The notes beneath the pieces are model-generated. The model was given only the letters and a program-made list of their open reading frames with translations, was not told where the DNA came from and ran no database searches. 64,000 nt of DNA, taken from positions 1,455-65,454 of the forward strand of contig VGWI01000005.1 in assembly GCA_016873655.1 (NCBI GenBank). The letters run 5' to 3'. Shown here piece after piece: positions 1 through 64,000 of the stretch; the first letter of the stretch is position 1; each line of letters starts with the position of its first letter. Position numbers and translations under genes: made by a program. This DNA comes from Lentisphaerota bacterium (GTDB lineage: Bacteria > Verrucomicrobiota > Kiritimatiellia > UBA8416 > VGWI01).

Positions 1-80
1 TGTCGGAAGTGCTCGCTTCGCTGCCCGCAAGTCCGGCCGTCTCGATGCTGGCTGACTCGTGGTAGGGCCGGCAGGCTGTT

Positions 81-371
81 TCAGATCTCCTCTTCCACCG
101 GCAGCGAGAATATCTTCAGCCCCTCGCCCGGATACAACCCGCTGCGGAACTCGCGAAGCGCCGCGGCCAGGTCCTTGCCTTTCTGGTCGCTTACGGCGGT
201 AAACAGGAGGGCCGAACGTTCCGGCCATACGTGCGTGCCGAGTTTCAGCCCCGTTTCGCCCTCGCCAGTCACGGATTCCAGCTCCGAATAAGCGTGCACC
301 CCGTGGCCCCGGATGACTTCACGAACACCCTCGACACGGTCAGGAGGACATATGACCATCAACAGCTTCAT
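81..371 (-). CDS. small PII/CutA-like protein (DUF3240-like), terminal gene of the RND operon
   Basis: 96-aa ORF. Its start overlaps the RND permease stop by ATGA. The size and position behind an RND pump resemble small PII-fold proteins; this is from recollection only. Confidence 0.5.
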   Translation of the reverse strand: MKLLMVICPPDRVEGVREVIRGHGVHAYSELESVTGEGETGLKLGTHVWPERSALLFTAVSDQKGKDLAAALREFRSGLYPGEGLKIFSLPVEEEI

Positions 372-3300
372 TTCCGCACCCCCTCATGCGCCTTGCCCCC
401 GTACATCATCGCGTAAACAACCGGGATCACGCCCAGCGTGAATGCCGTGGACACAAACAGTCCGAATATGATGGACCAGGCCAATCCGCTGAAAATCGGG
501 TCGAACGTGATCGGCCATGCGCCGAGAAGCGTGGTTCCGGTGGTAAGGAAGATCGGCCTGAAACGCGTGGCCCCGGCCGCTATCACCGCCTCGCGCAGGC
601 CGGCGCCGCGCGCCATCGAGTTGCGGATGAAATCGATGAGGACGATCGCGTTGCGCTGCACTATGCCGCCCAGCGCTATCATCCCGATCATCGCCGTCGC
701 GGTGAAGAATACCGGATTCGGATACCCTCCCACCGGGCTGTTGACAATCGTGTTAAGGAGCCAGAACCCCGGCATTATGCCTATCAGCGTCAGCGGGATC
801 GAAAGCATGATGACCCCTGGCAAACCGTACGACCCCGTCTCGTAAACCAGCAGGGCATAGATCGCCAGCAGCGCCACCGCAAACGCGATGCCAAGGTCGC
901 GGAAGACATCGAGCGTTATCTTCCATTCGCCCTCTCCCCTCCAGTCCACCCGGATACCGCCCGGCAACGGGTTCTTCTCGAAATGCCGCTGCGCGTCGAG
1001 CACCGCGTAGGCCGGCCCCCTGCCCGCCGTCTCGGCCGTAACGTAAACCACGCGTTCCAGGTTCTTGTGGAAGATGGTCTTGTCCTCCACACGCTCGGAG
1101 AACTTTCCGAGTTCCCCAAGCTGCACGGAGCCCCCGCGCCCCTTCACCGGCAGGGAACGCAGCAGCGCGGCGTTGGACCGCTTCTCCTGCGGCAGGCGCA
1201 GGATGATCGGCAACTCGTTCTTCTCGGTCGGGACATGCAGCGTGCCCGCAAACATGCCGTCCAGCGCAAGGGCCAGTGTGGACGTGACGTCCTCGGTCGA
1301 AAGCCCGTTCCTCGCCGCTTTCTCGCGGTCCACTTCGAAAACCAGCTTGGCCTGGTCGCTTTCGGCCGTCACATCGGCCTCGACAACGCCCTCCTGCCGC
1401 GCCAGCGCTTCGCGAACCGTCCCCGCCGCGGCGATGAGGCCTGCGTACGGTTGCGGCGACGTGCCGTAGACCTCGGCAACCACGGTCGCCAGCACCGGTG
1501 GCCCCGGCGGCACCTCGACCAGACTCACCTGTGCGCCGTTGCGCCCCGCAATTTCGCCTACGTCTCGCCGGATCCGCAGAACGATCGAATGGCTGCTCAT
1601 CTCACGCTTGGCGCGATGCATCAGGTTCACCCGGACGTCGGCCGTGTGCGGCCCCTGGCGCAGGTAGTAGTGCCTGACCATGCCGTTGAAATCCATCGGC
1701 GACGCCTTGCCCACGGTAGAGGTGAAATTGGCGACCTCGGGCATCGTCCGCAGGTAATCCTCGATCTCCCGCACCACGGCATCGGTCCGCTCCAGCGTGC
1801 TGCCTTCCGGCATGTCGACAACCACCTGGAACTCGTTCCTGTTGTCGTACGGCAGCATTTTGAGCGGCACACGGCCGGTAACAGCCAGCATTACAGAAAA
1901 GAGGAAGAGACCCGCGACGGCCGCCAGAAGGGCAACCGATCTCCATCGGTGCCCGATAAACGGCCCCACGAGGCGCGAGTAGATGCGGTATGTCTTCGTC
2001 TCGCTCTCCTCCGCCGCGCCCCCCTCCTCACCGCCAGCCTTGAGCAGCTTGCTTGCCACCCACGGGGTGATCATGAAGGACACCAGCATGGAACAGAGCA
2101 TCGTAAGGGGCACGTTCAGGGCCATCGGCGCCATGTAAGGCCCCATCATTCCGCTGATGAAGAACATCGGAACGAAGGCGACCATGATCGCAAGTGTCGC
2201 CAGCACGATCGGCGGATGCACTTCCTTCATCGCGAGCGAGATCGCCTTGAGCCGCGGGTACCGTTTCATCGCAAGGAACCGCGATATGTTCTCGACGCCG
2301 ACTATCGGGTCATCCACCAGAAGGCCAAGGGCAAGGATCAGGGCAAAGAGAGTAACCCTGTTCATCGTGTATCCGAGCAGGTAGTTGAAAAGCAGCGTAA
2401 GCGAATAGGTTATCGGAATCGCCAGTCCCACGATAACACCCTCGCGCCATGACATCGTAAGCCATATCAGCCCGACAACGGTTATGACGCCCAGCGCCAG
2501 GTTCAACACCAGGTTGTTCACCTTCTCGTTGGCGGTCTCGCCGTAGTTGCGCGTGATCCGCGCCGTCACGTCGGCCGGAAGTACGGTCTCAGTCAACGCG
2601 TCCACCGCGTGCTCGACTTCGCGGGCCACCCGCACTGCGTTGCTCCCCTTCTTCTTCGCCACGGCCACGGTCACAGCCTGCTCGGAAGGCGCGCCGGGGC
2701 GCTCGGGGTCGGCGGGCCCGAAACCGATCCTGGAATAGGAGACAATCTCATCGGGGCCGTCGGTTACGGTCGCGATGTCCCGGAGATGCACAGGCCTGCC
2801 TCCGTGCATGCCGACGAGCAAGTTGGACGCCTCGCGCGCATCGCGCAGGAACAGCCCGGCCTCAACCAGTATCCGCCTGTCGGCCTGCGAGAACGAGCCC
2901 GACTGGGACTGGACATTGGACACCTTCAGCGCGCCGGCTATCTCCATTGCCGAGAGCCCGTAAGCAGCGAGACGTTCGGGGTCGAGTTCCACGCGGATAA
3001 TCCGCCGCTCGCCTCCGTGTATGGTGACGGCAGCCGCGTCCGGTATGCGCTGCATCCGCTGCACCGCCTCTTCCGCAATGCGGTAGAGCCCGTGCGTATC
3101 GGTGCGCGGACTGTGAAGCGCGACGGTGACAATCGGAACATCGTCTATCTCGATCGGCTTGATCACCCACCCGGCTATTCCCGGGGTCGTCTTGTCCACG
3201 TTCTGGAAGACCTTGTTGTAGAGCTTGATCAGGCTGGCTTCACGGTCTTCCCCAACCCTGAACCGGACGGTGACCACCGCCATGCCGGGGCGCGACATGG

Positions 3301-3577
3301 AATAGACATACTCAACGCCGTCTATCTGGTAGAGAAGCCGCTCGAGCCGCGACGAGACCATCTGCTCGACTTCCTCGGCGCTGCCGCCGGGATACGAAAC
3401 CAGTACGTCGGCCAGCGGAACAACTATCTGCGGCTCCTCTTCGCGCGGCGTCGCAACCAGGGCTATCGCACCTGCAACGAGGCTGATGAGGATGAGCAGC
3501 ACGGCCAGGTTGCCGCTGAGAAAGCGGTCAATCAGGCCGCTGGTGAAACCTTCCGGACGATCAGAGTCCACGCTCAT
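368..3577 (-). CDS. RND efflux transporter permease (AcrB/CzcA superfamily)
   Basis: 1069 aa, with the two-fold large-periplasmic-loop plus multi-TM layout typical of RND pumps. The N-terminus reads LIDRFL..NLAVLLILISLVAGAIAL. It lies immediately after the adaptor gene. Confidence 0.9.
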   Translation of the reverse strand: MSVDSDRPEGFTSGLIDRFLSGNLAVLLILISLVAGAIALVATPREEEPQIVVPLADVLVSYPGGSAEEVEQMVSSRLERLLYQIDGVEYVYSMSRPGMAVVTVRFRVGEDREASLIKLYNKVFQNVDKTTPGIAGWVIKPIEIDDVPIVTVALHSPRTDTHGLYRIAEEAVQRMQRIPDAAAVTIHGGERRIIRVELDPERLAAYGLSAMEIAGALKVSNVQSQSGSFSQADRRILVEAGLFLRDAREASNLLVGMHGGRPVHLRDIATVTDGPDEIVSYSRIGFGPADPERPGAPSEQAVTVAVAKKKGSNAVRVAREVEHAVDALTETVLPADVTARITRNYGETANEKVNNLVLNLALGVITVVGLIWLTMSWREGVIVGLAIPITYSLTLLFNYLLGYTMNRVTLFALILALGLLVDDPIVGVENISRFLAMKRYPRLKAISLAMKEVHPPIVLATLAIMVAFVPMFFISGMMGPYMAPMALNVPLTMLCSMLVSFMITPWVASKLLKAGGEEGGAAEESETKTYRIYSRLVGPFIGHRWRSVALLAAVAGLFLFSVMLAVTGRVPLKMLPYDNRNEFQVVVDMPEGSTLERTDAVVREIEDYLRTMPEVANFTSTVGKASPMDFNGMVRHYYLRQGPHTADVRVNLMHRAKREMSSHSIVLRIRRDVGEIAGRNGAQVSLVEVPPGPPVLATVVAEVYGTSPQPYAGLIAAAGTVREALARQEGVVEADVTAESDQAKLVFEVDREKAARNGLSTEDVTSTLALALDGMFAGTLHVPTEKNELPIILRLPQEKRSNAALLRSLPVKGRGGSVQLGELGKFSERVEDKTIFHKNLERVVYVTAETAGRGPAYAVLDAQRHFEKNPLPGGIRVDWRGEGEWKITLDVFRDLGIAFAVALLAIYALLVYETGSYGLPGVIMLSIPLTLIGIMPGFWLLNTIVNSPVGGYPNPVFFTATAMIGMIALGGIVQRNAIVLIDFIRNSMARGAGLREAVIAAGATRFRPIFLTTGTTLLGAWPITFDPIFSGLAWSIIFGLFVSTAFTLGVIPVVYAMMYGGKAHEGVRK

Positions 3578-3578
3578 T

Positions 3579-4643
3579 TCAAAACACCTCTTGCGGCACG
3601 GCCAGAACAGTCTCGCCCTCGGTCAGGCCGGCAAGGATCTCGGTCCTGCCGTCCATCCTCATCCCGCTCCTGACAAGACGCCTTGAAGCCGTCCCGCCCC
3701 GGACGACATACACATACTCCAACTGGCCGACCCTGGTTATCGCCGAGTCCGGCAGCATGTATCTCCGGACCGGATCGTCCTCTACGTAAAGCCGCCCGAA
3801 TGTGCCCGGCAGAACCTGTCCGCCCGCTTCCGGAAGCGCTATCTTCACCTTCTGAGTCCTGCTCGCGGGATCCACCTCCCCGACGACCTCGGTTACCTTG
3901 CCCCTGAACGCCCTGGCGGGACGCTCGAGCACCACGTCCACCTCCTGGCCAAGCTTCAGTTTCTCCACCAGCCGCACGGGAATGTCGGCCTCCAGCCGCA
4001 TGCGCGCCGGATCGTACACCGAGAGGAGCGGCTGCCCGGGCCCCGCCAGGTCGCCGACCTCAATGCGCCGCTCGGTTACCACCCCGTCTATTGGCGACGA
4101 TATCCGCGCGTACGTCAGCATCACCCGCACCCTGTCCACCTGCGCCTTCGCGGCATTGAACGATGACTCCGCGGCGACAAGCGCCTGGTCCGTGGCCGCC
4201 TTCCCGTCAAACAACTGGCGCGTGCGCAGGAATTCCGTTTCCGCCTGCTTGAACTGCGCCTCGGCGCCGGCAAGCTGCTCCCGGATCTCCCGGTCATCAA
4301 GGACCACCAGTTCGTCCCCGCGCTTTACCGCCGTCCCGGACGAGACGTGCACGCTGCTGATCGTCGCCGGAATCCGCGCGCTGAGGTGTATCTTCTCCTC
4401 CGATGCCGTGGTCCCGACAACCTGCACAAGGGCCGGCGCCTCCTCCGCCTTCACGGCAACGGTTTCGGCATCCGCGCCTACAGCGACGCCTGTGCGGCCG
4501 TCCTCCATCACCCCTGGCGCGACCTTTTCCGTGCAAGCGCCGCCAACCCACGCCATTATCGCCGCAAGCGCGGCCGATCCCGCGATCCACCGTACCGAAC
4601 GCTTCGCCTTCCGAAGGATCTCCCCCATCCGTGATATGTTCAT
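3579..4643 (-). CDS. RND periplasmic adaptor (HlyD/MFP family)
   Basis: 354 aa. Lipoprotein-like N-terminus (AWVGGAC), coiled-coil hairpin segment (EQLAGAEAQFKQAETEF...), beta-barrel C-terminus. Located between the OMF and the RND pump. Confidence 0.85.
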   Translation of the reverse strand: MNISRMGEILRKAKRSVRWIAGSAALAAIMAWVGGACTEKVAPGVMEDGRTGVAVGADAETVAVKAEEAPALVQVVGTTASEEKIHLSARIPATISSVHVSSGTAVKRGDELVVLDDREIREQLAGAEAQFKQAETEFLRTRQLFDGKAATDQALVAAESSFNAAKAQVDRVRVMLTYARISSPIDGVVTERRIEVGDLAGPGQPLLSVYDPARMRLEADIPVRLVEKLKLGQEVDVVLERPARAFRGKVTEVVGEVDPASRTQKVKIALPEAGGQVLPGTFGRLYVEDDPVRRYMLPDSAITRVGQLEYVYVVRGGTASRRLVRSGMRMDGRTEILAGLTEGETVLAVPQEVF

Positions 4644-4670
4644 GTCACTCCCCTCCGCTGTCGCGCGCCG

Positions 4671-6032
4671 CTACTTCTTCGCGCCTTCCGCATTGCTGTA
4701 AATGCCAACCAGTTCCCCCCTCGCCCGAGCCAGGTTGGACCGCGCGACGAGACAGTCGTAGCGGGCCGCAACATTCCGCGACCGGGTCGCGGTCAACCCA
4801 AGCTCCGCGGTCAGGAGAATCGATATGTCCGCAACGCCCTGCCTGTAACGTTCCCTTGTTATCCGCGCCGCCTCCAACGCGTTCTCCACGCTCTTCCGGG
4901 CTACCTCGGCCCTTTCAATTGCCTCGTCAAACATCAGGCCGGCGCGTTTCACGTCAAGCGCAACGCTGCTCCTGGCCGCCACAGCCTCATGCCTGGCGGC
5001 ATCCAGGTCAGCCCTCGCCTGCGCAACGGCGTGACCGCGCTGGAATCCGGTGAAGACATCCCATTCCGCGGCCAGCCCGGCCATGTAGCTTCCCTCAAAC
5101 GAATCGCCTTCCTCGGTGTCCCAGTCGTATGAACCGAACAGGCTGACCGCCGGAGAATATGCGCGCCGCGCCCTTGCCAGCGCATTCTCGCTGACCCGCA
5201 CCATCGCATCGGCCGCCGCGACTTCGGCCCGCATGAATTCCGCCCCATCCTGCCCGCCCCGCACTTCGCACACCTCTCCCGCTCCATCACCTGCATCAGC
5301 TATCCCTGCTTCCGGAACGAGCTCGATCCCTATAGCCGTGTTCAAGGCGGCAATCGCCATGCGCACGCCGTTCCTGGAACGAATGAGATCCTCCTTCGCC
5401 TGGGCAAGCTGGACCTCCAGGTTCAAGACATCCGTCTGCACAGCCGCGCCTGCAGACAGCCTCTCGCGCGCCACCCTGAGGCTCTCTTCCAGGCTCGAGA
5501 CGGAACTTTCCATCACCCCCACGAAGGACTGCGCCTGCAGAACGCCGTAGTACCCCCTTGTCACCTCGTGTATCAAACCGTTCCTGGCAGCGCTCACCGC
5601 ATGGCCGGCCGCGGACGCCCCGGCTTCGGCCATCCCGGCCTGGGCGGCCCGCAGCCCGCCATCGAAACACCTGTACCTGAGACCGGCCGAGAACCTCATA
5701 TTCGCACTGTCATCCGGCTCGTTCGGGTTGAAAGCCGGATCCATCATGTCCAGCGAACGCTGGTTGAGCGCCATCATGAACGCCTGCGGCGGGTTGTCTG
5801 TCATCGCCCACGATGCGCCCACCCCCAACCTCGGCCACCACGCTGACCGCGCCTGCCCAACCGCCTCCCGCGCCGAAACGGCCCTCGCCGCCGCCGCGCG
5901 CACCCCGGGATTTCCCGACAACGCCTCGCGCACACACTCTCCCAGGGAAATGACAGCCGGAGCAGAAACACCGTCCGCGCCGGCGACACCGCACATCACC
6001 AACACCCCGGCAAGCCAGGTTACTGTCTTCAT
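4671..6032 (-). CDS. TolC-family outer membrane efflux protein
   Basis: Signal peptide MKTVTWLAGVLVMCGVAGA and two tandem TolC-like repeats. I chose the ATG at 6032, which overlaps the arsR stop (ATGA). The ORF-track start at 6062 is probably too long. Confidence 0.85.
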   Translation of the reverse strand: MKTVTWLAGVLVMCGVAGADGVSAPAVISLGECVREALSGNPGVRAAAARAVSAREAVGQARSAWWPRLGVGASWAMTDNPPQAFMMALNQRSLDMMDPAFNPNEPDDSANMRFSAGLRYRCFDGGLRAAQAGMAEAGASAAGHAVSAARNGLIHEVTRGYYGVLQAQSFVGVMESSVSSLEESLRVARERLSAGAAVQTDVLNLEVQLAQAKEDLIRSRNGVRMAIAALNTAIGIELVPEAGIADAGDGAGEVCEVRGGQDGAEFMRAEVAAADAMVRVSENALARARRAYSPAVSLFGSYDWDTEEGDSFEGSYMAGLAAEWDVFTGFQRGHAVAQARADLDAARHEAVAARSSVALDVKRAGLMFDEAIERAEVARKSVENALEAARITRERYRQGVADISILLTAELGLTATRSRNVAARYDCLVARSNLARARGELVGIYSNAEGAKK

Positions 6033-6331
6033 CGCGCTTTCCCCTTCCCCCTCATGCAACACAGCACACTCATGCAGCGCCTGTCCGCAAGGTCATACCA
6101 CACCTCTTTGCCGCGCCTTTCCGCGCGGACCAGCCCAGCCTGCCTCATACGCGCCAGGTGCCCGGACACAGCCCCCTGCTTCATCCCCGTCCTCGCCATT
6201 ACTTCATGCACAGGAGCAGCGCCACCGTCGCCAATGGCAATCAGCATCCGCAACCTCTGCGGATGCGCCATCAGCTTCAGCGACTCAGCCATCTTCTCCA
6301 GCGTCCGATCAGATACACGCGCCTTCTTCAT
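6029..6331 (-). CDS. ArsR/SmtB-family transcriptional regulator
   Basis: 100 aa. Carries the winged-HTH signature LKLMAHPQRLRMLIAI...VHEV......QGAVSGHLARMRQAGLV..ERRGKEVWY. It is the first gene of the efflux operon. Confidence 0.85.
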   Translation of the reverse strand: MKKARVSDRTLEKMAESLKLMAHPQRLRMLIAIGDGGAAPVHEVMARTGMKQGAVSGHLARMRQAGLVRAERRGKEVWYDLADRRCMSVLCCMRGKGKAR

Positions 6332-6624
6332 GGGCGCGCATCATATCGTGTTATTCCTATATGTCAATACGTCTTCGTTGCTCACGCGAAATCCGGCCCG
6401 ACACGCAACTCCCGCGGTGCCGGCGCATGCGACACTTTGCCGTCGTCTCACGGCCCCTTTGAGACACGCGGACACATCGGGAGCCATCCGTCCGCCACAC
6501 CTCTTGTGCGCGGAAGTTGCTGTCGAACCGGGCGTTGCGTCGGCATCACATCAAAGCAATATACTGCTTGGCATGCGGCTTGCATAAGGGAGAGACTCGT
6601 TTCTGAAGAACAGGAGGACGGGAT

Positions 6625-7146
6625 ATGATCAAGCTTGTTGTTGGTGCGGCTCTGGGTGCGGCAATTGGCGGATGGATAGGGTACGCAAGCAAGTGTTCCG
6701 GAGGGGGCTGTCCGCTCATGGGGAATCCGGCCGGTGGAGCGATGTTCGGGGCGGTGATCGGCATTCTTATGGCTTCGTCCATCGCAGGCAGAACATCCAC
6801 CAGTGCGGTGCATTCGGAGCATGTGATTGAGGTGGCGGGGGTCGAGGCGTTCGATGCGTTGTTGAAGGCCCACCCCGTCGCGCTCGTTGATTTCTACGCG
6901 GACTGGTGCGGGCCCTGCAGGAAACTGAAGCCGGCCATCCATGAACTGGCCGACACGTACGAGGGCCGGGCAGCCGTGCTTGCCGTTAATGTTGACCGGA
7001 ACAGGGAACTCGCGGAAAGACACGGTGTAAGCGGAATACCGGATGTACGCGTCTTCAAGGACGGACAGGAAAAGAAGCGCTTCGTCGGACTGGGGCCTAA
7101 GTCTCAGTACTCGTCCGCGATAGACAGCCTGCTGGCCGGAGAGTGA
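6625..7146 (+). CDS. membrane-anchored thioredoxin with an N-terminal glycine-zipper/CxGGxCP domain
   Basis: The C-terminal part has VDFYADWCGPCRKLKP (WCGPC active site). The N-terminal ~55 aa is Gly-rich and hydrophobic, with the motif CSGGGCPLMGNP. Confidence 0.85.
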   Translation: MIKLVVGAALGAAIGGWIGYASKCSGGGCPLMGNPAGGAMFGAVIGILMASSIAGRTSTSAVHSEHVIEVAGVEAFDALLKAHPVALVDFYADWCGPCRKLKPAIHELADTYEGRAAVLAVNVDRNRELAERHGVSGIPDVRVFKDGQEKKRFVGLGPKSQYSSAIDSLLAGE

Positions 7147-7150
7147 TGGC

Positions 7151-8914
7151 ATGAGGTCCGCGCGCAACCAAACGACCGGAGGCAGGGGGACCATGACGAA
7201 GGCGACTCTCGAGGAGAGATCGTCCGCCATAACCCTGTCCGACATGGAGATATTCATATTCCCCGACCTCATGTACTCGCTCGTGCTGGCGAACATCATG
7301 TCGCCCCGGGTCTGGCTCTGGCGCGATGATCCCTGGTTTGACGGGATAGAGCGCATGACGCCATACCGGCGCATAGTCCGGCTCAAGCAGTACCTTATGG
7401 ACCACTATGCCTTCAACCTGGACCTCGACACATGGGGCCTGACCACGAAACAGCGCGAGATCAGCCGCTTTGCCCCGTTCATCGATTCCGCCACCCTCGC
7501 CGAATCCAACGCTCTCTTCGGTTACGAGGGAGACAAGTACTACTTCGACATAGATATCCGGCGCCACTTCGGCCTGGACAAGTACGACACCGACACGATC
7601 CCTTACTGGAAGACGGAAACGGTCGAAGCCATGGACGCATTCCGCCACAGGCCCGGCTATTCGACCGGCGCGGGCGAATGCGTTTCTCTTTCCACTCTGT
7701 ACGCCGCGGCGCTCTTCATAGTCGCCCGGATACCCCTGAATGACATCTTCCTGCTCGCCACGCCGCTTCACTCGCAGAATTTCGTGGATGTTGACGACGG
7801 CGTCCTGACCAACAACCGCCGTATCGTGACCAAGAACATGTGGTTCAACGGGACAGCGCTCTCCGCACAGGCCCGGCGGGCGCTTGAGAACGAACGGGTC
7901 ACCGTGGTCGCCCACGAGTCCGGTCATGTCCACACGCTCTATCCTGAAGCCACGATGGACAGGGCCGCCTACAACCGGTTCAGCGCGAAGCTTTCCGGCT
8001 TCCTCGCAACCGATCTCACCGCAGACACCCTGGGCAACTTCCTGCGCCACAACACTTCCATACAGAAATGCTTCCAGGTCCGCTGGCCGAGGCACGGGGC
8101 CGATTCGTATATCGGCGTGGAACAGGTGCTGGCATACGAAAACTCGTGCCCTTACAGGCTGAGCGATCGCACGAGGCCGAAGCTGATGCAGGAGGTAGAG
8201 TCCGAGGAGTTCAGCCCCAACCCACTCGCTTCCCGCATCGTCCTGAACGATCTGGAGGATTTCCTCCGGACGGAGAAGATCAGCATCCTGGATGGGCCCG
8301 GAACCGCGCGGCTGAAGGAAAGGTTCGCGACAAGCTGCCTGAACGCGGAGATCGCAATAGAATCCCTGCGCCGGTTCTGCGTAACGCGCCCAAGGCTGCC
8401 TGATACGGCAGGGAAGACATTCGCCCCGTCATCAACCCCGCTGGGTCTGGACGTCGAAATGACGCGCGAGGAAGTGATCGAACGCCTTGGTTCGCTCAGA
8501 GACAGGTCCCGTACGGCGGACCTTTCCTTCTACGCATTCAGGGATGTGCTTTCCACGGACGCAGCCCCTTTTGTCACAGCGGCCTGCGCCCGTTCGCCGG
8601 TATCGCTCACGGCAACCGCCGACATGGACCTGCCGGATGTGCTGGAAAAACTGGCGCAGATGCCCGGAGATTCCATCTACGACGGCAAGGGCCGGTTGGC
8701 CCAGCCGGATGAAGTGTGGAACTTCGGCCGGGGTGACGGAGTTGAGAAGGCTCTCCTGCTGGCCAATATCCTTCACAACAGGCGGCCGGACGAGAAGGTC
8801 GGGATAACCTGCAACGGAAACAAAGTGCTGGTCTCATCCCCCGCCGGAGAATACCATTTCGAATGTGCAAAAGGGATAGTTGGCGCTGAATGGGTGGTGG
8901 AACCGAAAGTCTAG
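7151..8914 (+). CDS. hypothetical protein with a transglutaminase-like Cys-His core
   Basis: 587-aa ORF starting 4 nt after the thioredoxin stop; an alternative start is 7193. GAGECVSLSTLYAAALFIVARIP...TPLHSQNFVDVDDG resembles the papain/transglutaminase-like Cys...His...Asp arrangement. A second, Cys-less copy of the motif (GRGDGVEKALLLANIL) lies near the C-terminus. Confidence 0.6.
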   Translation: MRSARNQTTGGRGTMTKATLEERSSAITLSDMEIFIFPDLMYSLVLANIMSPRVWLWRDDPWFDGIERMTPYRRIVRLKQYLMDHYAFNLDLDTWGLTTKQREISRFAPFIDSATLAESNALFGYEGDKYYFDIDIRRHFGLDKYDTDTIPYWKTETVEAMDAFRHRPGYSTGAGECVSLSTLYAAALFIVARIPLNDIFLLATPLHSQNFVDVDDGVLTNNRRIVTKNMWFNGTALSAQARRALENERVTVVAHESGHVHTLYPEATMDRAAYNRFSAKLSGFLATDLTADTLGNFLRHNTSIQKCFQVRWPRHGADSYIGVEQVLAYENSCPYRLSDRTRPKLMQEVESEEFSPNPLASRIVLNDLEDFLRTEKISILDGPGTARLKERFATSCLNAEIAIESLRRFCVTRPRLPDTAGKTFAPSSTPLGLDVEMTREEVIERLGSLRDRSRTADLSFYAFRDVLSTDAAPFVTAACARSPVSLTATADMDLPDVLEKLAQMPGDSIYDGKGRLAQPDEVWNFGRGDGVEKALLLANILHNRRPDEKVGITCNGNKVLVSSPAGEYHFECAKGIVGAEWVVEPKV

Positions 8915-9139
8915 CGCACATTGTTCATGTTCTTCGTCGCGAGAGGGCGCAGGGTGCGTCAGATCAACGGCTTGCCGAAGAGGGCCGGATGGCGGCGTGT
9001 TGACACACGTCAAAGTCGGCCATCAAGGCAAGTCGCTGAGGTGGCGTATCATGTGCACTCGCAGCAGAAGGTTCATGAATAATGTGCGCCAGGACCGTAC
9101 GTCAGGCAAAGAAGAACACGACAGCAACAGGAGGGTAGT

Positions 9140-9502
9140 ATGGGAACTGCATCGGACCTGTGGTGGAAAATGAACAAGCAGACCGACGAAACCGGCGAGA
9201 CCGGCGAGAAACACACGCCCTATCTCACCGTTGAAGGCGATGCCAAACCCGGCAACGCCGTGAAGGTCACGGTTGACGTCGGACGCGGCAAACACCCCAA
9301 CGAGGCCGCACACAGCATCCAGTGGGTCGAACTGCGCGCGAACGATCTCTACATCGGAAGGGCCGAGTTCGCGGCCGGCATCACGAAGCCGATAGCGACG
9401 TTCACCGTCGTCGTCCCGGCCCAGGGCAGCATAGCGCTGACAGCCGTGGAGCGCTGCAACCTGCACGGGCTGTGGCAGAGCAATCCGCTCAAACTGGGTT
9501 GA
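9140..9502 (+). CDS. sor: superoxide reductase (1Fe-SOR / neelaredoxin type)
   Basis: Motifs GEKHTPYL, HPNEAAHSIQWVEL and CNLHGLW match the His4-Cys iron site of SORs. A GGAGGG Shine-Dalgarno lies 4 nt before the ATG. Confidence 0.85.
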   Translation: MGTASDLWWKMNKQTDETGETGEKHTPYLTVEGDAKPGNAVKVTVDVGRGKHPNEAAHSIQWVELRANDLYIGRAEFAAGITKPIATFTVVVPAQGSIALTAVERCNLHGLWQSNPLKLG

Positions 9503-9541
9503 CGGTCAGGATCAGAAACTGAAGGATGGCCGGGACAGCCG

Positions 9542-11455
9542 TCATGCTTGCCCGGCCATCCTTCTTCTTATGCGCACGGCCACCCGTGGCAGAGACCTGG
9601 CGCCAGACAGAAAAAGCCTGACCGGTCTGACAAGGAAATACAGGAACGCCAGACATCCGGGCAGATTCACGGCCTTCCAGTCGCTGTAGCTCGGAAGAAT
9701 CGCCAGAAGGGACAAATGCCGTATCCGGTCCCTCAGCCGCTCCCGGATCGCAAGATGAAAACGCAGACTCCTGTCCCAGGTTGAGCCTGCCCCGGAAGGC
9801 TTTGCCATGCAGTGCAACACCCTCTCGGCAAGCAGCTCTGCTTCCGCGTCTCCGCCCGACGGCCATCCTTCAAGTCCAGGGACGCCGGCCACTCCAGCCG
9901 CCAGCACGAGCCCCGTACGCACGATGCGCTCACAACCGGCCGACCGCGCCTGCCGCAACACATGCTCGCCGTCAAGACGGTCGCGCCGCGACAGCAACCC
10001 GGCAACGTCCATCACCCACATTGCCCTGTCCCACTCGTGCTTCGCACCATGAATGCAGCATAGAAAGAGGTGGTCCTCAGGCGATAGCGACGGCAGTTCA
10101 CAACCGTCTATCATCACCTGACGACGGCGACGCCAGAAGACATCGAAGTCGGGAAACGGCATGAAGTGTCTCGACACAACTCCGCACGACAGCTCAACGC
10201 TCAAAGGACTGCGTTTCGACCGGAAAGACATTTCACCCGTAAGCCGCGCGTGAACGGGCATCCGTTCGGTCGGGAGACCCCCCTGCCAGACGTAGCCGCA
10301 GTCCTCCATCACTTTCCACGCGCGGCCCATCTCCCGCCGGTCAATGAGAATGTCAACGTCCCAGGAGTTGCGCAGGAACGGATCGCCGTACGCCGCGAGA
10401 GAAAGAACGGGACCCTTGAGCGGCAGACACCTTACCCCTTCTCCACCCAGCTTCGCGCAAATGGCGCCGGTTTCAGCCAGTATCGCCAGACTCCTCGCCT
10501 TCGCATGGAGGGCATCCACTCGAAGCGATTCTCTTGTTTCCGAAGGAACGGTCTTCCACGCATGCCGTCGGAGCCCATCGAGGAGTAACGGCTGAACCGC
10601 GTGACTTCTCGCAAGGCGTTCGACTTCACTCCAATCGGAAACCTGGATCTTCAGGTCATCGGCCCTTGCAGGGCTCACAACGCAGGCACAAGCATCAATC
10701 ACTGCGTCGAGTTCTCGACCCCAACGGCGCCAGCCCGGAATTCTCCCCGCCCCCGGATCGGCGCGGCCAGCCACACCGTGAAAGGGTGAATGCGGCGGGG
10801 CCAGGACCTCGAACGGAAAACTGCAGCGCCAGCGTCCATCTTCGGCCCGTTCCCATCCCACAACCCGCCGCCCTACCATGAGCTTCCGCGTTGAATTCGG
10901 CCCTTCCCCAAACCGGACAATACGTGGTCGGCGCCGAAAGAGCACTGCACGGCATACGCTGTCAGACAACGCAAGCGCACGAAACGTCCGCGTCACGGCA
11001 CGCAGGATACGGCAGACCGAACGCGCAGACACGGCCAGCAGGAGACCCGTCACCCCACCCGCCACCCGCTTCACTTCCTTTCCGCGCCAACGCTTCACCA
11101 CAAGCCCCAGCACCTGCGTTCGATCAAGCGTCCACGGGTCGGCGCCACAACAGGCGTCGCCGCGAGTGCAGAGCGACCCAGGAACCCCGCTGACGACCCT
11201 ATGAACCACTATTCCGCCGGAACCGGACGGCACGGCGGCCACGACATCGCCAACCCGCACTGGCTTGTCGGCGCACGGGATTACCTCAAGAAGGTCGCCT
11301 TCCCGCAAAACCGGGAACATGCTGTCACCGCGATGTACGCAAAAGAACGCGCCCGAAGGGTCCCCGGGATTGACGGCAAATAAACGCTCTCCCCCAGCCA
11401 CGCGGGAAAAAGACAACTGAACAGCGGAAGGCGGCCTGTATCCGCAGGCTTTCAC
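9542..11455 (-). CDS. fusion of a SipW-type (S26B-like) signal/leader peptidase domain with an uncharacterised nucleotidyltransferase (NTP_transf_5-like)
   Basis: The N-terminus has HRGDSMFPVLREGDLLEV...GIVVHRVV...TRGDAC..D, a Ser/His peptidase pattern. The C-terminal part has LKGPVLSLAAYGDPFLRNSWDVDILI, typical of the nucleotidyltransferase family seen in lasso/RiPP clusters. I chose the GTG at 11455, which overlaps the upstream stop (GTGA); the track start at 11533 would overlap by 82 nt. Confidence 0.7.
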   Translation of the reverse strand: MKACGYRPPSAVQLSFSRVAGGERLFAVNPGDPSGAFFCVHRGDSMFPVLREGDLLEVIPCADKPVRVGDVVAAVPSGSGGIVVHRVVSGVPGSLCTRGDACCGADPWTLDRTQVLGLVVKRWRGKEVKRVAGGVTGLLLAVSARSVCRILRAVTRTFRALALSDSVCRAVLFRRRPRIVRFGEGPNSTRKLMVGRRVVGWERAEDGRWRCSFPFEVLAPPHSPFHGVAGRADPGAGRIPGWRRWGRELDAVIDACACVVSPARADDLKIQVSDWSEVERLARSHAVQPLLLDGLRRHAWKTVPSETRESLRVDALHAKARSLAILAETGAICAKLGGEGVRCLPLKGPVLSLAAYGDPFLRNSWDVDILIDRREMGRAWKVMEDCGYVWQGGLPTERMPVHARLTGEMSFRSKRSPLSVELSCGVVSRHFMPFPDFDVFWRRRRQVMIDGCELPSLSPEDHLFLCCIHGAKHEWDRAMWVMDVAGLLSRRDRLDGEHVLRQARSAGCERIVRTGLVLAAGVAGVPGLEGWPSGGDAEAELLAERVLHCMAKPSGAGSTWDRSLRFHLAIRERLRDRIRHLSLLAILPSYSDWKAVNLPGCLAFLYFLVRPVRLFLSGARSLPRVAVRIRRRMAGQA

Positions 11456-12351
11456 CTGGAAGGCGTCCTGCTGATGGCTTGCTCGATGGCGCTCCAGAAT
11501 CTGTTTCGGAGAGTGACTCGGAGAGAGAAACAAGGCACAGCCGAGGCTATCGCCCGCGCGTTGTCCAGTAGCTGGAGCCTTATCCGCCTTGTCTCCGCCC
11601 CGCCCGGCGCCTCAATCGCATCCCAGGAAGCATCATACGCCCTGCCCAGAAGCTCAATGGATGCGTTCGACACCCCCACAGGAGCAACGCGGCGCGCCGA
11701 ATCCCGAGACATGAAGAACACCCCGGCAAGCCGCACACCATGCGACACGCGCCAGGCCGCATTCGACTCTCCCTTGAACAGACGGCTCCACGTCGGCCAC
11801 GGATGAGCCCAGTAACTCCCGTCCGGCGCCTTGACCACAAGCGCTGCGTCATCGCTCAAAGACCGCCACGGCGCTTTGAAACGCCTGCTGGCCGTTGTCT
11901 TGCCCATTCCGGAAACACCAGCGAGAATGACACCTCTTCCTCGCAACTCCGCAAGTGCGCCGTGAAGAAGCAGCCCCCCGGATTCTTCAGCATGGCGGGA
12001 GAACACGTAGGCAAGCGACATCGCCCGCCCGATGAGCTCTGGTTCCCCTTCGAACGCCTCAACATGGCATGTCAACCGTTCGGGACTCGGAGGCCGGCCC
12101 CTGCACGGAGCCGCGGACGCGAAAGGAATGTATACGCGGGGAGCCACCACGCGACACTGCCGACGGCCCGACAACCGGGAAACAGACGCCACGTCGAGCA
12201 GCAGATTCGCAGCCACGGAAGACCTCGGCCGCTCGCATCTCATTGTGCGGCACAGGCGCCCGACCAGCTGACCGGCAATGCCATCCGCCCCTTCAAGACG
12301 CCACACAGCGCCACTCTTGAGGCGCAAACACCGCCCGCTGGACAAACCCAT
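11452..12351 (-). CDS. HPr-kinase-related protein (ScmC-like)
   Basis: 299 aa. LHGALAELRGRGVILAGVSGMGKTTASRRF resembles the HprK/P P-loop region. It sits 27 nt downstream of the precursor gene. Confidence 0.7.
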   Translation of the reverse strand: MGLSSGRCLRLKSGAVWRLEGADGIAGQLVGRLCRTMRCERPRSSVAANLLLDVASVSRLSGRRQCRVVAPRVYIPFASAAPCRGRPPSPERLTCHVEAFEGEPELIGRAMSLAYVFSRHAEESGGLLLHGALAELRGRGVILAGVSGMGKTTASRRFKAPWRSLSDDAALVVKAPDGSYWAHPWPTWSRLFKGESNAAWRVSHGVRLAGVFFMSRDSARRVAPVGVSNASIELLGRAYDASWDAIEAPGGAETRRIRLQLLDNARAIASAVPCFSLRVTLRNRFWSAIEQAISRTPSR

Positions 12352-12378
12352 CTCGGCTTCCGTTCCGGCGGCCCCGGG

Positions 12379-12588
12379 TCAGCTTCCCTGGTTACCGGAC
12401 GCACAGGAACCGCTGGGAGGAACGTTGCCGCTCTTGCACTGGTTCACCTGCGGCGTGCTCCCGTTGCCACACACCTGCGAAACGCTGGTGCCATGACTGC
12501 ATTTCTGCATCACACCACGCCCGCTGGCCAGCCCACCCAGAGGCAGAACCGTCGGCTTCGCCCATTCCGGCTTCTGATTCTCTTTCAC
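12379..12588 (-). CDS. RiPP precursor peptide (69 aa, Cys/Gly/Ser/Asn-rich core)
   Basis: GTG start at 12588, preceded by AAGGGAGGA with a 6-nt spacer. Sequence: (M)KENQKPEWAKPTVLPLGGLASGRGVMQKCSHGTSVSQVCGNGSTPQVNQCKSGNVPPSGSCASGNQGS. It lies between the rSAM genes and the kinase-like gene. The track lists only a 111-aa version that overlaps the rSAM gene. Confidence 0.6.
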   Translation of the reverse strand: MKENQKPEWAKPTVLPLGGLASGRGVMQKCSHGTSVSQVCGNGSTPQVNQCKSGNVPPSGSCASGNQGS

Positions 12589-12625
12589 TGCTTGTCCTCC
12601 CTTGCTCAGGAACGTTCCTGCAGCT

Positions 12626-13717
12626 TCAAACCGTACCGCCAACACGGGTGCTCGGAAACAAGCCCTGCTCCTCTGCCTGCTCACAGAACCAGTAAGGCCC
12701 CCACATGCTGCCAAGCCTGTAATAATTCTGAGCCAGGCACGCCCCCAAGCATCTTGAATTCATGAGACAACGACCGCAGACGCCCTGCAGCCTCTGCGGC
12801 AACCCCGCGCGAATCTCGCCCAGAACGCGGCTTCCGCGCCATATTCCGCTTAGATTATCCTTCCCTGCCATTCCGAAAACAAGCTCTTTCACCTGCATTC
12901 CTATGCCGCACAAGGCGTAGTGGCCGGTGCTCAGAAGACCTAGTATCGTCAGTATCCCGCAACTTTCGTCTGATCTGGCGATCCGTCCCAGCGGACGGAA
13001 TGCCTGCGGAATGTCGAAGTGGAGCGACATCCTGGTCCTGGCGGCCAGATCCGAATCAACGATCCGCCCCGCGGCAACAAGCTCCTCTACGCCCGGCAAC
13101 GCATTGGCCCGACCAAGATCAGCCCCGCGCGCTGTCGGCTCAACCATGTTGAACCTAACGGACCCGGCGCCAAGCCGCTCAGCCATCCTTACCACCGCCT
13201 CGATCTGGCCCATGTTCTCGCGCACAAGAGTCATCACAACCTGGGGCGCCAGCCCCGCTTCCGACAGGTTCCTGACCGCACGGCAAGCCTTGTCGAATGA
13301 CCCGGCAATGCCCCTCAGCCACTCGTGCGTGGCGGCGTCTGCCCCGTCAATGCTCACCGACACAAACGGCCTTGGCGCTCCGGCGATCAGCCTGGCCGTC
13401 TCAGGAGTGCATAGAAGACCGTTTGTCTCGACCTGCACGGATACTCCAGCCTTCGACGCTATCTCGACAAGATCGCCGAACCGAGGGTGAAGCAGCGGCT
13501 CGCCACCGGTGAACTTGACCGACGACAGGCCCAAAGGCTTGGCTTCACGAACCACCCCCTCAAACACGTCCACGGGGAGAACGGCATGCCCGCTGCCGTC
13601 AGCATCGAACTTGGGCGCCAGCCAGCAGTGCCTGCACGCAAGGTTGCACCCTTCCGTGAGGTAACAGTAGATCGTCCCGAGCGGCGGCACGCTGCCGTCT
13701 TCAACGGCATCACTCAT
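12626..13717 (-). CDS. radical SAM/SPASM-domain peptide maturase
   Basis: CNLACRHC (CxxxCxxC) near the N-terminus. The C-terminus has Cys-rich SPASM motifs (CGILT...ALCG, CGRCLMNSRCLGAC). Its start overlaps the upstream rSAM stop by ATGA. Confidence 0.9.
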   Translation of the reverse strand: MSDAVEDGSVPPLGTIYCYLTEGCNLACRHCWLAPKFDADGSGHAVLPVDVFEGVVREAKPLGLSSVKFTGGEPLLHPRFGDLVEIASKAGVSVQVETNGLLCTPETARLIAGAPRPFVSVSIDGADAATHEWLRGIAGSFDKACRAVRNLSEAGLAPQVVMTLVRENMGQIEAVVRMAERLGAGSVRFNMVEPTARGADLGRANALPGVEELVAAGRIVDSDLAARTRMSLHFDIPQAFRPLGRIARSDESCGILTILGLLSTGHYALCGIGMQVKELVFGMAGKDNLSGIWRGSRVLGEIRAGLPQRLQGVCGRCLMNSRCLGACLAQNYYRLGSMWGPYWFCEQAEEQGLFPSTRVGGTV

Positions 13718-14850
13718 GGTATATCCTCCGGCCTTCCGCCTGAATCAAGGAAGCGCCTGAGACAGCCGTCGGGACTCGGCGCATTCACCCGCCGGCTCTG
13801 CGTGTAAGCCATGGCAGGACAGCTGCCCGTGCAGTACGGAGAATAGAGACACGCGCGGCAGTACTCGAAATCCTTCAACTCTATTGAAGATCTCGACCTC
13901 AATTCGGCGAGCACCGGACTGTTATTCCAGACCGCTTCGAGCGAATCTTTGTTGATTCTCCCCATCTCCATGTGCGCGAGCAGCACACAGGGGATAATTA
14001 CGCCGTCGGCACGGACAGCACATGTTGTGAAATGGCAACCGCACCCGGTCAGCCTCCCGCCGTCATCAAAGGTCCCGGCCCCGCATCCGGCGGCATCCAG
14101 CATCTTCCTCCACGTCAGGGCATCGGCAAGAGGCCCGGCATTGGCCAGAACCCTGCCCGGATACCGGCCCGCAATTCTCACAAGCGCCTGCATCGCCTCG
14201 GCGTGGAGAGCGGGATCAAGAAGCAGTTCGTCGGCGTGCCGCCGGCATGTTCCGATATACCCCGCGGAATTGGTCCCGAATCTCGCCAGCCCAAGATCTT
14301 CGAGAAGAAACCGCGCCGTCTCTTCCAGATGGCCGACGTTGTGACGACTGATGGTCACGCGCACGCCAACCGGAATGCTGTGCGACTGAAGACGTTTGAG
14401 CCCGGCAATCGCGGCATCGAAACTGCCCCGGCCCCGGGTCGCGTCATGGATCCTGGCGCATGGGCCATCCACGGAAACCTGCACCTGGTCACACCTGTTG
14501 GTCCGCGCAATGAACGCAGCCATGGAGTCGTCTATAAGCGTTCCGTTGCTCAGAACCGCAAAACGCATCCTGTTCTCAACCACCCCGCTGATGACTTCCC
14601 GAAGGTCGCCGCGCATGAAGGGCTCGCCGCCCTGGAGCGTCACCCGCATGACCCCGCAGCGGCCCAGCTCCTCAAAGAAACTCAACCATTCCCCGAGTGG
14701 AAGATCGTGATAGGGCACTTCGGGATTGTCGAAGAAGTAGCAGTAGCTGCATCGCTGGTTGCATGCGGCTGTTATCTCTACGTCAACGTACCTGGGGGTG
14801 CGTATCACGCGCATCCCATGCGCCGACCCCCCTTTTTCTCCATCGGACAT
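13714..14850 (-). CDS. radical SAM/SPASM-domain peptide maturase (second copy)
   Basis: CNQRCSYC cluster and C-terminal SPASM cysteines (GCGCHFTTC...PC, YCRACLYSPYCTGSCP). The ATG at 14850 is 2 nt after the PqqD-like stop. I rejected the 503-aa track version because it overlaps the PqqD-like gene. Confidence 0.9.
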   Translation of the reverse strand: MSDGEKGGSAHGMRVIRTPRYVDVEITAACNQRCSYCYFFDNPEVPYHDLPLGEWLSFFEELGRCGVMRVTLQGGEPFMRGDLREVISGVVENRMRFAVLSNGTLIDDSMAAFIARTNRCDQVQVSVDGPCARIHDATRGRGSFDAAIAGLKRLQSHSIPVGVRVTISRHNVGHLEETARFLLEDLGLARFGTNSAGYIGTCRRHADELLLDPALHAEAMQALVRIAGRYPGRVLANAGPLADALTWRKMLDAAGCGAGTFDDGGRLTGCGCHFTTCAVRADGVIIPCVLLAHMEMGRINKDSLEAVWNNSPVLAELRSRSSIELKDFEYCRACLYSPYCTGSCPAMAYTQSRRVNAPSPDGCLRRFLDSGGRPEDIP

Positions 14851-14852
14851 GT

Positions 14853-15143
14853 CTACCCCTCGGCACCCTCGGCGACGCCGAAGAAACCGTCGCGCGCGAG
14901 TTCGTCTGCGAAAGACAGCACTTCGCCGGACGCACCCTCCGGCACGTTGCTGAAACGCCGGGCAACGGTGGCGGCTATGTCCCTCAAGGAACGCGTGCCG
15001 TCGGCCTGCTTCCAGATCTCGACCCCAACCGGGTTGGTCCCGACCGCGGCGCTGGTGTCGGGATTGAACAGAATCGCCCAGTCGTCGGATTCCTCCCTGA
15101 GCACTACCACGGGGTTCGGCACGGGCGCGTCGTCGAGTTTCAT
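14853..15143 (-). CDS. PqqD-family peptide chaperone (RiPP recognition element, ScmD-like)
   Basis: 96 aa. ...ILFNPDTSAAVGTNPVGVEIWKQADGTRSLRDIAATVARRF......EVLSFADELARDGF is the typical PqqD/RRE pattern. It is the first gene of the minus-strand operon. Confidence 0.8.
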   Translation of the reverse strand: MKLDDAPVPNPVVVLREESDDWAILFNPDTSAAVGTNPVGVEIWKQADGTRSLRDIAATVARRFSNVPEGASGEVLSFADELARDGFFGVAEGAEG

Positions 15144-15390
15144 CGTCGGGCCTCTTACGCTGATTTGGACTCAAATCTGCACATTTCGCGTCTTCCATTG
15201 TCTCAACGGCATTTCGCTCTTGCAAGGCACTAATGCCGCCCTACCCTTGTGCAATGAACGGCGCGGCACAAGCATCCTGTCGGGAACCTGTCTCTCGCGG
15301 CAGCCATCTCTGCAGAAAGGTCTGAACTTGGCTATACCTCCACGAGGCGTGGGCTCACGCGGCGGTAGGGCCCGTTCAACGGACGACCCA

Positions 15391-17181
15391 GTGAAGGCGC
15401 CCGAACTCTTTCGCCGCCTCACACGCACCATCATGCTGGTCTGGAGGGCGGCGCCCGGATGGACGGCCTGCAACTCGGTTCTGCTTCTTGTTCAAGGCAT
15501 CCTGCCGCTCCTTACCCTCTACCTGATCAAACGCATCACCGACACAATCACAGCCGCTGCCACATCAGGCGGCGCGGATGTGCGTCAATCGGCAATTCTG
15601 ATCGCCGCCGCGGCGGGTGCGGCGCTGTTCGGCGCAATGTGCGCAAGCCTCGGCAGACTGGTCACCGAAATGCAGGCGCAGACGGTAACGGACTACGTTC
15701 TCGACCTCCTGCACGCCAAATCGCTTGAGACGGACCTGGAGTACTACGAGACCCCGTCATACTACGACACTCTCCACATGGCTCAGATGGAGGCGCCGTA
15801 CCGCCCTCCCATGATCGTCAACAACCTCGTCCAGGTCGTCCGAGGCGGCATATCACTGACAGCGGTCGCAGGGCTTCTGTTCGCGTTCCACTGGGGGCTG
15901 ACGCTTATCCTCGTGTCCGTGGCGCTGCCGGGCATGGTCTTTCGTTTCCGCCAGTCGAAAGACCTGTTCCGATGGCACCGCCGGAGAACCCCGACGGAAC
16001 GGAAGGCGAATTACTACAGTTGGATGATGACAACCGACGCGCACGCGAAGGAAAACCGCCTGCTGGGGCTCGCCGACATTCTCCGGGACCGCTTCATGGA
16101 ACTGCGCCTGGTTATGCGCGGCGAACAGCGCTCGCTGGCCGCCCGCCGGGCAGGCCGGGAACTGCTTGCGCAGACGGCTTCAATCCTCGCGGGCTTCGGA
16201 GTGCTTCTGTCCATGGCCGCAAGGGCCATCAAGGGAAGCATCACCCCCGGCCATCTCGTCATGCTCTACATGGCCTTTCAACGCGGACAGGGGTTCATGT
16301 CGGAAATGACGAACGGGCTCGTGTCGCTGTACGAAAACAGCCTCTTCATCAGTTCCTTCTACACGTTCCTGGACGTGAAACCGCGCGTTTCAGAATCGCC
16401 TTCGCCCGTTGCCGCTCCGTCGCTCAGAAAGAGCGAGATCCGTTTCGAGTCGGTGAGCTTCTCATACCCGGGGAGCGACCGGCCGGCCATTGAGAACGTT
16501 TCTTTCGCAATCCGCCCCGGTTCGCGCGTGGCACTGGTGGGTGAGAACGGGGCCGGCAAGACGACCCTCGTGAAACTGCTCTGCCGGCTCTACGACCCGT
16601 CCGGCGGCCTGATTACGGTCGGCGGCACGGACCTCCGCGACCTGCGCACGCCGGAATGGCGCTCAGGCATCGGGATACTGTTCCAGGATTACGCACGCTA
16701 CCAGCTCAGCGCGCGCGAAAACGTCTGGCTCGGGAACGTCGCCCTGCCGCCCGACGACATCCGCCTGCACTCGGCGGCGGCAGCCTCGGGCGCGGACGAA
16801 GTGATCCGCTCGCTTCGCGACGGCTACGACACGCAGCTCGGCAAATGGTTCGAAAACGGCGAGGAACTCAGCGTCGGCCAGTGGCAGAAAATCGCGCTGG
16901 CACGGTGCTTCGCGCGAGACGCGGACCTCTTCATCCTCGACGAGCCGACAAGCGCGCTGGACGCGCAAGCCGAGAACGAGGTGCTGGAAGCGTTCCGCAG
17001 GCTGGCGGCGGGGAGAACGGTGATCACGATCAGCCACAGACTCTCAACGGCGCGGTGTGCGGACCTGATAGTCGTGCTGGACAACGGCCGCATAGTCGAG
17101 CAGGGAGCGCACGACGAGCTGATGTCCTCGAACGGGGTCTACGCACGGCTGTTCAATCTCCAGGCCCATAACTACGCCTGA
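15391..17181 (+). CDS. ABC exporter, fused permease/ATPase (MsbA/MdlB type), no C39 peptidase domain
   Basis: Six-TM N-terminal half. Walker A GENGAGKTTL, signature LSVGQWQKIALAR, Walker B LFILDEPTSALD. The start is GTG 15391 or ATG 15433. The track fuses it to an antisense artefact (13972-17181). Confidence 0.85.
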   Translation: MKAPELFRRLTRTIMLVWRAAPGWTACNSVLLLVQGILPLLTLYLIKRITDTITAAATSGGADVRQSAILIAAAAGAALFGAMCASLGRLVTEMQAQTVTDYVLDLLHAKSLETDLEYYETPSYYDTLHMAQMEAPYRPPMIVNNLVQVVRGGISLTAVAGLLFAFHWGLTLILVSVALPGMVFRFRQSKDLFRWHRRRTPTERKANYYSWMMTTDAHAKENRLLGLADILRDRFMELRLVMRGEQRSLAARRAGRELLAQTASILAGFGVLLSMAARAIKGSITPGHLVMLYMAFQRGQGFMSEMTNGLVSLYENSLFISSFYTFLDVKPRVSESPSPVAAPSLRKSEIRFESVSFSYPGSDRPAIENVSFAIRPGSRVALVGENGAGKTTLVKLLCRLYDPSGGLITVGGTDLRDLRTPEWRSGIGILFQDYARYQLSARENVWLGNVALPPDDIRLHSAAAASGADEVIRSLRDGYDTQLGKWFENGEELSVGQWQKIALARCFARDADLFILDEPTSALDAQAENEVLEAFRRLAAGRTVITISHRLSTARCADLIVVLDNGRIVEQGAHDELMSSNGVYARLFNLQAHNYA

Positions 17182-17204
17182 GCCCGGAGCGCCTCAACGC
17201 CGGC

Positions 17205-17672
17205 TCATGGCCCGGCGGGCCGCACGCCGAGGACTTCCGCAAGCACCGCCGGATCGTTCCTGAACGGGGAGCCGCGCCCTTCATAGAATCCGTGCGCCTC
17301 TATCATGTGAACGGACAGGTCCGTGAACACGATCTCCCGGCCTGACTTCACGTTCCGGACAATCGTGTTCACCTTCTCGAACACGCCGTCGTGGAACGGG
17401 CAGGGTATCTTGCCACGCACGCCGGCTATCCTCACCACGTGGTCAGGCGGCACATCCACTTCTTCGCCCAGCCCGCTCTTTCCGGCCTCGCGGAGTTCCC
17501 TCATGCGGTCGGCAATCCCCTGATGGGTCAACCCGAGCCGCCGCACGGCCGCGTCGTCGTCGGACAGTATGTCCGCAAGCCTCCGCTGGTCGGCGCCGAG
17601 AAACCCGGCGGCGGATATACGCCCGGGCGCCATCTCGGCCTGCACACTGTCCATCTCCGGCGTCTGCTTCAT
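17205..17672 (-). CDS. hypothetical protein, sixth gene of the Rnf/Nqr-like operon
   Basis: 155-aa ORF beginning 22 nt after the NqrF-like stop. It contains a CPFHDG motif. I recognise no family. Confidence 0.55.
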   Translation of the reverse strand: MKQTPEMDSVQAEMAPGRISAAGFLGADQRRLADILSDDDAAVRRLGLTHQGIADRMRELREAGKSGLGEEVDVPPDHVVRIAGVRGKIPCPFHDGVFEKVNTIVRNVKSGREIVFTDLSVHMIEAHGFYEGRGSPFRNDPAVLAEVLGVRPAGP

Positions 17673-17694
17673 CGTCGGTCCCTCATGCAGGGGC

Positions 17695-18795
17695 TCACGA
17701 GAACTTGTCGTAGAATATCCTGTCCTCGGGCATGCCCTTCTTCTTCAGCAACTCAACGCAGGCGTCTATCATCAACGGGCTGCCGCAGAGATACGCCTCT
17801 TTCTCGGACACATCACCGGCGCGACGGCCGACGACGTCGGTCACAAGACCGGTCTCGCCGCTCCATTCATCGCCGCCCTCCGGCGCGGCAAGAGAGGGTA
17901 TGAACCTGAACGACGGCATCTCGCGCTCAATCCGCTGCATCAGATCCTCCAGGAACAGGTCTTCCCGAGACCGCGCCCCGAAGTAGTACTCCGCGTTGCG
18001 ACGGCAGCCCGTGCGGGCCATCTCGAGCAGCATTGACTTGATGGGCGCCATCCCTGACCCGCCGGCAATGAAGATCACGTCGCGCCCGGTGTCGGAAAGC
18101 CGGAAGTCGCCGTATGGTCCGTTTATGTTCACCCTTTCGCCGACCTTCAAGTGCCTGTGCACGTAAGTGGTGCAGATGCCGTTCGGCACGTAGCGGATCT
18201 CCAGCTCGATCGCGCCCCGGTCAACCGGGTCGGACGATATGGAGTAGGCCCTGTAGACAGGCTCGTCGGTGAGCTTGTATGCAGGCACTTCGAACTGCAC
18301 GTACTGACCCGCCTTGAACGTCATCGCGCCCGGCTCGATCAGCTTCAGCCGCACTTCCTTGATATCGTGTGTAAGGTCCGCGATCGATGCCACCTCCACT
18401 TCGTACTGGGCAACGGACAGCAGTTCTTCGGGAATCCGGATTGCCAGGTCGCCCTTCACCTTCACCTGGCACGCAAGCCGGACGCCGCCCTTCACTTCAT
18501 CCTTCGAAAGCCACGGCAGCTCAGTGGCAAGGGGCTCTCCGCCGCCTTCCACCCGCACCTTGCACAACCCGCAGGAGCCGCGCCCGCCGCAGGCGGACGG
18601 TATGAAAATGCCGCTGTCCTTCAGCGTGGACAGAAGCGACCGCCCGCCCGCCGCCTTCACTTCGCGGTCCCCGTTCACGCGGACAGTGCATTCCCCGTAG
18701 TCGCCGACTGTCGCGCCGGCAAAAAGGATCAGGCCGGTGAGGACCAGGTTGATCGCCACCGCCACGCCGACCGCCAACAGGAAAGCCCCGAGCAT
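17695..18795 (-). CDS. NqrF-like subunit (TM helix + 2Fe-2S ferredoxin + FAD/NAD(P)H reductase)
   Basis: N-terminal TM helix, ACGGRGSCGLCKV...RLACQV (plant-type 2Fe-2S), RAYSIS (FAD), GGSGMAP (NAD). Confidence 0.85.
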   Translation of the reverse strand: MLGAFLLAVGVAVAINLVLTGLILFAGATVGDYGECTVRVNGDREVKAAGGRSLLSTLKDSGIFIPSACGGRGSCGLCKVRVEGGGEPLATELPWLSKDEVKGGVRLACQVKVKGDLAIRIPEELLSVAQYEVEVASIADLTHDIKEVRLKLIEPGAMTFKAGQYVQFEVPAYKLTDEPVYRAYSISSDPVDRGAIELEIRYVPNGICTTYVHRHLKVGERVNINGPYGDFRLSDTGRDVIFIAGGSGMAPIKSMLLEMARTGCRRNAEYYFGARSREDLFLEDLMQRIEREMPSFRFIPSLAAPEGGDEWSGETGLVTDVVGRRAGDVSEKEAYLCGSPLMIDACVELLKKKGMPEDRIFYDKFS

Positions 18796-18836
18796 TTCGC
18801 CTCCGGTGAAACTGACAAAGCCGACTCTGAATGGAC

Positions 18837-19430
18837 TCAGTTAAGCCGCATCATGCCGTTGAAACCCATGAACGCCAGCGCCATTATGCCCGCGATCACC
18901 AGCGCGAGCCCCGCGCCCTCCATGCCCTTCGGAACACGAGAGCCGCCGATCCTCTGGCGGATTCCCGCCATCGCAAGTATCGCCACGGCCCAGCCCACGC
19001 CGCTCCCCGCACCGTATGCGAGGGATTCGAGAAACGTGTATGACCTGATGACCATGAAAAGGCTCACCCCGAGAATGGCGCAGTTGACCGTTATGAGCGG
19101 CAGGAATATCCCGAGCGCCGCATAGAGCGTGTCGGAAACGCGCTCGATAACCATCTCCACGATCTGAACGAAGGCCGCGATGACCACGATGAAGACAATG
19201 AACCGCAGGTACTCGAGCCCCAGCGGCGCCAGCACGAAGGAGTACACAAGCCAGTTGAGGACGCTCGTGGCAGTCATCACGACAACAACCGCCGCCCCAA
19301 GTCCCATCGATGTCTTCACCTCGCGCGATACGCCGAGAAACGAGCACATTCCGAGGTAGTTCGTGAGAAGTATGTTGTTCGTGAACACCGCCGCGAAAAA
19401 CACGGCAAATGCATGTCCCATGGAGTTCAC
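18837..19430 (-). CDS. RnfA/NqrE-family membrane subunit
   Basis: Polytopic. NNILLTNYLGMCSFLGVS and LPLITVNCAILG are typical of RnfA/NqrE. GTG 19430 overlaps the upstream stop (GTGA); an alternative ATG is at 19421. Confidence 0.85.
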   Translation of the reverse strand: MNSMGHAFAVFFAAVFTNNILLTNYLGMCSFLGVSREVKTSMGLGAAVVVVMTATSVLNWLVYSFVLAPLGLEYLRFIVFIVVIAAFVQIVEMVIERVSDTLYAALGIFLPLITVNCAILGVSLFMVIRSYTFLESLAYGAGSGVGWAVAILAMAGIRQRIGGSRVPKGMEGAGLALVIAGIMALAFMGFNGMMRLN

Positions 19431-20050
19431 CGCGCACCTGCCTTCCCCGCATCCGCCGGCGCGGAATCGAGCCACACGCCTTTCACGATCCATATGAAGA
19501 CGGCCAGCATGAAGAAGGCGCCTGGCGCGGTCACCATGATGGACCAGTTGACCCATCCGTCTCCAAGCACCCTGACACCCCAGATCGTGCCCGAGCCCAG
19601 CAGCTCGCGGAAGAACGCGATGACCAGCAGAACATACGAGTAACCGACGCCGGAGGAGACTCCGTCGGCCAGCGCCGCGCCAGGCGGATTGGTCAGGGCA
19701 AAGGCCTCTGCCCTGCCCATGACTATGCAGTTGGTTATGATCAGGCCGACATACGGGCCGAGCTGGCGCGCTATGTCCGGAACGAACGCCCTCAATGCAA
19801 TGTCAACGACGATGACGTAAGAGGCTATCACCAGCACCTCCACCATCATTCTCACTCGGCCCGGAATCAGCCTGCGCATCGCGGAAACAGTCACGTTCGA
19901 CAGCGCCAGGGTGAAGATAAGCCCCAGGCACATGACCGCCGTGTTCTTGAGCACATTGGTGACTGCCAGCGTGGAGCAGATGCCGAGTATCTGCGCGAAT
20001 ACCGGGTTGTCCCGGCCAAGGTTGCGCAGAACTATCTTCCCGGTTTTCAA
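19427..20050 (-). CDS. RnfE/NqrD-family membrane subunit
   Basis: NPVFAQILGICSTLAVT and GLIITNCIVMGRAEAFA are typical of RnfE/NqrD. The start appears to be TTG at 20050, 1 nt after the upstream stop. Confidence 0.85.
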   Translation of the reverse strand: MKTGKIVLRNLGRDNPVFAQILGICSTLAVTNVLKNTAVMCLGLIFTLALSNVTVSAMRRLIPGRVRMMVEVLVIASYVIVVDIALRAFVPDIARQLGPYVGLIITNCIVMGRAEAFALTNPPGAALADGVSSGVGYSYVLLVIAFFRELLGSGTIWGVRVLGDGWVNWSIMVTAPGAFFMLAVFIWIVKGVWLDSAPADAGKAGAR

Positions 20051-20051
20051 T

Positions 20052-20651
20052 TCATTCCCCTCCCCGGATGTCCGGAATCGCGCCGTTCACAAGATCGCGC
20101 ACGGCCGACGACGTGATCGTCGCGCCGGTTATGGCATCAATCTCCGTCGGAGCTGCCGAGCCTGTCCCCTCGGGAACGAGGCTGAAAGGCCCGGTCTTCC
20201 CGCGGAACTGCCCCACGAACCATGCCTCCTCAATGCGCGCCCCAAGCCCGGGGGTCTCGTTCTGCTCGGTGAACGCCACACCCGTCAACGTCTTCCCGTC
20301 CCCGGAAAAGCCAACCAGCCCGCGCACCCGCCCCCACAAACCCGCCGCCTCCGCCTCCAGCACAACCGCCGCGGAGCCGCCGGTGCCGCCGCGTACCCGG
20401 TAGGCAACGCGGCCCGACTGCAGGACCTCGCGCTCCACATCCCCGGCCCACCACCGGTTCAGCTCTGATGCGCCCGTGGCCGGCAGCCCGGCAGCGGCCC
20501 GCACCGCCTTCCGCAGGAACAGCGACTCGTTGGCGGCCACCACGTTTGCCGTGGCGAGATGCAGACCCGCAACCGCGCCGATGCAGACCGCCGTCACGGC
20601 CGTCATGAACAGCATCGTGGCAAGCCATTCAGAACGCCCGGTCTTTTTCAC
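20052..20651 (-). CDS. RnfG/NqrC-family FMN-binding subunit
   Basis: N-terminal TM anchor, FMN_bind region with GLGARI and the flavinylation-type motif DAITGATITS. GTG 20651 overlaps the RnfD-like stop (GTGA). About 199 aa, which is RnfG-like in size. Confidence 0.8.
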   Translation of the reverse strand: MKKTGRSEWLATMLFMTAVTAVCIGAVAGLHLATANVVAANESLFLRKAVRAAAGLPATGASELNRWWAGDVEREVLQSGRVAYRVRGGTGGSAAVVLEAEAAGLWGRVRGLVGFSGDGKTLTGVAFTEQNETPGLGARIEEAWFVGQFRGKTGPFSLVPEGTGSAAPTEIDAITGATITSSAVRDLVNGAIPDIRGGE

Positions 20652-21589
20652 GCACGCCCTTTCTTCTGGACGGCCCTGATGGCATGGTCGGTTATCGGGG
20701 CGAACATGTTGGCGAGCAGTATCGCGAACATCGTGCCGGCCGGCCACGCGGAGAACACCGATATCACCGGCGACATGGCGCCTATGAAAGCGCCGTAGAT
20801 CCATCTGCCTGGATTGGTCTGGGCGGCGGATACGGGGTCGGTCGCATAGAAGAAGAGCCCGATGGCTATGCTTCCGCCCAGCGCCGTATGCAACGGGTCG
20901 CCGGCGCCTTGAACGCCCGCAAGCCAGAGCGCGGTCTGGGTAACGAAAAACGCCGCCCATGCGGAAACAACGATTCTGTAGTTGGCGGCCTTGGTCCACA
21001 CGAGATACAGGCCGCCCAGTATCGCCAGCAGGGCCGTTGTGCCGCCAACCGTTCCGGACGTCGCGCCGGTAAGCAGCGGCACTATGTCCTGCGCCACCCC
21101 GTCCTTCATGAGCATGCCCGGCGTGGCGCGGGTAACCGCGTCAGCCGCATAAGCCCCCCAGCCGCCGGCAGGGCCGCCAACCGGCTCCACCCACGATGCG
21201 GTCATGTGCCCGCCGAAGCTTGCGTAAAGGAAGGCGCGCCCGGTCAGGGCCGGATTGAACACGTTGCGACCGAACCCGCCGAACACCATCTTCCCGAAGA
21301 GAACCGCCACCACGATCCCGACCGCAACCATCCACATGGGAAGATTCGGGGGGAGCGAGAGAACATACAGGAAACACGTCACGAAAACGGCGGAGCTTAC
21401 CGATTGCCCCCACCTCCGCACAAAGGCGTACTCGGTGAGGAAACCCGCCGCACAGGCGATCGCCAGCATCACGAGAACCCGCCAGCCGAAGAAATGGATC
21501 GAGGCGAGAACTATCGGCGTAAGCGCAAGCAGCACCCGCTTCATCGGCAACTGCCACTTGATCAACGGAACTGAAGATGTCTCGGACAT
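20648..21589 (-). CDS. RnfD/NqrB-family membrane subunit
   Basis: 313 aa, polytopic. GGFGRNVFNPAL and TGATSGT (S/TGAT flavinylation-type motif). Its size is nearer RnfD than NqrB. Confidence 0.85.
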   Translation of the reverse strand: MSETSSVPLIKWQLPMKRVLLALTPIVLASIHFFGWRVLVMLAIACAAGFLTEYAFVRRWGQSVSSAVFVTCFLYVLSLPPNLPMWMVAVGIVVAVLFGKMVFGGFGRNVFNPALTGRAFLYASFGGHMTASWVEPVGGPAGGWGAYAADAVTRATPGMLMKDGVAQDIVPLLTGATSGTVGGTTALLAILGGLYLVWTKAANYRIVVSAWAAFFVTQTALWLAGVQGAGDPLHTALGGSIAIGLFFYATDPVSAAQTNPGRWIYGAFIGAMSPVISVFSAWPAGTMFAILLANMFAPITDHAIRAVQKKGRA

Positions 21590-21849
21590 TCAACACCCCC
21601 CCCCTCGGCAAGGCCCATACGGTAGGCCAGCCGGCTCCGCCATTTCAACCCCATTCCCGCTTGCACCTCATTGCCGGCCTTCGGTCACCGCCGCCATCGC
21701 CGCCCTGTGGTCAGGCCAGGCAACCGCGCTGCGACTTTCACCCATCCCAAGATTCAGTTTGTCCGTTCCCGCGCCCGCGCTTACAATTCAGCCCGCGTAT
21801 CGGGTTTTGCGCCGCCGGGGGCGCGGCGGAACAATAGGGGGATATCACC

Positions 21850-22011
21850 ATGCAGAAGTATGTTTGTGACGTTTGCGGTTACATCTACGATCCGGCAAAG
21901 GGCGACCCCGGCAGCGGCGTGAAGCCGGGCACCTCTTTTGATCAGCTTCCGGATGACTGGGTCTGCCCGGATTGCGCGGCGGGGAAAAGCGATTTCTCGC
22001 CCGTGGAATGA
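21850..22011 (+). CDS. rub: rubredoxin
   Basis: 53-aa ORF, below the ORF-track cutoff: [53 protein letters not shown], with two CxxC pairs in the canonical rubredoxin context. Confidence 0.85.
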
Positions 22012-22020
22012 CAGGGCGGC

Positions 22021-22803
22021 ATGATTGACCCGGACGCCCTTGAGCGGCTCTATCTCGCGTATAACAAGCGCCGCTACGTTTCTCCGGACCCGCTGCAATT
22101 CCTCTACAACTACAAAGAGCCCGCGGATCGCGAGGTCGTCGGGCTCGTCGCTGCCTCGCTTGCATACGGGCGCGTGGCCCAGATTCTGCGCAGCGTGGAC
22201 AACGCGCTGACCAGACTCGACGGGAAACCGCACCTCACGCTGATATCGTCGTCGCCCCGCGAGCTTGAACGCCGGGCGGCGGGATTCCGGCACCGCTTCA
22301 CGTCGGACTCCGACCTTGCGTCTCTCTTCAAGGGGATCCGCTCGGTCCTTCTGGCACACGGCTCTTTGAAATCATGTTTCCTGGCCGGGCTGGCCGAGAA
22401 GGACAAAACGGTGATCCCGGCGCTGGAGCGATTCAGGGCCCGGTTCGACTGCCCCGCCGCCCACGTGCTGCCTTCCGCCGCCGGAGCGGGCAAACGCCTG
22501 CACCTGTTTCTGCGCTGGATGGTGCGGCACGATGACGTTGACCCGGGGGGCTGGGAGGAGGCAGGCGCGCATCGCCTCCTGATCCCGCTGGACACCCACA
22601 TGTCGCAGTTCGGACGGGAGTTTCACCTGACACGCATGAAGACGTCCGGCCGCAAGATGGCCGAGCAGATAACCGACGGCTTCCGTGCCATCCGGCCAGA
22701 TGACCCGGTCCGCTACGACTTCGTCATCACACGCTTCGGCATACGCAGCGATATGAACCAGTCCGAACGAGCAGCCCTGGGCTCTTTCCCTGCCCGGCCT
22801 TGA
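22021..22803 (+). CDS. TIGR02757/DUF2400-like conserved hypothetical protein
   Basis: 260 aa. The N-terminal LERLYLAYNKRRYVSPDPLQFLYNY...DREVVGLVAASLAYGRV matches my recollection of that family. Confidence 0.6.
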   Translation: MIDPDALERLYLAYNKRRYVSPDPLQFLYNYKEPADREVVGLVAASLAYGRVAQILRSVDNALTRLDGKPHLTLISSSPRELERRAAGFRHRFTSDSDLASLFKGIRSVLLAHGSLKSCFLAGLAEKDKTVIPALERFRARFDCPAAHVLPSAAGAGKRLHLFLRWMVRHDDVDPGGWEEAGAHRLLIPLDTHMSQFGREFHLTRMKTSGRKMAEQITDGFRAIRPDDPVRYDFVITRFGIRSDMNQSERAALGSFPARP

Positions 22804-22805
22804 AC

Positions 22806-23144
22806 TCACCCGTCGGCCGTCGCCTCCGCCACCCACTTCGCATAGTCGGGTGTGACTTCCAGCGGCTCGATGACGATTTCCGGCAGCTCGTACGGGTGAA
22901 GCTTCCGCAGTGCCGCAACCAGCTCCTTCGCCCTGCCGGGCGCGGTTTTCAGCCGCAACAGCCTCTCGGTCTCACGACGCACTTCGCCCTTCCACCTGTA
23001 GACGCTCGTGATCGGCGTGACCTGCCCGCACGCCGCCAGCCGCCCATTGACAAGCTCGTCAGCTATCCTCTCCGCCGTCGCCGCGTCGGAGAAGGTCGTG
23101 GATACCGCGCTGCACATCCCAACGGAACCGTCTGTTGTGAACAT
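22806..23144 (-). CDS. cutA: divalent-cation tolerance protein CutA
   Basis: 112 aa. RLAACGQVTPITSVYRWKGEV..E.E..L.LKT.......L...LRKLHPYELPEIV is the CutA1 pattern. Confidence 0.8.
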   Translation of the reverse strand: MFTTDGSVGMCSAVSTTFSDAATAERIADELVNGRLAACGQVTPITSVYRWKGEVRRETERLLRLKTAPGRAKELVAALRKLHPYELPEIVIEPLEVTPDYAKWVAEATADG

Positions 23145-23301
23145 CTCCGCCCTCCCCTCAGGCAGGTAGATTCGAACACGCGCAGTCCGCCGTCAAGCAC
23201 GCTCGCCCGTTCCTTCCTTGTCCGTTCCGCCGGCCGCCGTGCATAATGTACGCCTGTCACACACACGCCGGAGACCCGGGGCGAACGAAAGACACTGAGA
23301 T

Positions 23302-24939
23302 ATGGAACGGCTGGACGCCATACTGATAGCAGGCGACGAGCCGCTCGAGGTGCTGGGGAAGGATGAGCGGGCGAGCATGCGCCTCGATGTGGACGGACAC
23401 CCGGCGTCGATCGACTTCCTCGACGCATATTTCAGAACCGGCCGCGACGCCGGCAGAGCCTCGTCACTCCTCGCATCCGACGGCCGCCCGTTCCTCTCTC
23501 TGAATGGCGAATACCTCCGGCAGCACCTCGAATCGCGCGGACTCCGCGTCGAGGTGATCCGCAACTACTCGGCCACGCGTGAGCGCTTCCTTGCGGACCT
23601 GGCAACCGCGCCTCCACGGGCAGTCGTGATATCAACCACCTTCCTGCCGTTCGCGGCGCAGATTGACGCCGTCGCCGCGGAAATCAAGCAGGCCGCGCCC
23701 GGAACCGCCGTCATCGCCGGCGGCATACAGGTGTGGAAGTCACACCAGCACCGGTTGATGGCGGAAAAGGGCCTCGTCGGACACGATATCCTGCCCGCGC
23801 TGGCGGAACACAACTACCTCGTGGACCCGGCCCGGCCTTCACCTGTGGATTTCCTCATCATCAGCGAATACGGGGAAAGCACTCTCGCGGACCTGCTGCT
23901 GACTCTGCGCGGCGTAGGCGGAACAGGCTCCGTTCCCAACCTTGCGCGCCAGATGCATGGCAAGTGGCGGATCGGCCGGCTTGAGCCGGAAACACCGCGC
24001 GAGGTGCGCGTTGACTGGGCCCGCGTCTCTTTCCCGCATCCCCGCGTGTATGTGCCGATCGAGTCCGGCGTGGGCTGCGGGTTCCATTGCTCGTTCTGCG
24101 ATTTCCGAGGACTGAGACCCGTACGCCTCCGCAGCGTGCCCTCGGTGGTGGACGAGATACGCTCTATCCCGCCGCAGAGAGACGGTTTCCGCCGCGTGTA
24201 TTTCACCGACGATAACCTGTTCGGATCGAAGAAGCGCGCGGCCGACATCTGCCGCGCGCTCATCACGGCCAAGCTGGCGGTGAGGTGGCGCGGCATGGTC
24301 AGGATAGGCATCGTTGACGGCGAGATCGCGGAGCTGATGGCCCGGTCAGGCTGCCTGGAGATCCTGCTCGGAATAGAATCCGGCGATCCGGACATCCTGC
24401 TTTCGATGAACAAGCAGATCACCCCGGACCGCATACTTGCCGGCGTCAACCATCTGGCCGACCACGGCATAAACACGAAAAGCACCTTCATAGTAGGTTT
24501 CCCGGGCGAGACCGAACGTACGGTATCGAACACCGTGGACCTGCTGAATGCATACCCGTGCGACGGCAACTCGGCCCACAGGTTTCTCTTCTTCATGTTC
24601 GCGGTCCTGCCCCTCTCGCTCACGGCATCGCCCGAATGGCGCGAGCGTTTCGGCATCAAGGGCTACGGCTACAAGTGGCGCCACGCGACGATGGACTCGA
24701 CCGAAGCCGCGTCACATGTCGCCGCCATGCACGACAGGGTGAGGGACGAAATAAGCCCAAGCTACTTACTGGAAGTGCCGGAGCTTAACGGGTTCTCCCA
24801 TGCGCATATAAGGACCGTTTACACCTTGAGGACCAGGCTGGCCCGGGCTCAAAGGGGCGCCGCGTTCGCGGGACGCGAACGGGAACTGTGGGCCGCGATG
24901 GAGAGCCTCTTCCCGACGGGAAAAGGCGCGCACTCCTGA
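23302..24939 (+). CDS. B12-binding-domain radical SAM protein
   Basis: 545 aa. A Rossmann-like N-terminal region is followed by GVGCGFHCSFCDF (CxxxCxxC) and an ELP3-like core. Confidence 0.8.
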   Translation: MERLDAILIAGDEPLEVLGKDERASMRLDVDGHPASIDFLDAYFRTGRDAGRASSLLASDGRPFLSLNGEYLRQHLESRGLRVEVIRNYSATRERFLADLATAPPRAVVISTTFLPFAAQIDAVAAEIKQAAPGTAVIAGGIQVWKSHQHRLMAEKGLVGHDILPALAEHNYLVDPARPSPVDFLIISEYGESTLADLLLTLRGVGGTGSVPNLARQMHGKWRIGRLEPETPREVRVDWARVSFPHPRVYVPIESGVGCGFHCSFCDFRGLRPVRLRSVPSVVDEIRSIPPQRDGFRRVYFTDDNLFGSKKRAADICRALITAKLAVRWRGMVRIGIVDGEIAELMARSGCLEILLGIESGDPDILLSMNKQITPDRILAGVNHLADHGINTKSTFIVGFPGETERTVSNTVDLLNAYPCDGNSAHRFLFFMFAVLPLSLTASPEWRERFGIKGYGYKWRHATMDSTEAASHVAAMHDRVRDEISPSYLLEVPELNGFSHAHIRTVYTLRTRLARAQRGAAFAGRERELWAAMESLFPTGKGAHS

Positions 24940-24961
24940 ACAGCCGGGAGCCGGATTTCAG

Positions 24962-25339
24962 TCAGGCTCCCGGAAACAGGTTCACCAGCATCGGGAGCAG
25001 ATCTTCCCACGCGCGCTGCTTGCCGCAGGTGGCATCGGTGCCCGCATCCAGGGCGGAACCACGGGTCATCCCGTCGTCTTCGAGCGTGAGGATGACCACC
25101 TTCGGCGCATCGGGCAGAGCCTTGATTGTGCGCACTTTGCTCCAGACGTCGGCCCCGGGCATCTTGACGTCTATCACGACCAGGTCGGGCTTCTCGCGAA
25201 CCGCACTCTCGACAACCGCCTCCGCACCCGCCTCCTCGGCGACAACCTGGAATGGCCCGCGGTCCTCCAGGAAACGACGGAGCGACTGCCGCAATACCGG
25301 TGAATCATCTACTACAAGCGTTCGTATGATCCGGTTCAT
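24962..25339 (-). CDS. single-domain response regulator (REC only)
   Basis: TLVVDDSPVLRQSL...PDLVVIDVKMPG...KVVILT are receiver motifs. The start is uncertain (ATG candidates at 25339, 25348 and 25372). The track version overlaps the upstream gene. Confidence 0.7.
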   Translation of the reverse strand: MNRIIRTLVVDDSPVLRQSLRRFLEDRGPFQVVAEEAGAEAVVESAVREKPDLVVIDVKMPGADVWSKVRTIKALPDAPKVVILTLEDDGMTRGSALDAGTDATCGKQRAWEDLLPMLVNLFPGA

Positions 25340-25430
25340 GGGGATCATGGTCCATGATCCCGGCGAATTCATGAATACAGGGAATCCTGTAATCCGCGTC
25401 AGTAATATCCTGTATGCGCGGGGAAGGGAT

Positions 25431-26090
25431 TCAGGCCTGCGTCCAGCCCTGCCTGATGGCGTAGCGGACAACTTCACTGGCCGAATGGGCATCGAGCTTG
25501 CGCATCAAGTTCGCTCTGTGCGTATCAACGGTCAGAACGCTTATTCCGAGTTCGGATGCCATTTCCTTGCTGCTCTTCCCTTCGGCGATGAGCTGGGCGA
25601 TCTCGCGCTCGCGCTCGGTGAGGACCTCGCCACGTTCGCGCAGGGATTCCTGGACGTTGCGCGGCGACGCGTAGTCGCCGAGTAGAAGATCGGAAACATC
25701 CGATGTGAAGAAGGGCTTGTGTTCGGACAGCGCTTCCAGGGCGGCGACAATCAACTCGCCGGCATCGGTCTTCAACATGCAGCCCCTGGCGCCGGCGTCC
25801 AGCACCTCGCGAAGCAACTGACGGGAACTGTGCATCGTGAGGACCAGCACTTCACAGTCAGGAAGGTGACGGCGGATGCGCCGCGCCGCTTCCAGCCCGT
25901 TGAGAAGCGGCATCGTTATGTCCAGGATGGCTATGTCAGGCTTAAGGGCCGCCGCAAGCTCAACGGCATCCCTGCCGTTGTCGGCCTCGCCGACCAACTC
26001 CCACCGGTCGTCGCCGCTCACCAGTGAACGCACACCGCGCCTGACCATTTCGTGATCGTCGGCGATGATTATCCGCCAGCACTTCTTCAC
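25431..26090 (-). CDS. NarL/LuxR-family response regulator
   Basis: REC domain (IIIADDHEMVR...DIAILDITMP) plus a C-terminal LuxR HTH (LTEREREIAQLIAEGKSSKEMASELGISVLTVDTHR). Confidence 0.9.
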   Translation of the reverse strand: MKKCWRIIIADDHEMVRRGVRSLVSGDDRWELVGEADNGRDAVELAAALKPDIAILDITMPLLNGLEAARRIRRHLPDCEVLVLTMHSSRQLLREVLDAGARGCMLKTDAGELIVAALEALSEHKPFFTSDVSDLLLGDYASPRNVQESLRERGEVLTEREREIAQLIAEGKSSKEMASELGISVLTVDTHRANLMRKLDAHSASEVVRYAIRQGWTQA

Positions 26091-27157
26091 TGCTCGATCT
26101 CCATGAACGGAAGAACGGCTTTCACCGTCGTTCCGCCGGGGCCGCTGGCTATATCGAGCCTGCCCCCAAGCTGACGCATGCGTTCACGCATCCCGCGGAT
26201 CCCAATTCCCAGCAGAACGCCGCCAGGGCCGCCTGAACCTGGCAGTTCCCCGGGCATTCCCCTTCCCTTGTCGTTCACCTCAAGCCCGATCTCTCCCGCG
26301 CCCCGAGTAAACCGGACCGCCGCCGTGCTGCTGCCGGAATGCCGCAGAATGTTGGCCAGGCTTTCCTGCATCACCCGGAACAGCGCGGTTTCCGTCTCGG
26401 GAGGCAGGCGGCCGAGGTCCGCCGGCACGTCCAGTTCCACGGCAATGCCGCTTCTGTCCGCAAACCCGTCCACGTATTCCTTGACCACACCGGCCAGCCC
26501 CATCTCCTCAAGCAGAGGCGGATAGAGCAGATGCGACATCGTCTTCAGCTCGGATGCGCAGCGCTCGGCACACACCACGCTGTCGGCCAGCGCGGCCCTG
26601 CCGTCAGCACCCAACGCGTCCATGTGCCTGCGAAGGACGGAAAGGTTCATGGAAAGAGCGGCAAGATCCTGCGCCGTTCCGTCATGCAGCTCGCGCGCAA
26701 GCCGCCGTCTCTCCTCGTCCTGCAACTGCAGGAGCCTGGCCGACATGTCGTGCAAAGCCTTCTGGTTAGCCGCCCGCTCTATCGCGTAGGTGATGGAACG
26801 TTTGAGCAGGGATTCGTCAACCTGATCTTTCACCAGGTAATCCTGCGCCCCGGCTTTCATCGCTTCGTGGGCAACTTCGTCGTCGTTCAAAACGGTGAGA
26901 ATCACGATCGGCGTATCGCCAGCGGCCGCGCGCATCCGGGAAAAAGTCTCTATCCTGCGGCTGTCGGGAAGTCCCAGGTCGAGCAGAACCACGTCAAACC
27001 CGCCTGCGCGGATCGCCGACAGCGCCTCTGCCAGCGAGCCGGCCGCGTCAACGGTGAAACGGCCGTGCCCTTTCCTGACAAGCAGGTCACGCACGAGATA
27101 AACGAAACCCGCGTTGTCCTCGACAAGAAGAACTCTGGTTGCTTCTGCTGTGGACAC
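26087..27157 (-). CDS. hybrid histidine kinase (REC + HisKA_3 + HATPase_c)
   Basis: VLLVEDNAGF...VVLLDLGLPD receiver, then ERRRLARELHDGTAQDL (the HisKA_3 H-box), then N/G boxes. The GTG at 27157 is the first start downstream of the tRNA. The 443-aa track ORF reads through tRNA-Gly. Confidence 0.8.
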   Translation of the reverse strand: MSTAEATRVLLVEDNAGFVYLVRDLLVRKGHGRFTVDAAGSLAEALSAIRAGGFDVVLLDLGLPDSRRIETFSRMRAAAGDTPIVILTVLNDDEVAHEAMKAGAQDYLVKDQVDESLLKRSITYAIERAANQKALHDMSARLLQLQDEERRRLARELHDGTAQDLAALSMNLSVLRRHMDALGADGRAALADSVVCAERCASELKTMSHLLYPPLLEEMGLAGVVKEYVDGFADRSGIAVELDVPADLGRLPPETETALFRVMQESLANILRHSGSSTAAVRFTRGAGEIGLEVNDKGRGMPGELPGSGGPGGVLLGIGIRGMRERMRQLGGRLDIASGPGGTTVKAVLPFMEIEQ

Positions 27158-27171
27158 CTGAAGCCCGGAAA

Positions 27172-27246
<75 letters not shown>

Positions 27247-27332
27247 CCGAGTGCGCGGCAAGGATAGCCGTATCCCCGCCGCAAATACAAGCTCCAGTTA
27301 CGGGTGCATGCGCATAGGCGCCGCCCCGCCGT

Positions 27333-29486
27333 TCACCTCGCTTCCGCAAGCACGCGGAAGGGACTGCCTGAGCGATAGAGCGCCAGCCGCGCCTCGACCT
27401 GTCCGAGGCGGTCGCCATCGGCGCCCGCCCGCCTCAACAGCGCAACAGCAGCCGTCGCGGTCTCAACCGCCGCGTCATACCTGCCGGCCTCGGCAAGGGC
27501 GGCGGCCAGAACATCGAGCACCTCGGCGCTTTGCCCGCCGGTCGCCCGGTTTGCTTCCTCGGCAAGCTGAACGGCATCTTCCCCATCCCTTAGTGCGTCG
27601 TCGGACGATACCGCCAGCAGCCACGCGAGATGCTGCCGCGCCGGCGTCAATCCCGGCTCTCCGCGCAGCGCCGACCGGAGATGCGCCACGGCGTCGGAGT
27701 GCCGCCCCTCCTGCTCGGCCATCAGCCCAAGAAAGAAATGCGGCTTGGCGTAGCCGGGGCTCACCGCCAGCGCCTGCCGCCACATCTCCGCGGCCTCCTC
27801 GCGCCTGCCGGTGCGGTCGTAGGCAAGCGCCAGGTTGTTGTACGTCTTGGGATGCGAAGGATATATCCGTATCGCCTCGAGGTAATGCGGAACGGCATCC
27901 GCGTCCCGCCCCTGCCCGTAGAGGGCAAGCCCCATGTTGTTTCGCGCTGAGGCATGCAGCCTGGTGACCGAAAGAGCGCGCCGCCGCCCTTCACCGTCGG
28001 GGATCCCTGCGATGTCGGCCTCCGTCGTTGCCGGCACTGACTCAAGCCTGCGAAGCAACTCTGCGCAGCATGCCTCCGCTTCGGCATGCCGGCCTTCGCC
28101 GAGAAGCCCCACCGAGAGCCCGACATAGGCGCGCAGGTTCTCCGGCCGCTTGCGCAACACGTCCTGCCAGACCGTTACGGCGGACCGGTAAACCGTGTTT
28201 CTTTGATGTGACAGCAGAACAAGAACAGCCGCGACCGGCGCCAGCAGGCACACAAGCGCCACCCCCCTCGACGCCAGGCGGCGGCCGGGCCCGCCGCCGC
28301 GCGCCAGCTTCCGCATCAGCCAGTCGGCGCCAAACACAAAAGCCGCTGAAGCCGACGCGAGCGGAAGATAGGCCCTGTGCTCGAAGAAGACGTCCTCAAG
28401 CGGCATCACACTTGATGTCGGGGCGAGTATCCCGAAGAACCACAACCCCAGGAACCCGACGGCAGGATGCCGAAAGAACGCCCACAACGTGGCCGCGCCG
28501 GCAAAGAGCAGCGGCAGGGCGCCGGCAACTGCGCCCCATGACACCGGGGGCGGTTCGAATGCCGGATCGAGGCACTGCCCGGCCGGGATCAACGCAAGCC
28601 GCAGGTAACGCATCACCGCTCCCGGCTGCGCGAGTATATAGCGGACCCTGTCCACCTCCAGCCCCATCTCCCGCGCCGCATGCGGCGCCGCCGCCTCAAG
28701 CGCCATCAGAGAGGCGAGCACGACCCATGTCGCACACAGCCCGGCGTAGAACATCGGCCGTTCCTGCAACGCCTTGCGGAAGGAACCGGAGATGAAGACC
28801 CGGTCAAAGAGCAAGAGCATCACCGGCGCCGTCACCATCACCTGTTTGGTCCCCATCCCAAGCGCACATGCCACAACCCCCAACCCCTGCCACATCGCAC
28901 GGCTCCGACAGGAAAGGCTCCTCAACAGTGAGTAGAGCGCCGCAAGGTAGAACATGCCCATCAGCGACTCGGAACGCTGACACAGGTACGTGACGCTTCC
29001 AGTCTGCAACGGGTGCACGGCCCAGAGCAGGGCAACACAGAATGCCAGAGGCAAAGAGGCCGGCCCGTATGCCCCGGCCAGCTTCGGGAGAAGACAGACG
29101 CGCCGCACGGCGCCGAACAGGAACAGCGCCGCCGCCAGGTGTATCAGTATGTTCGTGAGGTGGTAGTCGGCCGGGTTGAGCCTGCCCGTCGCGTAGTTGG
29201 CCGCGAAGGTCAGGTCCGTCACGAACCTGCACGGCTGGAAGATGTGATCCCACGGCGGCAGGAACTCGCGCGCGCGCCGGTTTGCAAGAATCACGTTCGC
29301 GTCGTCAAACAGGAACGGCGAGGTGAACGTGTTCGAGTAGGCGGCAAAGACCGCCATGGCGATGACCAGCGGAGCGATCACGTTCCAGCGCAGGCGCACG
29401 CGGCCACGCGCGCCTTCCGCCTTCATGGGGCTGACTCCCTGCCCGGTCACACTCTCCCCTTCCTGTTCGTCGCCTGAGCCCGTCAC
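27333..29486 (-). CDS. polytopic membrane protein with a C-terminal TPR array (PMT/GT39-like fold family)
   Basis: 717 aa. About 11 predicted TM helices in the N-terminal 440 aa, then repeated TPR-like units (A..Y.....P....A..NLA.A). The GTG start overlaps the thiD stop. Confidence 0.7.
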   Translation of the reverse strand: MTGSGDEQEGESVTGQGVSPMKAEGARGRVRLRWNVIAPLVIAMAVFAAYSNTFTSPFLFDDANVILANRRAREFLPPWDHIFQPCRFVTDLTFAANYATGRLNPADYHLTNILIHLAAALFLFGAVRRVCLLPKLAGAYGPASLPLAFCVALLWAVHPLQTGSVTYLCQRSESLMGMFYLAALYSLLRSLSCRSRAMWQGLGVVACALGMGTKQVMVTAPVMLLLFDRVFISGSFRKALQERPMFYAGLCATWVVLASLMALEAAAPHAAREMGLEVDRVRYILAQPGAVMRYLRLALIPAGQCLDPAFEPPPVSWGAVAGALPLLFAGAATLWAFFRHPAVGFLGLWFFGILAPTSSVMPLEDVFFEHRAYLPLASASAAFVFGADWLMRKLARGGGPGRRLASRGVALVCLLAPVAAVLVLLSHQRNTVYRSAVTVWQDVLRKRPENLRAYVGLSVGLLGEGRHAEAEACCAELLRRLESVPATTEADIAGIPDGEGRRRALSVTRLHASARNNMGLALYGQGRDADAVPHYLEAIRIYPSHPKTYNNLALAYDRTGRREEAAEMWRQALAVSPGYAKPHFFLGLMAEQEGRHSDAVAHLRSALRGEPGLTPARQHLAWLLAVSSDDALRDGEDAVQLAEEANRATGGQSAEVLDVLAAALAEAGRYDAAVETATAAVALLRRAGADGDRLGQVEARLALYRSGSPFRVLAEAR

Positions 29487-30271
29487 GGCATCTTCGCCCC
29501 GCGCCAGCGAAGCGGACTGTGGCGGCCGACGGGAACCGATCCGCGAAGGGCGCCGGCAACGAACTTCTGCGCCGACTCAACAGCCGCCGGCAGTCCGCGG
29601 CCCAGCGCGAGATACGCAGCGAGTGCGGCGGAGAAGGTGCAGCCCGTGCCGTGAGTCTGCGCGGTCCTGATACGCGGCGTCCTGAATTCGTGGATCCGCC
29701 CGCCATCGGCAAGCACGTCCACCACATCGTCGCCATGCTCCAGGTGGCCGCCCTTTACGACAAACGCCGCGCCGTACCGGCCGGAAAGATCCATTGCGGC
29801 CGCCCTTATCGAGTCAAGCGAGTCCATGCGCCGGCCGGCCAGCACCTCGGCTTCGGGAAGGTTCGGCGTCACAACCGTCGCCGCCGGCAGAAGTCTCCGG
29901 CACATCGCCTCGACGGCGTCTTCGGCAAGCAGCCGCGCGCCGGATGTGGCGACCATCACCGGGTCCACGACCAGCGCGGGAATCCGAGCGGCCGCCAGCG
30001 CCTCGACCGCGGCATCGATCAACTCCGTGGAATAGAGCATTCCCGTCTTGGCGGCGCGCACGTCAAATGCTTCCACGACCGCCTTGACCTGCGCCGCCAC
30101 AATCCCGGGACTCGCGGCCTCAACGCCTTGTACGCCGTCCGGATTCTGGGCGGTGAGACAGGTGATTGCGCAAGTGCCGAAAACTCCGATCGCCTCGAAG
30201 GTCTTGAGATCCGCCTGTATTCCGGCCCCGCCGCCGCTGTCGGACCCGGCGACGGTCAGAACGGCGGGCAT
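29483..30271 (-). CDS. thiD: hydroxymethylpyrimidine/phosphomethylpyrimidine kinase
   Basis: [25 protein letters not shown] matches the ThiD N-terminus, and [10 protein letters not shown] lies near the C-terminus. I chose the ATG at 30271; a GTG at 30337 is possible. Confidence 0.85.
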
Positions 30272-30343
30272 CGCGTCCGCCGTTCCCGGTCTGTCTCCAG
30301 CGCGGCTCATTTCGTCACGGTCCAGCCGGCAGCCCACGGCCCG

Positions 30344-31576
30344 TCACGCGCGTATCTGCCCGGCCCTGGCAAGGGCCTTGGCTTCGACGCTCTGGATCTC
30401 GGCGTAGCCCTGCGAGCTCACCGGATTCAGCCCGGCGCTCGCCTCCATCGAAGAGTCGGCCTCGTTGTAGATTGAACCAGGGCAATCGCTCAGGCTTGAG
30501 AAGAGGATGTTGCCCTTGTACAGGTTCACCCTCACAAGCCCGTTGGCATGCTGTGCGAATGAATCCATCGCCGCCAGCGAAGCCGTCGTCAGCGGGTCGA
30601 AATAGCGCCCGTCATAAACCTGCCCGGCCACCAGCGAGGAAAGCTGCTGAAACAGCGCCGTGCAGCGACGATCCAGCACCGCCTGGTATACCTGCCTGAG
30701 GCAAAAGCCGAGCAGTTCCATTCCCGGCGCTTCATACACGCCCCGGCTCTTGGTGCCGACAATCCTGTTCTCAAGCGCGTTCTTGAGACCGATCCCGTTC
30801 CGCCCGCCGATGTGGTTGGCTATCTGCATCGCATCGAGCGCGGACACCGGCTTGTTCTGTATCTCCACGGCGTTGCCGCGGCGGAAACGGACAACAAACG
30901 GCTCCGGCCTGTCCGGCGCCTTCATCGGCCACACGCCCATCTGCGGCTCCACGATCGTGCTGGGAGTTTCCAGGCTCTCCAGATCCTCCGCCTCGTAGGA
31001 TAGCCCCGCGAGGTTCGCATCCGTCGAGTAACGTTTGCGGCCGCCCGGGAACGCTTCGATCCCGGCATTGCTCAGGTAGTCGGCCATCTGCTTCCGGCCC
31101 GGGAATTCCTTCAGCATGTCCGGATCGCGCCAGGGCGCGTAAATCTTCATTTCTGGCGCCAACACGTTGGTGTACCGCTCAAACCGCATCTGGTCATTGC
31201 CGCGCCCGGTGGCGCCGTGAACGAGGACTGCGCACCCGCGCTTCTTCATCTCCGGGATCAGCCCGCGCACCGTCACCGCGCGTGCTATGCCGGTCGAGTT
31301 CCAGTAGCCGCCGTCGTACATCGCCTGCGCGCGGATCATCTGGAAACAGGCCTCGGCCATTTCCTGCTTCAGGTCAACTATCGTCGTGTGCACGCCGCAC
31401 GGGGCCATGCGCTTCGATATCTCGCCGATATCGGACTCATCAGCCTGCCCCAGGTCGGCCGCAAAGCACTGCACGTTCGCGCCGGCGTCAACAAGCCTCT
31501 TCGCGATCGTGCGGCTGTCAAGGCCGCCGGAAACGCAAACACCCAGCTTCTCGCCCCTTACGTCAGCCAGCTTCAT
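30344..31576 (-). CDS. argG: argininosuccinate synthase
   Basis: [10 protein letters not shown]-loop and a type-1 ArgG-like sequence. The ATG at 31576 is preceded by GGAGGGAG. The track start overlaps argD. Confidence 0.9.
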
Positions 31577-31604
31577 CGAAGCTCCCTCCAGGAAAAACGG
31601 CCCA

Positions 31605-32807
31605 TCACTCGGCGGTCTGCTCGCCATGCCACTCGGCAAGGCAGTCGCCCACGATGTCCACGGCCTCCTCCAATTCGTTGTCCCGCACGTTCAACGGAGG
31701 CAGGAACCGCACAACCTTCTCCGCCGTGGCAAGCGTCAGCAGCCCGGCGTCGGACAGCATCTGCACCAGCGGCCCGGCCGGTTCGTCGAGGACAATGCCG
31801 ACCATCAAACCGCGGCCTCGGACTTCCTTGACGTGAGCGAACTTGCCGACGAATCCGCCAAGGGCGTTCCTGAACTCCGCACCCTTCTCCGCCGCGCGCG
31901 ACAGAAGCCCCTCCTCCTCAATCACCCGGATCGCCGCCAACGCCGCGGCGCAGGCCAGGGGCGTGCCGCCAAATGTGCTGGCATGCTTGCCCGGCTGGAA
32001 CACGTCCGAAACCCCGGGCGCCGCCACAACCGCGCCGATCGGGTAGCCGTTCCCCAGCGCCTTGGCCAGCGAAAATGCGTCAGGCTGGACTCCGTAGCCC
32101 TGGAACCCGAACCAGTTTCCCGTCCGGCCCATGCCGCACTGCACCTCGTCGCAAAGCATCAGCAGCCCCTTGTCATTGCAGAGCTGGCGCACGCCGTTGA
32201 AGAACGCCTCGTCGGCGGGAACAACGCCCCCTTCGCCCTGCACAGCCTCGAGCAGAACCGCCACGGTCTTCTCGCCGACCAGCGCCGCGACAGAGTCGAG
32301 GTTGTTGAACTCGGCATGGACAAACCCTTCCGGCATCGGCTCGAAGCCTTTCTTGACCTTGTCCTGCCCGGTCGCCGCCGCCGTCGCAAGAGTGCGCCCG
32401 TGGAAGGAGTTCTTCATGCAAATGACCTCGTAACGGCCCTTGTCATGCCCCCAGAGCCGCGCGAGCTTTATGAGCCCCTCGTTCCCCTCGGCGCCGGAGT
32501 TGCAGAAGAAACACTTGCCGCCCATCGAAAGCGATGAAAGCTTCTCGGCCAGCAATGACTGGTTCTCGTTGTAGTACATGTTCGAAACGTGGGTCAGAAC
32601 CTGCGCCTGCTCGGCCACCGCCTGCGCGACCGCCGGATGGCTGTGGCCGACGTTGACGACCGAAATGCCGGCCGCAAAGTCGAGATAGACCTTTCCCTCG
32701 GAATCCCACACGCGGGTGCCCTTGCCGCGCACCAGCGCGAGCTTCTGCGCGTATGTGGGCATCACGTACTTCTGGTACCGTTCGACTATTTCCTGGGTCT
32801 TGCTCAT
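31605..32807 (-). CDS. argD: acetylornithine aminotransferase
   Basis: Class-III aminotransferase motifs (FCNSGAEGNE, LCDEVQCGMGRTG, the KALGNGYPIG PLP-Lys region). Located between argB and argG. Confidence 0.9.
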   Translation of the reverse strand: MSKTQEIVERYQKYVMPTYAQKLALVRGKGTRVWDSEGKVYLDFAAGISVVNVGHSHPAVAQAVAEQAQVLTHVSNMYYNENQSLLAEKLSSLSMGGKCFFCNSGAEGNEGLIKLARLWGHDKGRYEVICMKNSFHGRTLATAAATGQDKVKKGFEPMPEGFVHAEFNNLDSVAALVGEKTVAVLLEAVQGEGGVVPADEAFFNGVRQLCNDKGLLMLCDEVQCGMGRTGNWFGFQGYGVQPDAFSLAKALGNGYPIGAVVAAPGVSDVFQPGKHASTFGGTPLACAAALAAIRVIEEEGLLSRAAEKGAEFRNALGGFVGKFAHVKEVRGRGLMVGIVLDEPAGPLVQMLSDAGLLTLATAEKVVRFLPPLNVRDNELEEAVDIVGDCLAEWHGEQTAE

Positions 32808-32808
32808 T

Positions 32809-33711
32809 TCACATTATCTCCGTCCCTACTCCCTCATCCGTGAACACTTCCAGCAGGATCGAGTGCGGCATCCGGCCGTCCACCATGTGCACCTTCCGCA
32901 CGCCGGCGTGAACCGCGTCAATGCAGCCCTGTATCTTCGGCAGCATCCCGCCCGATATCACGCCTTCCTGCACAAGCCTCTCAACATCCCCCACCTTCAA
33001 CGTGGAAAGAAGGGATGTCTCGTCTTCCGGGTCCCTCAACACCCCCGGCACGTCGCTGAGAAATACCAGTTTCCTCGCATGAAGCGCCTTTGCCACCGCC
33101 GCGGCGGCGGAATCGGCGTTGACGTTATGCACCTTCCCGTCCGGGCCGCGCCCCAGCGGCGTCATCACCGGAACCGCTCCCGAATCAAGCGCAGAAAGAA
33201 TCGGACCCGTGTCCACATCGCCGGGCTCGCCGACAAATCCCCAGTCCAGCAGCTCGCCGGTCTTCTCGTCCAGGTGTGTCTTGCGGACAACCCGCAACAC
33301 GTCCTCGCCGTTCATGCCCACGGCATTCGCTCCCATCCCGCCCAACACGGAAACGAGGTACGGGTTCAGCTCTTCCTTCATCACCTGCTCCACGATCCTG
33401 ATCGTGCGCTCGCAGGTAACCCTGTGTCCGCGCACGAAGGAGGGCTTGATGCCGTGCCTGTCCATCCCGCGCGATATCGCCTTGCCGCCTCCATGCACCA
33501 CCACAGCCCGCATGCCGACACACTCCATGAAAGCCACGTCACGCAGAACGCTCTCGACGTGCGACTTGTCCTCCATCGCGCTGCCGCCGAGCTTCACGAC
33601 GACTATCTCGTTCCGGAAACGCTGGATGTACGGCAATGCCTCGATCAGGACCGCGGCCTTGCGGATGAGTTCGCCGGTGCGCTTGCCGCCGGACGTGCCG
33701 GTTGCGCTCAC
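32809..33711 (-). CDS. argB: acetylglutamate kinase
   Basis: VVVKLGGSAM, VVVHGGG and NVNADSAAAAVA motifs. The GTG start overlaps the argJ stop. Confidence 0.9.
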   Translation of the reverse strand: MSATGTSGGKRTGELIRKAAVLIEALPYIQRFRNEIVVVKLGGSAMEDKSHVESVLRDVAFMECVGMRAVVVHGGGKAISRGMDRHGIKPSFVRGHRVTCERTIRIVEQVMKEELNPYLVSVLGGMGANAVGMNGEDVLRVVRKTHLDEKTGELLDWGFVGEPGDVDTGPILSALDSGAVPVMTPLGRGPDGKVHNVNADSAAAAVAKALHARKLVFLSDVPGVLRDPEDETSLLSTLKVGDVERLVQEGVISGGMLPKIQGCIDAVHAGVRKVHMVDGRMPHSILLEVFTDEGVGTEIM

Positions 33712-34931
33712 GTGGTGTACTCCGAGTTGATGCTGACGTATTCGTGGCTGCAGTCGCAGGTGAACAGCCGCGTTTCGGCGGCGCCGGCGTTCAGGTTCAC
33801 GTCCACGGTGAACCGCTTCCGCTTCAGGACCTCGGCAAGAGCGCCCTTGGTCATCCCCGGCGCTGCCATGCCGCCGCGCACCGCCGCAAGCTCATCGTAG
33901 GAGATGTCCACCCGGTCAGGATCGAAGATCGCGCCGGAATAACCGGCGGCGTCTATCACCCTGCCCCAGTTCGGATCCTGCCCGAACCACGAGGTCTTCA
34001 CCAGGAGCGAGTTTGCTATCGCGCGAGCCGCCTTCTCGGCGTCCGAGTCGCTCGCGGCCCCGCGGATCTGGACGGTGACGAACTTCGTTGCGCCTTCCCC
34101 GTCGATCACTATCTTGTGCGCCAGCCGCATGGCCACGTTCTCGAGCGCCGCCTCGAACACCGGCCAGTCAGGATGCTTCTCGCCGAGCACCGCGCCCGCC
34201 GCCGCGCCGTTCGCAAGCAGAAGCACCGTGTCGTTGCAGCTCTGGTCCCCGTCCACGCTTATGCGGTTGAAAGTCCTGTTCACCACCCGCGCAAGGGCGT
34301 TCTGAAGGGATGCCCCGTCAACCGCGGCATCGGTGGTGATGAACGAAAGCATCGTCGCCATCTTCGGCTCGATCATGCCAGCGCCTTTTGCCATGCCGCC
34401 AAGCCGTGACTTCACCCCGCCGGCCGTGAACTCGACCGCCGCCCTCTTGGGCCCGGTGTCGGTGGTCATGATCGCCTCGGAAGCATCATCGCCGCCCTGT
34501 GCGGAGACCAGGCCGGCAGCCTTCGCAATGCCCTTCTCAATCACGTCCATCGGGAGGAATATCCCGATCGTGCCCGTGGAGCATACGAAAACCGTGGACT
34601 CGGCCGTCTTCAGGGCCGACGCGGTAACGGCGGCCATGCGCCCGGCGTCCGCAATCCCGCGCGCGCCGGTGCATGCGTTGGCGCATCCGCTGTTGATGAC
34701 GATCGCCGACGCCTTCCCGCCGCGCAAACGCTCGCGGCAGAGCTTCACGGTGGCGCCTTGCACGCGGTTTGTCGTGAAAACGCCCGCGACTGCCGCGGGC
34801 GGATTCGAAACGACGATCGCAAGGTCCTTCGAGCTCTTCTTGATGCCGGCGTGGATTCCCGCCGCCGAATACCCTTTCGCCGCAGTCACACCGCCTTCCA
34901 AATCAACCATACCGCTGGTATTGCTGCTCAT
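33708..34931 (-). CDS. argJ: bifunctional glutamate N-acetyltransferase / amino-acid acetyltransferase
   Basis: GVTAAKGYSAAGIHAGIKK N-terminus and the autoprocessing-site region ATMLSFITTDA. The ATG at 34931 follows GGAGA. Confidence 0.9.
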   Translation of the reverse strand: MSSNTSGMVDLEGGVTAAKGYSAAGIHAGIKKSSKDLAIVVSNPPAAVAGVFTTNRVQGATVKLCRERLRGGKASAIVINSGCANACTGARGIADAGRMAAVTASALKTAESTVFVCSTGTIGIFLPMDVIEKGIAKAAGLVSAQGGDDASEAIMTTDTGPKRAAVEFTAGGVKSRLGGMAKGAGMIEPKMATMLSFITTDAAVDGASLQNALARVVNRTFNRISVDGDQSCNDTVLLLANGAAAGAVLGEKHPDWPVFEAALENVAMRLAHKIVIDGEGATKFVTVQIRGAASDSDAEKAARAIANSLLVKTSWFGQDPNWGRVIDAAGYSGAIFDPDRVDISYDELAAVRGGMAAPGMTKGALAEVLKRKRFTVDVNLNAGAAETRLFTCDCSHEYVSINSEYTT

Positions 34932-35030
34932 CAGTAGTCTCCGGGAGCACAAAAAACGCGCGTCACTATCCGCAATCGGCCATGGAAAGTCGAACAGAAA
35001 CTGGACGCCCGCAATGGAGCCGCGACTCGT

Positions 35031-36542
35031 TCAACGCCGCGGATGCCGAGGCCGCCCTGCGCCGGGACGATAGCCGCTTCTACCGCGCTCCGGACGCTGC
35101 TCGCGCCGCCGGCGGAAGGCGGCTTCAGGCGCCGGTTGGAGCAGATCCTCCGGCGGCACCGAACACGGAAGACTCCGGCCAATGTACTTCTCTATCTCGG
35201 GAATGACGAACGACTCGTCCTCGCATGCCAGCGACACGGCGACGCCTCTCTGTCCCGCACGGCCGGTCCTGCCGATACGGTGTACGTAGTCCTCGGGTTC
35301 GTAGGGGAAGTCGTAATTCACCACGTGCGATATGCTGTCCACGTGTATGCCGCGGCCGGCGACATCCGTCGCGACTAGAACGCCCAGCCGCCCATCCCGA
35401 AACGCATCGAGTATCTTCAGGCGTTTCTTCTGTTCCACGTCGCCGGAAAGCATGTCGGTCGAGAGCCCGCAGGCGCCAAGCATCTCCACGAGATCGCGCG
35501 TGCGGTCGCGCCGGTTGACGAACACGAGAACCTTCGTTGCCTCCGGCTTCCTGAGAATGTTGTAGAGAACGGCGAACTTCTCCTTCGAGGCAACCGCGTA
35601 TACGACCTGGTCCACCGTCTGGACAGCGACGTTTTCCGGCTCGACCTCCACCACAACCGCGTTCTTCATCCACTGACCCGCAAGCATGCGGACCTCGGAA
35701 GTCAGCGTCGCGCTGAACAGCAGCGTCCGCCGGTTGTCCCTGCCGGGCAATTTGCCGACGATGCGCCTGACGTCGGGAATGAAACCCATGTCGAGCATCC
35801 GGTCAGCCTCGTCAACAACGAAGACCTCGACCGCCGAGAGGTCAATTACGCCCCTGCGCACAAAGTCCAGAAGACGCCCCGGAGTGGCAGCCACAAGGTC
35901 AGGCGCTTCGGCCGTCAGTTCCCTCTCCTGCTTGTCCATGTCCATGCCGCCGTAAACGGCAAGCGACCTGAAACCCGCATATCGCCCGAGCATGTCGGCT
36001 TCCTCGACGATCTGCACGGTCAGCTCGCGCGTCGGCGCGATCACCAGGGCCCGTGGCCTGGCAGGCCTGCCGCCATGCGCGCTGCGGGGATTCTCCAGAA
36101 AGCGGCGGAAGAGAAGTATCAGGAACGCGGCGGTCTTGCCCGTTCCCGTCTGCGCGCGGCCGGTCAGGTCGGAATCGTCTGGCCTGGCCAGCACCTTCGC
36201 CTGGATCGGCGTGCAATAGCTGAATCCGCACTCGTGGATCCCGCGCATCAGCGGGTCCGGCAGCCCCAGGTCGTGGAACCGGACACTGCCGGCTTTCTCG
36301 GGCACGGGATGATCCGCCTGGGTCCACGCAGCGGACTCCTGCGCCGACGGCGCCTGGTCAGGCTGTGCGGGACGAATGAGCTGCTCGGACTGCGCCACCG
36401 GGCGTTTCCGCCTGCGGCGCTGCCTCCGGCGCGGTTCACCGGAGGAAACCGACATGGACTTGGCGACCGGGCCCGGCTTCCCGGCCCGGGCCGGGCTTCC
36501 GAAAATATGGCGGCTCAGCCGCTTAAGAAATGCAATCGGCAT
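35031..36542 (-). CDS. DEAD-box ATP-dependent RNA helicase
   Basis: Q-motif/GFSYCTPIQ, AQTGTGKT, VVDEAD, SAT, and HRIGRTGRAG. Basic N- and C-terminal tails. Confidence 0.9.
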   Translation of the reverse strand: MPIAFLKRLSRHIFGSPARAGKPGPVAKSMSVSSGEPRRRQRRRRKRPVAQSEQLIRPAQPDQAPSAQESAAWTQADHPVPEKAGSVRFHDLGLPDPLMRGIHECGFSYCTPIQAKVLARPDDSDLTGRAQTGTGKTAAFLILLFRRFLENPRSAHGGRPARPRALVIAPTRELTVQIVEEADMLGRYAGFRSLAVYGGMDMDKQERELTAEAPDLVAATPGRLLDFVRRGVIDLSAVEVFVVDEADRMLDMGFIPDVRRIVGKLPGRDNRRTLLFSATLTSEVRMLAGQWMKNAVVVEVEPENVAVQTVDQVVYAVASKEKFAVLYNILRKPEATKVLVFVNRRDRTRDLVEMLGACGLSTDMLSGDVEQKKRLKILDAFRDGRLGVLVATDVAGRGIHVDSISHVVNYDFPYEPEDYVHRIGRTGRAGQRGVAVSLACEDESFVIPEIEKYIGRSLPCSVPPEDLLQPAPEAAFRRRREQRPERGRSGYRPGAGRPRHPRR

Positions 36543-36601
36543 CTGGACGGTTCTCGCGCCCTGAACACGCAGGGCGCGCTGTCTTGCTCAATCCCGGCGA
36601 A

Positions 36602-37000
36602 TTAACGCTTCGAGAACTGGAAGCGCTTGCGGGCGCCGGGCTGGCCGGCCTTCTTGCGTTCCTTCATGCGGGCGTCCCGCGTGAGGCAACCGCTGCTCCT
36701 GAGCACATCGCGAAGAGAGGCATCCGCGGCCAGCAACGCCCTGGCCAGCGCGTGGCGCACCGCGCCCGCCTGGCCGGTCGGCCCGCCGCCGGAAACCTTG
36801 GCGAAAAGGTCGTAACGGCCCACGGCGTTCGTCAGCTTCAGAGGCTGCTCAATGAAGCTGCGAAGGGCCTCGCTGGGGAAATAGTTCTCGAACGGGCGCC
36901 GATTCACCTGCTGCTTGCCCGTGCCGGGCGACAGCCATACGCGGGCGACGGCATCCTTCCTGCGCCCGGTGGCAACAAACGCGTTCTTGGTATCAACCAC
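36602..37000 (-). CDS. rpsI: 30S ribosomal protein S9
   Basis: 132 aa ending ...RKKAGQPGARKRFQFSKR, the S9 signature. Confidence 0.95.
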   Translation of the reverse strand: MVDTKNAFVATGRRKDAVARVWLSPGTGKQQVNRRPFENYFPSEALRSFIEQPLKLTNAVGRYDLFAKVSGGGPTGQAGAVRHALARALLAADASLRDVLRSSGCLTRDARMKERKKAGQPGARKRFQFSKR

Positions 37001-37033
37001 GTTTCACTCTCCCGCCCCGAACACGGGGCACTG

Positions 37034-37468
37034 TCACTTCGCCGAACCCGCGGCAACCGGCGCTTGCGCCGCGTGCGGGTGTTCCGGCCCGGCGTACACC
37101 TTCAGCCGTGTCTCGAGCTTCCGCCTCGTGGCGTTGCCCGGCAACATGCCGTGTACCGCCTCGCGGATCATCCTGTCGGGATGACGCTCCCTCATGACCG
37201 CAGCCGTTGTCTTCTTCAGACCTGCGCGGTAGCCGGAGTAACGCTGGTATATCTTCTGCGTTTCCTTGCGGCCGGTAAGTTTCACGCGCTCGGCGTTGAT
37301 CACAACGACGAAGTCGCCGGTATCAACGTTCGGAGTGTAATCAGGGTTGTTGCGCCCGCGCAAAGCGTTGGCAACCTTTACCGCCAGCCGGCCAAGCGGC
37401 TGACCCGCGGCATCAAACACAACCCACTTCCTGTTGTCGCCGGGATCACCGGCCCTGGTAGTCTTCAT
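37034..37468 (-). CDS. rplM: 50S ribosomal protein L13
   Basis: 144 aa. KWVVFDAAGQPLGRLA...LRGRNNPDYTPNVDTGDFVVVINAE is the L13 signature. Upstream of rpsI, as usual. Confidence 0.95.
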   Translation of the reverse strand: MKTTRAGDPGDNRKWVVFDAAGQPLGRLAVKVANALRGRNNPDYTPNVDTGDFVVVINAERVKLTGRKETQKIYQRYSGYRAGLKKTTAAVMRERHPDRMIREAVHGMLPGNATRRKLETRLKVYAGPEHPHAAQAPVAAGSAK

Positions 37469-37565
37469 ACTTATATCTTTCCACCTGATGGGGCAAAAAA
37501 GAGAGGCGCACAGTACCGAAGCCCGCGAAGGATGTCAACTGCTTCCAACAGGAAAACTTCGGCGG

Positions 37566-40361
37566 TCAGTTTGCGCTTGCGCCCGCCTGCTCCTGCCCCG
37601 CCGCAACCGCCACGACGGGAGACTCATCAGCCGCGTCAAGTTCCATCTCGCGCAGCCTGACTTCCCGCCTGCGGTCCGACAGTTTCGCTTCCTGTTCCGC
37701 CACCAACCCGCTCCTCACCTGCACCTCGCGCTCCGAACCGCCAAGCGCTCTTTCCCTCTCGGCCAGTTCCAGTTCACGGCGGCGCAGCTGGAGTTCTTTC
37801 TCGGCCAGTTCCTGTTCGCGCCGGGCGATGTCCAGATTCTTCTGCCTTGCCGTCATCACCTCGGTTCTCGCCTTGAGAATCCGCTCGCGGACGGCCAGCT
37901 CGGCCTCGGCGACCCTGATCGCCGCTTCCGCGTCACGCCCGTCGGAGCCCGCGGGAACACGGGCGCTGCCGGGGTCGGGAGACCGGACCGGAGCCGCCGG
38001 TTTCGGCGCCGGCGGCTGCCCCTTCTTCGCCGGAGATCCGCGGGCGGGATCGGCCAGTTCACTCTCCGACCACCCCTGCTTCCAGAGCCCCTCCGCCTGC
38101 AAAGCCTGCTTCCGCCTCCGCGACTCGGCGGCTATGTCTTCCGGCGTGTCGAGCACATACGGCGTGATGAAAACCACCGTCTCGGTCTTCGATGCGGTCT
38201 TGCCGTGCGACCCGAACAGCCAGCCCAGGAACGGGATGGAACTCAGCACGGGGATGCCGCCCTTTGTGTTTGACGTCCGCTCGGAAACGAGCCCGCCAAG
38301 CACGATCGTCTGCCTGTTCTCCACGGCTATGGCCGCGGACAGGGTGCGCGAGCTGTAGATGATCGTACCCGTCAAATTCTCGGTCGCCACGCCCTGGGTC
38401 GCCTTGGCGTTCGGCTGGCTCAGCCGCTGCTCGATGTCCATCATCACAACCCGGTTTTCGTTGATGTGCGGCTTGACCGTCAGCTCGAGGCCGACTTCCT
38501 TCTGCTCGTAGTTGTCGTAATCGCCGCCCTCGGTTGAACTGCGCCTTGTCGTGCCGGAATAGACGTACATCAGATCCGTTGAAGTGATCTTGGCCTCTTT
38601 GTTGTCCGTGGTGAGGATCACCGGCGTTGACACGACCTTCACGCGGCTGTCCGTCTGCGCCATCTTCAGCACGGCGTCAAGGTTCAGCCCGAAGTAGGTA
38701 AAGTAGTACGACAGCCCGGCAAACGGAACCGGACTGGAAGCCGCCGTGGCGTTGAACGGCGTGGCCGAGCCGCCGCCGCCGGACCCGGTGAAAGCCAGGA
38801 CCGGAGTCCTGGTGCCCGCCCCGTTCTCATTGAAAGACACCATCGAACGCTGCAGCCAGTCGACGCCGGCGCTCAGCGTGTCGCTCAACTGGATATCCAG
38901 GATCGCCGCCTCTATCAGCACCTGTGAAAGCATCATGTCCATGTCCGCGACGATCTCCGATATCGTCGCGATGTCGGACCGGCTGGCCATGATTATCAGC
39001 GAGTTCGTCCGCTCGTCTGAGAGTATCTTGATGTTGTCCTTGTAAAGCTCGCCTATCTTCGACTTCCCTGCCTTCTCCGCGCCGCCGGCACCAAGGCTCT
39101 TCACGTAATCGCGCAACGCGGCGGCCTCGCCTTCCGCAGCCCCCTCCGCGCGCACCGGCTTGGACGCGTCTTCGCCTTTCGCCGCGGCGCCGACAAGATC
39201 GTTGAGCATGCCGGCGACCGCCTTGGCTTCGGCGTATTCCAGCCTGAACACCTTCACTATCACGTCAGGCGCGGTGGCGACGTCGAGCACCTTTATGATC
39301 TTTTCGAAGAACGACATGTTCTCCGGCCTGGTGATGATTATGAGAATGCCGGTCCGGTCGTCGGAGACTATCCTGACCTTGCCGCGGATGATGCCGCGCT
39401 CGGCTTCCTCTATGACTGTCTCGACGATCTGCTCCTCGGCTGGCGACGGTGCTGTCGGGACCAGCGAGCGCAACCCGGGCCGGATCAGGCCGACGGGCGC
39501 CGCCGGGCCAGCCGGCCGGGGCACGACACCCGGCGCGCCGGACATGCGCGGCTGCGCGACAACCGCCTTCTTCGCCTCGTCCTTCTGCGATTCGGCGATT
39601 ATCTCCTCAAGCTTGGCCTTTATGTCGGCCGGCTTCGCGTGAAGGATGTGAATGATGTTCGGCTCCTCCCGCACCTCCACCGGCTGGTCCACTATGCGCA
39701 GCATCTGCATGATCCTGTTTATGTTGGCGGCATCGTCGGTGATCAGGAGGCTGTTGATGCTCTCGAAGGGAACAACCTTCGCGTAGCCGTGTTTCAGCGC
39801 ATCAACCGCCTTCTTCGCTGTTTCCAACTCGATGTTGCGGATCACCATCATCTGGCTGACGAGCTGCCCCTTCTCCGGCAGCGGATCCTCGCCGGCGACT
39901 TCACTGATCTTCATCGCTTCCTCGCCGGCCTGGGCGATGGGAACGGCCTTCAGGAAAGTGTCGCCGACCTTCAGCAGCGCTATCCCGTTCATCGTGAGAA
40001 CGGTGTCTATCGCCTGGAGGTAGTCGGTCATCGGGAGAGCGCCCTGACTCCGGAGCGTCACGCTTACCTTCGGCAGGTTGGGCGCCATCAGCAGTGTGCG
40101 CCCGGTCTTCTGCGCGTAGTCGTTCAGCACGATCTCCGTGCTGGCCATGTTGAATTTGAGCTCGCCCCCGGGCAGATCGGCGGCCGGATCAGGGACGGCG
40201 GCCGGGGCACTCGCTGCCGGCGTCGGCATCACCGCCGGCGCGGATCCGAGCCCGTTCGGCAGACGCACCGGCGCCGAAGGCGGCAGCAGGTCCTGCGCGA
40301 GGGATCTCAACGAAAAAGCGAACAGGAGCGACAGGCACGTTCCAGCCGTAAATCTGCTCAT
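37566..40361 (-). CDS. gspD: type II secretion system secretin (GspD-like) with a long C-terminal extension
   Basis: Signal peptide, N0-N3-like repeats, and the secretin core (..GGLVSERTSNTKGGIPVLSSIPFLGWLF....VVFITPYVL). About 215 extra C-terminal residues are Pro-rich, then E/R/L-rich. Confidence 0.85.
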   Translation of the reverse strand: MSRFTAGTCLSLLFAFSLRSLAQDLLPPSAPVRLPNGLGSAPAVMPTPAASAPAAVPDPAADLPGGELKFNMASTEIVLNDYAQKTGRTLLMAPNLPKVSVTLRSQGALPMTDYLQAIDTVLTMNGIALLKVGDTFLKAVPIAQAGEEAMKISEVAGEDPLPEKGQLVSQMMVIRNIELETAKKAVDALKHGYAKVVPFESINSLLITDDAANINRIMQMLRIVDQPVEVREEPNIIHILHAKPADIKAKLEEIIAESQKDEAKKAVVAQPRMSGAPGVVPRPAGPAAPVGLIRPGLRSLVPTAPSPAEEQIVETVIEEAERGIIRGKVRIVSDDRTGILIIITRPENMSFFEKIIKVLDVATAPDVIVKVFRLEYAEAKAVAGMLNDLVGAAAKGEDASKPVRAEGAAEGEAAALRDYVKSLGAGGAEKAGKSKIGELYKDNIKILSDERTNSLIIMASRSDIATISEIVADMDMMLSQVLIEAAILDIQLSDTLSAGVDWLQRSMVSFNENGAGTRTPVLAFTGSGGGGSATPFNATAASSPVPFAGLSYYFTYFGLNLDAVLKMAQTDSRVKVVSTPVILTTDNKEAKITSTDLMYVYSGTTRRSSTEGGDYDNYEQKEVGLELTVKPHINENRVVMMDIEQRLSQPNAKATQGVATENLTGTIIYSSRTLSAAIAVENRQTIVLGGLVSERTSNTKGGIPVLSSIPFLGWLFGSHGKTASKTETVVFITPYVLDTPEDIAAESRRRKQALQAEGLWKQGWSESELADPARGSPAKKGQPPAPKPAAPVRSPDPGSARVPAGSDGRDAEAAIRVAEAELAVRERILKARTEVMTARQKNLDIARREQELAEKELQLRRRELELAERERALGGSEREVQVRSGLVAEQEAKLSDRRREVRLREMELDAADESPVVAVAAGQEQAGASAN

Positions 40362-40918
40362 GGATTGGCTCCAGCCGTACTCCCCGCGGCGGACGGGGAC
40401 TTCTCACGCCTGTACGCACAGTGAACAACGAACCGGCCGCGCAACTGGTCCTTGCCCACCGGCTTCACAAGCAACTGACGCACGTCGAACATAACACCGC
40501 GTGTTTGCAGATCAAAGAGGAAATGGACCAGCGAGGAAAGCGTGCCTTCCCACTGGCACTCGACGGGAAGCTCAAATATCTCTCCCATCGCCCGCTCGTC
40601 CAGCGCCTGCCGGCGCGGAATGTTCAACCCGTGCATGGAAGCCACCCGGTCTATCTCTGAAAGCCAGAACACGTCGGTTCTGCCGGATGCCGGCCGCGCC
40701 ACGAGCTTCGAACTCAATTCGTCGAATTTCGCCTGCCAGCCGGGAGCCTCTGCGATCAGCCCCTCGTACTCCGCAATAGTCTCGCGGGCCGCGCGCTGCT
40801 CAGATCTCAGGGCCTTCCAGCGCTCCAGGTTCGGGCGCGCCAGGATCGCCGTTCCGCCGAAGAGGCAGACGGCAAGCGTGGCAACACCAAGAGTCGCTTC
40901 CCTCCTCGTGAGCTTCAT
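40358..40918 (-). CDS. GspM/PilO-like bitopic assembly protein
   Basis: 186 aa, with a single N-terminal TM (LGVATLAVCLFGGTAIL), a coiled coil, then an alpha/beta domain. It overlaps both neighbours by ATGA. Confidence 0.55.
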   Translation of the reverse strand: MKLTRREATLGVATLAVCLFGGTAILARPNLERWKALRSEQRAARETIAEYEGLIAEAPGWQAKFDELSSKLVARPASGRTDVFWLSEIDRVASMHGLNIPRRQALDERAMGEIFELPVECQWEGTLSSLVHFLFDLQTRGVMFDVRQLLVKPVGKDQLRGRFVVHCAYRREKSPSAAGSTAGANP

Positions 40919-42285
40919 TCGGACGCCTCCGGAAGCTTCAGTTCCACCTCGAACGTGTTCTTCCTGCGCTGACGGTCCCATGCCGGCCCGTTCAGCGTGG
41001 CACCGGCGAGCGTGCTGCTGGCATCGAGCTTCCTGCGGAAGTCGTAGATCAGGTTCACATCCTCGCACTCGCCGCCGATCTTCAGGGCATCGCCCTTCCT
41101 GTAGGTGAACGAGTTGAGGTCCAGGCCCTGCGGCTGTATCGAGGCTATCTCGCGCATGCAGTCCAACGCGGAAAGGGCACCCTTGCCGTAGGTCCCGAGT
41201 TGTATGACGCGCCGCCTGAGAGTCCTCACGTCCATCGCCTTCGGCTTGAGCATGTCGCGCTCGGCTTCAAGGGCGCGAAGCCTGCCCTCCTCGACTCCGA
41301 CGCCGCCAAACAGCGCCGCGGCCGACAGCGCCCACAGGATAAGGACCGCAGCCAGGATGCCGATCGCGCGGGTTCTGAACTCCAGCACGCGCCGCACCTT
41401 CCGCCATGATTCCGGCGTCAGATCCAGCACGGGAGTCGCACGAGGCATGCCGCGGCGCGCCACACCCTCGCTGCGCGGGGCAAGCTCGAGGAGAGACCGC
41501 GACTGCCCCCGCGCTCCGAGCAGCTTGCCCAGCGCTGCGGCAAGAACGGGATCGGAATCCGACGCGCGCCAGACAACAACCGACGAAACCGAGCCGGCGC
41601 CGTGATCCATCTCAACGGCCATCAGCGCGAACGCGACCGACCCGGAGAGCGTGGATGCAAGGGCCTCGGGCCCACACCCAGGTTCAACATCAAGCGGCCG
41701 CATCAGCAACGGCGCGCCGTGCTGGTAGACGACAAGCTCCCATCCGCCGGATTCCTCGACGAGGAGCACATGCCGGCCGGACTCCTCGACCGCCGACGCA
41801 TCCGCCAGCGTCTGCCACCTGCCCATGGCGGATATGTCAACGCGCCTCGGATCAAAACCCGCTCCGCGGGCAAGGGCGCCGGCGGCGTCCGCCACCTCTT
41901 CGCGCACAAGACCGATGAGAACGAGAGCGCCATTCTCGGATTCCCCGAGAACCTCGTGCGAGACAACGGTCTTTTCCACCGGGAAAGGCGAAATCTTGTC
42001 CGCCTGCAGCCTGGCCATGGAAGCGATCTCGGCCGGGTCCCTCGTGGGAAGCTCGACCACCCTGACAAGCGTGTCGCTGAGCGGAACCGCCACCGAAACC
42101 GCGCCGCGCGCGCGCCCGGCCGCCGCACGAACCGCGGCGCCGAGCGCCGCCGGCTCAAGCGGTTTCGAATTTCCGTCAACAGCCGGAACTTCCGCGTTAA
42201 CGGCCGCGCGGCCGCCGGGTTTCACGATGGAAACACCGACGCACCCGCCTTCCGCAACCCAACCGGCATGAATGTCCCGGGGCAT
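40915..42285 (-). CDS. GspL-equivalent: PilM-like cytoplasmic domain fused to a TM and a PilN-like domain
   Basis: 456 aa. The N-terminal ~290 aa is soluble, a TM follows (AIGILAAVLILWALSAAALF), and the periplasmic C-terminus has a PilN/fimbrial-assembly-like pattern. The position between gspK and the gspM-like gene supports the call. Confidence 0.55.
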   Translation of the reverse strand: MPRDIHAGWVAEGGCVGVSIVKPGGRAAVNAEVPAVDGNSKPLEPAALGAAVRAAAGRARGAVSVAVPLSDTLVRVVELPTRDPAEIASMARLQADKISPFPVEKTVVSHEVLGESENGALVLIGLVREEVADAAGALARGAGFDPRRVDISAMGRWQTLADASAVEESGRHVLLVEESGGWELVVYQHGAPLLMRPLDVEPGCGPEALASTLSGSVAFALMAVEMDHGAGSVSSVVVWRASDSDPVLAAALGKLLGARGQSRSLLELAPRSEGVARRGMPRATPVLDLTPESWRKVRRVLEFRTRAIGILAAVLILWALSAAALFGGVGVEEGRLRALEAERDMLKPKAMDVRTLRRRVIQLGTYGKGALSALDCMREIASIQPQGLDLNSFTYRKGDALKIGGECEDVNLIYDFRRKLDASSTLAGATLNGPAWDRQRRKNTFEVELKLPEASE

Positions 42286-42294
42286 CGCCTGCGG

Positions 42295-43320
42295 CTACTC
42301 CTCTTCCTGCCACCTGAGAATCGTGAGGCGCCCGCGGTCGGCATTGAACCGAACAACGCTTCCGACACGCCGCCTCACGCCCTGCACCTCGCCGACGGAA
42401 GTGACACGATAGTAGTTCTCTTTCTGGGTGGTGATGTACTTGCGGATATTCTCGTCGTTCAGTTCCGGGATCCGCTTGAAAAGGTCAGCATCATCCTTGA
42501 AGAAAGCACCCTTGCCCTCGTACCCGGCGCGCTCCTCAACGACCGCGCCGGCAAGCACATCGTCCATCCCGGGAACCGACTGTAGAACGCGGCGCGTGGC
42601 GGCGTTGACGTTCACCTGCGCCCCGCCGTAGACGGTAAGCAGATCGGCAATGCCCGAAACGGTGATCTGCGCCGCGCCTTCCGCGCCCGGGTCAAGCACG
42701 CCTCCGTATAGTATGACCGGCGTGAAACCCTTGACAAGGAGAAGTTCCCCCACCGTATCCAGCGGCCCGTTCTTCGCGCGGATCGGCGGCTCAATCGTCG
42801 CGTAGTAGTCCTCGGTTTCGGCGCCGTCGCCCGGCCGCGGAGAGTTGTCGGTGTCAATCCAGTCCAGCGCCGGGTCAATCAGCTTCGGCCACATGTCCTC
42901 CGGAATCCCGCCGACCTCGAGAACCTTCTCCCATTCAAGCTCGGTCTTGAGCGTGTTGACGTTCCGCCGGGCTTTCTCCGTAACGATGGTTACGGTGACC
43001 GCGCCGTCCCCGGCCTTCTCTGTCACCGTTACGGATGCTCCTTCCTTCAGCCGCCTGGCGTCTTCGAACCAGCGGTCCCCTTCTTCCGCCTCGGCGTTGT
43101 CCAGAATGGCCTGGCTACGCACCATGAGCATGCGCGCGACTTCCACGCCGGACCGGGCAAGGTGCTCGGCCTTGACGCGTTTGCGGTAGTAGGACGTGAT
43201 TCGCGCCTCGATGTGCGCGTCGAACGCCAGCGAGGAAACCAGCACGGATAGAAGGCCAAGGACCCAAAGCGTCACGATGAGCGCCGAACCGCCTCCGCGC
43301 CTGTTCCGACACGCGTTCAC
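42295..43320 (-). CDS. gspK: T2SS minor pseudopilin GspK-like
   Basis: N-terminus RRGGGSALIVTLWVLGLLSVLVSSLA. 341 aa, with the position and size of GspK. GTG start overlaps the upstream stop. Confidence 0.7.
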   Translation of the reverse strand: MNACRNRRGGGSALIVTLWVLGLLSVLVSSLAFDAHIEARITSYYRKRVKAEHLARSGVEVARMLMVRSQAILDNAEAEEGDRWFEDARRLKEGASVTVTEKAGDGAVTVTIVTEKARRNVNTLKTELEWEKVLEVGGIPEDMWPKLIDPALDWIDTDNSPRPGDGAETEDYYATIEPPIRAKNGPLDTVGELLLVKGFTPVILYGGVLDPGAEGAAQITVSGIADLLTVYGGAQVNVNAATRRVLQSVPGMDDVLAGAVVEERAGYEGKGAFFKDDADLFKRIPELNDENIRKYITTQKENYYRVTSVGEVQGVRRRVGSVVRFNADRGRLTILRWQEEE

Positions 43321-44006
43321 GGCTTGACCGCCTGCAGAAGCGCGACGGGTATCTCAACCAGCCTGCGAAGCTCCAGCGGCTCCCGCCCGCCCAGACCGCG
43401 GAGATGAACGGTCACCTCGACGTAGCGCGGAATCCTGTTCGTCAGTTCACCTTCCCACTCGTCTTCCCACTTTATCTCGCCGTCCTCGAGGCCGAGCGCG
43501 CAGCGACAGTCGAAGCCCTCCACCCTGCGGGATATGAAGACGGGCTTCTCATCCGACGGGTCGAAATCCTCCGGCTGCCCTACAACGCGCCACGCGCGCA
43601 CCGATACCTGGGAATCATCCCCCGCACCCTCGATCGTGAACTCGACGCGGTGCGGGCTGTCGGCAAGCTCCGATTGCCGGCCGACAAGAGAGGAACCAAG
43701 CTTCACCCAGCTCACCTTGTCGTGCGCGTAGCGGCCGTCGGAACCGTCTTCAACGAGAAACCCGTACCCCTTCGCCTGCCCGTCGGGGCAGTATGCGGAC
43801 CGCATCGCCATGACAAGCTGGTCAAGCACGTAGTCGCCGTGGTGTATGCCCTCGGCCATCTCCGTGCCGCGCTTCCACGCGGTGATGACGGTGTTGAAAG
43901 TCAGGTACGTCAGCGCGCTCACGACCACGAGGATCGAAACCGCAAGCAACAGCTCAAGCAGCGTGAAGCCGCCTCCGCGCCCGCCATGACGCCATCCCGC
44001 GCTCAC
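43317..44006 (-). CDS. T2SS minor pseudopilin (GspJ-like)
   Basis: Prepilin-type N-terminus GGGFTLLELLLAVSILVVVSAL. The GTG at 44006 follows AAGGAGAAG and overlaps the upstream stop. Confidence 0.6.
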   Translation of the reverse strand: MSAGWRHGGRGGGFTLLELLLAVSILVVVSALTYLTFNTVITAWKRGTEMAEGIHHGDYVLDQLVMAMRSAYCPDGQAKGYGFLVEDGSDGRYAHDKVSWVKLGSSLVGRQSELADSPHRVEFTIEGAGDDSQVSVRAWRVVGQPEDFDPSDEKPVFISRRVEGFDCRCALGLEDGEIKWEDEWEGELTNRIPRYVEVTVHLRGLGGREPLELRRLVEIPVALLQAVKP

Positions 44007-44476
44007 CGCTTCTTCTCCTTGAAGTCCGGGTCCCGCACGAAAGAGACGACTTCTTCGAACGCTTCCCCTCCACGGTCCGCCCACGTAACCTTCGTGCGCA
44101 TGACGCACAGACCGTCCTCGTCATCGTCCGGATCGACCTCGCGCGAGAACGTGAATCCAGGAACCAGCGAGGAATCCCCCGCAACCTCGAAACTGTCGAG
44201 GCTGTTGGTCTCCGTGGTGAAGTGCGCGGCTTCGCCGAGCGTCAGAACCCACTGCGCCGTCTGGTAGTCGCGCGCGCGGCGCATCACGGCAAGACACCGC
44301 GAAGCCGCGGTCAGCAGCACCGCCAGCCCGCTGCCAAGTATCGCCACCGCCAGCAGAACCTCCACGAGCGTCAGCCCCGCACGCCGCCGCAGCGCGCGCA
44401 ATGCGGGAAGCCGCGACTCAGGGCCTGGTGATTTCCGCGCTGGAAAGGGCGTCAACACTGATGAGTATCCGTTCAT
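44003..44476 (-). CDS. T2SS minor pseudopilin (GspI-like)
   Basis: RRRAGLTLVEVLLAVAILGSGLAVL is a prepilin motif. The start is uncertain: 44476 overlaps the gspH-like gene by 59 nt, and a TTG at 44401 would give a short basic leader. Confidence 0.6.
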   Translation of the reverse strand: MNGYSSVLTPFPARKSPGPESRLPALRALRRRAGLTLVEVLLAVAILGSGLAVLLTAASRCLAVMRRARDYQTAQWVLTLGEAAHFTTETNSLDSFEVAGDSSLVPGFTFSREVDPDDDEDGLCVMRTKVTWADRGGEAFEEVVSFVRDPDFKEKKR

Positions 44477-44960
44477 CCCTGTCGTCCGATATCATCACAC
44501 TGTACGGTTCGCATGTTCCGTTGCTGCTGTAAGTGATCGCAACTGAACCGGCCCTGGCCGTTCCGGCGGCGGCGCGCTCCACCTGAACCACGCGCACCCG
44601 GTCGAGCAGCCTGTCGAGCGTGCTCCCCGACCCGGTCCCGGCATCGCCGGCCGGCGCTTCGTCCTCAAGCAGGTCCTCCGCCGACGGCGCTTTGATCCGC
44701 TCCGGGTCGAAGCGCGGAGCGGGCGTCACCACTATGCGGCCAGCGTCAAGATCGATCCGCATCAGCATGTTCTCCTGCCGAAGCACCGCGAAACTGCGCG
44801 CGTACCGCCCCGCGGCCGCAACGGTGCGGGCCGCGGCCCGCAGCCTGTTGCCGCGCAGTGAACGCACGAATGTCGGCATCGTGACGGCCGTGACGATGCC
44901 TATGATCGCGAGAACCAGCAGCAGTTCGACGAGCGTGAAGCCTCTGTGCGCGGCGCGCAT
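44418..44960 (-). CDS. T2SS minor pseudopilin (GspH-like)
   Basis: MRAAHRGFTLVELLLVLAIIGIVTAV prepilin N-terminus. 180 aa. Confidence 0.65.
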   Translation of the reverse strand: MRAAHRGFTLVELLLVLAIIGIVTAVTMPTFVRSLRGNRLRAAARTVAAAGRYARSFAVLRQENMLMRIDLDAGRIVVTPAPRFDPERIKAPSAEDLLEDEAPAGDAGTGSGSTLDRLLDRVRVVQVERAAAGTARAGSVAITYSSNGTCEPYSVMISDDRDERILISVDALSSAEITRP

Positions 44961-44982
44961 GTCCGATCCCGGCCGCCGCCGG

Positions 44983-45381
44983 TCACCAGCTCGTTATCTG
45001 GCCGGTTCCGTCGCCGGGGCCTGGTGAAACAACCTGGTAACCGTCGCCGCTCTGGCTGTACTGGTAGTCGTTGCCCCACGGATCCTTCGGGAGCCCGCCC
45101 CTGATGTACGGCCCGCGCCAGTTCGGCGAGCCGTCGCTCTGGATGAGGGAGTTCAACGCGGGCGGCAGGCGGCCGGTATCCACCTCATACATGTCCACCG
45201 CCGTACAGATGTTCTGAATGCTGGCCCTGCATGCGTCCACCATGGCCTTCTTCTGCTTGCCCGCGAAGTTCACGACTACCACGCCGGCAAGGATCCCAAG
45301 GATGGCGACCACAAGCAGCACCTCGATCAGGGTGAAACCGGATGCACCGCTCCGGCGCTTCTCATTGTCTTTTCCTCTCAT
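44983..45381 (-). CDS. gspG: T2SS major pseudopilin GspG
   Basis: GFTLIEVLLVVAILGILAG...DPWGNDYQY is the GspG signature. The ATG at 45381 follows GGAGG. Confidence 0.85.
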   Translation of the reverse strand: MRGKDNEKRRSGASGFTLIEVLLVVAILGILAGVVVVNFAGKQKKAMVDACRASIQNICTAVDMYEVDTGRLPPALNSLIQSDGSPNWRGPYIRGGLPKDPWGNDYQYSQSGDGYQVVSPGPGDGTGQITSW

Positions 45382-45408
45382 GCCGCACCTCCATTGCATC
45401 AGCTGACC

Positions 45409-46620
45409 TCAGACGTTCAGCCCGCTCGTCATGTTGAACACCGCCATGAGAATGCTCACGGCAACAAACCCGACCATCACCGCCACCACCACGATCAGGA
45501 TCGGCTCGAGCGCCGTGGTGAATATCTTCACGCTGCGGTCCAGTTCCCCTTCATATCTGCGCGCAATGTGGTTCAGCGCGCCGGCCACGTCGCCGGTCTG
45601 CTCCCCGATGGCCAGCATGTCGGTCATGATCGCGGGAAACACCTTGCCTGCCGCCAGCGGGCCGGAGATCGTCGTGCCGTCGGTCACCCTCGTGCGGGCA
45701 TTGCGGATTTCGGCGGATATCACCGCGTTACCCACCGTGTCCTCGACAATCTCCAGCGCCCTGAGAACGGGCACGCCGTTGCCGAGCAGGGTGGAAAGCG
45801 TGCGCGCGAAGTTGGAATACACGGCGGACGCCACAATTCCGCGGATCAGCGGAATACGGAGCAGGAACGCGTGCCATGCGTTCCGCCCGCGCCCGCCCTG
45901 GATCAACCGCTTGAACATGACCCCGGCGATCCCGATGCCGACCAGCAGGAATACCCCGTACCTCGCGAGCCAGCGGCTGGTCCCGATCAGTATCCGCGTC
46001 GGAAGCGGCAACGCCATCTGCATCTGGTCAAAAATAAGCGTGAACTTCGGCACCACGTAAACCATGGAGAAGGCGAGCGTCACGACGCCCATGACGACGA
46101 CAATCGCCGGGTACACGAGAGCCATCACGACCTTCTCGCGCACCTCCTGCACGCGCTCGTAGTGGGTCACGAGACGCCTCAACACTTCCTCCATCGCGCC
46201 GCCCACTTCGCCCGCCCGGATCATGTTGACGTACAGGTAGGAGAACGTGCGCGGATGCTTCGCCATGGCGTCGGAAAGGGAAACGCCCTGCACGATGGCT
46301 TCGGCGAGATCCGCTATCACCTTGTCGGACCCGCGCCCGGTCTTGCGGGAGGACAGCGTGTTCAGCGCCTGCCCGAGGCGCATGCCGGCGGATAGAAGAT
46401 CGCTCAACTCCGTGGTGAAAATGAGCAGCTCCCGCCCGCCCATCCGGACCTCGCCCCGGCCGGGCCCGGCAGCCGCTGCCGCGGCGCCTTCTGAAACGGT
46501 CACGGGCACGACGCCGAGCCTCTCAACCGCGGCAAGCGCCTCCCGCCTGTCCCGTGCTTCGACAACACCCTTCACCTGCTCGCCGCCGCGGCTGCGGCCG
46601 GTGTATGCGTATGAAGGCAT
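45409..46620 (-). CDS. gspF: T2SS inner-membrane platform protein GspF
   Basis: 403 aa, with two GspF/PilC repeats and three TM segments. Confidence 0.9.
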   Translation of the reverse strand: MPSYAYTGRSRGGEQVKGVVEARDRREALAAVERLGVVPVTVSEGAAAAAAGPGRGEVRMGGRELLIFTTELSDLLSAGMRLGQALNTLSSRKTGRGSDKVIADLAEAIVQGVSLSDAMAKHPRTFSYLYVNMIRAGEVGGAMEEVLRRLVTHYERVQEVREKVVMALVYPAIVVVMGVVTLAFSMVYVVPKFTLIFDQMQMALPLPTRILIGTSRWLARYGVFLLVGIGIAGVMFKRLIQGGRGRNAWHAFLLRIPLIRGIVASAVYSNFARTLSTLLGNGVPVLRALEIVEDTVGNAVISAEIRNARTRVTDGTTISGPLAAGKVFPAIMTDMLAIGEQTGDVAGALNHIARRYEGELDRSVKIFTTALEPILIVVVAVMVGFVAVSILMAVFNMTSGLNV

Positions 46621-46652
46621 TTGCGCGGACCTCCTGTGGCTGAAATGGCCTG

Positions 46653-48437
46653 TCAGCCGGCGTCCTCGGAAACACGCACAACTTCGTCAACAGTGGTGAC
46701 GCCCTCGGCCACCTTCTGCCACCCGTCGTCGCGGAGAGTCGTCAGCCCTTCCTCCATCGCGCGCTGGCGTATCTCGTGTGTGGGCCGCCTGCCGATCACC
46801 AGGGACTCAATCGCCTCGGTGACCTGCAGCAGCTCGAATATCCCGCTCCGGCCGCGGTAGCCGGTCCCGACGCACTTCTCGCAGCCGGCCGCCTCGAAAA
46901 TACGACCCGACTCCATCTTGTCGTCCGGGAAACCCACCGCGCGGAGCGACTCGATGTCCTTGTGCGCCTCGCGCCGGCACTCGGGACACAAACGACGCAC
47001 CAGCCGCTGCGCCACGACGGCCACCACGGCGGAAGCAACGAGGAACGGCTCCACACCCATGTCTATGAGCCGGGTAAAAGCGCCGGACGAGTCGTTCGTG
47101 TGCAGGGTGGAGAAAACAAGGTGGCCGGTAAGCGCCGCGCGGATCGCGATCTCCGCGGTCTCGGCGTCGCGGATCTCGCCCACCATCACCACGTCGGGGT
47201 CCTGGCGCAGGAACGACCTCAAGGCCCGGGCGAACGTAAGCCCTATATCGGGCCTGACAAGCACCTGGTTCACGCCGGCCATCTCGTACTCGATCGGGTC
47301 CTCGACGGTGAGTATCCGTTGATCAACGGTGTTGATCTCGTTGAGGAAGGCGTAGAGCGAGGTGCTCTTGCCGGAACCGGTCGGACCGGTGACGAGGATG
47401 ATCCCGCTGGGGCGGCTTATGAGTTTCTGTATACGCGCACGGTCGCGGTCGCAAAGCCCCAACTGCGTGATGGTCGCTATGCTGCCCTTGCGCTGGAGAA
47501 GCCGCAGGCTCACGCTCTCGCCATATACCGTCGGCATCGTTGAAACACGGATGTCGAGCTCCTCGCCCTTCACCCTCAACCCGATCCGGCCGTCCATGGG
47601 CAAACGCTTCTCGGCAATGTCAACGTTCGCCATGACCTTGATGCGCGAGATTATCGCGGCCTGGAACCGCGCAAGCTGGCCGGGGACCGGGGTCTGGTGC
47701 AGTACTCCGTCTATGCGGTAGCGGATCCGCAGCCGGTCCTCCATCGGCTCGAAGTGTATGTCCGTCGCGCCCTGTTCGTAGGCCTCAAGCACTATCTGGT
47801 TCACGAACTTGACGATCGAGGTCTCCTTGTCGGCGTCGTCGAGATCGGCTTTGGCAAGGGATTGGTCCGCGGCGACGTCGTAGCGGTCGTCGCGGATCAT
47901 GCTGTCCACGGTCTCGGCGCCGACACCGTAGAAACGGCGCGCGGCCTTGGCGATGTCGTCGGAGGTGCTGAGCCCCACACGCACGCGAGTGCCGGCGGCG
48001 ATCCGCAACGCCTCGGCAAGCCCCGGAAAGAACGGATCGTTCACCGCGGCCGTCAGCACGTTGTTCTCGAATGAAACCGGAAGCACCAGATACTGGAACA
48101 CCGCCTTGGTCGGAAGCCGGTCAAGCACCCCCTGCTCGATGTCGAGCGGCGCGAGGTCGATGAACTGCATGCCGAGCACGCCCGCCAGCGCCTTCAGCAG
48201 CGCTTCCTCCTGCGCATAGCCGCCGGCAACCAGCGCCCGCACAACTCCTTCGCCGCCTTCCCGGCGCGCGGCAAGAACAGCGTCGAGGTCAACACCGGAG
48301 AAAAGGCCGGTGCGGCGCAGGATCTCCGAGAGATGAGTTGTCTGGGATGCGCCCACGGACCGGATAATAACCGCAAGCACGCGGCGGCGTGAACGAAAAA
48401 CGGAGCAGCCCGCCGGCGCGCGGATGCCGGCAGGCAT
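46653..48437 (-). CDS. gspE: T2SS ATPase GspE
   Basis: Walker A GPTGSGKST, Asp box, Walker B, the His box, and a tetracysteine motif (CPECR...CEKC). The exact start is uncertain. Confidence 0.9.
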   Translation of the reverse strand: MPAGIRAPAGCSVFRSRRRVLAVIIRSVGASQTTHLSEILRRTGLFSGVDLDAVLAARREGGEGVVRALVAGGYAQEEALLKALAGVLGMQFIDLAPLDIEQGVLDRLPTKAVFQYLVLPVSFENNVLTAAVNDPFFPGLAEALRIAAGTRVRVGLSTSDDIAKAARRFYGVGAETVDSMIRDDRYDVAADQSLAKADLDDADKETSIVKFVNQIVLEAYEQGATDIHFEPMEDRLRIRYRIDGVLHQTPVPGQLARFQAAIISRIKVMANVDIAEKRLPMDGRIGLRVKGEELDIRVSTMPTVYGESVSLRLLQRKGSIATITQLGLCDRDRARIQKLISRPSGIILVTGPTGSGKSTSLYAFLNEINTVDQRILTVEDPIEYEMAGVNQVLVRPDIGLTFARALRSFLRQDPDVVMVGEIRDAETAEIAIRAALTGHLVFSTLHTNDSSGAFTRLIDMGVEPFLVASAVVAVVAQRLVRRLCPECRREAHKDIESLRAVGFPDDKMESGRIFEAAGCEKCVGTGYRGRSGIFELLQVTEAIESLVIGRRPTHEIRQRAMEEGLTTLRDDGWQKVAEGVTTVDEVVRVSEDAG

Positions 48438-48464
48438 CGGGAAATGGGCAGGCGGCGGGCGGCG

Positions 48465-49460
48465 TCAGAACCCCTGCCGTCTGCCCCATGCGGCCAGCAA
48501 CCTGTCGAATACCGCCGAGACGGCCGGGTCAACCGACTGCCTGGCCGGGTCCTCGCGGAACCACCTGACCGACTCGCGGATGCCGTCCCTGAACAGGGTA
48601 TTGCACCGGAACCCCGGCACCGCGGCCTTGATCTTTGAGTTGTCGAAGACGCCGGGCTCGGCCTTGTCGCCCTTCAGCCTGGCAACCATGTCGGGTTCGA
48701 CGTTGCAGATGAAATCCGTCGGCATCGAGACAATCCTCGGATGCATCGCGCCGACCGCGGCGACGGTCTCGGAGTATATCTGCGACCAGGTCAGATGCTC
48801 GTCGGTCGTTATGTGGTACGCCTCGCCGATGGCATCCTTCAGGCCCGTCAACCCCGCAAGCCCGGCGGCAAAATCCGATGCGGCGGTAATCGCCCATGGA
48901 GTCCGGCCGCCGTCGTGGATGAATACCGGCTCTCCCCGCTCAAGCCGCGCGGCGAAGGTGTAACCGGCGCTCGTCACCGGGTTCGGAATCCACCGGTTCG
49001 AATAGGTGTGCGAAGGCCGCACGATCGTCACGGGAAATCCGGACTTCACGTGCCTGGCCATCAGCCACGCCTCGCACTGCTCCTTGTCGCGCGCGTACTG
49101 CGAGAACGGATTCCCCAGCCGCGAGGTCTCGCGGATAGGCAGCTCGCGGTGAGGTTTGGCATAGACTGTGGCGGAACTGATGAAGATGTACTGCGAGACC
49201 CGGCCGCTCAGAAGCTCGAAGTCGGTCTTGACGTCGGGAACCGTGTAGCCGAGGAAATTCACCGCGGCGTCAAACTCGAGCCCGCCCAGCGCGGCGGCCA
49301 TGGAGTCCCGGCTGCCCCTGTCGGCGACAAGCGGCCTGGCGCCGGCCGCCACAGGACGCTTCCCGCGAGTCAGGATCCATACCTCGTCGCGCCGCGCGAG
49401 CAGCCTCTCAACGGTCGCCGAGGAGATGTTGCCGCTGCCGCCTATGACCAGAACCTTCAT
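48465..49460 (-). CDS. NAD-dependent epimerase/dehydratase family protein
   Basis: MKVLVIGGSGNISS Rossmann motif and YxxxK (YARDK). I chose the start at 49460 over the track start at 49571. Confidence 0.8.
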   Translation of the reverse strand: MKVLVIGGSGNISSATVERLLARRDEVWILTRGKRPVAAGARPLVADRGSRDSMAAALGGLEFDAAVNFLGYTVPDVKTDFELLSGRVSQYIFISSATVYAKPHRELPIRETSRLGNPFSQYARDKEQCEAWLMARHVKSGFPVTIVRPSHTYSNRWIPNPVTSAGYTFAARLERGEPVFIHDGGRTPWAITAASDFAAGLAGLTGLKDAIGEAYHITTDEHLTWSQIYSETVAAVGAMHPRIVSMPTDFICNVEPDMVARLKGDKAEPGVFDNSKIKAAVPGFRCNTLFRDGIRESVRWFREDPARQSVDPAVSAVFDRLLAAWGRRQGF

Positions 49461-49629
49461 GCCGTTTACCCCGCTGCCGGAAAGAGGAAACCGCATTCTA
49501 TCCGGCATCCCGGCAAACTCAAGCCGCGCCTGCCTGCAGCCTGCGTCTGCCGGCGGCCGGACATGCGGCATTGACTCTGCCGCCTCCCTTCTGCAACCTC
49601 ACGGTATCGTTAACCGAAAGGACTCAGCC

Positions 49630-50157
49630 ATGAAGCGAGCCGCCTTCCCGCCAGCCGATCTCCTCGTCCGCCCACACGAACTCTGGTCGCGCCGCTGGCT
49701 TCTTCTCGCCGCCGGCAGCCTTGAAAAGAACGATTTCAACGCGATGACCGTCGGATGGGGCAGCTTCGGCACGATGTGGAACAAGCCGTTCGCCCAGATC
49801 GTCGTGCGCCCCACGCGCCATACGTTCGCCTTCCTCGAGAAATACCCGACCTTCACACTGTCGGCGTTCACGGAAGAGCAGCGCCCGGCCCTGCAATTGA
49901 CGGGCAGCAGGTCCGGCCGCGATTGCGACAAGATCGCCGAGTCCGGGCTCCACGTTGAGCCGTCGGCGAAGGTTGACGCGCCGTCGTTCACCGAGGCGGA
50001 GCTGGTGATCGAATGCCGCACCATCTACCGCGCCGACTTCGACCCGGCCGCGTTCGGCGACCTGTCAATCGAGCGCAACTACCCGAAGAAGGACTACCAC
50101 AGGAGCTACTTCGGCGAAATCGTGGCCGCTTCGGCCGTCCCACGGCACTACCGCTGA
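49630..50157 (+). CDS. flavin reductase-like (FMN-binding split-barrel) protein
   Basis: 175 aa from the ATG at 49630. NAMTVGWGSFGTMWNKPF resembles flavin-reductase-domain proteins. The upstream part of the track ORF is antisense to the epimerase gene. Confidence 0.6.
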   Translation: MKRAAFPPADLLVRPHELWSRRWLLLAAGSLEKNDFNAMTVGWGSFGTMWNKPFAQIVVRPTRHTFAFLEKYPTFTLSAFTEEQRPALQLTGSRSGRDCDKIAESGLHVEPSAKVDAPSFTEAELVIECRTIYRADFDPAAFGDLSIERNYPKKDYHRSYFGEIVAASAVPRHYR

Positions 50158-50699
50158 ACCGCCCGGTATTCGCGGACCTCTTCGAGCGGCCTGCGCGCGG
50201 AAGGAAGCGCCGGCGGCTCGTCAGCCGCGTAGCCCAGCGAAAAAACCACGTCTATTCGCGCGCGGCGCGGAAGCCCGAGCGCCTTCTTCACCCCCGCCGC
50301 GCTGAACCACCCCAGCCAGCACGTCCCCAGCCCCTCCGCCGCGGCCTGAAGCGCGAAATGCTCACCCGCAATCCCGATGTCCACCAGGTTGTACCGCACC
50401 CCGCGCAGCAGGCCGCCCACCCTTGCCGCAACCTTTGACGGCAAAGTGACAACCACGACGAGAACCGGCGCGCTCTTCGCAAACCCGTTCATCGCGTACG
50501 CGCCGGTGAACGCGGCTTCGGCCAGGAGAGCACGGCTCTCTGGATCGTCCACCACGATGAAATGCCACGGCTGCGAGTTGCAGGCCGACGGCGCAAGCCG
50601 CGCAGCCTCGATGCAGCGGTCCACGACCTCCCGCGGAACCGGCCTGTCCGAGTACCGCCGCACACTCCGCCTCGCCTTGATCACCGCCTCCAGTTCCAT
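50148..50699 (-). CDS. nitroreductase-family protein
   Basis: IKARRSVRRYSDRPV and APSACNSQPW are nitroreductase motifs. 183 aa. Confidence 0.8.
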   Translation of the reverse strand: MELEAVIKARRSVRRYSDRPVPREVVDRCIEAARLAPSACNSQPWHFIVVDDPESRALLAEAAFTGAYAMNGFAKSAPVLVVVVTLPSKVAARVGGLLRGVRYNLVDIGIAGEHFALQAAAEGLGTCWLGWFSAAGVKKALGLPRRARIDVVFSLGYAADEPPALPSARRPLEEVREYRAVQR

Positions 50700-50777
50700 A
50701 CCCGTCCCCCGTTCAATCCGCCCCTTACCGCGTCCCGCCGAGGAAATGCCCTGGGCAGTGAGACTCTGGCGCTTCCG

Positions 50778-51161
50778 CTAACGACCGGAGGTACGCCGCA
50801 CCGTCGGGGCTTCGTTCTCTCCGTACGGCACCCTCTCCTCCCGCAGCAGATGCACGCAATGCTCATTGAGGCTCTCACCATGGCGCATCGCGCCGATGGC
50901 CAGGGGCTTGTGCAGATCCCGACCCACGCGGACAACAAACTTCCCTGAGTATTCCCTTCCGGCTGTCGCTTCCGGGAGCGGCCGACCATCCTGTTCATGG
51001 ATGTCGATCCACTCTTCGACTGCCTGACAAAGCTCCTTGTATACCTTGGTCTCGTCATCTCCGTGGATGCCGCCAAGCATAAGCCCGGGACACGTCCCAA
51101 CATAGCACCGGTCTTCTTCCGACCACTCGACTATCTTGAGGTATTGATCCCCCGCTTTCAT
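50778..51161 (-). CDS. hicB: HicB-family antitoxin (orphan)
   Basis: The YLKIVEWSEEDRCYVGTCPGL....IHGDDE..VYKEL..AVEEWI HicB fold pattern plus a C-terminal RHH-like SGKFVVRVGRDLHKPLAIGAMRHGESLNEH. No hicA is nearby. Confidence 0.7.
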   Translation of the reverse strand: MKAGDQYLKIVEWSEEDRCYVGTCPGLMLGGIHGDDETKVYKELCQAVEEWIDIHEQDGRPLPEATAGREYSGKFVVRVGRDLHKPLAIGAMRHGESLNEHCVHLLREERVPYGENEAPTVRRTSGR

Positions 51162-51229
51162 TCCACAAACCCCACGGGACTGCGAATGCGATGCAGTCAT
51201 GGCCGATCCGGGGCTATAGTATACAGCAC

Positions 51230-52138
51230 ATGATCATAAGCGCCAGCCGCAGGACGGACATTCCGGCATTCTACCCGGACTGGTTCATGAACCGGGTGCG
51301 CGCAGGCTCGTGCGTCGCCGTGAACCCGTTCAACCCGAGCCAACGCCGCGTAGTGTCGCTCCAGCCCGGCGATGTCGAGGCCGTCGTCTTCTGGACCAGG
51401 AACCCCGAGCCGCTTGAACAATACCTGCATGAACTCGACCGGCTCGGGATCGGGTACGTCTTTCTGTTCACCCTGAACGCCTACCCCGCCTGCCTCGAAC
51501 CGGGCGCCCCCGGCCCCGACAGGGCAGTCCGGACCTTCCGCCGCCTGTCCGCATGCCTCGGCCCGCAAAGAATGGCATGGCGCTACGACCCGATCATCCT
51601 CTCGCGCGACCTCGACGCCGCATGGCACGCTGCACGGTTCGACGAACTCGCCTCCGCACTGGAAGGCGCGGCATCAAGGGCAATCACCAGCTTCCTCGAC
51701 ATGTACCGCAAAACCGCGCGCCGCCTCCGGGCTCTGAAGGACAACCTGCCGGATATACACCCCGACCCCGCATCGCATCCGGCGGCGCCGGAACTTCTAC
51801 GGACCATGGCCGCTTCGGCGCGGAAACACGGCATGGCCCTCCAGACCTGCTGCGAACCGGGCGACTTCACCGCCTCCGGCTCCCGGCCCGGCGCATGCGT
51901 GGACGCCGCATGGCTCTCCGCCGCCCTCGGCCGGCCCGTTGCCGGCGGCCGCGACCAGGGCCAGCGCCCCGCCTGCCTGTGCTCCCTTTCCGTGGATATC
52001 GGCGCCCCGGACACCTGCCTGCACGACTGCGCATACTGCTACGCCACCTCGTCCCGCAAAGCCGCCATCAACGCCTTCTCCGCCCGCGATCCCGCATCCC
52101 CGTCCCTCCGCCCCGACCGTTCCGGCCGCAGCGGGTAA
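51230..52138 (+). CDS. DUF1848-domain protein
   Basis: The MIISASRRTDIPAFYPDWFMNRV N-terminus matches my recollection of DUF1848, with a C-terminal Cys cluster (CLCSLSVDIGAPDTCLHDCAYCY). Confidence 0.65.
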   Translation: MIISASRRTDIPAFYPDWFMNRVRAGSCVAVNPFNPSQRRVVSLQPGDVEAVVFWTRNPEPLEQYLHELDRLGIGYVFLFTLNAYPACLEPGAPGPDRAVRTFRRLSACLGPQRMAWRYDPIILSRDLDAAWHAARFDELASALEGAASRAITSFLDMYRKTARRLRALKDNLPDIHPDPASHPAAPELLRTMAASARKHGMALQTCCEPGDFTASGSRPGACVDAAWLSAALGRPVAGGRDQGQRPACLCSLSVDIGAPDTCLHDCAYCYATSSRKAAINAFSARDPASPSLRPDRSGRSG

Positions 52139-52212
52139 CCCCCGCTGTTTTTCTCTTGCCCCGTGAGCGAACCTGATGCATTATGCGCGCTTCGTTGCAG
52201 GTTCATGCACAA

Positions 52213-53040
52213 ATGATCATACAGGAAAACACAGGCCTGGCGGCGGAACGGCTGCAGAAGATCCGCGATTTCCTGCGCCTGCGCCGCGCGGCGCGTGTCG
52301 CGGAACTGCGCCGGGCGCTGGGAGTGTCGTCCGCCACCGTCCGGCGCGACCTCGCGGAGCTTGAGGCGGTCGGCCAGGTGAAGCGCGTCCACGGCGGCGC
52401 GGTTGGCGTCGAGGGCCGGCTGGAGGAGCCGCTTTTCGACGACAAGGCCTCAATCGCGTCGGCGGAGAAGCGTGCAATCGCCGGGGCGGCCCTGGCGTGC
52501 GTGAAAGCGAACATGTCGGTCTTTCTGGACGGCGGGAGCACGGTGCTGCTCCTGGCGGAGCTGCTTGCGGGCCGCGCCGACATCACCGTGGCGACGAATT
52601 CCCTGCGCGTGGCCGGCGTTCTTTCCGCGGCCGGCCCGCACCTGATCCTGATCGGCGGCGAGCTTCGCAGAAAGAGCCAGACGTTCGTCGGCCCCCTGAC
52701 GGAGCCTGTGGTGGAAAACCTGCGGTTCGACCTGGCATTCATGGGAACGATGGGGCTTTCGGCGGAAGACGGGCTGACGACCACCGATCCGCACGAGGCA
52801 TTCACCAAGGGCCGGGTCATGGGAAGGTCGCGCCAGGTCGTGCTGCTGGCGGACAGCAGCAAGATAGACGCTGTCTCGTTCGTTTCTTTCGCAAAAGTAA
52901 GTGAGATTGGCACGCTGATCACCGACGCGCATGCACGCGCGGCGTCGGTGCGCGAGTTCCGTAAACTGGGTGTGAACGTCGTGCTTGCCGGATCGCGGCG
53001 GACAAGAAACGCCGCGGCGGCTGCGCGCAAAGGAGAGTGA
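52213..53040 (+). CDS. DeoR-family transcriptional regulator
   Basis: HTH ERLQKIRDFLRLRRAARVAELRRALGVSSATVRRDLAELE plus a sugar-phosphate-binding DeoR C-domain. An alternative ATG is at 52183. Confidence 0.85.
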   Translation: MIIQENTGLAAERLQKIRDFLRLRRAARVAELRRALGVSSATVRRDLAELEAVGQVKRVHGGAVGVEGRLEEPLFDDKASIASAEKRAIAGAALACVKANMSVFLDGGSTVLLLAELLAGRADITVATNSLRVAGVLSAAGPHLILIGGELRRKSQTFVGPLTEPVVENLRFDLAFMGTMGLSAEDGLTTTDPHEAFTKGRVMGRSRQVVLLADSSKIDAVSFVSFAKVSEIGTLITDAHARAASVREFRKLGVNVVLAGSRRTRNAAAAARKGE

Positions 53041-53043
53041 ACG

Positions 53044-55338
53044 ATGCCGAACTACCTGAGCAACATGAGACCCGATTTCAAACCACGCACTGTGCAGTGC
53101 GGCAAGATCCCGTGCTACCAGTACAGGGGATCGCTGAAGGACGCGGTCGCCGACGGTTCGTTGTCGAAACAGACCGCGATCGACATGCTGGAGGACATGC
53201 TGACGATCCGCGAGTTCGAGGAGATGATCGTCAAGCTGCGCTCCGGCGCGTATGAGCCGACGCCGACATACAACTACCGCGGCCCGACCCACGTCTCCAT
53301 CGGGCAGGAGGCGACTTCCGTCGGAGCCTGCTTCGGGATCGCGCCGGACGACTACATAACCTCGACCCACCGCGGCCACGGCGACAGCATCGCCAAGGGC
53401 TGCGCGGCAATTCGCGCCATGGATGTGGAGGACCTCCAGGCCCGCGTGCCGGACGCGAAAGCGAAGTCCCGCAAGGAACTTGTTGAAGCGGCGCTGGAAG
53501 ACCATGTGTACCGGACCATAGCGGAGCTCTTCGGCAAGGAGGACGGCTACTGCAAGGGCCGGGGCGGCGGGATGCACATCGCGGACTTCAAGGTGGGCCA
53601 CCTCGGCGCCAACGCAATCGTGGGCGGCGGAGTGCCGATAGCCACCGGCGCCGCGACCGCGGCCCGCTACCTCGGCGACGGGATCGTGACCTGCTGCTTC
53701 GCCGGCGACGGCGCCTATGCAAACGGCGTCGTGCTGGAATCGCTGAACTGGGCCGCGATGGGCCAGTTCACGAACGCGCTGGCAAAGGACAAGGCGTTCG
53801 GCCTGCCGGTGATCTACCTCATAGTGAACAACCACTACGGCATGACCCACCGCTCAGACGACGAGGTGATGGGAGTCGAGTTCATGTCGCGCCGGGCCGC
53901 CGGGTTCGCAGACAACAACATGCACGCGGAAACCGTGAACGGCATGGACGTGATGGCCGTGCGCGACGCGGTGATGCGCGCGGCGGAAGGGTGCCGCAAG
54001 GGCAAGGGGCCGTACCTGGTTGAGCTGGACACCTACCGCTACTACGGCCACTCGCTGAGCGACCCGCGCAACGAATACAGGACGAAGGACGAGGAAATGG
54101 CGTGGAAGGCGGTGGACCCCGTCGAGACGTTCGAGCGGGACCTGCTCGAAGCGAAGGTCGTCTCGCCGGCTAAGCTGAACGCACTCCGGCAGAAGGTGGC
54201 CGACCGCAACGCGCGCGCCGCGAAGAAAGCGGCTGACGCGGCCGACCCGAACCCGGCCGACGTCATCAAGTACATGTACACCGACACCGCGGCCGACAAG
54301 GTGCCGGAGCGCTTCGCCAAGGTGGAAATCGTGAAGGAGGCGCCGGTGATCAAGCGCACCGACGCCGGGGAATTGACCTACAAGGACGCGATCAAGGAGG
54401 CGCTGTTCGAGGAAATGCTCCGCGACGGACGCGTCATCCACTACGGAGAGGACATCTCCGACTACGGCGGGGCGTTCAAGGTGACCAAGGGCCTGCTGGA
54501 GGCGTTCGGCCGCCAGCGCGTGTTCAACTCCCCCATCTCAGAGGCTGCGCTGTGCGGCGTGGCGGTGGGCGCGGCGATGACGGGCCTGAGGCCGGTGGTG
54601 GAGCTGATGTACATGGACTTCTGCCTCATGGCGTCGGACCAGATCAGCAACCAGGCGGCGAAGTGGCACTATATGTCCGGCGCATGCGCCGAGATCCCCC
54701 TCGTCTATCGCGCGTCGGTCGGCGGCGGCAAGGGCTATGGCGGCCAGCATTCGCAGACGCTGGAGTCGGTCTTCGCCCACATCCCGGGCCTCTACGTCGT
54801 CTACCCGGCCACGCCGTACGACGCGAAGGGCATGCTGAAATCGGCGATCAGGGACAATAACCCCATCCTCTTCGTGGAATCCCAGCTCCTCTACGGCAAC
54901 AAGGGGGTCGTCCCGCGGGAGGAATACCTGATCCCGCTCGGAACGGCGGACGTGAAACGTCAGGGCAAGGACCTGACGATCGTGTGCTGGGGCCCGGCGG
55001 TCCTGGATTCCCTCGCGGCGGCGGAAATGCTGGAGAAGGAATCCGGAGTCAGCGTCGAGGTGCTCGACCTGCGCTCGCTCGTTCCTCTGGACGAGGCGGC
55101 GATCCTCGAATCGGTCCGCAAGACCGGCCGCTGCGTGGTGGCCAGCCAGTGCATCACGATAGGCAGCTACATGGGCGACATCACGTCACTCATCATGGAG
55201 AAGGCGTTCGACTCACTCGACGCCCCGGTCGTCCGCGTGGGCGCGAAGAACGGCATCGCCCCGCAGTCGCACATCCTGGAAGCGGCGTTCCTGCCGAACG
55301 CAAAGGATATCGCGGCGGCGGCGCGCGGCATTCTGTGA
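53044..55338 (+). CDS. fused E1 alpha-beta subunit of a 2-oxoacid (pyruvate/acetoin-type) dehydrogenase
   Basis: 764 aa. The N-terminal half has the TPP motif (GDGAYANG...N). The C-terminal half is a transketolase-like pyrimidine-binding domain (FNSPISEAALCG). Confidence 0.85.
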   Translation: MPNYLSNMRPDFKPRTVQCGKIPCYQYRGSLKDAVADGSLSKQTAIDMLEDMLTIREFEEMIVKLRSGAYEPTPTYNYRGPTHVSIGQEATSVGACFGIAPDDYITSTHRGHGDSIAKGCAAIRAMDVEDLQARVPDAKAKSRKELVEAALEDHVYRTIAELFGKEDGYCKGRGGGMHIADFKVGHLGANAIVGGGVPIATGAATAARYLGDGIVTCCFAGDGAYANGVVLESLNWAAMGQFTNALAKDKAFGLPVIYLIVNNHYGMTHRSDDEVMGVEFMSRRAAGFADNNMHAETVNGMDVMAVRDAVMRAAEGCRKGKGPYLVELDTYRYYGHSLSDPRNEYRTKDEEMAWKAVDPVETFERDLLEAKVVSPAKLNALRQKVADRNARAAKKAADAADPNPADVIKYMYTDTAADKVPERFAKVEIVKEAPVIKRTDAGELTYKDAIKEALFEEMLRDGRVIHYGEDISDYGGAFKVTKGLLEAFGRQRVFNSPISEAALCGVAVGAAMTGLRPVVELMYMDFCLMASDQISNQAAKWHYMSGACAEIPLVYRASVGGGKGYGGQHSQTLESVFAHIPGLYVVYPATPYDAKGMLKSAIRDNNPILFVESQLLYGNKGVVPREEYLIPLGTADVKRQGKDLTIVCWGPAVLDSLAAAEMLEKESGVSVEVLDLRSLVPLDEAAILESVRKTGRCVVASQCITIGSYMGDITSLIMEKAFDSLDAPVVRVGAKNGIAPQSHILEAAFLPNAKDIAAAARGIL

Positions 55339-55437
55339 TTGGCCGGCGGCCGTGAAAACGGCCGCGATTGTTGATGTGTTTGCCCGCGCCGCGGCAAAGC
55401 CGCCGCCCGCGCGGATCCTGGAAAGGTGGAAAACAAA

Positions 55438-56856
55438 ATGGCACAAGCCGTGGCTATGCCCAAGTTCGGGCAGATGGTTGAGGAATCGTCCATCGTCAAG
55501 TGGCACAAGAAGGAAGGCGACTCCGTCCGCAAGGGCGAGATCCTGTTCGAGATCGAGACCGACAAGGCGGTGATGGAGGTCGAAAGCTTCTTCGAAGGCA
55601 CACTCCTGAAGATACTGGTGAAGGAGAACGTGTCCGTCCCGGTCTCATCGGTGGTCGGCTACATAGGCACGCCGGGCGAAGCCATACCGGCAACACCACC
55701 CCCCACCGCGGCGGCGGCACCGGTCCCGCCGCAAACACCGGCGCCCGCGCAGCCGGCAAAGCCGCAGCCTGCGCCGGTCCAGCAGGCGTCCGCAGCCCTG
55801 CCCGCAGTTGCGCCGCGCGCGCCCGCCTCCGTGCGCCCCGACGGGCTTGTCCCGTCGGACGCAAAGGTCACACCGGGCGCCCGCGCGCCCGCCCCGGCCC
55901 TGCCTGCCGCGCCCGCGCGGCAGATCATCTCGCCGAGGGCGAAAGCGCTGGTGAAGAGAAGCTGCATTGACCCGTCGCCCATCGCCGGATCAGGCCCGGG
56001 TGGACGTGTGCAGGAACGCGACGTGCGCGCCTACATGGAAAGCCGCAATTACTCCGCGATCCGCATCAGCCCGGCGGCAAAGAAGCTCGCCGCCGCCAGG
56101 GAGGTGGACATCCTCCGCGTCCGCGGAACCGGCGCCGGCGGCCGCATCATGATCCACGACGTGGAACGCGCTGTCGCGGAAAGACCGCGCGCCCTTACGA
56201 AGATGCGCCAGGTGATAGCCCGCCGCCTTACGGAGAGCTTCACCACCACGCCGCACTTCTACGTGACGGTCGCGGCGGACATCACCGACCTGCTCGTGTT
56301 CAGGAAAGACCTGAAGAACCGCGGGGAAGTGTACACCGTGACGGACTTCGTGCTGGAAGCGGTCATCATGTCCCTGCAGGAGTTCCCGATCCTCAACAGC
56401 GTGTGTGACGGCCGCACCGTGCGCTGGCACGGCAGCGTTGACCTCGGCATGGCTGTGTCGCTGGAGGACGGGCTGGTCGTGCCCGCGATCCGCAACGCGC
56501 AGGATCTGGGGATGCGGGAGCTGCACGACACCGCGGCTTCGCTCGCCGCGCGGGCAAGGGAAGGCAAACTCACTCCCGACGAGATGACGGGCAGCACGTT
56601 CACAGTCTCCAACATGGGCATGCTGGATGTGGACACCTTCCACGCGATCATCAACCCGGGCGAGGCCGGGATACTGGCCGTGGCAACCGCGCGGGATCGC
56701 GTGGTAGCCCGGAACGGGAAAATGGAAATACGCTCGATGATGAACATGACGCTGTCGGTTGACCACAGGATCGTTGACGGGTCGCTGGCGGCGGATTTCG
56801 TGAACGCAATCCGGAAGAAGCTGGAGGATGTGGCTCTATGGACAAGTTTGACGTAG
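55438..56856 (+). CDS. dihydrolipoamide acyltransferase (E2)
   Basis: Lipoyl domain (EIETDKAVMEVE), an Ala/Pro linker, a peripheral-subunit-binding domain, and a catalytic domain with DHRIVDG. The ATG at 55438 follows AAGGTGGA. Confidence 0.9.
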   Translation: MAQAVAMPKFGQMVEESSIVKWHKKEGDSVRKGEILFEIETDKAVMEVESFFEGTLLKILVKENVSVPVSSVVGYIGTPGEAIPATPPPTAAAAPVPPQTPAPAQPAKPQPAPVQQASAALPAVAPRAPASVRPDGLVPSDAKVTPGARAPAPALPAAPARQIISPRAKALVKRSCIDPSPIAGSGPGGRVQERDVRAYMESRNYSAIRISPAAKKLAAAREVDILRVRGTGAGGRIMIHDVERAVAERPRALTKMRQVIARRLTESFTTTPHFYVTVAADITDLLVFRKDLKNRGEVYTVTDFVLEAVIMSLQEFPILNSVCDGRTVRWHGSVDLGMAVSLEDGLVVPAIRNAQDLGMRELHDTAASLAARAREGKLTPDEMTGSTFTVSNMGMLDVDTFHAIINPGEAGILAVATARDRVVARNGKMEIRSMMNMTLSVDHRIVDGSLAADFVNAIRKKLEDVALWTSLT

Positions 56857-58241
56857 TTGTGATGGGCGCCGGGCCCGGCGGCTACCCGGCGGCAATACGG
56901 GCGGCCCAGCTCGGGGCATCCGTGGCGATCGTCGAGCGCGAGAAACTCGGCGGAACATGCCTCAACTGGGGCTGCATCCCGACGAAGACGCTGATCGCGT
57001 CGTCGGAACTCTTCCATGCCGCGCGCCGCGGCGAGGCGCTGGGAATCAAGGCCGGCAAGCTGGAGTATGACTACGCGGCCATGGCGAAACGCAAGGACGA
57101 GGTCGTCGCCACGCTCAACCGCGGAGTGGAACAGCTCCTGAAGGCGAATGGTGTGAAGATATTCGAAGGCACGGCCTCGTTCGACGCGCCGACCCGCGTG
57201 AACATCGCGCCGGCCGGCGAGGGCCGCGACACCCGGATCGAAGGCGGCACGGTCATCATCGCCACCGGTTCGGCATCCGCTGTTCCGGGCTTCCTTCCGA
57301 AACACAGGCGCGTGGTCGAGAGCCGCGCGTTTCTCGACCTCACCGCCCTGCCATCGAGCCTGCTCGTGCTTGGCGGCGGAGTCATCGGCTGCGAGTTCGC
57401 GTGCATGGCGGCACAGCTCGGCGCCGAAGTCACCGTTGTCGAAATGCTCGATGACATCCTCGCGATGCTCGACTCCGACGTGCGCCGCGAACTGAGACGC
57501 CACATGGAGCAGGATCTCGGCATCCGCGTCCTCACCGGCAAACCGCTGGAGAACATAGAGGCGTCTGCTTCCGGCGTTTCAGGCAAGGCCGGCGAAACTG
57601 AACTCAAGGCCGACATGCTTCTTGTTTCGGTCGGCCGCAGGCCGGTCACGGATGGACTGGCGCTTGACCGCGCCGGCCTGTCGGTGAACGAGCGCGGCTT
57701 CATCGCCGTCGACGCCGCCTGCCGCACGCGCAACGCAAGCGTCTTCGCGATCGGCGACGTCACCGCCGGCAGCACGCTCCTCGCCCACGCGGCGACGGCG
57801 CAGGGCGTGACCGCCGCGGAGAACGCGGTGCTGAAGACGCGCAAGCCCGCCGGCAGCCTCGTGCCGTCGTGCATATTCACCTCGCCGGAGATCGGGGCCG
57901 TGGGAATCACCGAACAGCAGGCGCGCGACGCGGGCCGCAAGGTCAGCGTGGGCAAGTTCGGGTTCGCCGGACTCGGCAAGGCGCTGGCCTCGGGCGAACC
58001 AAACGGGTTCGTCAAGCTGATCGCCGATTCCGAAACCGACCAACTGCTCGGAGCGCATGCCGTGGGTCCTCACGCGACGGACCTTATCGGCGAAGCGGCG
58101 CTGGCGATTCACGGCGAATTCACGGCGGAGGAACTCGGGCGCGTGATTCACGCGCACCCGACCTTCGCGGAATCGTGGATGGAAGCCGCACACGCGCTGC
58201 ACGGCGCCTGCATCCATGCCGCGCCAAAACGCAGGAAGTAG
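56838..58241 (+). CDS. lpdA: dihydrolipoyl dehydrogenase (E3)
   Basis: GAGPGGY FAD motif, the redox disulfide GGTCLNWGCIPTK, and the C-terminal HAHPTFAE. Confidence 0.9.
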   Translation: MDKFDVVVMGAGPGGYPAAIRAAQLGASVAIVEREKLGGTCLNWGCIPTKTLIASSELFHAARRGEALGIKAGKLEYDYAAMAKRKDEVVATLNRGVEQLLKANGVKIFEGTASFDAPTRVNIAPAGEGRDTRIEGGTVIIATGSASAVPGFLPKHRRVVESRAFLDLTALPSSLLVLGGGVIGCEFACMAAQLGAEVTVVEMLDDILAMLDSDVRRELRRHMEQDLGIRVLTGKPLENIEASASGVSGKAGETELKADMLLVSVGRRPVTDGLALDRAGLSVNERGFIAVDAACRTRNASVFAIGDVTAGSTLLAHAATAQGVTAAENAVLKTRKPAGSLVPSCIFTSPEIGAVGITEQQARDAGRKVSVGKFGFAGLGKALASGEPNGFVKLIADSETDQLLGAHAVGPHATDLIGEAALAIHGEFTAEELGRVIHAHPTFAESWMEAAHALHGACIHAAPKRRK

Positions 58242-58256
58242 CACAGAACCCAGACG

Positions 58257-58286
58257 GACAAGCCCACCCGCCCCGGTGGGCTTGTC
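58257..58286 (+). terminator. stem-loop after lpdA (12-bp perfect stem, no U-tract)
   Basis: GACAAGCCCACC-cgcccc-GGTGGGCTTGTC begins 15 nt after the lpdA stop. Confidence 0.45.
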
Positions 58287-58524
58287 CCGCCGGACGGAAA
58301 GGTTGGGGTGCGGACTCCGACGCCTGCCCATACCCCCTTCCCTCTGCAGTCCTTGACTGCGGCCGGGACAGCCGGCTCCGCGTCGGGAATGCGGCTGCGA
58401 TCCATCCGCCCGGTTATGCCTTGGCCGTTATTCGCGCCGTAAACGCTTGGCACCGTTCGCAACCTTGGGCTATTGTCCCGCGCGGCAATGCGGCATTGCG
58501 CCCGCATGTTGTTGTTTGACACAC

Positions 58525-58615
58525 GGAGAGGTGACCGAGTGGCCGATGGTGCAGCACTGGAAATGCTGTGTACCCCTAAAGGGTACCGCGGGTTCAAATC
58601 CCGCCCTCTCCGCCA
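58525..58615 (+). tRNA. tRNA-Ser (anticodon GGA)
   Basis: GGAGAGGTGACCGAGTGGCCGATGGTGCAGCACTGGAAATGCTGTGTACCCCTAAAGGGTACCGCGGGTTCAAATCCCGCCCTCTCCGCCA. A class II tRNA with a long variable arm, anticodon loop CTGGAAA, and an encoded CCA. Confidence 0.9.
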
Positions 58616-58622
58616 GCCTTCG
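58570..58622 (+). repeat. direct repeat copy 1 (3' half of tRNA-Ser plus 7 nt)
   Basis: 53 nt. It differs from copy 2 only in the variable-arm loop (CTAA here, GCAA in copy 2). The last 43 nt (AGGGTACC...GCCTTCG) are identical. Confidence 0.85.
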
Positions 58623-58623
58623 C

Positions 58624-58938
58624 ATGAAACAGTCGACACGCGAGTCCGCCTGGTCGGTGTACGTTCTCTACAGCCCAAGCGCCAAGCGCACCTACGTGGG
58701 CTGTGCGCACGATGTGGCGGCGCGTCTCACTCAGCACAATGCCGGTAAGGTGAGCGCCACGCGCCGAGGCGTGCCCTGGCACGCCGTGCATACGGAACAT
58801 GTAGGGGAGTATGTGTTGGCTGTGCGCCGTGAACGGTACTACAAGAGTGCCGCGGGCCGGCGTCGTCTCAGGGCCATCCTCCCGGCGCTCGATGCAAGGC
58901 TAACGTCACGTCCTGCGCCCGCGACGCCAGCGACGTGA
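58624..58938 (+). CDS. GIY-YIG (URI-domain) nuclease family protein
   Basis: 104 aa. WSVYVLYS....RTYVGCAHDVAARLTQHNAG.........PW....E......A..RE...K is the short stand-alone GIY-YIG pattern. It starts 8 nt after the tRNA. Confidence 0.8.
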   Translation: MKQSTRESAWSVYVLYSPSAKRTYVGCAHDVAARLTQHNAGKVSATRRGVPWHAVHTEHVGEYVLAVRRERYYKSAAGRRRLRAILPALDARLTSRPAPATPAT

Positions 58939-58977
58939 GGCAGCGCGGCAGGAAATGCTGCCCGCCCCGCTCCGCGG

Positions 58978-59060
58978 GGCGAGGTCTCGCCTCTGCCCGA
59001 AGGCAGAGGCGGATGTACCCCGCAAGGGTACCGCGGGTTCAAATCCCGCCCTCTCCGCCA
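58978..59060 (+). other. tRNA-Ser-derived tRNA-like element or remnant
   Basis: GGCGAGG can pair 6 of 7 positions with the 3' CCTCTCC. There is no D-arm. A 10-bp hairpin (CGCCTCTGCC-cgaa-GGCAGAGGCG) replaces the anticodon arm. The variable arm, T-arm and CCA are intact. Confidence 0.35.
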
Positions 59061-59067
59061 GCCTTCG
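59015..59067 (+). repeat. direct repeat copy 2 (displaced 3' half of tRNA-Ser, att-like)
   Basis: See copy 1. It lies at the left edge of the accessory island. Confidence 0.85.
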
Positions 59068-59243
59068 ACCTGCGGGCTTCGGCTGGCACGCCATTCGACG
59101 CGCCCGCTGCCGCGGGCTTGCTCATGGCAAGCCATCTTGCGGCGCGGCGAATGCCCTGAGCCTGTCGAAGGGCTGTCTGCATCCCTGTGAAACTGGACGA
59201 CGACGGACCACGGGGCCGGGAACCGGACATGCAAGACGGTGCT

Positions 59244-60158
59244 CTACGAAACGACGAAGCACTCGACCCTGTATTGGGTGCAAAGATCGCGGATGCCCGG
59301 GGAGATCGAGTGTGCAACGAGGAACGCCCGGCCCTGGCCGTGCTTTTGCTCGTGTGTGAGTTCCAGCATGGCTCGGTACTTCAGTGCCTGGAGAACGCCG
59401 GGCAGATCGAGGTCGCCAACACGGAGTTCAATTTCCACGCCGATGATCCGGCCCAGTGAGTCCTCAAGTACGATGTCCGCACGGTCGCCGGTTGGGAACG
59501 AGGATTCGACTTTGACAGTGCGCAGTCCCGCTTCACCCAGCACGGCCGAGGGGTCGGCGGCGACGCGTTCCTTGAGGTGCTTGTGTTCGGGAGATTCGCC
59601 GCCGGTGCCACGGACACGGGGAGAATGCTTCTTTCGCAGGGCCCTCGTCACGAGGTCTGACCGGCCAGCCCGACGCTTGAAGATTGCGACCAGCGTTTCG
59701 TACTCCTCTTTGCTGATCCGCTTCAGGCCTGACTTGCGGTCGCCGAATCCGCGAAGGTTGTAGCTGGGCTTGTAGCCCAGGACGCGGTTGAGTTCTGCGC
59801 GCTGAACGAATCCGTTCGACGAAAGCAGTTCGGTGGCCGCCTGCCAGCACCAGCAGATCTCGGTGCCATCGACGTACCTTGTAACGGTTGTGTCCGGATT
59901 TCGGTGGATTCCCTCAAGGGCGCGAGTGACAGCAACGATGCCTTCTTTGCCCCGCACGGACTTCACCGCATACGTCGAGCCATCAGCCTTCTCTCTCAAC
60001 TCGGTCCGGCCTGAACGGGATTCATAGATGAGCACAGGGTCATCGGCGTGTAGTTGCACGCCAGCCTGCTGTCGCCCGTCGGGCAGCCAGACGCCGGACG
60101 GCTCCCGCTTCGAGTTGTCCGCGCGTGGTGGCCAGTGAGTTGTGATCCAGTAGTTCAT
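59244..60158 (-). CDS. PUA-like (EVE/ASCH-type) domain fused to a NucS/DUF91-like PD-(D/E)xK nuclease domain
   Basis: 304 aa from the ATG at 60158. The N-terminus has NYWITTHWPP...DDPVLIYES...EGIVAV, an EVE-like beta-barrel pattern. The C-terminus has SPEHKHLKERVAADPSAVLG...TGDRADIVLEDSLGRIIGVEIELRVG...GVLQALKYRA, a restriction-endonuclease-like core. The usual Lys position appears to be Arg. Confidence 0.55.
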   Translation of the reverse strand: MNYWITTHWPPRADNSKREPSGVWLPDGRQQAGVQLHADDPVLIYESRSGRTELREKADGSTYAVKSVRGKEGIVAVTRALEGIHRNPDTTVTRYVDGTEICWCWQAATELLSSNGFVQRAELNRVLGYKPSYNLRGFGDRKSGLKRISKEEYETLVAIFKRRAGRSDLVTRALRKKHSPRVRGTGGESPEHKHLKERVAADPSAVLGEAGLRTVKVESSFPTGDRADIVLEDSLGRIIGVEIELRVGDLDLPGVLQALKYRAMLELTHEQKHGQGRAFLVAHSISPGIRDLCTQYRVECFVVS

Positions 60159-60169
60159 GAGGCGGCCGG

Positions 60170-61360
60170 TCAGGTTGCCAGCACGCGGCGCACCTGATTC
60201 TTGCCCAACAGCTGCCAAAGTATCCGATGATCGTCGGCCTCGTGTCGGATGCGGCCGGCGACGATAGCCGGCGAGATGCGTAGCTCAGCGGACAATGCCC
60301 GGATCTGTGCCGCGGTGGAGTGACAGTCCAGGCGGGCGCCCTGCCAGGCCGACTCTGGAATGAGTGCATCGGACGCCAGGCGGTCGGCGTCGCGCTCCAT
60401 GGGTGACGTTCCACCCGCTTCGAGATCGTCGAAGAATGCTTCCGCGCCGCCCTCCAGATGCAGGGCCACGTGGGCCAGTTCGTGCGCCAGTGTGAACCAG
60501 AAATTGTCCAGGCGGTCGTATCTGAGTGTGAGGGCGATCAAGGGGCGCTCATCGGGCATGATCAACGCCGCGCCGTCGAGGTATGTCTTCGGAAGGTGCT
60601 TTTCCGCGAGCAGGTGGATACCACTCTTCGCCAGGTACTCACGGGCCAACATCACGCCGTCCTCGAAATAGCTCAATCGGGCCACCTCACGCATGAAATC
60701 GAGGGTGACGGTTCCGGGGGCATAGGGTGACACCTCTTGCTCGGTCGCCAGATGCATGACGCGTATTTTCCAAGCGCAGAGCGCGTAAGGATCCATCTCC
60801 TTGCCGTCTCTAACATGCTGCCGGGCGCACATGGGTAGCGCCACGTCTTCCTCAAAGGGCTCGGAGAACCTGCGCATGATATCTTCCGCATGTTCACGTA
60901 CGCACTGCGCAGAGCCCGGAAACTCGATCCAGCCCCGCTTACGCATTTCCACGACAGGGAAACGACCCCACTCGATATCGATGGCGGTATCCGGCAACGC
61001 AGCGTCATCCTCTCCGAGCAGAGATGAGGCTGGGATGCCCAGTCCCTTATGCAGGCGGCGCATCATGGACAGACTCAGCGCCCGCTTGCCGGAGAGAACT
61101 TCGGACACCCGGCTGGCAGTGCCAAGGTAGGGAACCAGATCCTTCTGCTTCAGGCCGGACTGCTCCATACGGAACTTGATCGCCTCGATGGGGTCCGGAA
61201 GCGGAATCGGATGGACCTTGTCCTCGTAGAGCTGAATCAGCGTCGCCCACACATCTAGTTCCGCCTCCTCCGGGGAGCCCGGCTCGGCATCCATGAGCTG
61301 CTCGACGTAGGCCAGAGCCGTGTCGTATTGCTCCTCGTTCTTGATGACAAAAGGCTTCAT
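60170..61360 (-). CDS. HigA-like HTH antitoxin fused to an ImmA/IrrE (DUF955) zinc metallopeptidase
   Basis: The N-terminus has NEEQYDTALAYVEQL...GTASRVSEVLSGKRALSLSMMRRLHKGLGIP, which is HigA/XRE-like. The C-terminus has FTLAHELAHVALH (HEXXH) ...ERDADRLASDALIP. The ATG at 61360 follows GGGAGGGG. Confidence 0.8.
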   Translation of the reverse strand: MKPFVIKNEEQYDTALAYVEQLMDAEPGSPEEAELDVWATLIQLYEDKVHPIPLPDPIEAIKFRMEQSGLKQKDLVPYLGTASRVSEVLSGKRALSLSMMRRLHKGLGIPASSLLGEDDAALPDTAIDIEWGRFPVVEMRKRGWIEFPGSAQCVREHAEDIMRRFSEPFEEDVALPMCARQHVRDGKEMDPYALCAWKIRVMHLATEQEVSPYAPGTVTLDFMREVARLSYFEDGVMLAREYLAKSGIHLLAEKHLPKTYLDGAALIMPDERPLIALTLRYDRLDNFWFTLAHELAHVALHLEGGAEAFFDDLEAGGTSPMERDADRLASDALIPESAWQGARLDCHSTAAQIRALSAELRISPAIVAGRIRHEADDHRILWQLLGKNQVRRVLAT

Positions 61361-61383
61361 CGCTTGACCCCTCCCGCAGGCGA

Positions 61384-61677
61384 TCACACCGTCGTTACGT
61401 CGATTCTGTCATACTCGGCATGTGTGCCGATGAACCGGACGTACATCACCCCGGTATTGTAGTGCACCTTGACCACCAACCGGTGCTTGTTGCCACAGAT
61501 GTTGAAGACCACCCGATTCCCCGCCACGATGCTCGCGTTCCCGTACTGCGCCTTGATCTCGGCCGGTGTTAGCCACGCCGCATGCTCCGCCTCCGCGTAC
61601 CACGCCAAGAGCGCCTGTTTGGCATCCGGATTGCGCTCCCAGAATTCGCGAAGCGTCTTCTTCTTGATTACCCGCAT
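61384..61677 (-). CDS. higB: HigB-family (RelE-fold) mRNA interferase toxin
   Basis: 97 aa. NRVVFNICGNKHRLVVKVHYNTGVMYVRFIGTHAEYDRID closely parallels the E. coli HigB pattern (VFNVGGNELRVV....YIREVMTHKEYD). Confidence 0.85.
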   Translation of the reverse strand: MRVIKKKTLREFWERNPDAKQALLAWYAEAEHAAWLTPAEIKAQYGNASIVAGNRVVFNICGNKHRLVVKVHYNTGVMYVRFIGTHAEYDRIDVTTV

Positions 61678-61680
61678 GAG

Positions 61681-61727
61681 AATATTCCCATATCACGCGC
61701 CACCATGCAACAGCTATTTCCCAATAT
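61681..61727 (-). promoter_or_regulatory. pair of AT-rich TTCCCA(A)TAT boxes upstream of higB (candidate operator/promoter)
   Basis: AATATTCCCATAT (61681-61693) and TATTTCCCAATAT (61715-61727), within 50 nt upstream of the higB start in otherwise GC-rich DNA. Confidence 0.3.
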
Positions 61728-61860
61728 GGTAACTGCGTGCTTGCCCCCCGCTACGCATGCTGCCGGCTTCTGCTTCTTGCCGGTCGGCGGTCATCGGACC
61801 GCCGGCCCGCTTGAGCAGATCCTTGGCGGCTGCTTTGAATGACATCAGTTTTGTGGTCAT
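61714..61860 (-). CDS. 48-aa hypothetical ORF translationally coupled to the EVE gene
   Basis: The ATG overlaps the EVE stop (ATGA), and the GGAGGAAG inside the EVE 3' end serves as a Shine-Dalgarno. Sequence: MTTKLMSFKAAAKDLLKRAGGPMTADRQEAEAGSMRSGGQARSYHIGK. No family recognised. Confidence 0.3.
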   Translation of the reverse strand: MTTKLMSFKAAAKDLLKRAGGPMTADRQEAEAGSMRSGGQARSYHIGK

Positions 61861-62288
61861 GGGGCTTCCTCCGAGAGGGCCAGGACCGCATCGAACTCGG
61901 CGGGTGCGACGGGCATCACGGCGAGACGGGGGCGATGAACAAGGGGAAAAGTGGCGAGTGCGGGTGCAGTCTTGATCTTGGCCAGGGGCACAGGCCGTGC
62001 AAGCGTCTTGACCGGACGGAAATCGCAGGTCAGCCAACGCGGGTCCGAACTGGTCGGATCGGGACGGGCGCTTCCGCTAACTTCAAGAACGCCCACGACT
62101 GCCATTTCGCGTTGGCTGTGGTAGTAGAGAACGCGATCGCCGGGACGCATGGCGGCAAGATTGTTTCGCGCCTCTGGATTTCGGACCCCGCGCATAGCGA
62201 AGGAGCCGCGCCGGACAATCTCGGCCCAGGAGGTCCGGAAGGGCGCGAATTTGATCAGCCAGAAGGCCTTTTTTTCAGGTGTTGACAT
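61857..62288 (-). CDS. stand-alone EVE-domain protein (PUA-like modified-base reader fold)
   Basis: 143 aa. FWLIKFAP......W........GVRNPEARNNLAAMRPGDRVLYYHS....AVVGVLEV......DPT.......W...D..PV......PV.LA.IK....L..FPLV...RLAVMPV matches the canonical EVE pattern. Confidence 0.85.
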   Translation of the reverse strand: MSTPEKKAFWLIKFAPFRTSWAEIVRRGSFAMRGVRNPEARNNLAAMRPGDRVLYYHSQREMAVVGVLEVSGSARPDPTSSDPRWLTCDFRPVKTLARPVPLAKIKTAPALATFPLVHRPRLAVMPVAPAEFDAVLALSEEAP

Positions 62289-62346
62289 CTTTTCCGGGAT
62301 TTCGTTTCATATTGCCAGACACAGCCACCACGTGTGGAAGAGTGTT

Positions 62347-62652
62347 TTAGGGCGCGTTCGAAAGAGCGCGCCTCGTTTTTTGTGCCTCCGCGTACCGACG
62401 GTGCCACTTGGCTATATTGGGGCCTGTTGGGTATGCAGTCTTCAGAAGGAACCCGCTGCGTGCTAACGCTTTAACAATGACCACATAGCGCACGCCCGGG
62501 TGCCAGACATTCCAGTAGCGACTCGATTGTCGCGGCTCCCACCAGACTTTCAACGTCGACCAATTGGTGATCACTGGCCGAATCCATGGAATGCGCGTCA
62601 ATCGATCCACAGTCGGATTCGCACGGGCAGTCTCTGGTTGCCCTTGTGTCAC
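62347..62652 (-). CDS. hypothetical Trp-rich 101-aa ORF
   Basis: The GTG start overlaps the stop of the truncated SNF2 ORF (GTGA). There are 8 Trp in 101 aa (..IPWIRPVITNWSTLKVWWEPRQSSRYWNVWHPG..). No family recognised, and coding status is uncertain. Confidence 0.35.
   Translation of the reverse strand: MTQGQPETARANPTVDRLTRIPWIRPVITNWSTLKVWWEPRQSSRYWNVWHPGVRYVVIVKALARSGFLLKTAYPTGPNIAKWHRRYAEAQKTRRALSNAP
62350..62381 (+). terminator. plus-strand intrinsic terminator with no plus-strand gene upstream
   Basis: GGGCGCGTTC-GAAA-GAGCGCGCCT forms a 10-bp stem including G-U pairs, with a GNRA tetraloop. It is followed by CG and TTTTTT. Confidence 0.5.
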
Positions 62653-64000
62653 GACATGCCAATATCCGAGAAGGCCGTAAAGACGATCACCTTGCGGTTT
62701 CCGTCATTCAGGGGGGCGTCGATCTTGCCCTGTATCAGCCGCTTCAGTTCCTGAAACTTGGCGTCCCGGTCCGGCGTAACAGCCGCGGCCTTTTCATGGA
62801 TGGCGATAAGCTGCTTGCGATCCTTGTTGAGATCCCTCTTCCACTTCTTGCGGTCGATGTGCTCCAACTTGATCTGGATCTTCTTCCCGACCATCAGGCG
62901 TTCGAGCAGGGCGGCTTCCTCTTCCTCCCCCTGGTCCTTGAAAAGGTCCGGGCTGGTATACTTGTCCAGGTTGCCTTCGAAGTGATCGATCTTCTGCAGG
63001 AGATCGTCGATCTTCTTGATCGTGCGGTCGATGGAGACTTCGAAGCTGTGGATACTGCTTTCAAGCCGCTTGAGGTAGTTCGTCCGCATCATGCCGATAA
63101 GGTAGAACTCGCGCTGCTTCTGGTCTTGCAGGACCGATACGTCTTCCGCCGCATCCGGGTACTGTGAAATGGCGTCCGGCAGGATGTACGCCGTCGGGTT
63201 GAAGATGGTCAGCTTGTATTCCGAGATGGCTGAGTGCAGTTCATCGTACGACGGGAAATAGCCTTTCAGGTCCGTGACAGGATGCAGGGCGATCGGTTTG
63301 AGCCGCCTCGGGAACTCGCCAATGCCCTTGCTTCCGTAGTAGTCGATGATGTGCTTCCGGGATCGGGAGATCGTCAGCTCATCGAGCAGTTTGAAGAAGG
63401 TGGAGTCCAGGGCATCGAGCAAGCGGTTCACTTTGCGATCGGGGTTCTTCTTCGGATCGGCCCACTGCGTGAACTGGGTTTGGGCGTTCTTCATCACCTG
63501 CGAGATGCTTGAAACCTGCAGAGAGTCCTGGAAAGCCGTGTCCACGTCCTGCGTGATGAGAAGGAGCTGGTTTCGGAGATCCTTGAGACTGTTGTTGACC
63601 GGGGTCGCGGAAAGGAGCAGCACTTTCGTATCCACCCCGGTCTGGAGAACGCGATCCATAAGGAACTCATAGCGTGTGATTCGGCGTGTGCCGTCTTCGC
63701 GTTCCGTGCCCCGCGCGCTGTTCCGGAAATTGTGCGACTCGTCAATGACCACCAGGTCGTAATTGCCCCAGTTGTGGGTTTCGTAGGTGTCCCGCCCGAG
63801 GTCGGTATGCGCGAGGACTCGATACGCGAAACGGTCTCCCAGCAGCGGGTTCCGCGTGTCGTTCTCGCGGTAGATGTTCCAGTTGTCTTCGAGTTTCTTG
63901 GGGCAGAGAACAAGCACCCGGCCGTTGAGTAACTCGAAGTACTTGATGACGGCCAGCGCCTCGAATGTCTTCCCCAGGCCCACGCTATCGGCAACGATGC
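62649..64000 (-). pseudogene. SNF2-family helicase, 5' end outside the window, apparently truncated before the helicase C-terminal lobe
   Basis: (I)VADSVGLGKT motif I at the window edge, VVIDESHNFRN motif II, LLLSATPVNN motif III, and a long insertion. The ORF stops at ...NRKVIVFTAFSDIGMS, exactly where motif IV (helicase C) normally begins. GC is visibly lower than in flanking DNA. Confidence 0.6.

Follow-up and report, generated by a model that had tools for sequence, protein, structure and literature searches.

A defence island beside a tRNA-Ser repeat in a Lentisphaerota bacterium probably stacks a PD-lambda-2-like gene pair and a predicted EVE-nuclease as independent modules

The window analysed here (i.e., a 64,000-nt stretch of contig VGWI01000005.1 from a Lentisphaerota bacterium) carries five co-directional ORFs on its minus strand at positions 59244 to 62288. 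From 5' to 3', they are a stand-alone EVE protein gene (61857 to 62288; 143 aa), a micro-ORF that represents a pseudogene stub (61714 to 61860; 48 codons), a gene for a HigB/RelE-fold homologue of PD-lambda-2 component A (61384 to 61677; 97 aa), a gene for a homologue of PD-lambda-2 component B that joins an Xre-type HTH domain to an M78 (ImmA/IrrE) metallopeptidase (60170 to 61360; 396 aa), and a gene that joins an EVE-like reader and a NucS-like PD-(D/E)xK nuclease in one protein (59244 to 60158; 304 aa). The successive gaps are -4, 36, 23, and 11 nt, the first being an ATGA overlap of the micro-ORF start codon with the EVE stop codon. A preliminary description of this DNA had proposed a composite defence operon of co-directional genes with gaps of at most 36 nt and one ATGA overlap, lying beside a tRNA-Ser att-like repeat; this layout proved correct. 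The five-gene block was found again only in three identical contigs of the same organism.

The plus strand carries a tRNA-Ser(GGA) gene (58525 to 58615; ARAGORN), the 3' half of which forms the first copy of a 54-nt repeat (58569 to 58622; repeat search). The second copy on the same strand (59014 to 59067; 52 of 54 nt identical) marks an att-like island boundary and ends 176 nt from the stop codon of the 304-aa gene. Only a 104-aa GIY-YIG gene lies between the two copies, which places the operon outside them, and the G+C content falls from about 0.65 to 0.68 to 0.55 to 0.62 past the second copy. Upstream of the EVE gene, also on the minus strand, a 101-aa ORF (62347 to 62652) is a gene remnant that matches the C-terminal part of the PADLOC candidate-defence model PDC-M04B (E = 1.8e-12; model positions 66 to 159 of 162), and no gene was called for it in locus L001. 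It is preceded by a PLD-nuclease/SNF2 ATPase gene, the 3' part of which occupies positions 62649 to 64000 (minus strand) before the gene leaves the window. The 718-aa product carries the Pfam domains PLDc_2, RE_NgoFVII, and SNF2-rel_dom and matches the PADLOC HKD+Snf2 model (E = 4.8e-62; model positions 31 to 625 of 948), while the Helicase_C third is missing from both the Pfam and the PADLOC matches; judging from these domain matches, the gene is probably truncated. The setting is thus a defence island adjoining a tRNA-Ser repeat, with signs of decay that include type III methyltransferase (MTase) and restriction enzyme fragments, the PLD-SNF2 gene without Helicase_C, and the PDC-M04B fragment.

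The 304-aa protein consists of an EVE-like reader (residues ~1 to 165), which contains an inserted hairpin, and a NucS-like PD-(D/E)xK nuclease (residues ~185 to 304); its ORF can be extended to a TTG at 60218 that is not conserved among homologues. In Foldseek searches of the PDB, its AF2 model (pLDDT 92.8) gave NucS/EndoMS structures (5gke and 2vld; E = 2e-6) as top matches, together with the EVE proteins 2hd9, 2p5d, 5j3e, 2gbs, and 1zce (E = 5e-6 to 5e-4; TM score up to 0.66 on the target) and the EVE-HNH enzyme VcaM4I (6yex). Can2/Card1 nuclease folds were also matched by the nuclease domain. The EVE domain of the window protein is too divergent for a threshold match to the Pfam EVE model, and hhalign aligned it to an EVE alignment at E = 1.3e-4 with a probability of only 54%; the corresponding domain of family member P0074 exceeds the Pfam EVE cut-off (25.6 bits; cut-off, 23). 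Pfam NucS_C was matched below threshold (2.5e-4). Agreement among the AF2 model, Foldseek, and the Pfam match of P0074 confirms the N-terminal PUA/EVE fold and NucS-type nuclease core that had been suggested for this protein. Residues D225, D228, E242, Q257, K260, and Y261 of the nuclease are invariant, and E244 is nearly so, among 46 sequences including the window protein; the aromatic residues W4, W9, Y45, Y95, W103, and W105 are invariant or nearly invariant in the family. Full-length orthology to NucS/EndoMS was rejected. The C-terminal catalytic domain shares fold and motifs with these enzymes and gives weak Pfam and NCBIfam matches, but the NCBIfam equivalog cut-offs are missed by the C-terminal part that alone aligns (NF003270, 26.9 bits versus 216; NF002876, 20.4 bits versus 252), the N terminus is EVE-like instead of the NucS DNA-binding/dimerisation domain, and the context is one of defence, not repair.

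On the basis of the modelled fold, we predict that the 304-aa protein is a modification-dependent (type IV) restriction enzyme. Its EVE-like pocket with conserved aromatics would bind a modified base flipped out of the helix of incoming DNA, whereupon the NucS-like domain would cut, and host DNA would be spared because it lacks the modification. EVE-PD(D/E)XK proteins are a recognised predicted type IV class (Bell et al. 2020, PMC7641849). The characterised EVE-HNH enzymes VcaM4I and TspA15I (Lutz 2019; Pastor 2021) likewise combine an N-terminal EVE/PUA reader with a C-terminal nuclease, although that nuclease is of the HNH type instead of NucS-like PD-(D/E)xK, and in contrast to them the 304-aa family has no characterised member. 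In END-Mag (Yee et al. 2025 preprint; PMC12191111), a NucS-like nuclease with an inactive EndoIII sensor restricts phages that carry modified G. That system also fuses a NucS-like PD-DExK effector to a non-canonical base sensor, but the sensor is iEndoIII instead of EVE-like and the domain order differs. As in type IV EVE-nucleases, no intact MTase adjoins the 304-aa gene. There is none inside the operon, the closest one lies ~5 kb away in locus L001 and is a type III MTase truncated to a fragment, and N6_Mtase occurs among the neighbours of 304-aa homologues in only 2 of 112 cases. The family comprises 258 homologues in a set of 5.8 billion proteins (188, 763, and 1625 cluster representatives at E<=1e-30, 1e-10, and 1e-3, respectively), with no members found in plasmid or phage collections, and its neighbours are heterogeneous (i.e., type I restriction-modification genes, GmrSD, kinases, and TPR proteins). 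Members of the family usually stand alone, which fits a type IV enzyme that needs no partner.

The 143-aa protein is, as first described, a canonical stand-alone EVE protein at the head of the operon (Pfam EVE, 1.3e-33, full-length). It has 504 homologues, many at 60 to 70% identity, and the close ones are placed after Eco57I/PglX-like, AIPR, and AAA_15 genes. Its sequence predicts that it reads modified bases, and it belongs to a conserved subfamily whose genes are typically found behind large genes of the restriction type. SNF2-nuclease genes are known to be partnered by stand-alone EVE genes (PMC7641849), and the 143-aa EVE gene, like those in the EVE/SNF2-nuclease or type I restriction pairs of Bell et al. 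(2020), lies just downstream of a PLD-nuclease and SNF2 gene. However, the SNF2 gene of the window lacks Helicase_C, and the archaeal partners COG1743 methylase and DUF499 were not seen intact. In the window, the EVE gene comes after the probably truncated PLD-SNF2 gene and the PDC-M04B fragment.

The two genes between the readers form a known pair. HigB (PF09907, 1.2e-31) matches PADLOC PD-Lambda-2_A (4.2e-44; positions 1 to 96 of 97), and the HTH-M78 protein (Pfam Peptidase_M78, 7.7e-10; HTH_3, 1.3e-4) matches PD-Lambda-2_B (2.3e-143; positions 4 to 397 of 402), with a weak PADLOC match of its peptidase domain to capP (4e-10). The ATG start of the latter (396 aa) is backed by gene callers and the PADLOC model, while a GTG at 61387 would give 405 aa; the HEXXH motif (HELAH) is intact, with H292, E293, and H296 invariant. 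Pfam and PADLOC therefore confirm the original domain calls for the RelE-fold HigB and the HTH-metallopeptidase fusion, while the accompanying remark that the five-gene combination was not recognised as a named defence system fails for these two genes, which correspond to PD-lambda-2 components A and B and so to part of a named system. A canonical HigBA type II toxin-antitoxin pair was rejected, since in place of a small HTH-only HigA of ~100 aa the partner has 396 aa and an M78 peptidase. PD-lambda-2 of Escherichia coli is an experimentally established defence system (Vassallo 2022; PMC9519451), in which the HTH-peptidase B, not HigB, is the toxic partner, A neutralises it, and a third gene, Beta_protein (C), is needed for defence. 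The window shares with it the gene order (HigB-like, then the Xre-HTH and M78 fusion) and tight spacing, but lacks Beta_protein (PF14350, "P4 phage antitoxin-like"), the position of which is taken by the unrelated EVE-nuclease. No window protein matched PD-Lambda-2_C or Beta_protein in PADLOC or Pfam, and the same approach recognised true C genes in seven control loci. ImmA/ImmR, IrrE/DdrO, and CapP/CapH also pair an M78 metallopeptidase with an HTH repressor function, a resemblance only; in the window, both functions lie in one polypeptide with a HigB-like partner. By analogy, the pair is most likely an autoregulated toxin-antitoxin/abortive-infection module.

The pair is also mobile. A blastn comparison of positions 61733 to 60167 (minus strand) with positions 1231 to 2796 of locus L125 revealed 87% nucleotide identity over 1567 nt, with sharp ends and unrelated flanks. 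This cassette carries its own upstream sequence of ~55 nt, in which ATGGGAA(A)TA occurs twice as a candidate operator. Component B has >7900 homologues at E<=1e-10, from which we sampled 80 loci, mostly on short contigs; HigB lies upstream of B in 68 of the 70 metagenomic loci with enough sequence to be scored. A same-strand gene follows the cassette within 60 nt in 29 of 70 loci, and recurrent families directly after it are Beta_protein (7 loci), an HsdR_N-type nuclease (7), and a DNA methylase (3); 16 of the 80 loci have HsdR-like genes in their flanks. This recurrence suggests that the cassette may work with variable nucleic-acid enzymes.

The micro-ORF had been counted as a gene of the operon, a role that its composition contradicts: complete HARE-HTH and Mrr_cat domains are absent. 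Homology is confined to codons 1 to 25 (61786 to 61860), which align with the N-terminal end of intact HARE-HTH+Mrr_cat proteins, at 72% identity over 25 aa for the 420-aa protein of locus L139 and at 67% over 27 aa for the L126 protein; Pfam HARE-HTH aligns at model positions 1 to 20 of 71 (E = 0.066). The reading frame then runs into the upstream region of the cassette, where its stop codon falls, and no further Mrr or Mrr_cat sequence is present anywhere in the window. By this homology, the micro-ORF is what is left of a HARE-HTH-Mrr restriction gene truncated to its first ~25 codons. In L126 and L139, the EVE-nuclease gene is directly preceded by an intact HARE-HTH+Mrr_cat gene (gaps of 50 and 10 nt, respectively). 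The L125 cassette adjoins a HARE-HTH stub as well, on the opposite side, so that a single simple insertion is an insufficient explanation.

The families encoded by the block do not travel together. Among 47 loci of the 304-aa family in other lineages (41 genome loci, L126 to L128, and L137 to L139), tblastn and profile HMMs detected HigB, HTH-M78, Beta_protein, or this type of EVE in none, and neither the 304-aa family nor the 143-aa EVE occurs in any of the 80 B loci. The co-conservation of five families on which the composite operon depended is thereby refuted. The nuclease gene is homologous to L126 (window positions 60161 to 59256 versus 3584 to 4489; 78% nucleotide identity) and to L137 (81%), and in every comparison homology begins 3 nt before its ATG. 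Its closest relatives (86%, 80%, 64%, and 60% identity) have no cassette, and the closest relatives of B (92%, 80%, and 76% identity) are followed by other genes or none. The absence of co-conservation, the stub, and the PD-lambda-2 identity of the pair indicate that the two readers bracket a putative switch through an accident of recombination.

We therefore consider it probable that the locus is a heavily recombined defence island stacking independent modules, not one five-gene system. The ancestral upstream partner of the EVE-nuclease in this subclade would have been a HARE-HTH-Mrr_cat restriction gene, most of which the mobile A/B cassette would have replaced, bringing its own upstream region. 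The cassette end lies 11 nt from the nuclease ATG, and no Shine-Dalgarno sequence is found in this gap. Since the native upstream region of the nuclease gene has been lost, it is most likely expressed from the cassette promoter with translation coupled to B. The best reading is thus a known A/B pair and a predicted type IV nuclease of an uncharacterised family, combined by recombination.

Whether the pair contributes to defence can be read in different ways. That it is a selfish addiction (stabilisation) module without a defence role, landed here by chance, is unlikely, if still a serious alternative. The cassette is very abundant, has sharp boundaries, and occupies diverse contexts, including a site between housekeeping genes (L135), and a canonical C gene follows it in only 7 of 70 loci; however, it recurs next to restriction and methylase genes, and the homologous A and B of E. 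coli PD-lambda-2 belong to an experimental defence system (PMC9519451). Distinctly unlikely is a three-gene variant of PD-lambda-2, in which the nuclease would replace Beta_protein as sensor/effector, infection would make the self-repressing HTH-protease release the nuclease and the toxic partner at the level of expression or of activity, and the upstream EVE gene and stub would be bystanders. An 11-nt junction and three intact genes amid decayed neighbours fit selection for such a unit, and the nuclease most likely depends on the cassette for expression. PD-lambda-2 requires a third gene for defence (PMC9519451), the gene after A/B is variable yet recurrent (including HSDR_N-type PD-(D/E)xK nucleases), and CapP is also matched by the peptidase domain. 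Against this, the pairing occurs in one lineage only and is absent from all 47 family loci and 80 B loci; the closest relatives of B and of the nuclease keep other company or none, the 304-aa family mostly stands alone, and 29 tight downstream genes in 70 loci approximate ordinary operon density. An integrated five-gene system, in which both readers cooperate with the HigB toxin and the protease switch, is very improbable: its genes run in one direction with small gaps, each reader has a genuine EVE-type domain, and Bell et al. noted EVE domains in toxin-antitoxin and restriction contexts, but the components do not co-occur outside this organism, EVE homologues follow other large restriction genes, and the ATGA overlap couples the EVE gene to a dead gene, a fragment whose frame enters the cassette.

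The HigB/B cassette may, more narrowly, control the directly downstream nuclease or cooperate with it. More generally, we entertain as a tentative and rather unlikely idea that the cassette is a portable controller or guard plugged upstream of restriction-type nucleases. If so, PD-lambda-2 would exemplify a modular architecture in which an A/B pair is joined by a variable C (i.e., EVE-NucS, HsdR-type, methylase, or Beta_protein), and the window would contain a new variant of three genes, with a type IV nuclease de-repressed when infection triggers the HTH-protease to cleave itself.

The block at window positions 59244 to 62288 consists of five ORFs arranged head-to-tail on the minus strand, with successive gaps of -4, 36, 23, and 11 nt. 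They correspond to a 143-amino-acid (aa) EVE protein (61857 to 62288; full-length match to Pfam EVE, 1.3e-33), a micro-ORF of 48 codons (61714 to 61860) whose ATG overlaps the EVE stop codon as ATGA, a 97-aa HigB protein (61384 to 61677; PF09907, 1.2e-31), a 396-aa protein with HTH and M78-peptidase domains (here called B; 60170 to 61360), and a 304-aa protein with an EVE-like domain and a NucS-like nuclease domain (59244 to 60158). The longest ORF for B starts from a GTG codon (405 aa), while the ATG start is favored by gene callers and the PADLOC model. A tRNA-Ser(GGA) gene is located at 58525 to 58615, and a 54-nt copy of its 3' half (52 of 54 nt identical) is found at 59014 to 59067, leaving 176 nt to the end of the 304-aa gene. 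The GC fraction drops from ~0.66 before the repeat to 0.55 to 0.62 beyond it. Since the ORF layout, the repeat, and the GC drop agree, we confirm the preliminary description of five codirectional ORFs (gaps of 36 nt or less; one ATGA overlap) beside a tRNA-Ser repeat, headed by a canonical stand-alone EVE gene. The repeat copies were rejected as operon boundaries because they enclose only a GIY-YIG gene (104 aa; 58624 to 58938; PF01541, 2.7e-10). This 445-bp unit (58569 to 59067), in which two 54-nt copies of the tRNA-Ser 3' half flank the GIY-YIG gene alone, could represent a tRNA-targeting insertion of minimal size, placed between the tRNA gene and the defense island. A consensus scan for promoters and terminators inside the operon yielded none above shuffled expectation.

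The claim that the five genes form one composite defense system was assessed by co-conservation, as set beforehand. We assembled 47 loci of the 304-aa family (41 from a one-genome-per-species scan and 6 from look-ups of the closest homologues). HigB, the peptidase, Beta_protein (PF14350), and EVE proteins of the 143-aa type were absent from the flanks of all 47 (tblastn and profile HMMs), and the neighbors were heterogeneous (i.e., type I restriction-modification, GmrSD, kinases, and TPR proteins; Pfam, 112 neighbors). In the reverse test on 80 metagenomic loci holding B, 70 had enough sequence to score, and HigB lay upstream of B in 68 of these; neither the 304-aa family nor the 143-aa type of EVE occurred at any of the 80. 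The five-gene block recurs only in three contigs identical to the window. The domain calls of the preliminary description were largely right, but the results do not support a five-gene composite system. The locus instead holds a recombined defense island whose parts are of known kinds: PD-lambda-2 A and B (C being absent), a family of the predicted type IV EVE-PD(D/E)XK class, an accessory stand-alone EVE gene, and a dead Mrr gene.

The junctions within the block delimit these parts. A cassette at 61733 to 60167, comprising ~55 nt 5' of higB, higB, and B up to 3 nt past its stop codon, shares 87% nucleotide identity with a related locus (L125), with sharp boundaries and unrelated flanks. The nuclease gene matches other loci at 78% (L126) and 81% (L137 and L138) nucleotide identity, and the homology begins 3 nt 5' of its ATG in every comparison. 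At L126 and L139 (80% and 64% amino acid identity, respectively), an intact HARE-HTH plus Mrr_cat gene precedes the nuclease gene by 50 and 10 nt, and no toxin-antitoxin cassette is present. The micro-ORF aligns with the first 25 to 27 residues of these two Mrr proteins (72% and 67% identity) and diverges after, its stop codon falls inside the conserved upstream region of the cassette, and tblastn with intact HARE-HTH-Mrr proteins detected no other Mrr sequence in the window. For these reasons, the micro-ORF, previously counted as an operon gene, is a pseudogene stub of an Mrr gene, and the cassette sits where the rest would be. A frameshift origin was rejected, since the lack of remaining Mrr sequence in the window indicates that the rest of the gene is gone rather than shifted. 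The 11 nt between the B stop codon and the nuclease ATG (CCGGCCGCCTC) contain no Shine-Dalgarno sequence, while relatives carry GAAGGAG or AGGA at this position; judging from the junction, nuclease expression probably depends on the cassette. In a comparison of L125 (1231 to 2949) with the window (60167 to 61872), both places have the cassette next to an Mrr 5' stub, with the order permuted: the HARE-HTH stub lies on the opposite side of the cassette, and the Mrr gene is cut at codon 25 in the window versus 43 at L125. One simple insertion is insufficient to explain these arrangements.

Degraded genes also surround the block (i.e., a type III MTase fragment, a 127-aa type III REase fragment, a truncated PLD-SNF2 gene, and a PDC-M04B fragment). 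The PLD-nuclease plus SNF2 protein (718 aa, minus strand; window 62649 to 64000; 3523 to 5679 on the related contig L001) matches positions 31 to 625 of the 948-position PADLOC HKD+Snf2 model, is without the Helicase_C third, and looks truncated. Further upstream, L001 carries type III MTase and REase fragments and an HTH_17 (AlpA/excisionase-like) gene. An uncalled 101-aa ORF (62347 to 62652, minus strand) that begins at the stop codon of the PLD-SNF2 gene matches the C-terminal two-thirds of PDC-M04B, a candidate defense protein (PADLOC, 1.8e-12), and is probably another gene remnant. Between this fragment and the EVE gene, a GC-rich palindromic hairpin with a T-run on the plus strand (62350 to 62373) may insulate EVE from upstream transcription.

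PADLOC identified HigB as PD-Lambda-2_A (4.2e-44) and B as PD-Lambda-2_B (2.3e-143, full length), with no PD-Lambda-2_C match among the window proteins. The earlier remark that the combination was not recognized as a named system therefore does not extend to the HigB/HTH-M78 pair. PD-lambda-2 is a three-gene system in which B is toxic if expressed alone, A neutralizes B, and C, a relative of the P4 Beta_protein, is required for defense (Vassallo et al. 2022, PMC9519451); the window pair shares A and B with this system but is without C. By this analogy, the "HigB toxin" label may be reversed for this family. The stretch 5' of higB (window 61678 to 61733, minus strand; L125 1231 to 1286) travels with the cassette and contains two ATGGGAA(A)TA copies, which may serve as an operator bound by the HTH of B. 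Only 4 nt separate the -10-like GAATAT from the higB ATG, which suggests a leaderless transcript. The spaced pair TTGCAT-17-GAATAT is conserved with L125, but its -35 element matches the consensus at 3 of 6 positions, and we do not claim it as a promoter.

At 29 of the 70 loci whose sequence continues for 400 nt or more past B, a same-strand gene follows within 60 nt. The products that recur are Beta_protein, the true PD-lambda-2 C (7 of 70 loci), HSDR_N-type PD-(D/E)xK nucleases (tightly linked at 7 loci, with SNF2 or without it), and N6_N4 methylases (3 loci); a DprA/PsyrA-like protein and several unknowns belong here too. Across the whole flanks, 16 of the 80 B loci (L045 to L124) carry HsdR-like genes. 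Close relatives of B have varied contexts: a HARE-HTH stub and a 23S_rRNA_IVP-like gene come after the cassette at L125 (92% identity in B), no gene lies within 500 nt after B at L133 (80%), and a 199-aa unknown gene comes next, among housekeeping genes, at L135 (76%). Because the downstream families recur and vary, the cassette may work with variable third genes, the EVE-nuclease having been co-opted at the window locus. However, the rate of 29 of 70 is near ordinary operon density and the pairing of A and B with an EVE-nuclease is unique to one lineage, and we consider such co-option unlikely; a recombined island remains our preferred reading.

The 143-aa EVE protein is part of a conserved subfamily, in which many homologues share 60 to 70% identity with it, and its close relatives sit after Eco57I/PglX-like, AIPR, and AAA_15 genes. 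These contexts agree with a published account in which stand-alone EVE proteins partner large restriction genes, SNF2-nuclease fusions among them (PMC7641849). The window EVE gene comes after the truncated PLD-SNF2 gene, and through its ATGA overlap it is coupled to the dead Mrr stub rather than to the cassette.

The 304-aa protein represents a conserved two-domain family (258 homologues of ~300 to 330 aa in many phyla); an exhaustive profile search recovered 188, 763, and 1625 cluster representatives at E values of ≤1e-30, ≤1e-10, and ≤1e-3, respectively, among them stand-alone ~165-aa copies of the N-terminal domain. An AF2 model built on 46 sequences (pLDDT, 92.8; pTM, 0.86) was compared with the PDB using Foldseek. 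The N-terminal half matched the EVE proteins PH1033, MJECL36, human THYN1 (with 5mC DNA), Rpa0253, and Atu2648 (E values of 5e-6 to 5e-4) and, more weakly, YTH domains, and the whole protein matched VcaM4I, an EVE-HNH modification-dependent enzyme. The best matches overall were NucS/EndoMS, covering most of the model; Can2/Card1 nuclease domains also matched, and the element common to both is the PD-(D/E)xK nuclease fold of the C-terminal half. In the family alignment, D225, D228, E242, Q257, K260, and Y261 are invariant and E244 nearly so, and several aromatic residues of the N-terminal domain are either invariant or close to it. The earlier identification of an EVE-like::PD-(D/E)xK nuclease is correct. 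Sequence-level support is weaker than structural support yet consistent: hhalign aligned the family with canonical EVE across the full domain (E value of 1.3e-4, with a probability of 54% only), Pfam NucS_C scored slightly under threshold, and the Pfam EVE model scored above threshold on the N-terminal domain of one member (P0074, 461 aa). That last match (residues 158 to 252) is to the family's own domain and thus strengthens the EVE assignment without tying the family to the 143-aa EVE protein; the apparent Rosetta-stone fusion of a canonical EVE to the family was rejected. NucS orthology was likewise rejected (NCBIfam scores of 27 and 20 bits, where 216 and 252 are required). No family match was found in plasmid and phage collections (tblastn), the profile gave chance matches only against PDB sequences (E value of ~0.3), and a BFVD fold search gave nothing beyond weak single-domain matches.

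The EVE-like domain also occurs in many stand-alone ~165-aa proteins (among P0441 to P0497) and is confined to the first ~174 residues of a 511-aa protein (P0458). No recurrent known domain was detected in the N-terminal extensions of longer members (P0019, P0079, P0106, L014, and L017); the L017 extension is an HTH, possibly an artefact of a longest-ORF call merging an upstream HTH gene. Members of ~430 to 448 aa (L034 to L038, L040, and L041) share a recurrent unannotated N-terminal extension of ~128 aa. EVE-PD(D/E)XK enzymes are already recognized as a predicted type IV class (Bell et al. 2020, PMC7641849), within which this is an uncharacterized family, and modified phages have been shown to be restricted by a NucS-like nuclease whose fusion partner is a modification sensor of another type (Yee et al. 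2025, PMC12191111).

The locus illustrates that close gene spacing within a defense island does not amount to a system: as its junctions show, a mobile toxin-antitoxin-like cassette has overwritten a restriction gene and captured the gene that follows. Two leads stand out as most useful: the EVE-NucS nuclease family, whose activity is predicted, and the third gene that comes after HigB/HTH-M78 pairs, which appears to be modular. Only ~10% of the sampled pairs have the canonical PD-lambda-2 third gene, and others precede nucleases or methylases; detection rules requiring A, B, and C probably miss most of this module diversity. The 304-aa protein defines an uncharacterized, phylogenetically wide but rare family (~190 clusters at an E value of ≤1e-30); it is plausible as a new modification-dependent restriction enzyme and might be of use in mapping modified bases.
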